From Candidatus Finniella inopinata (GTDB lineage Bacteria; Pseudomonadota; Alphaproteobacteria; Paracaedibacterales; CAITNM01), in the NCBI GenBank assembly GCA_945903885.1, contig CAMDPB010000001.1:1-26227 (forward strand): a DNA stretch of 26,227 nucleotides, read 5' to 3'. Below the pieces are notes generated by a model that was not told the DNA's origin, did no database searches, and worked only from the letters and a program-made list of their open reading frames with translations. Below are positions 1 through 26,227 of the stretch, in pieces. Both the position numbers and the translations under genes were made by a program. Numbering within the stretch: position 1 is the first letter of the stretch; every line of letters begins with the position of its first letter.

Positions 1-3
1 GAT

Positions 4-29
4 TAATAATAATAATATTATTATTATTA
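4..29. repeat. Perfect 26-bp (TAA)n/(TTA)n palindrome
   Basis: taataataataat (4-16) is the exact reverse complement of attattattatta (17-29); low complexity. Confidence 0.8.
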
Positions 30-96
30 TCCCTAGTCTTTTGATGTTTGGCTCTTGTTTTAGGGCGGGGCCGCGTCAGGGACTGGGGATTTTTTA
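26..96 (+). terminator. Long G-U-rich hairpin with T-tract; degenerate copy of the 38-bp repeat
   Basis: atccctagtc (29-38) pairs with gactggggat (81-90), followed by ttttt. The inner 39-80 also pairs using many G-U pairs. Shares attatccct and ctggggattttt with the repeats at 1067 and 1761. Confidence 0.6.
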
Positions 97-288
97 TTAT
101 ATTATTTATTCCACTGACCTTTAATCAATACCCCCCAATTTATCCCTAATAGAAAACACCTTAAATATAATAATATGTTTATTACTACAAATTTATTATT
201 ATGAATTATCCCTTTATTAACTCCATTACAATAAAATAGTAAATGTTATGAATTTATAAATAACTATTATTAAAATTGGAGTATGGAA

Positions 289-1041
289 ATGAAAAATATT
301 CAAAAAATTACATTGTGTTTATTCACAATGGTAGCAATATCGACATGGAACACAGCTTTGGCTGGGGAATTGGAAGTTAATTTCATAGACGGTGCAGAAT
401 TAGCTAGCGCTGTAACAGGCGGAGTAAATTTCAACGGATCGGGTAACGTTGACTTCACTGGTTCCGCAACAGGTGATGTTAAAATAAGTGCTGGAAACGT
501 AAGGGTAGCTACTGTAGCGCCATTTGGGGCCGACATTGTTATGAACGGTGGTAGCCTAGAAGCAACAGCACCTATGAGCCTTCCCAAACTAGTGATAGAT
601 GCAAACAGTACACTTACTGCTGATGGTGACACTACTTTAACTGACATGGGTGGAGCTAGTAAATTAACTATAGTAGATGGTTCTGTGGGGGGCACTTCTG
701 TAATAACTCCTGCTGATTTAAGCTCAGCTTCTGCCTCAATTGATGTTCAGTGCATAATGCATGTAGGGGCAACTGGTTCTTTGTTGCCTTCAGGTGCAGT
801 GACTGTAAAGAATGCTGGTTTGGTAAAACTTATGGGCGTTGTGCCAGATTGTGTTCCTGGCGCTATGAAAGTTGAAAGTGGTGGTATTCTTGAAGTGGCT
901 GCGTCACTGGAAGTTCCTGCAGCCGGCGTTCCTGCTTCTGGTGACCTTTTTGGCAGCTTAAGATTTGACACTGGGTCAAAATTATTACTGCGTGGCGGTG
1001 CAAACTGGCGTCGTCCTGTAGTAATTGGTTCATATAGCTAA
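289..1041 (+). CDS. Secreted Gly/Ala/Val-rich orphan protein, predicted beta-helix/autotransporter-passenger-like, no beta-barrel
   Basis: ORF 283-1041. GGAG (278-281) is 7 nt before the ATG at 289. Sec signal MKNIQKITLCLFTMVAISTWNTALA-G, then short alternating beta-strand-like segments. Confidence 0.75.
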   Translation: MKNIQKITLCLFTMVAISTWNTALAGELEVNFIDGAELASAVTGGVNFNGSGNVDFTGSATGDVKISAGNVRVATVAPFGADIVMNGGSLEATAPMSLPKLVIDANSTLTADGDTTLTDMGGASKLTIVDGSVGGTSVITPADLSSASASIDVQCIMHVGATGSLLPSGAVTVKNAGLVKLMGVVPDCVPGAMKVESGGILEVAASLEVPAAGVPASGDLFGSLRFDTGSKLLLRGGANWRRPVVIGSYS

Positions 1042-1066
1042 TTTATGAATCAATAGTTTTAATACT

Positions 1067-1104
1067 ATTATCCCTGGTTAGTTCGTTCTGGCTGGGGATT
1101 TTTA
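1067..1104 (+). repeat. 38-bp direct repeat copy A, terminator-like hairpin
   Basis: attatccctggttagttcgttctggctggggattttta, identical to 1761-1798; 12-bp stem with 4 G-U pairs plus T-tract; 25 nt after the stop of the upstream ORF. Confidence 0.95.
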
Positions 1105-1191
1105 TTAATAAAAGTCTAAATGTTTTGTTTTTTTGCATTCAATTGACCTACTTTTTAGGTTACTATTCAAGAAACTACCGGTGTTTAAATT

Positions 1192-1452
1192 ATGCCCACA
1201 ATTTCTGCTTTTTATGGAATATTAATACAGATGTTCTATAACGACCACGCGCCTCCGCATTTTCATGCTACTTATGCCGAGTATGAAATTTTGGTTAATA
1301 TCAAAACACTAGAGGTGATAGAAGGAAGAATGCCAAGAAGAGCGTTGGCTCTTGTATTGGAGTGGGCGTCTATATATAGAAAAGAACTATTGGAAGATTG
1401 GGATTTATGCGAAAAACATCAACAATTGAAGAGCATTCAGCCTCTAGATTAA
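1192..1452 (+). CDS. DUF4160-family protein, putative toxin of a TA-like pair
   Basis: MPTISAFYGILIQMFYNDHAPPHFHATY...LPRRALALVLEWA-like signature typical of DUF4160; overlaps a DUF2442 gene. Confidence 0.85.
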   Translation: MPTISAFYGILIQMFYNDHAPPHFHATYAEYEILVNIKTLEVIEGRMPRRALALVLEWASIYRKELLEDWDLCEKHQQLKSIQPLD

Positions 1453-1733
1453 CGCCCTCTACGCCTTGGAGAATTAAGTCTTTCTCTATTAAAGACGGGT
1501 ACACTATTGAAGTTATTTTTAACGATGGCACACAAGGCGTTTTTGACTTGGAAAATTTTATACATAAGGAAAACTCCGGAGTTTTTAGGCACTTGCAGAA
1601 TTATAAAAAATTTCAAGAAGCTGATTTAGTTTATGGCGTTATCACATGGCCCGGAAATATTGATATTGCCCCAGATGCTTTGTACCGCCTTGCTAAAGAT
1701 TCCTCTGTAGGAGAGAAACTGTTGGTTAACTAG
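1407..1733 (+). CDS. DUF2442-family protein, putative antitoxin
   Basis: PWRIKSF...IEVIFNDGTQGVFDL...YGVITWPGNIDIAPDALY signature. ATG 1407 preferred over TTG 1398. Confidence 0.85.
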   Translation: MRKTSTIEEHSASRLTPSTPWRIKSFSIKDGYTIEVIFNDGTQGVFDLENFIHKENSGVFRHLQNYKKFQEADLVYGVITWPGNIDIAPDALYRLAKDSSVGEKLLVN

Positions 1734-1760
1734 GTGGCTTAAATCTTTGGTGTAATTACC

Positions 1761-1798
1761 ATTATCCCTGGTTAGTTCGTTCTGGCTGGGGATTTTTA
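1761..1798 (+). repeat. 38-bp direct repeat copy B, terminator-like hairpin
   Basis: Identical to 1067-1104; 27 nt after the DUF2442 stop. Confidence 0.95.
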
Positions 1799-1813
1799 AT
1801 GCGGATGTTACTC

Positions 1814-1965
1814 ACTGGACCCTATGGTGAAGCCATAGGGAAACTGCGAGGGGGGAGATAAGTCGTAAAAAGACTAGAGGAGAGGTGGATCCAGCCCCCA
1901 TAGTTTCTCCAGACTTAGGCGAATAGCGCAAAGCGCTTCATGAGCCTTAGCATCTGGAGTCCAGT
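1814..1965 (+). ncRNA. Unassigned structured element (perfect four-way junction); ncRNA or palindromic repeat/MITE
   Basis: Helices 1814-1820/1959-1965, 1821-1827/1833-1839, 1840-1846/1901-1907 and 1908-1913/1953-1958 abut with no unpaired junction bases; GC-rich relative to its flanks. Confidence 0.55.
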
Positions 1966-2138
1966 TCTATAAAATCAGCTCAAGCTGCGGATAATTATAG
2001 AACACAAACGAAAAAACATTCGTTCTTAACGCGTTCAATACACCAAAGCTCTATTATAATGTGGTTAATTGATACTTCCCTCTTGTTTTTTAGCATGCAT
2101 TTGAAATAATGAATGTATAAGTGTTTTAAAAAATCATC

Positions 2139-3554
2139 ATGCGCAGGCAACGTAAAGCTAAAATCATTGCTACTTTGGGTCCATCCTCATCAGACTATGA
2201 ACAAATTAAAGCATTATTTATAGCAGGCGCTGATGTTTTCCGTTTGAACTTTTCCCATGGTGAACACGAAGGCCACGCGGAAAATTATAAAATTATTCGA
2301 AAAATCGAACAAGAATACAAGAGACCAATTGGAGTTTTGCTTGATTTACAGGGGCCAAAGCTGCGTATTGGAACTTTTTCAAATACAAAAATTTCCTTAA
2401 AAGTTGGGCAAACTTTCCTTCTTGATTTAGATAGCACTCCTGGTAACAACCAACGTGTATGCATGCCGCATCCTGAAATTTTTCAGGCCCTTAAAGAAAA
2501 TATTGATTTGCTTTTAGATGACGGCAAGGTTCGGCTTAAAATTACAAAGTGTGGCCATGATTTTGCTGAAACTATTGTTGTGTCAGGCACTGAGCTTTCT
2601 AATCGCAAGGGGGTGAATGTTCCTGATGTGGTGCTGCCAATAGATGTGCTAACTAAAAAAGATATTATCGATTTGAAATTTGGGCTGGAACTTGGCGTTG
2701 ATTGGGTGGCGTTGTCGTTTGTGCAGCAACCAAATGACTTGATCATGGCGCGAGAGCTTGTGGGCAATAAAGCCAAGCTCATCGCTAAAATTGAAAAGCC
2801 TATGGCCATTCAATATTTACAAGAGATTGTTACTTTGTCAGATGCTGTTATGGTTGCGCGCGGAGATTTAGGCGTAGAGATGCCTGCAGAAGATGTTCCA
2901 GTTATACAGCGTCAAATTATTCGCACGTGTCGTGGGTTAGGAAAGCCCGTTATTGTTGCTACGCAGATGCTAGATTCAATGGTGCACACGCCAACGCCTA
3001 CTCGAGCAGAGGCATCAGATGTTGCGACGGCTATTTATGATGGGGTCGATGCTGTAATGCTTTCAGCTGAATCAGCGTCGGGTGATTATCCTGTGGAAGC
3101 TGTTTCTATGATGGACCGTATTATTCAACGCACCGAAAGAGATCCTTTTTACCAAAAAATGCTTGATAACAGCTACACATTACCTTCGCCTACTGTTAGT
3201 GATGCAGTAACTACCGCAGCACGTTCTGCGGTAGGTATTATTGGCAGCGCATTAATGGTTACTTTTACAGAAACAGGGCGCACAGCTTTTCATGCTGCCC
3301 GCGAACGTCCCCATTGCAATATATTAGCGCTCACGCCAGTTTTAAAAACATCAAGGCAACTTACTTTGGTATGGGGTGCGCATCCTGCTTTGACTGATGA
3401 TATTTTTTCAATTGGGCAAATGGTTGAAAGCGCTTGCGCTTTTGCCAAACAAGAAAATTTTGCACAAATAGATGATTACGTTGTGATAACCGCTGGGGTT
3501 CCTTTTGGACAGTCAGGCGGCACAAATATGATTCGCATAGCAAAGGTTAGTTAG
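2139..3554 (+). CDS. pyk: Pyruvate kinase
   Basis: KIIATLGP, FRLNFSHG, DLQGPKLR, IAKIEK, MVARGDLGVE, ATQMLDSM and PTRAEASDV motifs. Confidence 0.98.
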   Translation: MRRQRKAKIIATLGPSSSDYEQIKALFIAGADVFRLNFSHGEHEGHAENYKIIRKIEQEYKRPIGVLLDLQGPKLRIGTFSNTKISLKVGQTFLLDLDSTPGNNQRVCMPHPEIFQALKENIDLLLDDGKVRLKITKCGHDFAETIVVSGTELSNRKGVNVPDVVLPIDVLTKKDIIDLKFGLELGVDWVALSFVQQPNDLIMARELVGNKAKLIAKIEKPMAIQYLQEIVTLSDAVMVARGDLGVEMPAEDVPVIQRQIIRTCRGLGKPVIVATQMLDSMVHTPTPTRAEASDVATAIYDGVDAVMLSAESASGDYPVEAVSMMDRIIQRTERDPFYQKMLDNSYTLPSPTVSDAVTTAARSAVGIIGSALMVTFTETGRTAFHAARERPHCNILALTPVLKTSRQLTLVWGAHPALTDDIFSIGQMVESACAFAKQENFAQIDDYVVITAGVPFGQSGGTNMIRIAKVS

Positions 3555-3559
3555 CAACA

Positions 3560-4492
3560 GTGTGTTATATTATCGGTGGTCCAACAGCTAGTGGAAAATC
3601 AAAATTAGCACTTTGGCTTGCGCACCATGTTGATGGTGAAATTATTAATGCTGATAGTCTTCAGCTTTATAAAAGCATTCCAATTTTAAGTGCGGCACCT
3701 GACAATGCAGAGCTTGCGCAAACCAGACATCATTTGTTTGGAATTTATTATGATGATCAAATATCGACAGTTCAGGCATGGACTCAGCTTGCACAAGCAA
3801 CCATTGAAAATGTTATAAACCGCCAGAAAAAACCTATTATTGTAGGTGGCACTGGTATGTATTTAAACGCTTTAATTCAAGGGATTTCGCCAATACCTAA
3901 CATTTCGACTGACATAAAAAAAGCTGTTCGTGCATTACAAAGTAATTTATCAAAAGAAGATTTTTATGAGCAGGTTATTGGGCATGACCCATCCATTCAG
4001 GGTTGCCTTCATCAAAATGATAGCCAACGTTTGGGGCGTGCTTTAGAGGTTATATTGCAAACAGGGCAATCTATCAGATATTTCCAAGGAAAAGCTCAGC
4101 CCATTCTTAAGCAGGTAAATAAATTTATTGTGGTTATGCCTGAAAAAGATAGGTTGTACAATCTTATTAATGCTCGTGTTATAAGAATGATGGACGAAGG
4201 TGTTATTCAAGAAGTGCAGGTGTTAAAGAAAAAAGTATCACTTGATGCCCCTGTTTGCAAAGCAATAGGTGTTAAAGAAATTTGGCAATACTTAGCAAAT
4301 GAAACCACTAAAGAAGAAATGATTTCCTTGCTTCAGCAAGCTACTCGGCAGTATGCTAAACGCCAAATAACATGGTTTAAAAATCAAGTTAATGACGCAC
4401 TCGTTATTACAGACCCATTTGATCCAAGCCAAATTGCTCAATTGGTACGGAGAAAATCAGCGGAATTTGCCCTGGAGAAAACAGCCAGTTAA
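3560..4492 (+). CDS. miaA: tRNA dimethylallyltransferase
   Basis: P-loop GPTASGKS, IINADSLQLY, IIVGGTGMY, RALEV, TRQYAKRQITWF; GTG start. Confidence 0.96.
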   Translation: MCYIIGGPTASGKSKLALWLAHHVDGEIINADSLQLYKSIPILSAAPDNAELAQTRHHLFGIYYDDQISTVQAWTQLAQATIENVINRQKKPIIVGGTGMYLNALIQGISPIPNISTDIKKAVRALQSNLSKEDFYEQVIGHDPSIQGCLHQNDSQRLGRALEVILQTGQSIRYFQGKAQPILKQVNKFIVVMPEKDRLYNLINARVIRMMDEGVIQEVQVLKKKVSLDAPVCKAIGVKEIWQYLANETTKEEMISLLQQATRQYAKRQITWFKNQVNDALVITDPFDPSQIAQLVRRKSAEFALEKTAS

Positions 4493-5423
4493 TCCCTACC
4501 ATATCCTTGTTAGTGAAGTCATGTTGCAACAAACAACTGTAGCTACTGTAAAAGGATATTTTGCTAGATTTCTGGAGCGTTGGCCTACCATTGAAGCTTT
4601 GGCTGCTGCTTCGCAAGATGAGCTTATGCATTGTTGGCAAGGTTTAGGGTACTATTCTCGTGCGCGTAATTTGCATAAAACTGCAAAAATTATTACAGAT
4701 CAGTACCATGGAGTTGTTCCTGGATCTTATGAGAATTTAACAAAGCTTCCCGGATTGGGTCCTTACACGGCTGCAGCTATAGCCAGTATTGCTTTTGGGC
4801 AATCAATTATTGCCATCGATACCAACGTTAGCCGCGTACTTTGTCGTTTGTTTGCAATTTCATCGGAAGGAAAAATCCAAAAAGCACAAATTCAAGAAAT
4901 GGCAAATTCCTTAGTGCATACTAGTGATTCAGGCGCTGTAAGCCAAGCATTAATGGACATAGGCTCAAATCTTTGTAAATCAAAAAATCCCAGGTGCGCT
5001 GACTGCTTTTTAAAAAATGATTGCCTTGCGTTTTCTAGGAATATGCAAAACGTCTTACCTTTAAAACAAAAAAAAACAATTCGTCCAAAACGGTATGGAC
5101 ATAGCTTTGTTATGCGTCATGCAAACCAAGTATGTATTGAGAAACGTCCAGAAAAAGGTTTGCTTGCTAGCTTGTACCAATTTCCTTCTAGTGAATTTTT
5201 AAGCGAGAAAACCATAGCTCAATATCCGATTAATGCCGAATGGAAAAATATCGGAACTGTTCGCCATATTTTCACTCATTTCGAGCTAGAGCTAACCTTA
5301 TGGGAAACATTTGTTCCAAATACAAACAATGGGTTGTGGACAAAATTAAGCGATTTAGGCAACTACGGTCTGCCCACAATGTTTAAAAAAGCATTGGCTT
5401 ATGTAACGCCTAGCGACAATTAA
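4392..5423 (+). CDS. mutY: A/G-specific adenine glycosylase
   Basis: LPWR, VSEVMLQQT, WQGLGYYSRARNLH, HhH LPGLGPYTA, IDTNV and the 4Fe-4S motif CxxxxPxCxxCxxxxxC. Confidence 0.96.
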   Translation: MTHSLLQTHLIQAKLLNWYGENQRNLPWRKQPVNPYHILVSEVMLQQTTVATVKGYFARFLERWPTIEALAAASQDELMHCWQGLGYYSRARNLHKTAKIITDQYHGVVPGSYENLTKLPGLGPYTAAAIASIAFGQSIIAIDTNVSRVLCRLFAISSEGKIQKAQIQEMANSLVHTSDSGAVSQALMDIGSNLCKSKNPRCADCFLKNDCLAFSRNMQNVLPLKQKKTIRPKRYGHSFVMRHANQVCIEKRPEKGLLASLYQFPSSEFLSEKTIAQYPINAEWKNIGTVRHIFTHFELELTLWETFVPNTNNGLWTKLSDLGNYGLPTMFKKALAYVTPSDN

Positions 5424-6146
5424 CTAAAGAGAAAAATTTTCTCCTAAATACACGCGCCTAACGTCAGGATGATTAATAATGTGCGCCGAATCACCTTCGG
5501 TCAGTACTCTACCTTCTGCAATGATGTACGCTCGGTCTACAACGTCTAGAGTTTCACGCACGTTATGATCAGTAATTAAAATTCCAATATTATGATTTTT
5601 TAGGCGCATAATAATGTCTTTAACATCTTGCACAGCAATTGGATCAATACCTGCTAGTGGCTCATCTAAGAATAAAAAGTCTGGTTTGATCGCAAGAGAA
5701 CGCGCAATTTCAACCCTGCGTCTTTCCCCACCCGAAAGTGCTACAGAAGGGGCTTCTCGTAAATGGGTAATGCCAAATTCATCAAGCAGTTCTTCTAAGC
5801 GTTCTTGCTGATGATCAGGATCCATTTCAACACACTCAAGTGCGGCACGAATATTGTCTTCAACATTTAACCCGCGAAAAATTGAAGCATCTTGTGGTAA
5901 ATAGCTAATTCCCATTCGTGCTCGCTTATACATGGGCATATCGGTAATATCGTTTTCATCTAAAAAAATACGACCAGAATCAGCCATAATTAGCCCTGTA
6001 ATAATAGAAAAAGATGTTGTCTTTCCTGCTCCATTTGGGCCAAGTAAGCCAACAGCCTCGCCGGTATTAATGCTAAGGTCAACACCCTTCAATACCATAC
6101 GTTTTTGAAAGGTTTTCGTTAATTTTTGAGCTCTTAGGGTTCTTAT
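5424..6146 (-). CDS. lptB: LPS export ABC transporter ATP-binding protein (probable ATA start at 6146)
   Basis: GPNGAGKTT, YLPQDASIFRGL, LSGGERRRVEIAR, LDEPLAGIDP, LITDHNVRETL. The conserved N-terminus LRAQKLTKTF lies upstream of the ATG at 6098. Confidence 0.93.
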   Translation of the reverse strand: MRTLRAQKLTKTFQKRMVLKGVDLSINTGEAVGLLGPNGAGKTTSFSIITGLIMADSGRIFLDENDITDMPMYKRARMGISYLPQDASIFRGLNVEDNIRAALECVEMDPDHQQERLEELLDEFGITHLREAPSVALSGGERRRVEIARSLAIKPDFLFLDEPLAGIDPIAVQDVKDIIMRLKNHNIGILITDHNVRETLDVVDRAYIIAEGRVLTEGDSAHIINHPDVRRVYLGENFSL

Positions 6147-6150
6147 GTTC

Positions 6151-6699
6151 TTATTCCTTCTTCTTTGGATACACTATGCATGTAACCTGATCTTCCTGAC
6201 TTGCTTGCATTGTAAAAACATGCGTCGCAATGTCAAGGGTAGCTTCTGTGCCATGCACTTCATTTTTTTCTTGAATAAGCGTTACATCATCCCCTGTGCA
6301 AACTGCATGATTGGCATTGAAATCATGTGTGCACTCTGTGGCGAATAGTTTAGTGCCATCATAATCAATTTCAACATGTCCCTGGGCGGTGGCATTTGTT
6401 AAGTTCCCCTTTTCGTCAAAAACAGCCTGCAGATCATTCGCTTTTAAGGTCACAGGAGAACCTTTAACTACATAAGACAGTTTTACATTACCGTTTGCAT
6501 CAGCATGTTGATGCGATGTGTCGTACTGCATATTATCAGCATTAATTTTAATATCGTTTGCGGAGTCTTTTTTTTCTGGCTCTGCAGCAATGCCCAGACT
6601 TATAAATAAGGCTAATATAAAATATTTTTTCACAACAGTTTGAAAGACGGTGTTCTTTTCACAGTGTACCTGGAAATTTGGGGTTTTCAACTCTATCAA
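6151..6699 (-). CDS. lptA: LptA/OstA-family periplasmic LPS transport protein
   Basis: Hydrophobic N-terminal segment, IKINADNMQYD...ADANGNV and ATAQGHV beta-jellyroll pattern; directly upstream of lptB. Start uncertain. Confidence 0.8.
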   Translation of the reverse strand: MIELKTPNFQVHCEKNTVFQTVVKKYFILALFISLGIAAEPEKKDSANDIKINADNMQYDTSHQHADANGNVKLSYVVKGSPVTLKANDLQAVFDEKGNLTNATAQGHVEIDYDGTKLFATECTHDFNANHAVCTGDDVTLIQEKNEVHGTEATLDIATHVFTMQASQEDQVTCIVYPKKKE

Positions 6700-7193
6700 T
6701 CCAACTGAAATGAAATAGGAATTTCAAACGATGCTTCTTTGCCATTAACATTGAATGTCCACTGCTTCATTGTTTTAAGAAGTTCTTCTTCGAATAGAGC
6801 TTTGTCTCCTTTGATAGTTATTACTTCAATATGCTTAACAGTACCTGCAGAACTCACTAAAAGCTTTACTGAAAAGCTGCCTTCTTCTCCATTGGCTTTA
6901 GCATTAGCTGGATATGCCGGTGAGGGATTGTAAATAACAATCGGTGCAGAAGCAAAATTTTCTGTAGTTACTTGGCTAATAACATGAGCGCTTTTTTTCT
7001 GCGCTCTATTAGCAGAATTTTTTTGAGAAGAAACGTTAACATTTTCACCAATACCTTTAGAGGAAGTTAGTAATCTTACGGAAAAGCTGTGTGATATTTT
7101 CTGATCTGAGAGCTGTGTATATTGTCCAATAGACAAAGCTAGCAGACCGTGAATGCAAACTGAACCTATGCACAAGTAACGCATTTTTACCAT
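6696..7193 (-). CDS. tonB: Short energy transducer TonB
   Basis: N-terminal TM with SxxxH (SVCIH); C-terminal PAYPANAKANGEEGSFSVKLLVSSAGTV...WTF TonB_C pattern. Confidence 0.88.
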   Translation of the reverse strand: MVKMRYLCIGSVCIHGLLALSIGQYTQLSDQKISHSFSVRLLTSSKGIGENVNVSSQKNSANRAQKKSAHVISQVTTENFASAPIVIYNPSPAYPANAKANGEEGSFSVKLLVSSAGTVKHIEVITIKGDKALFEEELLKTMKQWTFNVNGKEASFEIPISFQLD

Positions 7194-8947
7194 GTTATGC
7201 TTATCCCCGTGTTAATCTGAAATCCAGGATTCCTGTATCCTGGCGGGCTTTCAATCCTGCGCGCTAAAGCATTTTCAACTGCTACATGCCACGTTGCTTG
7301 TTCTTTAAACTTGTATTGAAAATCACCAAAAAATACAGGATAGCCTCCTCGCTTAACAGGTGAATACGTTTCAAAATCTGGCTGAGTTTGACTTCCTGTA
7401 TAACGCCAGCCAACACTTGTGGCGATGTCATCTTTTGTATAATAAACCTGACCGTTTGCAGTGACTTTTGGAATATTCATGAGCGTTTTTTTAGGCTTAA
7501 AGCTATGCGATTCAGCATACATACACGACAATTGCGTTCCCCAAGAACCAATTTGGTTTTTCCAACCAAGCTCAAAACCCTTTTGGCGAGAACTATTAAG
7601 ATTAACGTATCTATTTTTTTTGTAATCAATTTGTTGTTTGTGATCGGTTCTAAAAACAAGCACGCTAAATGTGCCCACATTCGTTTTTTGAGCAACGCCT
7701 AAATTACCACCATGAGCCGTTTCATGTTTCAAATTCTTATTGCCATATTTTTTATCATTTAGCATATATAAATTAGGTAATTGAAACCCTGTGCCAAGGT
7801 GAGCAGAAAATTCAGTATCATCATAGGTTTTTAACAAACTTGAACTAAATGCGTATGCAGAATTGAAATGATTTGCTTTATGCACACGTGCCCAATTTTT
7901 CCACTGAATTGTGTCTTGGTTTAAATGAATTCCTTGAGCAAAAGCATATTCATTATTCTTCTGTAACCTGTCACCAGTAGGATTTAAAAGGCTACGGTGT
8001 TGCTCTAAAACTGGTTCAAAAATTAGCGAATCAGATTTTATTTTGGTGCCAATTTTGACTTTTGTGTTTTGCAAAACACAAGAAGAACCATTTGCTTGAT
8101 ATGGCGAAAAATCTTGCCTTATAACTTTAGCATGCAAAAATTTCAAATAAGGCTGTGCATGTTCACCTTTTCCTTCTAAATCAACGGCATAAATCTGTAG
8201 TGTCCTCTTTGATCTAGAATCATAAGGACTCGCTAAATATATATTGCTTCCTGTGGACCCAGATTTAACAAGTCCTACTTGCATAGCAGTTTTTGCGTGA
8301 TGATTTTCAAACCCAAACTGATTCAAGAAATACTTCTTTTCTGTTTCAGGACTTTTTTCAGTTGGATATTTAGTTTGATATCGTTTTGGTATGGAATTTT
8401 TCCCATGAAAATCACTGCTTTCTATGTGTTGTTGAATGGAAAATCCATCGGCTTTGTTGTTCCACCATAAGTGACCAGATTTGGCATAATTACCTGCGCT
8501 TAATTTCAAACCACCACTTTGACCATCTGGCATGGAAAATGGAAGAACATTAACTACCCCGCCAATTGCTCCGTTGCCATATTCAGCGCAATGTATGCCT
8601 TTTACAACTTCAACTTTTCCTGTTGAAAGTGGAATCAATGCAGCATCTGTTTCTGTTTCACCAATACTTAATCCTGACCAAAGCATTTTGGTGTATCTTG
8701 AAGCCGACCCTTGAATACTAATGGTGGTAAGTTGCCCAGGATTTCCACTAGTTGTAGTCGTAACACCGGGTACGTTCTTGATCTGTTGCTCTTCAAAACC
8801 ACTTGTTGCCGAGCCAGATGTTAATTCTTCTATAAATTGCCATTTAGGCATGCGTATCTCTTTTTTTGATCTTACGACAATAGGCGCCAATACCACGGTT
8901 GATGCATGCAACGATGCTGCAGAAATAATGCATAAAAACAAGCGCAA
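7187..8947 (-). CDS. btuB: TonB-dependent receptor, probable cobalamin importer (BtuB-like)
   Basis: TTG 8947 with GGAG 8 nt upstream gives signal MRLFLCIISAASLHA. TonB-box-like LAPIVVRS; plug motifs VPGV...ISIQG and VEVVKG...YGNGAIGGVVN; terminal W; cobalamin riboswitch directly upstream. ORF track start is GTG 8971. Confidence 0.85.
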   Translation of the reverse strand: MRLFLCIISAASLHASTVVLAPIVVRSKKEIRMPKWQFIEELTSGSATSGFEEQQIKNVPGVTTTTSGNPGQLTTISIQGSASRYTKMLWSGLSIGETETDAALIPLSTGKVEVVKGIHCAEYGNGAIGGVVNVLPFSMPDGQSGGLKLSAGNYAKSGHLWWNNKADGFSIQQHIESSDFHGKNSIPKRYQTKYPTEKSPETEKKYFLNQFGFENHHAKTAMQVGLVKSGSTGSNIYLASPYDSRSKRTLQIYAVDLEGKGEHAQPYLKFLHAKVIRQDFSPYQANGSSCVLQNTKVKIGTKIKSDSLIFEPVLEQHRSLLNPTGDRLQKNNEYAFAQGIHLNQDTIQWKNWARVHKANHFNSAYAFSSSLLKTYDDTEFSAHLGTGFQLPNLYMLNDKKYGNKNLKHETAHGGNLGVAQKTNVGTFSVLVFRTDHKQQIDYKKNRYVNLNSSRQKGFELGWKNQIGSWGTQLSCMYAESHSFKPKKTLMNIPKVTANGQVYYTKDDIATSVGWRYTGSQTQPDFETYSPVKRGGYPVFFGDFQYKFKEQATWHVAVENALARRIESPPGYRNPGFQINTGISITW

Positions 8948-9037
8948 TGAATTGTCTCCACAGGTTCGCACAATATAAGCGCGTCACCCATGGGCTACCC
9001 TTCTGATCTCTCCCCGAAATCTAGAAAAAGTGACACT

Positions 9038-9181
9038 CTTTTTGCCGGTCTCCTGGCTGGTTGTTCATAGCGACATTTTCACCTTCCCAGATTGCTCTAG
9101 TGGCACAAAATAAAATGCGCTCCCAACGTACAGTTGGGGGGGCAGCTTCGGATTTTAACCGAATTCCCGAACACAAAAAGT
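9038..9181 (-). promoter_or_regulatory. Cobalamin (B12) riboswitch
   Basis: Minus strand reads GGGAATTCGGTTAAAATCCGAAGCTGCCCCCCCAACTGT...GCCACTAGAGCAATCTGGGAAGG...AGCCAGGAGACCGGC; P1 is CTTTTTGT (9180-9173) with GCAAAAAG (9045-9038). Confidence 0.95.
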
Positions 9182-9187
9182 CATTCA

Positions 9188-9216
9188 ACTTTATATAGAA
9201 AAAAAGTGACCGTCAA
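9188..9216 (-). promoter_or_regulatory. Sigma70-type promoter for the riboswitch/btuB leader
   Basis: TTGACG (9216-9211), 17 nt, TAAAGT (9193-9188); predicted +1 near 9181, exactly at riboswitch P1. Confidence 0.7.
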
Positions 9217-9228
9217 ACGATCACTTTT
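9199..9228 (-). terminator. Intrinsic terminator after the 452-aa gene
   Basis: Minus strand aaaagtgatcgt-ttg-acggtcac followed by TTTTTTT. Confidence 0.7.
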
Positions 9229-9247
9229 TGATAAAATTATTCGGAAT

Positions 9248-10606
9248 TTAGGCAATTTTAATCATATCAGCAATTGATAATACTTCCTGTAAAGTTAAAA
9301 TTCTATGGTGAGTGCTATAAGCACCAGCATTTACATCTTCTATCATGATGTTTGGAGCGATAACTCCCAATTCATGAAGATACTTAATAGCAAAAATAAG
9401 TTGGGGCGCAGATGGCTGATAATGACCGCTACCACGATTAATTTTTGAAATTTTTCCATTTCTTACTTCCATATGCCCAACGCATGCAACTGGTTGCCCA
9501 TGACCACCGTCTGGGTAAAGATTGCCGTGGCATTGAAGAGCCCCAAGCATAGAGGCTTTTGTTTGAGGGTAAATACGCAATTCACCTAAGGGGGTCAATG
9601 CCCAAATCGTATCATCAGTATGCAGAATTTCTGCTTCTTGATAGATTATTCGATCTTGAATAGTAATTTTAGATGCTTCAGCTATTGCAGTATTAATCAA
9701 ATCAGCTCTACTAGAATTTCTATCAACATATAGAGATTTAATAAGGAAGTTTTCATATCTTCTATACTGATCCCCTTGTGATCCTCTACACAGTTGCTCA
9801 AGAAAGTCGCGATAAGGCTCAGCTAGCAAAACGGAAAAGTCATAGCTTTTTGGAAATACAGGAAGTCCATACACAAGTTCGGATATTTCTCTTGTATTAA
9901 CTATTCCTTGAGTGAATTCATCAAAATCGTCTTTTAAATTGATGCGCTCTTGTTGCCCTAGATATTCCTGGCAAAAACTACGAAATTCTTCACGTATATT
10001 ACGTCCAGCCTTCACACAAGCAAGTGCTAGTCCTAACTCTAAAGATTCTTCACCTGCATTCATGATCCAGGGAGATAATTTCTCTATTTCATATCTTGAA
10101 ATTTTTAGTGCTAATTCAGAAAAAGTTTTAAATTGTTGCCATTGATCAAACCCAGTCTTAGCTTGTTCTATATCAGAAACTGTAATTAGTTTTTCGACCC
10201 TGCTACTAAATAATTTAGCAACATTTTCCATGCTAATACAAAGTATTCTTCCAGCTTGTGCGCCAAATCTTGCTGGTCCATTAACAGGTCTGCTGATCCA
10301 GTCTTGAATATCACAAAGTGGGCCACCACAAGTTGTGCCTTGGGAAGGCCTGAATAAGCTTGCAGCATAGTATTCAACTATTTTATATTCTTCAGTTTTT
10401 ACTCTTTCAAGATTTTTTGCTTCGTGAAATGCATCAAATTGTTGTTTGCACACTTCTGGATCAATATCTTTAATGATCAAAACAACGGGTTTTGCATTTT
10501 GGAATAATTCAAAAGGATCAATAGTTCCTGTAGTTTCTTCGGTTGATGCAGAATGCACTTGTGAAACACACAACACAATCAACGTAAATAAATTAATTGA
10601 TTTCAT
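9248..10606 (-). CDS. Secreted hypothetical protein with C-terminal SGHYxP domain, candidate effector/toxin
   Basis: Signal MKSINLFTLIVLCVSQVHS-A; AAGGA RBS; C-terminal IWALTPLGELRIY...H...PVACVGHMEVRNGKISKINRGSGHYQP. Confidence 0.75.
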   Translation of the reverse strand: MKSINLFTLIVLCVSQVHSASTEETTGTIDPFELFQNAKPVVLIIKDIDPEVCKQQFDAFHEAKNLERVKTEEYKIVEYYAASLFRPSQGTTCGGPLCDIQDWISRPVNGPARFGAQAGRILCISMENVAKLFSSRVEKLITVSDIEQAKTGFDQWQQFKTFSELALKISRYEIEKLSPWIMNAGEESLELGLALACVKAGRNIREEFRSFCQEYLGQQERINLKDDFDEFTQGIVNTREISELVYGLPVFPKSYDFSVLLAEPYRDFLEQLCRGSQGDQYRRYENFLIKSLYVDRNSSRADLINTAIAEASKITIQDRIIYQEAEILHTDDTIWALTPLGELRIYPQTKASMLGALQCHGNLYPDGGHGQPVACVGHMEVRNGKISKINRGSGHYQPSAPQLIFAIKYLHELGVIAPNIMIEDVNAGAYSTHHRILTLQEVLSIADMIKIA

Positions 10607-10694
10607 GTTTGAAATTCCTTGTTTTGTTTTTTACAACCTTTATGTGGTAATTATATTCAAAAAAATCAAGTTTTTTTATAAATAATGTGTACGT

Positions 10695-11885
10695 TTAACA
10701 ATATTGCCCGGCAACATAACCTGACGACCAGGCCCACTGAAAGTTATACCCACCAAGCCACCCGGTAACATCAACAACTTCGCCAATGAAGAATAACCCG
10801 GAAACTTTTTTGCTTTCCATGGTTTTGGATGATAGCTCGTCAGTATCAACCCCGCCTACGGTAACCTCAGCTTTTTGGTAACCTTCGCTGCCATTAATGG
10901 TGACTTTGAATTGATGGATATCATTTGCCATATCAAACAGCGTAGTGTTTTTAAGGTCAGTAATTGCACGTGCATAATTGGGGTGGGTGGCCATAACTTC
11001 TACAAAGCGATTCGCAAAATAGTTCTTCAAAAAATTAGCTACGGTTTGCTTGCTATTTTTATGGGCAACAAATTCATGCTTCAAATCAACATCGGGCAAT
11101 AGGTTAATTATAATTTCTTCCATAGAAAATTTTTCCATATAAGACGAAATTTGCAATATTGCCGGACCGCTTAACCCGCGGTGGGTAAATAATATGTTTT
11201 CGCGAAACTGAATATCTTTGTAAGAAACAATTGAATTTTGTGAAACACCACTAAGCTGCGCAAATGTAGGAAGGGTTGATGTTTCAACTTTTAATGGCAC
11301 CAAAGCCGGTTGCGTTGCTAACACTTTAAGGCCGAATTGTCGCGCTATTTGGTAGCCAAAATCAGAAGCACCAATTTGCGGGATTGATAATCCGCCCGTG
11401 GCAATAATCACAGATGCTGCATGAATTATGCCTTCTGTTGTTGTAAGCACAAATTGATCATGCTTTTCAATTGCTGTAACCGTACAATTAAGGCGTACAT
11501 CAACTTGGCCCTGCTGGCATTTGTCCAACAGCATGTTAACAATTTGTTTGGATGATCCATCACAAAACAATTGCCCCAATGTCTTTTCGTGATATGCAAT
11601 ATTGTACGATTCAACTAGGTTTATAAAATCATGCTGGGTGTACCTGGCTAACGCTGATTTTGCAAAATGCTTGTTTGTGCAAATGTAGTTTTTGGGTGAT
11701 GCGAAAAGGTTGGTAAAGTTGCTGCGCCCACCGCCAGAAATACGAATTTTCTCACCAACTTTGGATGTGTGCTCAATAAGCATAACACGTCGACCACGCT
11801 TACCTGCAATTGCAGCTGCCATAAGTCCAGCTGCACCAGCGCCTATAACAACAACGTCAGTTTGGATTTTGGGAATGTTACTCAA
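10695..11885 (-). CDS. HI0933/YhiN-family NAD(P)/FAD-dependent oxidoreductase
   Basis: IGAGAAG, KIRISGGGRSNFTN, ATGGLSIP, LFTHRGLSGPAILQISS, AEVTVGGV, GEVVDVTGWLGGYNFQWAWSSG. Confidence 0.93.
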   Translation of the reverse strand: MSNIPKIQTDVVVIGAGAAGLMAAAIAGKRGRRVMLIEHTSKVGEKIRISGGGRSNFTNLFASPKNYICTNKHFAKSALARYTQHDFINLVESYNIAYHEKTLGQLFCDGSSKQIVNMLLDKCQQGQVDVRLNCTVTAIEKHDQFVLTTTEGIIHAASVIIATGGLSIPQIGASDFGYQIARQFGLKVLATQPALVPLKVETSTLPTFAQLSGVSQNSIVSYKDIQFRENILFTHRGLSGPAILQISSYMEKFSMEEIIINLLPDVDLKHEFVAHKNSKQTVANFLKNYFANRFVEVMATHPNYARAITDLKNTTLFDMANDIHQFKVTINGSEGYQKAEVTVGGVDTDELSSKTMESKKVSGLFFIGEVVDVTGWLGGYNFQWAWSSGYVAGQYC

Positions 11886-12529
11886 GCTGCCACATCTGAA
11901 TCAATTAAATACTTGCCCTTCAGATAGAGCTGTTCATTAATTTGGCGTAACCGTAATTCAATGTACCCTGAATTAAATTCAGTTACTTTCATGCCCTTAG
12001 TTGCATTTGCTACTTCGCTTAAAAATGCTTCTTTTTGCATATTGTTATCTTTAGCTTCTAGCTCAAGGAATGTTCCAAAATCTGCAAACTCATCTATGGC
12101 AATAACAAATAAATCATCTTCGTAAGTTGTGCGTTTTTTGTCCAAAATTAAAAGAGTTTTTAAATTATTTATCTTTAAAAATTCTTCATAGGTGTAAGGT
12201 TCTGGACATTTGATAGGAATCATTTCTGCTAGCGTTTCAAACACGTGTGCTGATGAAAGCTCAAAAGGCAACGCTACATTATATTCATGACAAGTCACAT
12301 GCTCATTCACATTATTTGCGCCCAAGTGGTCTGGGTTAAATTTAAAATCTAGTGATTTGCCATTGCGTAATCTTATGAAAAATCCGTCTTGATAAAACAA
12401 TCCTTCAGAAGTATCCAGATATTCATCAACAACCCGTTTAGACGAAATAAATTCTTTGTTTTTTAAAAAATTATCCAAATCACTAGGCAGTACTTGAAAC
12501 TTTTTTTCCATTTCGATTGGGTTGCTCAT
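11882..12529 (-). CDS. CYTH-domain protein (class IV adenylate cyclase/triphosphate tunnel metalloenzyme fold)
   Basis: ExExK (IEMEKKF), IRLR, KKRTTY, IDE...FLELE; GGAG RBS. Confidence 0.85.
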   Translation of the reverse strand: MSNPIEMEKKFQVLPSDLDNFLKNKEFISSKRVVDEYLDTSEGLFYQDGFFIRLRNGKSLDFKFNPDHLGANNVNEHVTCHEYNVALPFELSSAHVFETLAEMIPIKCPEPYTYEEFLKINNLKTLLILDKKRTTYEDDLFVIAIDEFADFGTFLELEAKDNNMQKEAFLSEVANATKGMKVTEFNSGYIELRLRQINEQLYLKGKYLIDSDVAA

Positions 12530-12545
12530 GCATGCTCTCCATTAT

Positions 12546-12574
12546 AAAAAAGCAGCTGAGAATTCAGCTGCTTT
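12546..12574 (-). terminator. Intrinsic terminator after the rhodanese gene
   Basis: aaagcagctga-gaat-tcagctgcttt perfect stem; 6-T tract on the minus strand. Confidence 0.85.
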
Positions 12575-12594
12575 CGAGGTGTCTTTAATCTAAT

Positions 12595-13101
12595 TTATGC
12601 TTTAGTTTTTTCTTTAGTATCATCAGTAGGCTTGCTGTTTTCAGTCCACTCTTTTATACCGCCCGCATAGTGAGCAATGTTGGTGTATCCCAATCCAATA
12701 AGACGCTCTGCTAAAGTCATGCTTGCGGGACAGCTTACGCTTCCGCAGTATACAATAATTTCAGCTGTTTTATCTTTTAGTTTTTCGTGAATCTCTTTAT
12801 CTTCAGCCTGTGCCCCTAGGAAAATAGCTCCTTTAATAGCTTCGTCGCCGCTGCCACGTGCATCAACAATGGTAGCTTTTCCAAGTAGATTTTCAACTTC
12901 ATTTATTGTTTTTTCAGTAATAGTCGGTGCTGGTTTCGCTTCTTCCTTCTGTTCTGCGGGTTCTGCAGGTTTATCAGTCGTTTCAGTTGCTGTTTGGGTT
13001 GCTGTTTGAGTTGCTTCTGCTGCTGCTGCAAGATCGGCGCCTAAAATAGCTACTACAGCTAAACTAACAGCGGAAAGTAATCGAATCATTATGGTGTTCA
13101 T
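12595..13101 (-). CDS. Exported single-domain rhodanese-like protein with Thr/Ala/Glu/Pro linker
   Basis: IVDAR, IIVYCGSVSCPAS, GYTNIAHYAGGIKEW; hydrophobic leader ending AAAA; GAGGA RBS before ATG 13101. Confidence 0.88.
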   Translation of the reverse strand: MNTIMIRLLSAVSLAVVAILGADLAAAAEATQTATQTATETTDKPAEPAEQKEEAKPAPTITEKTINEVENLLGKATIVDARGSGDEAIKGAIFLGAQAEDKEIHEKLKDKTAEIIVYCGSVSCPASMTLAERLIGLGYTNIAHYAGGIKEWTENSKPTDDTKEKTKA

Positions 13102-13200
13102 AAAATCCTCACGGTTAAAAGTTTGATTCATTAGCATTAGAGGGAAAAATCAGGCTAAAATCAAGCTATCAAATATTGAAAAATTACGGGCTATTTTTTA

Positions 13201-14712
13201 GTGAATCAAAAAGTTGTGTTATGTATTCTTGATGGATGGGGAATAGGACCGGAAGATGCCTACAATGGCATTAAAGCGGCTACTCATTGGCCAGCACTTT
13301 TACAAAAATATCCTAACACTCAACTGCAAGCTTCAGAGCATTATGTTGGTCTGCCAGATGGACAAATGGGAAATAGTGAAGTTGGGCACATGACCATAGG
13401 TCTTGGCCGGGTGTTGATGCAAGACTTACCGAAAATTGATCAAGCCATATCTAGCGGTGATCTCAAAACAAATGAAAAAGTTTTACAAGCAATAGAGCAA
13501 CTTAAAAAAACGCAGAGGCCTTGCCACCTTATGGGGTTGCTATCACCTGGTGGGGTGCATTCACACATGAATCATATAATTGAAGTCGCCAAGCTTTTAA
13601 GTGATGCTGGAATTACCGTTAACGTGCACGGATTTTTAGATGGGCGCGACACGCCACCTAAGAGTGCAGCAAGCTACGTAGGTGAATTTTTAAACGCAAT
13701 TGAAGGACATTCAAACATTCATCTAAGTACTTTGGGTGGACGCTATTTCGCTATGGATCGTGATAATAGATGGGATAGAATTGAACTTGCTTATAAGGCA
13801 GTAGTGCAAGCACAAGCGCCTAAATTTTCAAATGCTATTCAGGCTATTAATGCTTCTTATGAAAGCGGCATTACAGACGAATTTATTCTTCCAACAATTA
13901 GTGGAAACTACACTGGAATGCAAAATGGTGATGGGCTTTGGATGATTAACTTTAGGTCAGATCGGGTTCGGCAACTTTTACGTAGCCTTTTGGTTCAAGA
14001 TTTTTGTCAGTTTGACCGTGATAAAAATATTGATTTTGGGCCCGCTTTGGCGATGAATGAATATGCACAAGACCTTAATTCACTCATTCCATCTGTATTC
14101 TCAAAAGATATTATTCAGCAAAGCTTAGGAGAAATTGTTGCAAGCAATGGACTAAAGCAGCTACGCGTAGCAGAAACTGAAAAATATGCACATGTTACTT
14201 TTTTCTTAAATGGGGGTTGTGAAAAATCTTTTCAAAATGAAGAAAGGATCATGATCCCTTCACCCAAAGTTGCCACTTATGATTTACAGCCAGAAATGTC
14301 AGCAGCTGAAGTGACATTAACCGTAGTCCAAGCAATGGAGCGAAACGATCTTGGTCTTATTGTGGTGAATTATGCCAACACTGACATGGTCGGGCACACC
14401 GGCGTTATTGATGCAATTTATAAAGCTGTAGACTGTGTTGACGCTTGCGTAAAAACTTTAGAACAAAAAGCCATAGAACATAATTGGACTCTTCTAATAA
14501 CAGCCGATCATGGAAATGTAGAGTGCATGCGAGAAAAAGATCATTCGACGCCTCATACCGCACATACTTGTAATCCTGTACCATTTGTATTGGTAAATGG
14601 TGATGCTAAGCATTTAAATGCCGGCTCTCTTGCTGATGTTTCGCCAACAGTTTTAAGCATAATGGGGATTGCTCAACCAAAAGAAATGACAGGTAAATCT
14701 CTGTTGTGTTGA
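13201..14712 (+). CDS. gpmI: 2,3-bisphosphoglycerate-independent phosphoglycerate mutase
   Basis: ILDGWG, GQMGNSEVGH, GGVHSH, GRYFAMDRDNRW, NFRSDR, AETEKYAHVTFF, DMVGHTG, TADHGN. Confidence 0.98.
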   Translation: MNQKVVLCILDGWGIGPEDAYNGIKAATHWPALLQKYPNTQLQASEHYVGLPDGQMGNSEVGHMTIGLGRVLMQDLPKIDQAISSGDLKTNEKVLQAIEQLKKTQRPCHLMGLLSPGGVHSHMNHIIEVAKLLSDAGITVNVHGFLDGRDTPPKSAASYVGEFLNAIEGHSNIHLSTLGGRYFAMDRDNRWDRIELAYKAVVQAQAPKFSNAIQAINASYESGITDEFILPTISGNYTGMQNGDGLWMINFRSDRVRQLLRSLLVQDFCQFDRDKNIDFGPALAMNEYAQDLNSLIPSVFSKDIIQQSLGEIVASNGLKQLRVAETEKYAHVTFFLNGGCEKSFQNEERIMIPSPKVATYDLQPEMSAAEVTLTVVQAMERNDLGLIVVNYANTDMVGHTGVIDAIYKAVDCVDACVKTLEQKAIEHNWTLLITADHGNVECMREKDHSTPHTAHTCNPVPFVLVNGDAKHLNAGSLADVSPTVLSIMGIAQPKEMTGKSLLC

Positions 14713-15611
14713 ATGTTTTATTCTTGTTCACTTGTTTTTCAGTGCTTCGATGTGAAGTTCATACCGAAGTTTTTGAGCAAGTGCAAAAATGGAATAACAT
14801 ACAGCAGCAACTTGCAATTTTGTATAGTCAGCATGCTCAGATGAATGGTGATAAAGCTCATGATAAGCAAGAATTCTTTAATATACAGCAGCAATTAGGA
14901 GCAATCTATCTTGCTCAAAAACGTTATCAGCTAGGTTTTGGAACTGCCTTTCTTCCATCTGAAAAAGCTGTATACAACTATGTCAGAAAAAAAACATTCC
15001 TTGCTTTAAAAACAAAAGAGCTTGTGCCCTTATATAAAAAATATGTACAAGGATATCAAAAAAAATATGCTAGTGGAGAATTTGAGCGAATTCAAAAGCT
15101 TATCAAGCAACTAGAAGCATTGAATGTATTGCACGGAAAATTATTTGAACAACATAGCCAAGCATATGGAATAAAGCACTGGACAGATACACCAAAAATT
15201 AGAGAAATTTCTTCAATTCATCATTGGGTTAAAAAATTACCAGTAGGCAATGCAAGCAAAAAATTAAGTAACTTATTGAATTGGGTAACGCCAGTCGCTG
15301 GAATTAGAGAATCTTCCTCTAAAACGATATGGAGACCTCTTGCTGGAGCTATTGTTCTTTGTCCTGATGCTGGAATTGTAACATTAATAGGTCGTTTAGA
15401 AAGAGACATAGTTGTTTTTATCAAGCAGCATCATTTTACTTACGTTGTTATAGGACTTAACAAATGCCGAGTGAATGTTGGAGATAAATTGAAGCAAGGA
15501 GAGCCCTTAGGTTTTTGTGCAGATAAAGATCCAAGATTTGTGGAGTTACAACTATGGCGTGACGACATCACTCTAGACCCAGAGCCATACCATAAGGTTA
15601 TGCAGTTATGA
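14706..15611 (+). CDS. envC: EnvC-like murein hydrolase activator (coiled coil plus degenerate M23 domain)
   Basis: Leader, Gln-rich helical region, PVAG...V..PDAG.V...VNVGDKLKQGEPLG...LDP M23-like end lacking Zn ligands; gpmI-envC-ctpA synteny. Confidence 0.7.
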   Translation: MLNVLFLFTCFSVLRCEVHTEVFEQVQKWNNIQQQLAILYSQHAQMNGDKAHDKQEFFNIQQQLGAIYLAQKRYQLGFGTAFLPSEKAVYNYVRKKTFLALKTKELVPLYKKYVQGYQKKYASGEFERIQKLIKQLEALNVLHGKLFEQHSQAYGIKHWTDTPKIREISSIHHWVKKLPVGNASKKLSNLLNWVTPVAGIRESSSKTIWRPLAGAIVLCPDAGIVTLIGRLERDIVVFIKQHHFTYVVIGLNKCRVNVGDKLKQGEPLGFCADKDPRFVELQLWRDDITLDPEPYHKVMQL

Positions 15612-16681
15612 AATTATATATAGCTTTCTTTTTTTTATTAGTTGGTTGTTCAAGCCCTTATCAAGATTTACACGATAGTTTAGATGAAACCTTAGAAATT
15701 ATTGATTCGCTATACCCAGAAAAACCTTCCCATGAGAAACTCCGTCAGGGAATGTTGCATGGGTTGATTCAGGGGGTAGATGCACATGGAGCTTACTTGA
15801 ACGAGACACAAATAAGAGTCTTGAGAGAAACTGTTGATGGCGGAGAATTAAAATTAGGAATGGTTCTAACTAAGCATAAAGAAGGTCTGCAGGTCAAAAA
15901 AGTTTTTGAAAAATCAGCATCATATGCAGCTGGAATTAAAGTGAATGATATTTTAACGGAGTTTGATGGATCGCCTTTAAAAGGTATTCAGTTGAATGAT
16001 TTCCTAAATTTTATAAAAGAAAAAAAAACTTATAGCATTGCGCTTTTAAGAAACAAGAAAAAACTTGTGAAAGAAATTGTTCCGGGCCACTTCATAGCGC
16101 CAACTGCCGAACTAAAATGGTTTGGAAATGTTGCCTGTTTAAAGTTTGGTTGCGTGAGTAAAGAGGCGGCTGACGAGATACGAGAGTATTTACAAATAAT
16201 AAAATCGAACAAAAAATTATCCGGGCTAATTCTTGATTTGCGTGATTGCCCAGGAGGCAGTTTTGAGGCAGGAATAGGTATAGCCAGTCAATTTTTAGAT
16301 GGACACGTAGTAGTTGAAATGCAAAAAAAAGATGACTTTTCAAAATTTTGCTCTGCTAGTTTCGATATTTTGAATAAACAACCCATGGTTGTGCTGCAAA
16401 ATAAAAACACCTGTTCAGCTGCGGAAATTATTGCGGCAGCACTAAAAGCTCACAAACGTGCAACGCTTATTGGTGAAAACACGGCAGGAGGAGCTACTGC
16501 TAAAGAAGTTGTTTATTTTCCAAACCGTAAGGACGGGCTAATTATTTCAATTGCTTTCCTAAATGATCCTCTTGGAAAAAGGATAGGTCATGAAGGAGTA
16601 GAGCCTGATATGCGCATAGAAGAAATAGTGGCGTCTAAAAATAAAGATTTATACATTGAAAAAGCATTGAGTATTTTGTGA
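15608..16681 (+). CDS. ctpA: S41-family carboxyl-terminal protease with lipoprotein-like signal
   Basis: LVGC lipobox, PDZ segment (SASYAAGIKVNDIL), GLILDLRDCPGG, TCSAAEI, IGHEGVEPD. Confidence 0.9.
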   Translation: MKLYIAFFFLLVGCSSPYQDLHDSLDETLEIIDSLYPEKPSHEKLRQGMLHGLIQGVDAHGAYLNETQIRVLRETVDGGELKLGMVLTKHKEGLQVKKVFEKSASYAAGIKVNDILTEFDGSPLKGIQLNDFLNFIKEKKTYSIALLRNKKKLVKEIVPGHFIAPTAELKWFGNVACLKFGCVSKEAADEIREYLQIIKSNKKLSGLILDLRDCPGGSFEAGIGIASQFLDGHVVVEMQKKDDFSKFCSASFDILNKQPMVVLQNKNTCSAAEIIAAALKAHKRATLIGENTAGGATAKEVVYFPNRKDGLIISIAFLNDPLGKRIGHEGVEPDMRIEEIVASKNKDLYIEKALSIL

Positions 16682-16709
16682 TCCAAATAAAACTTAATAC
16701 AAAATCCAA

Positions 16710-16765
16710 TTGACCTAATGGTGTATATCATTATATTATTAAGATATGCACTATCAAGTGCATAT
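16710..16765 (+). promoter_or_regulatory. Candidate promoter plus palindromic operator upstream of the isonitrile-synthase pair
   Basis: TTGACC (16710-16715), 16 nt, TATATT (16732-16737); perfect IR ATATGCACT-atca-AGTGCATAT (16744-16765). Confidence 0.45.
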
Positions 16766-16886
16766 ACTCTAACCAATCTAAACATAGGGAATTCAATTAT
16801 GAACAACTTCTGGCAATTTTCATGGCGTGACATCGCATTAACAAAATCGAATAAACATTTACGAAAAAGTTTACGAGGAACCTATC

Positions 16887-17918
16887 ATGAAAAACCGTGT
16901 ATGCATAAAAGTTAGTATAATCTGTCTACTAAGTGCTATCCCAGCTCATTCTGAGTCTGTTTTAGGTCTAACATCTGACCAAATTCTAAACATTCTAAAA
17001 CCTTTCCAAATTACTCAAGATATCGATAAAAAAAGCTTAAATCAGCTTTTAAGATCTTCTGAACTTGATTTCCTTGACTATAAATCATTACAAGAAAAAA
17101 TTACTAAATTTTTAAGTCTCAAAAAACCACTGAAATTTCTATTGGTGGGCTTTCCTTTTAAATCAGCAAATACAGAAAAAAAAGTATTAGGCCAAGTGCC
17201 TGATATGGCTGAACGACGCAGTCTTGAATACCTATATGGCTGCATCAAGTCACTTAAAGAAGCTTATCCCCATGGGGTTGAATTAGTCATTTTTTGTGAT
17301 GGCATTCCTTTTTGCGAATACCTTGGGATTTCAGCTGAAACTGTAAAGTTATACGAACAAGGGTTGCAAAAGCTTGTGCAAGATATGCCAGAAATAACGC
17401 TGGTAACTTCTGATTCTTTACAAGAACAGTTGTCGCTCTCATCAACTCAGCATATTTGCGATGTGATCGATAAATACGCACCCAGCGATGAGGATTTTCA
17501 CATGCAGCTTGAAACAGATCCTGCCCTTCAAGATAGTTACAAAACCCTTTTAGGGCGTCTTGAAATTGAATTTGATTCTGTGCAAGGTCGAGAATTCTTA
17601 AAAGCTCATGGTCCTTTGTCAAAGATTACCAAAGCTCTTATGGCACGGGAGATGCGCATGCGTCGTTTCCTTGATGCACAGTTTGATGCTGAGAACTTCA
17701 TTCGCCTAACGGTTCATTATTCCAAGGATTTAGGTAAAAAGTTTGGCATTAAGCTTTCACCCAATTCTTTTGTCACTCCCTACCATGGGGTGCTGGTGGA
17801 AGAGGGGGATGGCAATTGGTTCATTCGTTTCCGAAAAGATATAGATCCTCAAATTTTTGAGGAGGTATCTGAAATGGTGAATGACGTGCAATGCCAGTAC
17901 ATGCGCCTCAAAAAATAA
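16887..17918 (+). CDS. Isonitrile (isocyanide) synthase-family protein, PvcA/IsnA/Dit1 type, with signal peptide
   Basis: GFPFKS, KKVLG..PDMAER, IFCDG, IRLTVH, KKFGI and TPYHGV correspond to PvcA FPAKS, KVL..PDMAER, VCSDG, IRLSIH, KFGI and TPWHGV; GAGGA RBS. Confidence 0.9.
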   Translation: MKNRVCIKVSIICLLSAIPAHSESVLGLTSDQILNILKPFQITQDIDKKSLNQLLRSSELDFLDYKSLQEKITKFLSLKKPLKFLLVGFPFKSANTEKKVLGQVPDMAERRSLEYLYGCIKSLKEAYPHGVELVIFCDGIPFCEYLGISAETVKLYEQGLQKLVQDMPEITLVTSDSLQEQLSLSSTQHICDVIDKYAPSDEDFHMQLETDPALQDSYKTLLGRLEIEFDSVQGREFLKAHGPLSKITKALMAREMRMRRFLDAQFDAENFIRLTVHYSKDLGKKFGIKLSPNSFVTPYHGVLVEEGDGNWFIRFRKDIDPQIFEEVSEMVNDVQCQYMRLKK

Positions 17919-18059
17919 CCTGACGAAAAGAATTTTTTAACACTGCTCTTGGGCAGTGAGGAGAATCTTTGTCTTTTTAACAATTTTAAAAAACAGCATT
18001 TGACTGTTCAGGGCGGCTATTTGCCTTGTTTAAATCAATTTTTTAAAAGGAGAATTATA

Positions 18060-19139
18060 ATGTCTAAAATATTGAAAATTCTAATACTTGCTGTATTGGC
18101 ATTTCCTGTTATGGGTGCTGCAGCGGTAGAGGAATTAGATGTTCCTGCTATATACAAAAGAACTTTACCTAAACTGGAGATTGATGGGCCTGATCTCCCT
18201 CTTATAAGAGCCAACAATATCGTAGACTATTTGCAGCTTCTAGGAGGTGGCATTCCTTTAAATAATGAGGCCCGTGACAGTTACACTGGTTATATAGAGA
18301 GTCATATGAGAACTGGTGACGCTATTCAATTTGTGATTCTAGGGTTTCCGTGTAAATCGACTAATGTGGAGAAAAAGGTTTTAAGCCAAAAATTTGATAT
18401 GGGTGACTACCTTGGGCTTATAAGGCTTGAACACTTAGCAGAGCAGATTCAAGAGTTTGTTGGGGTGCCTTGTGAAGTCCACATTATTAACAAGGAACCG
18501 TACATACCAGAAATGTTTAAGGCTATTGGAGCGGACTTAGGTATGGGTATGGAACTGCTTAATTCTGCTGAATACGAAGCTTCTTTTTTGCAGTTGCTAG
18601 GAACCTGTCCACATTTGCGTTGTGGTGCAGATTTGACCGAGGAATATCTCAAGCAAAAAGCGATGAAAATTTATCATACAGAAGCGGCAAAAGCACAAAT
18701 TGTAGCCGACGCAGAAGGATCAAAACGTTTTTTCACTGGTGAATTGGAATATTCTGTTGTTAATGCTGTGTTAAATGGAAAAGGGAAGGTAAGTAAAAAC
18801 GCTCTTGAAAAAGAACGAAAAAGATTAGGACTGTTAATGTCAGGAGTGTACCAACTAGGGGTAACAGTCTTTAGAGATGTGGTTAGAGCTCATGAATTGT
18901 ATAGTAGTATGCTACGCCTTTCTGTTCATGGAGACGAAACTAAAATTGGTATAAATTTTGCCAGTCAACCTGGTAGAGCGTGTGTGAACACTTGTGTGCC
19001 ATGGCACGCGGCTTTGCTATGCGAAAGATCAGGTGATGGTGTTTCGTTTGATCTTGTGCGTAGTGAAAATAGGCCAGCAGAATCACATGTGACAACCATG
19101 ACTGTAGCTAGTGTTGATTTGTCCTATATTCTAAGATAA
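18060..19139 (+). CDS. Divergent isonitrile synthase-family paralog with signal peptide
   Basis: AAGGAG 7 nt before ATG 18060; leader MSKILKILILAVLAFPVMG-AAA; GFPCKS, KKVL..FDM, LRLSVH, KIGI, VPWH retained. Confidence 0.82.
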   Translation: MSKILKILILAVLAFPVMGAAAVEELDVPAIYKRTLPKLEIDGPDLPLIRANNIVDYLQLLGGGIPLNNEARDSYTGYIESHMRTGDAIQFVILGFPCKSTNVEKKVLSQKFDMGDYLGLIRLEHLAEQIQEFVGVPCEVHIINKEPYIPEMFKAIGADLGMGMELLNSAEYEASFLQLLGTCPHLRCGADLTEEYLKQKAMKIYHTEAAKAQIVADAEGSKRFFTGELEYSVVNAVLNGKGKVSKNALEKERKRLGLLMSGVYQLGVTVFRDVVRAHELYSSMLRLSVHGDETKIGINFASQPGRACVNTCVPWHAALLCERSGDGVSFDLVRSENRPAESHVTTMTVASVDLSYILR

Positions 19140-19147
19140 TCAGCATA

Positions 19148-19172
19148 GGGGAGGGTGATTTTCGCTCTTCCC
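19148..19172. terminator. Hairpin between the convergent isonitrile-synthase paralog and priA
   Basis: ggggagggtga/tcgctcttccc 11-bp stem with 3 G-U pairs; no clear T-tract. Confidence 0.5.
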
Positions 19173-19182
19173 AATCTATCAT

Positions 19183-21129
19183 TCAATGAAATGCCAAAGG
19201 ATCAATATCTACAATTAGTCTTATACTATGTGGTTTGGTAACCTGAGAAAACCAGTGACGAATGAAAGATTGTATAGCAAACCCCTTTGGGTATTTTAAT
19301 AAAAACCGCCAACGAAATTGATTTTTCAACCTGGAGAGCGGCGCAGGAACAGGACCCATGATAAAAATATTATCATGCTTGGGAGCAGTATGCAGGAGCT
19401 TTCTGCAAAAACTCAAAATTTCTATATTATCACGTCCGCTTATTAAGAACGAAGCAAGCCTGCCAAAAGGAGGCATGCCATGCTGTTCTCTGTCCTCTAA
19501 CTCTAGCTCAACAAAGCTTTCTTGGTTCCAGTTGGCCACAGCTTTAATAACTAAATGGTCAGGATCGTAAGTTTGTAAATAAACAGTTCCTGGTTTTTGC
19601 TCTCGACCACATCGTCCTGCAACTTGGTGCAACTGTTGATACGTTCGCTCAGCACAACGCAAGTCTGGCCCATTAAGCCCCATATCTGCATCAACCACGC
19701 CTACTAATGTAATGTTTGGGAAGTGATATCCTTTGCTAAGCATTTGGGTTGCAACAATGATATCAAATTGATTGTTTAGAATTCCATCAACCATTTCTTG
19801 GGTGCGTTTTGGTGTATTTACCAAATCACTAGTCACACTTAAAATCCTAGCGTCAGGCAATAGACTTGCTAAATCTTCGCTTAACCGCTCAACACCAGGG
19901 CCACAAGGGCTTAATGTTGGTTGAGAACATTGAGGGCAAACTTCTGGAATGGGCTGAGTAAAATCACAATAATGGCAGTGAAGTCGTGGCTGATTTTTAT
20001 GCTGAACCAATGCGACATCGCAAGCACTGCAGGTGATTTTAAAACCGCAATCACTACAAATGGTTAAAGGAGCATAACCCCGTCTGTTTAAAAATAATAG
20101 ACTTTGCTCTTGATTGATAATGCGTTTTTGAATCTCTTCAAAAAGAGTAGGGTGTAACCATTGACTAGGGCGCTGCGTTTTTTTTAGGCCTCGCATGGAA
20201 AGAATATTCACGGTTGGCAGCGAAGCATTTCCAAAGCGACTATTAACCTTTAGGTGAGAATATTTTTTCTGATTAATATTGTATATTGTCTCAAGACTGG
20301 GTGTGGCTGAAACTAATACAGCGTGAATATCCTCTTCTTTTGCGCGCAAAATAGCCATATCACGTGCATGATAAATAATAACTTCATCTTGCTTGTATGA
20401 TGGGTCATGCTCTTCATCAACGACTAATAATCCTAGGTTACTAAACGGGAGTAATAAGGCTGATCTTGCACCTAGCATAATGCAAGGTGTGCCTTGATGA
20501 ACTTGGTGCCAAATAACGTTACGTTGTTTAGGGGTAATTTGTGAATGCCATATTAAAGGCTTTTTCCCAAAGCGTTCTTCGAAGCGTTGACGAAACTGTG
20601 CCGTTAAAGCTATTTCAGGCAGAAGAATTAGAGTTTGTTTACCCATTTCATATGCTTTTGCACTAGCCTCCAGATAAATTTCGGTCTTTCCACTTCCGGT
20701 TACTCCATCTAGCAAACTAATGTGAAATTCACCAAGTTTATTTACAATTTCATTTTTAGCCGTGCTTTGCTCAGGAGTAAGATTTGGAGTCTTAAAAATA
20801 TATTCAGCTGGTACAATGGCAGGTGAGATTAGTTCTTTGGGCAGCACATGTTTTATAAGCACACCCAAAGGTGTAAGTGTGTACTCAGCAAATTTTTTTA
20901 AAAAACTGACAAAATGCTCAGGCAATACTAAGGGGTAATAGTTCAATATGTTTTTTAAGCTGTGCTTAAAGTTGGAAGTGCTGGGTTCTAATGACCAAAT
21001 GATCCCAACAGTAACACTATTTTTTAAAGGCACTTCCACGAGTTGTCCTACAAGCGGTGAGACATCAAATGGCCATAAATAGGTAAGGGGTCTGTCTAAT
21101 ATTGAAGGTACTGCAACTTCTACATTCAT
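19183..21129 (-). CDS. priA: Primosomal protein N' (replication restart helicase)
   Basis: LLDGVTGSGKTE, LLPEIALT, VVDEEHD, SATPS, LFLNRRGYA, two CxxC pairs repeated, QLHQVAGRCGR. Confidence 0.97.
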   Translation of the reverse strand: MNVEVAVPSILDRPLTYLWPFDVSPLVGQLVEVPLKNSVTVGIIWSLEPSTSNFKHSLKNILNYYPLVLPEHFVSFLKKFAEYTLTPLGVLIKHVLPKELISPAIVPAEYIFKTPNLTPEQSTAKNEIVNKLGEFHISLLDGVTGSGKTEIYLEASAKAYEMGKQTLILLPEIALTAQFRQRFEERFGKKPLIWHSQITPKQRNVIWHQVHQGTPCIMLGARSALLLPFSNLGLLVVDEEHDPSYKQDEVIIYHARDMAILRAKEEDIHAVLVSATPSLETIYNINQKKYSHLKVNSRFGNASLPTVNILSMRGLKKTQRPSQWLHPTLFEEIQKRIINQEQSLLFLNRRGYAPLTICSDCGFKITCSACDVALVQHKNQPRLHCHYCDFTQPIPEVCPQCSQPTLSPCGPGVERLSEDLASLLPDARILSVTSDLVNTPKRTQEMVDGILNNQFDIIVATQMLSKGYHFPNITLVGVVDADMGLNGPDLRCAERTYQQLHQVAGRCGREQKPGTVYLQTYDPDHLVIKAVANWNQESFVELELEDREQHGMPPFGRLASFLISGRDNIEILSFCRKLLHTAPKHDNIFIMGPVPAPLSRLKNQFRWRFLLKYPKGFAIQSFIRHWFSQVTKPHSIRLIVDIDPLAFH

Positions 21130-21791
21130 GCTGAAAAAAGGTGATGCAGCATGCTAACTGTAATAGGTCTACGTTGCTGTGCTGAAAGCGTATCAATTTT
21201 TTTTGCCCAGTGACAGATTGCTGGAAAATTTCGATCTATCCGACGAGATAAATATTCCAGGATAGAATTATCAACCGCTATTCCTTTGTCTTTCCATATT
21301 TTTTCAAGCACACGCTTTAGAGTTTCATCATCTGGACTATGCATTTCTGCGCTGATGAATGTTGCTAGCCGTGAACGCCAATCAGCAAGGGTTACAGGCC
21401 ACATAGAAGGCGGCTTAGTGGATCCAATAATAAGGAGTTTGTTTTGTTCTTTTACCAAGTTGTAAAGGTGAAACCACCATACGTCATCTTCTACCTTATG
21501 AGCATCATCAAGAATTAAGACTTGCTGTTCTCCATAAACCAAATCCCATAAATTTGTTGTGAGCGCTTGATTTGCAGTGTTGTAAGTTAGATTGTAGTTT
21601 TTAGCTAATCCTTGAAAAAGATGAGTTTTACCGCAGCCAGGTTCACCATATATGCAAATAAATTTATCTTTTGTTGCCCCTTGAAGGGCAGCATGAAAAA
21701 GCTCAAAAGCCATCTGGTTGCAGTTAGCCACAACAAAATCAAACAATTCGTAACTTTGAGCATACCCCAAAGGCAACAATCCTTGCTGCAC
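21126..21791 (-). CDS. hda: DnaA regulatory inactivator Hda/HdaA family
   Basis: Beta-clamp-like QQGLL start, DFVVANCNQMA, GEPGCGKTHL, ILDDAH, WFHLYN, DWRSRL, PDD. Confidence 0.88.
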   Translation of the reverse strand: MQQGLLPLGYAQSYELFDFVVANCNQMAFELFHAALQGATKDKFICIYGEPGCGKTHLFQGLAKNYNLTYNTANQALTTNLWDLVYGEQQVLILDDAHKVEDDVWWFHLYNLVKEQNKLLIIGSTKPPSMWPVTLADWRSRLATFISAEMHSPDDETLKRVLEKIWKDKGIAVDNSILEYLSRRIDRNFPAICHWAKKIDTLSAQQRRPITVSMLHHLFSA

Positions 21792-21795
21792 AAAA

Positions 21796-22974
21796 CTACT
21801 CTTTCATTAATTGAACGCGATAGCGAAGTACAACCTCAGTTTTTGGTGCCACTTTGACTGGCCAATATACGCTTTGAGTGCTTTCTTGCTTGTGCGCCAT
21901 ACTTTCGCGAATTACTTTACCACGATTTTCGCCAAAAGGAAGCATAACTTTAATGTTTGCTTCCTTTTCGCCAAAGTTACGAATGGTTAATCTATAGGCT
22001 GCTTCTATAACTTTTTCAGTAAGCAAGGTCTTAAATTCAGTTTGTTCTAAGTTTCCTTGAATTTGTGTGAGAGGGGAATCTTGACTGGACTTAAGTTGAG
22101 AGAGTAAAAGCGGTGGAATACCTAATTGTATATCATCGCCAGATTTCGTGGCTAGCAAAGCGCTTCTGCCTAGAAATCTTAATGTATTACTGTTGTCACG
22201 AATATATATAGTAATGTCACCACTTGCTAAGTCTTGTGCAAGTTTTTCATCAAGTTTGAAGTGCAGCCAAATTTGTAAGGGAACCTGCCTCTCAACGCCT
22301 TGAAGATCATTGAGGTTTTCTTTTCCAACATCTAGTCGATAGTCTTGCCCAGCTTTTTGTTTACGAAACTCTACCCAAGGAATTCGAATGACACTACCTT
22401 TATGGATGAATTTAGGTGTATCAATAACATATTCATGAAAAATTTGATTTTTTGCTAAGTCATCGGTTTGTGCGTCAACTAAACGAAGTTGGATATTTTC
22501 AAAACTTGTACCTGATTGATTGTCTATGCTGACAAAGCTGTTAAAATTTTGTATTTCGTCAAACTGTTCGTTCACTTCAACAACGTAATGCATATGCCAA
22601 CCAATACCGGAAAAAATATAAGTAATTTCTCCTTGAAAGGGGTGTTTAGAGTTTAAAATCAAATCAACAGCTGTTAATACATCTTTATCTTTAGAAATAA
22701 TGTATTCAGGATTTGCGTTGTCTTCTTGACGAAATAAAACTGATTGAGAATCGATAGACCCCGGAACTGTAAACGAGTATTCTTTTTCTCCGCTAAATTT
22801 AATTGGCAAGGTAGCTACACAACGATCTTTGTAAATAACTAGATTTCCAGTTTTTGTTTCTTTTTTTGATTCTGCATGCTCTTTTTTCTGGTCAGGTGCT
22901 TTTGCGGCCTTCTCTTCTGCATGTCCCAATTGAGAGATCAACATTAAGCAGATAATTACAAAAAGTATTTTCAT
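21796..22974 (-). CDS. Exported DUF4139-like protein
   Basis: Signal MKILFVIICLMLISQLGHA; LVIY start; YIFSGIGWHMHY; IDNQSGTSFENIQLRLV; W.V.V.PKTEVVLRYRV end. Confidence 0.65.
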   Translation of the reverse strand: MKILFVIICLMLISQLGHAEEKAAKAPDQKKEHAESKKETKTGNLVIYKDRCVATLPIKFSGEKEYSFTVPGSIDSQSVLFRQEDNANPEYIISKDKDVLTAVDLILNSKHPFQGEITYIFSGIGWHMHYVVEVNEQFDEIQNFNSFVSIDNQSGTSFENIQLRLVDAQTDDLAKNQIFHEYVIDTPKFIHKGSVIRIPWVEFRKQKAGQDYRLDVGKENLNDLQGVERQVPLQIWLHFKLDEKLAQDLASGDITIYIRDNSNTLRFLGRSALLATKSGDDIQLGIPPLLLSQLKSSQDSPLTQIQGNLEQTEFKTLLTEKVIEAAYRLTIRNFGEKEANIKVMLPFGENRGKVIRESMAHKQESTQSVYWPVKVAPKTEVVLRYRVQLMKE

Positions 22975-24494
22975 AGTTTTAACCTTGTAAGAAGTTCTTC
23001 AGCTTCTTGCTTATCACTAAAGGAGTAGGTTTTATTTCCAACGATCTGACCGGTTTCGTGACCCTTACCTGCTATTAGAAGGGTATCACCTTTTTCAAGA
23101 TGTGCAATAGCATATGCAATAGCTTGCCGTCGATCGGCAATCTCATGCGCTTTTGATGTGCACTCGCTTAATATTTGTTGACGAATGCTGGCGGGATTTT
23201 CTGACCTGGGATTATCATCTGTTACAATTACTGTGTCTGCCAAACTAGAAGCTATTTTGCCCATCAAAGGGCGCTTAATAATATCACGATCACCGCCACA
23301 ACCAAACACAACCCAAATATTATTTTTGGTATGATGTCTTAGCGACTTTAAGGCGCGGTCTAAAGCATCAGGTGAGTGTGCATAGTCAACGTAAACATGC
23401 CCTCCATTTGATGTTTCGCCAATCAATTCCATTCGACCCATAATTGGTTTCAATTTTGGAATAATAGCTATAATTTCAGTTATTGTTGTGCCTGATGCGA
23501 TAAGCATTCCAATTGCGCACAAAGTGTTCTCAACTTGAAAAGTTCCACTAAGATTTAACACAATGTCGTGATAAGTATTACCATTGTACTCTAAGTCAAA
23601 AGCAATATTTGTAGCTTTCACTTTTACTTTTGTGGCCCTTAAATCCGCAGGTGCATTAATTGCATAAGTAATAATCTGTGTGTTGCGTTGTGATGCTAAT
23701 GATTTAAGGCGCTCAAAATAAGGCGAGCTAGCATTCAGAACACCTATTTTTCCAGGCGACATGATTTCTGTAAAAAGTTTTGTTTTTGCTTGGAAATAGT
23801 TTTCCATAGTTTTGTGATAGTCCAGATGGTCTTGAGTAAGATTTGTAAATCCAGCTACTGTAATTTGGCTGCCATGAATACGAAATTGATCTATTCCATG
23901 GCTGGATGCTTCGAATATTACATGATTAATGTTAGCTTCTGACAAATTTTTTAATAAAGAAAAAAAGGACAAACTATCATAGGTAGTAAGAGCCGGGATC
24001 GACGGTAAATTACTTATATGATTTTTCGTTTCCAAACCAACCGTTCCGAATGATGCAGCAGGATATCCTAATAATTCCCATAACTGACGCACTATGCTAA
24101 CAACGGAACTTTTCCCATTTGTTCCAGTTACTGCCATTAGTACATCAGGTTGAATTTTAAAAAATGCTTTTGCTAGCAAACTAAGAGCTAATCGTGGGTT
24201 AGGATACTCTATGAATACTACTTGATCAGCGAATGAGGCGATGACATCTGCAGTCGCTAATACTACACAAGCACCTTTTTGAATCGCCTCTTTTGTATTG
24301 TAAAGCACCTGTGGACAAGGAATCGCAATGAAAAAATCTCCAGGTTGAGTTTTACGAGAATCAGCACACACTTTATTTATTTTAATATTCTTTAAAGCTA
24401 CTAATTTGTAGTCTATTTCTAAAGCTGCACACTTTAGTAAATCAACAAGGACAGCTTGCTCAAGATGGTCCAATTTACTGTTCTCCAGCCTCAT
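22971..24494 (-). CDS. murE: UDP-N-acetylmuramoyl-tripeptide (meso-DAP) ligase
   Basis: DSRK, VTGTNGKSS, EASSHGIDQ, TNLTQDHLDYH, VDYAHSPDAL, FGCGGDRD, DNPR (DAP specificity), AGKGHE. Confidence 0.97.
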   Translation of the reverse strand: MRLENSKLDHLEQAVLVDLLKCAALEIDYKLVALKNIKINKVCADSRKTQPGDFFIAIPCPQVLYNTKEAIQKGACVVLATADVIASFADQVVFIEYPNPRLALSLLAKAFFKIQPDVLMAVTGTNGKSSVVSIVRQLWELLGYPAASFGTVGLETKNHISNLPSIPALTTYDSLSFFSLLKNLSEANINHVIFEASSHGIDQFRIHGSQITVAGFTNLTQDHLDYHKTMENYFQAKTKLFTEIMSPGKIGVLNASSPYFERLKSLASQRNTQIITYAINAPADLRATKVKVKATNIAFDLEYNGNTYHDIVLNLSGTFQVENTLCAIGMLIASGTTITEIIAIIPKLKPIMGRMELIGETSNGGHVYVDYAHSPDALDRALKSLRHHTKNNIWVVFGCGGDRDIIKRPLMGKIASSLADTVIVTDDNPRSENPASIRQQILSECTSKAHEIADRRQAIAYAIAHLEKGDTLLIAGKGHETGQIVGNKTYSFSDKQEAEELLTRLKL

Positions 24495-26214
24495 TACTAA
24501 TGGATGTTAGCTGCATCAGCTCCCCCATTTGTTGTGCTTCTGCTTCATTGAAGTCAGATTTAACTCCAAGTAAAGGAGCTATGCGCTCAATTATATTTCC
24601 GGCTGTTGGAGTGACATTCCACCCAGCAGTTGCATATCCATAAGTTCCTTGTGCTGGTTTTGGATCGTCTAACATAACAATCATTATGTATTTAGGATCA
24701 TTTGCCGGGAATCCTCCAATAAAGGAAGTCGTGCGGTGACGATCTGCATCTGACCCGTATCCACCAAATTTTCCTTTATTTTGATAAGCTGTGCCTGTCT
24801 TAGCAAACACTTGATAACCATCAATATTTGCTTTTTTTGCAGTTCCTTCACATACAATCGTACGCATCATTTGACGAATTGCTTTCGATGTTTTTTCACT
24901 AACGCATGGATTTTTTGAAAATGACTGTGTTCTTTCGTGACGATTTGCAGCCGGAACAAATCTTAGTGTCGGTGTTGGTCTGCAACCGTTATTAACAATT
25001 CCTGCCATTGCACACAGAGAATGTAGCGGAGTTACTGCAATACCATACCCAAAAGAAACTGACATCATTGCTGTTTCACGCCAATCTTTAGGTGTTAAAG
25101 ATTTTCCAAGCTCAGGAATTTCTAAACTTAGTGGGGTTAATACTCCAAACTGCCCCATAAAATGCTTTTGCACTTGTGGTCCAAATTTTTGAGCAATCTT
25201 GATTGCAGCAATATTTGATGAATGAACTAGAGCTTCTACAAGCGTAATCTCACGATTTTGCCCCTTAAAGTCAGTAATTTTGAAACGCCCGATGCTGACT
25301 GGATTTCTAGCATCAAAGATTGAACTTAGAGTAGAGGTTCCTGTTTCAAGGGCTATAGCAGCATTAAGAATTTTAAACGTTGATCCTTGTTCGTACACTC
25401 CTAATGTATTGCGATTGAATCCACATTCAATATTTTTCATTTGACGATTAGGGTCATAATCAGGAAGAGAAACCATAGCGATAATCTCCCCAGTTTTCAC
25501 GTCCATAACTATAGCATTTGCTGCAACTGCTTTGAATTGCTCTATAGCAGAAACTAATTCATTATGAACTGCGTGTTGCACACGAAGATCCAAAGATAAT
25601 TTTAAATCGCCTTCTTTTGTAGTCAACATGACATCAAAAGATTGTTCAATGCCACTCACGCCATAACCATCAATATCGCAGCGCCCAATTACGTGACAGG
25701 CTAAAGTGCCATGAGGATAAACACGTTTTTGATCGGGCTGTAAGTATATTCCAGGAATCCCGAGAGAATGCACAGCTTCTTGCATTTTAGGAGATGCATG
25801 CCGCTCAATCCAAACAAATCCCTGGTTAGATTGCAGTTTTTGCAGCACATTTTCATATCTTAAATGAGGAAAAAGTTTACACAGTTTATTAGCGGCTTCT
25901 TTAGCATCAATAATTACTTTTGGATTAGCATATACAGACGCTGTAACTAGCTGAGTAGCTAAAATTATCCCGTTTCTATCAACAAGGTTTTGGCGAAGTT
26001 GACATTCTTGTTGTTGGCAGCCTGTGATGCAAGTAGGGGTTCTAATAACCATCACATCCACTAATCGTAGGGTGATTGCTAGAAAAGCTACACAGGCTAT
26101 TGCGGTAGCGCTAAGTGTGCGTTGACGTGCGGTGTGCAATAGTTCTTGATGCTGAGAAAATCTCCAGCCACTGAGATGTCGCCACAAGCTTTTCATCATG
26201 ACCTTAGGCTGCAT
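24475..26214 (-). CDS. ftsI: Septal peptidoglycan transpeptidase PBP3
   Basis: TM anchor, DRNG, RVYP, SxxK (GSTFK), SxN (SSN), KTGT; AGAGG RBS before ATG 26214; coupled to murE. Confidence 0.93.
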   Translation of the reverse strand: MQPKVMMKSLWRHLSGWRFSQHQELLHTARQRTLSATAIACVAFLAITLRLVDVMVIRTPTCITGCQQQECQLRQNLVDRNGIILATQLVTASVYANPKVIIDAKEAANKLCKLFPHLRYENVLQKLQSNQGFVWIERHASPKMQEAVHSLGIPGIYLQPDQKRVYPHGTLACHVIGRCDIDGYGVSGIEQSFDVMLTTKEGDLKLSLDLRVQHAVHNELVSAIEQFKAVAANAIVMDVKTGEIIAMVSLPDYDPNRQMKNIECGFNRNTLGVYEQGSTFKILNAAIALETGTSTLSSIFDARNPVSIGRFKITDFKGQNREITLVEALVHSSNIAAIKIAQKFGPQVQKHFMGQFGVLTPLSLEIPELGKSLTPKDWRETAMMSVSFGYGIAVTPLHSLCAMAGIVNNGCRPTPTLRFVPAANRHERTQSFSKNPCVSEKTSKAIRQMMRTIVCEGTAKKANIDGYQVFAKTGTAYQNKGKFGGYGSDADRHRTTSFIGGFPANDPKYIMIVMLDDPKPAQGTYGYATAGWNVTPTAGNIIERIAPLLGVKSDFNEAEAQQMGELMQLTSISNEAGEQ

Positions 26215-26227
26215 GATGAACCTCTTG

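Follow-up and report, generated by a model that had tools for sequence, protein, structure and literature searches.

What might a bacterium with a small genome do with two adjacent genes of the isonitrile synthase family whose products both begin with what looks like an export signal? The question is raised by a 26,227-nucleotide stretch of DNA from Candidatus Finniella inopinata (contig CAMDPB010000001.1, assembly GCA_945903885.1), called the window below, in which two such genes, here par1 and par2, follow one another on the forward strand (Table 1). Bacterial enzymes of this family (PF05141) are usually partnered by an oxygenase of the PvcB/IsnB type, and isonitrile natural products are strong ligands of metals and haem, some of them with roles in virulence or metal uptake. 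The evidence set out here points to a form of isonitrile chemistry that has no published description, located at the cell envelope and linked to the supply of tryptophan.

The source organism is probably a freshwater bacterium that dwells in protists. Its genome comes to 1.07 Mb at 76% completeness, and the nearest related locus belongs to a Candidatus Odyssella MAG, which fits the guess of an earlier note on this DNA that it came from a host-associated organism of the Holosporales type. As that note also had it, the pair sits between a ctpA-like gene and a priA-type gene, the latter convergent with the pair. The ctpA-like neighbour is not conserved with par1 and par2, the neighbourhoods varying between lineages, and a scan of positions 16500-19300 against Rfam gave no relevant match.

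Table 1. Positions of par1, par2, their candidate control elements and their neighbours in the window.
Feature	Position	Strand	Description
ctpA-like gene	15608..16681	+	S41/PDZ carboxy-terminal protease, lipoprotein; Pfam matches; upstream neighbour, context only
Promoter-like site	16710..16739	+	TTGACC, 16-18 nt spacer, TATATT/TATTAT; consensus scan 10/12; pattern match only
Leader uORF	16799..16915	+	MNNFWQFSWRDIALTKSNKHLRKSLRGTYHEKPCMHKS; 38 codons; direct reading
par1	16887..17918	+	343 aa; PvcA/IsnA-family protein, PF05141
par1 N-terminal leader	16887..16952	+	MKNRVCIKVSIICLLSAIPAHS; basic n-region, 12-residue h-region, A-H-S then E; by inspection
par1-par2 spacer	17919..18059	+	non-coding, unusually conserved; holds the Shine-Dalgarno site of par2 and two small candidate hairpins
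par2	18060..19139	+	359 aa; divergent PvcA-fold paralogue, PF05141
par2 N-terminal leader	18060..18116	+	MSKILKILILAVLAFPVMG; then AAAVEE; resembles a Sec-type signal peptide on inspection
priA-type helicase gene	19183..21129	-	ORF; PriA Pfam domains on the orthologues in L040, L041 and L044; context only

Two diverged paralogues with a PvcA-type fold

Both proteins match PF05141 (DIT1_PvcA) above its gathering cut-off of 26.4 bits, par1 with 133.9 bits (E 9.8e-39) and par2 with 67.7 bits (E 1.6e-18), and both are predicted to adopt the fold of PvcA and PIsnA. The AF2 model of par1 (pLDDT 91.1) matches PvcA (3e59) with Z 31.6 and PIsnA (9dhm) with Z 30.3 over ~295 residues, and par1 matches PDB entry 9dhm at E 4.3e-20. 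For par2, whose model has a pLDDT of 90.1, profile comparison with PIsnA gave E 3e-31, and the best eight Foldseek matches were PIsnA or PvcA throughout (E 2.8e-12 to 1.3e-9); an ESM Atlas look-up was uninformative. Ribosome-binding sites can be read directly 7 nt upstream of each ATG, GAGGA at 16875-16879 for par1 and AGGAG at 18048-18052 for par2. The earlier description of two consecutive PvcA/Dit1-fold ORFs, each with a ribosome-binding site, thus holds up, also in the HMMER search that it had proposed. Both ORFs called there are real and their leaders fall outside the fold; the start of par2 had to be corrected, and the 38-codon leader ORF had been overlooked. We place that start at ATG 18060 and not at 18057 or at the in-frame upstream TTG at 17949, a candidate that we rejected, because 1-base indels in relatives break the upstream frame and orthologues begin with MSKIL or MPKIL (the latter in L008); AGGAG precedes ATG 18060. 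The co-evolving two-gene cassette, the loss of motifs from par2, the tryptophan-codon leader and the membrane-anchor clade described below had likewise escaped notice.

The two proteins differ in what they keep of the family signature. In par1, the conserved motifs and residues are FPFKSxN, DMAER, CDG, R254, H277, K285 and TPYHG; the protein has all of the family motifs (FPxKSxN, S/C-D-G, Arg, RLxxH, Lys and TPxHG), shared with PvcA and PIsnA, and is likely the catalytic subunit. par2 retains FPCKSxN (for FPxKSxN), RLSVH, the Lys and PWH, and has lost two family motifs: NKE replaces S/C-D-G and Gly replaces the conserved Arg. That par2 is non-catalytic is no more than a guess. par2 evolves at ~3x the rate of par1, and dN/dS values of 0.13-0.39 overall and 0.21-0.39 for par2 indicate purifying selection on both genes. 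We rejected the idea that par2 of the window is a decaying pseudogene, given its intact frame and this range of dN/dS. In two close relatives, L006 and L009, frameshifts at T-runs interrupt par2; these may be real or assembly errors. A single short metatranscriptome contig from peat (253 nt) spans positions 17655-17907, within par1, with 9 differences, which is weak evidence of transcription.

The pairing itself is a consistent property. par1 and par2 are adjacent in ~17 of 20 genome loci, from Paracaedibacteraceae-type Alphaproteobacteria, Dependentiae and others, and every match in the genomes of the source order sits in such a pair, the distribution of which is patchy (14/62 species genomes). 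The par1 proteins form a single clade (support 100/99) adjoining signal-less members of the family, and the par1 and par2 subtrees mirror one another. Relative to PvcA, IsnA and PIsnA, the isonitrile synthases for L-Tyr and L-Trp, the two are ancient paralogues, and they are inherited, lost and transferred jointly. The spacer between them averages 80% column identity over 10 loci, with indels that disrupt any reading frame; its hairpin candidates are 86% paired, with covariation no higher than in shuffles, an alternative pairing over a longer range reaches a weak -6 kcal/mol, and Rfam has no match for the spacer.

No other gene travels with the pair: a search for an oxygenase, a P450 or a transporter found no conserved neighbour besides par1 and par2 at the 20 loci. 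A PvcB/TauD-type oxygenase (PF02668) is absent beside all 20, and the family had no match in the source genome (76% complete) or in the genomes of five relatives, which extends the earlier observation that no PvcB adjoins the pair. Cytochrome P450 (PF00067), the family of the Dit2 partner of yeast Dit1, had no match in the source genome or four relatives. These features set the locus apart from systems that resemble it. The pair has PF05141 and the fold in common with PvcA (Pseudomonas aeruginosa PA2254, PDB 3E59) and IsnA/PIsnA (PDB 9DH4, 9DHM, 9DHN), at a sequence identity of only 16-24%; those enzymes, however, have no N-terminal export-type leader, whereas here both proteins have one, no PvcB/IsnB was found in the genome, the pair is heterologous with one member missing two motifs, a tryptophan-codon leader lies upstream, and the carriers have reduced genomes and are probably intracellular. 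Closer in arrangement are AmbI1/AmbI2 and WelI1/WelI2, side-by-side IsnA-type paralogues of cyanobacterial hapalindole-type clusters. These proteins are cytoplasmic and belong to large clusters with an IsnB-type oxygenase, I3, one paralogue plus I3 being sufficient for activity. The likeness lies in the two adjacent IsnA-type paralogues; in our case no oxygenase was found, both proteins bear leaders, and divergence between the paralogues is much greater, as the PF05141 score of par2 illustrates.

N-terminal leaders and the side of the membrane

Both proteins carry ~20 additional N-terminal residues that resemble a Sec signal peptide. The par1 leader lies outside the fold, the model alignment beginning at residue 28 with PvcA and at residue 21 with PIsnA, and pLDDT falls below 50 at residues 13-22 of par1 and residues 20-23 of the par2 query. 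The leader of par1 is kept in orthologues P0001-P0010, and a hydrophobic N-terminal leader is present in 60/62 full-length par1 and 45/53 full-length par2 homologues; after the par2 leader comes the conserved motif Yxx(S/T)LPx(I/L). The Sec-type leaders quoted in the earlier note are therefore there, and we call them predicted signal peptides on the strength of inspection and conservation; a signal peptidase I site at A-H-S/E of par1 is plausible. The note's further argument, that an exported enzyme would lack ribulose-5-phosphate, is weak, since small host metabolites could enter the periplasm through porins, should the cells lie free in the host's cytoplasm.

The proteins could instead be tethered to the membrane and face the cytoplasm, with the N-terminal segments acting as anchors, so that the enzyme would use the cell's own ribulose-5-phosphate together with imported amino acids and its product would leave through the membrane. 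Such chemistry would be simpler, since ribulose-5-phosphate is produced in the bacterial cytoplasm, as the genes rpe and rpiB of this genome indicate, and to our knowledge the characterised PF05141 enzymes are all cytoplasmic. Moreover, 33 of the 62 par1 homologues have a transmembrane anchor of 17-24 residues, and K/R residues are in excess after the hydrophobic segment in 25 of these 33, so that the positive-inside rule predicts a cytoplasmic domain for this sub-clade. The anchor type is, however, confined to one derived clade, the signal-peptide-like state being commoner and deeper in the tree, and par2-type proteins are overwhelmingly signal-peptide-like. In the clade of the window's par1, the h-regions are 7-15 residues long, with small residues at -3/-1 and acidic residues after them, and in 20 of the 29 signal-peptide-like homologues K/R residues precede the h-region rather than follow it, a distribution of charge that fits an N-in/C-out orientation. 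Lipobox variants in some orthologues (LSAC in L010, LSSC in L024) also argue against a cytoplasmic face. We consider the cytoplasm-facing arrangement unlikely on balance, and the envelope location is the one adopted below. The conserved Cys137 and Cys336 of par1, a candidate for a disulphide specific to the periplasm, are kept in signal-peptide and anchor types alike.

A leader with tryptophan codons

The promoter-like site falls within the 205-nt gap after ctpA, ~60 nt upstream of the leader uORF. This ORF has a Shine-Dalgarno-like site (GGGAA) 7 nt upstream and Trp codons at 16811-16813 and 16823-16825, and it overlaps the start of par1 by 29 nt in a different frame. Related loci have the same layout: the uORF ATG lies 88 nt before that of par1 in L006-L009, L040, L041, L044, L015/16 and L024, with 37-38 codons each, and 82 nt before it in L042/43. 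Trp is kept in all of these recurring uORFs within the motif [FY]x(1-3)W[RQ][FW], and gene callers had also annotated the uORF in metagenome contigs. Trp-bearing leaders occur upstream of par1 across the order, with a single Trp codon in several close relatives; Trp is kept in 14 lineages, not all of them independent of one another, and its enrichment over these sums to a log10 P of about -20.8. A short uORF, its own Shine-Dalgarno site and conserved Trp codons, the hallmarks of a Trp-sensing leader, are thus all found at 16799-16915.

The leader region of the window has no significant RNA structure (z +0.69) and RNAalifold gave 0 consensus pairs, and we rejected a conserved RNA structure in the window-type leader; nor was an alternative structure or terminator that would couple stalling to expression found in it. 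In relatives with short leaders (L017-L023, L034), the leader forms a significant hairpin with the par1 start region at single-sequence z-scores of -2.1 to -4.95, and RNAalifold on a MAFFT alignment of these leaders found nothing. Since this hairpin sequesters the start of par1, a stalled ribosome would be expected to expose it.

Known leaders offer several precedents. In trpL attenuation, ribosomes stall at Trp codons on starvation; in tnaC, Trp induces arrest; and ermC and cat are governed by translational attenuation. The likeness to these systems consists in a short uORF that contains one to three Trp codons and has a Shine-Dalgarno site to itself and, in the short-leader relatives, in the pairing of the leader with the start region of the downstream gene. 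Unlike trpL and tnaC, the leader described here precedes a pair of exported-type enzymes and not trp biosynthesis or tryptophanase genes, and in the window it overlaps the start of par1 with no significant hairpin. trpA was not found in the source genome (76% complete) or in four relatives.

A proposed envelope-located synthase and its alternatives

Taken together, these observations lead us to favor, with a confidence that we would put at about even, a tryptophan-responsive operon of three parts: the Trp-containing leader uORF, par1 as an isonitrile (or N-formyl) synthase located in the envelope, and par2 as its divergent partner. The activity would reside in par1, which would join an aromatic amino acid to a keto-sugar phosphate, for example ribulose-5-phosphate. 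Since neither PvcB nor a P450 was found, it would be expected to yield an unmodified alpha-isocyano acid, or else the N-formyl form that hydration of this acid gives. par2 may serve as a specificity factor or as a partner subunit that differs from par1, rather than as a second copy of the enzyme, so that the two would form a heteromer. The Sec pathway would export both to the periplasm, or beyond it by a secretin-dependent route, where, if the bacterium lives in a protist, porins could let in amino acids and sugar phosphates from the host. Ribosome pausing at the Trp codons of the leader would govern expression, in one direction or the other, and, in an organism with no trpA detected, the operon would therefore respond to tryptophan supplied by the host.

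Alternatively, the pair may carry out different chemistry outside the cytoplasm, where the two might modify an amine, either on a periplasmic metabolite or on part of the envelope, or make an N-formyl amino acid, with no free isonitrile formed. In keeping with this, both proteins score far under the cut-off of 600 bits of the NCBIfam equivalog for the L-tyrosine isonitrile synthase PvcA (NF045653; 85.5 bits for par1, 25.6 for par2), a tailoring enzyme was not found at the loci and in the genomes searched, two family motifs are gone from par2, and envelope genes, those for an M23 peptidase and the ctpA-like protease, adjoin the pair in the window by their Pfam matches. Yeast Dit1 provides a parallel within the same Pfam family, and one that needs no PvcB-type oxygenase: according to PMC7345447, Dit1 is a protein of the spore cytosol that makes formyl tyrosine, destined for a cell-wall layer, and an isocyanide synthase does not rescue its loss. 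Dit1, however, works with the P450 Dit2, whereas here export leaders are present and no P450 was found. We regard different chemistry as improbable, because every motif that the par1 clade shares with the signal-less relatives in our comparison is kept in par1, other lineages do not have the pair beside envelope genes in any conserved way, and the Trp leader suggests a link to aromatic amino acids.

Equally improbable in our estimation is that par1 and par2 are secreted effectors that leave by Sec and then a secretin, and that in the host cytosol combine the host's ribulose-5-phosphate and aromatic amino acids into an isonitrile that binds metal or haem and alters the physiology of the host. 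The genome does hold two secretin-family genes, and the pair is a patchy accessory cassette in genomes of 1.1-2.1 Mb that appear host-associated and come from different phyla, with eukaryote-like genes (SET, MYND, F-box and WD40) adjoining it at some loci and with par2 evolving fast, as host-facing proteins often do; against this stand the failure to find VirB4 of a T4SS or VipB of a T6SS in the genome, par2 dN/dS values of 0.2-0.4, which speak of purifying and not diversifying selection, and the lipoprotein and membrane-anchored orthologues, which argue for retention in the envelope. Copper sequestration or inhibition of host enzymes, the roles suggested in the earlier note, are speculation.

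Returning to the envelope-located operon, its interest lies in a combination of features, namely export signals, no oxygenase partner found, two different paralogues, and spread across phyla in reduced, host-associated-looking genomes, together with a Trp leader that, in one order, stands before the cassette in tryptophan auxotrophs. Combined, they would put isonitrile chemistry at the interface between symbiont and host and tie it to amino-acid supply; a search of the accessible literature found no description of a signal-bearing isonitrile synthase. The boldest extension, which we hold to be a long shot, is that a Trp-auxotrophic endosymbiont senses the host's supply through the leader, switches on a heteromeric isonitrile synthase in the periplasm when that supply changes, feeds it with host metabolites that diffuse in, and releases a metal- or haem-binding alpha-isocyano acid directly into the host cytosol. 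If so, the compound could block haem enzymes of the host, tryptophan-degrading ones included; no isonitrile synthase outside the cytoplasm would have been known before, and symbionts would have a new route by which to manipulate host metabolism, one and the same cassette having spread between unrelated symbionts of protists. The bacterial lineage is common in lake metagenomes, so the function of the pair may matter ecologically for freshwater protists.

Family, fold and N-terminal leaders of the two proteins

Both par1 and par2 pass the PF05141 threshold (E 9.8e-39 and E 1.6e-18, respectively), which bears out the isonitrile-synthase family membership proposed in an earlier note, and the ribosome-binding sites claimed there for both genes can be read directly. 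The NCBIfam PvcA equivalog model has a cut-off of 600 bits, and par1 (85.5 bits) and par2 (25.6 bits) fall so far under it that, judging by these scores, they are members of the PF05141 family but not PvcA orthologues. Their nearest solved structures are PIsnA (9DH4, 9DHM, 9DHN) and PvcA (3E59), with E 4.3e-20 for the single par1 sequence and E 3e-31 for the par2 profile. The AlphaFold models are confident (pLDDT 91.1 for par1 and 90.1 for par2); that of par1 superimposes on PvcA with Z 31.6 (model residues 28-342 over chain residues 8-318) and on PIsnA with Z 30.3, and the best eight Foldseek matches of the par2 model are all PIsnA or PvcA, which places the first ~20 residues of each protein outside the enzyme fold. 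GC content is ~38-39% across the window, and the pair shows no compositional break. An in-frame TTG at 17949 was rejected as the par2 start because relatives carry one-base indels in the corresponding stretch and the orthologues begin with MSKIL or MPKIL.

Positions of par1, par2 and neighbouring features
Feature	Positions	Strand	Description
gpmI, M23-like gene			upstream neighbours of the pair
ctpA-like gene	15608-16681		S41/PDZ protease, upstream neighbour of the pair
leader uORF	16799-16915	+	38 codons, MNNFWQFSWRD...; GGGAA 7 nt upstream
par1	16887-17918	+	343 aa; GAGGA 7 nt upstream of ATG
par1-par2 spacer	17919-18059		non-coding
par2	18060-19139	+	359 aa; ATG 18060 is 7 nt past AGGAG
priA			downstream neighbour, convergent
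DUF4139 gene	21796-22974	-	

By inspection, par1 begins with MKNRVCIKVSIICLLSAIPAHS followed by ES and par2 with MSKILKILILAVLAFPVMG followed by AAAVEE, both leaders opening with basic residues that give way to a short hydrophobic core, with small residues at -3/-1 and acidic ones thereafter. Hydrophobic N-terminal leaders are present in 60/62 full-length par1 homologues and 45/53 of par2, those lacking one including ordinary signal-less family members, and are evidently not peculiar to one gene call; orthologues at two other loci carry lipobox-like versions (LSAC in L010, LSSC in L024). The export signal peptides of the earlier note thus stand as leaders that are real and kept in homologues, but export of par1 and par2 is something we infer from them, and one clade predicts a cytoplasmic domain. 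In this derived, Dependentiae-like par1 clade (homologues P0020-P0062; loci L012, L013, L022 and L025; many metagenome matches) the leader is a 17-24-residue transmembrane anchor, and K/R is richer after the segment in 25/33 anchor-type homologues, so that the positive-inside rule predicts a topology opposite to that of the signal-peptide-like clade. The window's proteins could by extension be membrane-tethered enzymes facing the cytoplasm. We consider this unlikely: in the signal-peptide-like group the charge bias is reversed relative to the anchor group (20/29), and in the tree the signal-peptide state is deeper and more widespread than the anchor state.

Two other proteins of the window offer an internal comparison for these leaders: the DUF4139 protein starts with MKILFVIICLMLISQLGHA followed by EE, in a style like that of par1 and par2, and the ctpA-like protease has the lipobox LVGC. 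C137 and C336 of par1 are conserved in 22/25 par1-clade proteins, the signal-less relatives having S/L/T and F/Y/S at these positions, and the two cysteines could pair as a disulphide in an exported protein.

Distribution and evolution of the pair

Among species-representative genomes a scan detected 20 loci, with carriers including a Candidatus Odyssella MAG (par1 94% identical), Candidatus Finniella and other Alphaproteobacteria MAGs, one Dependentiae MAG and MAGs labelled Myxococcales. A par1-type gene directly adjoins a par2-type gene in ~17/20 of them, no other neighbour recurs across the 20, and metagenome contigs match this arrangement. Maximum-likelihood analysis unites the par1 sequences in one clade (support 100/99) adjoining signal-less family members, and the par2 subclades mirror those of par1 on branches ~3x longer (the path from the window to locus L008 measures 0.38 in the par1 part of the tree and 1.15 in the par2 part). 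The mirrored subtrees and the pairing argue that the duplication is old and that the genes moved together, between phyla too. The par2-type proteins are rare (62 of 1.84 billion cluster representatives at E 1e-3, only 6 at E 1e-30). Within the window's order the family occurs in 14/62 species genomes, with hits always adjacent, and in its genus in 7/13 other species; by this distribution the pair is an accessory cassette. Carrier genomes for which a size was returned span 1.1-2.1 Mb, and SET, MYND, F-box and WD40 genes surround some loci, a setting that fits a host-associated lifestyle. The lineage was detected in many lake and freshwater metagenomes.

In one uncultured lineage (L004/L012, a 1.5 Mb contig) the pair lies among SET, zf-MYND and a large WD40 gene, with an FAD-binding ALO-type oxidase also in the flanks; an F-box gene is near the pair in another contig. 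Such eukaryote-like genes are typical features of bacteria that associate with protists such as amoebae.

Among the invariant columns of the par1 clade are the FPFKSxN loop, DMAER, C-D-G, R254, H277, K285 and TPYHG; FPxKSxN, D-G, Arg, His, Lys and P-x-H are common to this clade and its signal-less relatives. The par2-type proteins retain FPxKSxN, RLSVH, Lys and PWH, with N-K-E in the window's par2 where S/C-D-G is expected and Gly replacing the conserved Arg in 25/31 sequences. Both genes are under purifying selection (dN/dS 0.13-0.25 for par1, 0.21-0.39 for par2). Different chemistry on an envelope substrate seems to us quite improbable.

Tryptophan codons upstream of par1 and possible working of the pair

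The window's leader uORF has Trp at codons 5 and 9, and its last 29 nt overlap par1 in a different frame. Equal-length uORFs whose ATG lies exactly 88 nt before that of par1 occur at L006-L009, L040, L041 and L044, and 37-codon versions with the same spacing at L015/L016 and L024; the L015/L016 par1 shares only 36% identity with that of the window, yet the spacing is kept. It is shorter or longer at L042/43, L014, L037 and L039, and gene callers independently annotated the ORF in metagenome contigs. A second class has 11-26 codons with W-R-W or similar just before the stop (L017-L021, L023, L034), and all leaders have in common an aromatic-x-W-[RQ]-[FW] core. A 38-codon open frame by itself has a probability of ~0.08 per lineage. 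In 14 lineages the first 15 codons include one to three for Trp, giving a summed log10 P of ~ -20.8 against base composition for lineages that are not fully independent, and this enrichment is far from chance. No Trp leader was found at the Dependentiae-like and 'Myxococcales' loci.

Leaders of the short class form a long hairpin (z -2.1 to -4.95) between their 5' part and the par1 ribosome-binding region, and a ribosome stalled on the Trp codons would expose the par1 start. The window class has no significant RNA structure (z +0.69) and no consensus pairs; its leader may work by occlusion of the par1 start or by coupling to it. The stall might be caused by a shortage of Trp-tRNA, as in trpL, or by free Trp, as in tnaC, the clustering of the Trp codons favouring the former. 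Neither the own genome nor any of four relatives, including one that is 98% complete, has trpA, and the organism probably relies on the host for its tryptophan supply.

Absences from the own genome, which is 76% complete, would alone be weak and are strengthened by the relatives. The lack of an adjacent PvcB partner noted earlier extends genome-wide: PvcB/TauD (PF02668) is found neither there nor in five relatives, and no P450 was found in the own genome or four relatives. Lacking a tailoring enzyme, the pathway would stop at a simple alpha-isocyano acid or the N-formyl hydrate of this acid. Ribulose-5-phosphate is made in the cytoplasm, since rpe and rpiB are present (rpiA had no match in the own genome). 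The earlier note objected that an exported enzyme would lack this substrate. Cultured Paracaedibacteraceae live in host cytoplasm; should this bacterium do likewise, sugar phosphates and amino acids of the host could reach the periplasm via porins, and the objection would not hold. We give roughly even credence to a Trp-responsive operon making two exported PvcA-fold proteins, with par1 the probable catalyst and par2 a fast-evolving partner that would be its constant companion. True secretion of the pair into the host is a rather remote prospect. The own genome has two secretin-family genes; neither VirB4 nor VipB was found in it.

Literature searches on signal-peptide-bearing isocyanide synthases and on PF05141 in Holosporales or Dependentiae endosymbionts gave nothing relevant, in line with the earlier statement that no described secreted isonitrile synthase system is known; the locus is best seen as a known enzyme kind in a novel version. 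The window adds a leader tested across two architectures, the absence of trpA, an order-wide tally, the opposite charge bias of the anchor clade and an unusual between-strain conservation of par1, par2 and the spacer.

Variation among close strains

Against L006/L007 the window's par1 is 97-98% identical with dS 0.05-0.10, 3-8 times below the flanking ctpA and priA (dS 0.16-0.84), and the lowest conservation against L006 falls in par2 (81-84%, flanks mostly 93-98%). Such a mosaic points to diversification of par2 and, for par1, to recombination or a sweep. At two loci one-base shifts at T-runs split par2 into two ORFs (L006:7063-8242 and L009:7140-8257; GGTTTTTTTGCC and GAGCTTTTTTGCG), and both pieces have dN/dS 0.17-0.39 against the window; recent inactivation, slippage or assembly error could account for the split.

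The sole RNA-library match was a 253-nt peat metatranscriptome contig with 9 differences from the 3' part of par1 (17655-17907), weak evidence, with DNA carry-over possible, that a relative's par1 is transcribed.

Indels disrupt every frame of the par1-par2 spacer, which is thus non-coding, and its mean column identity over 10 loci is 80%, above either flanking gene. Its two small hairpin candidates, CACUGC/GCAGUG and CAGGGC/GCCUUG, reach 86% pairing, with covariation not above shuffles, and the spacer may act as an additional control point for par2.
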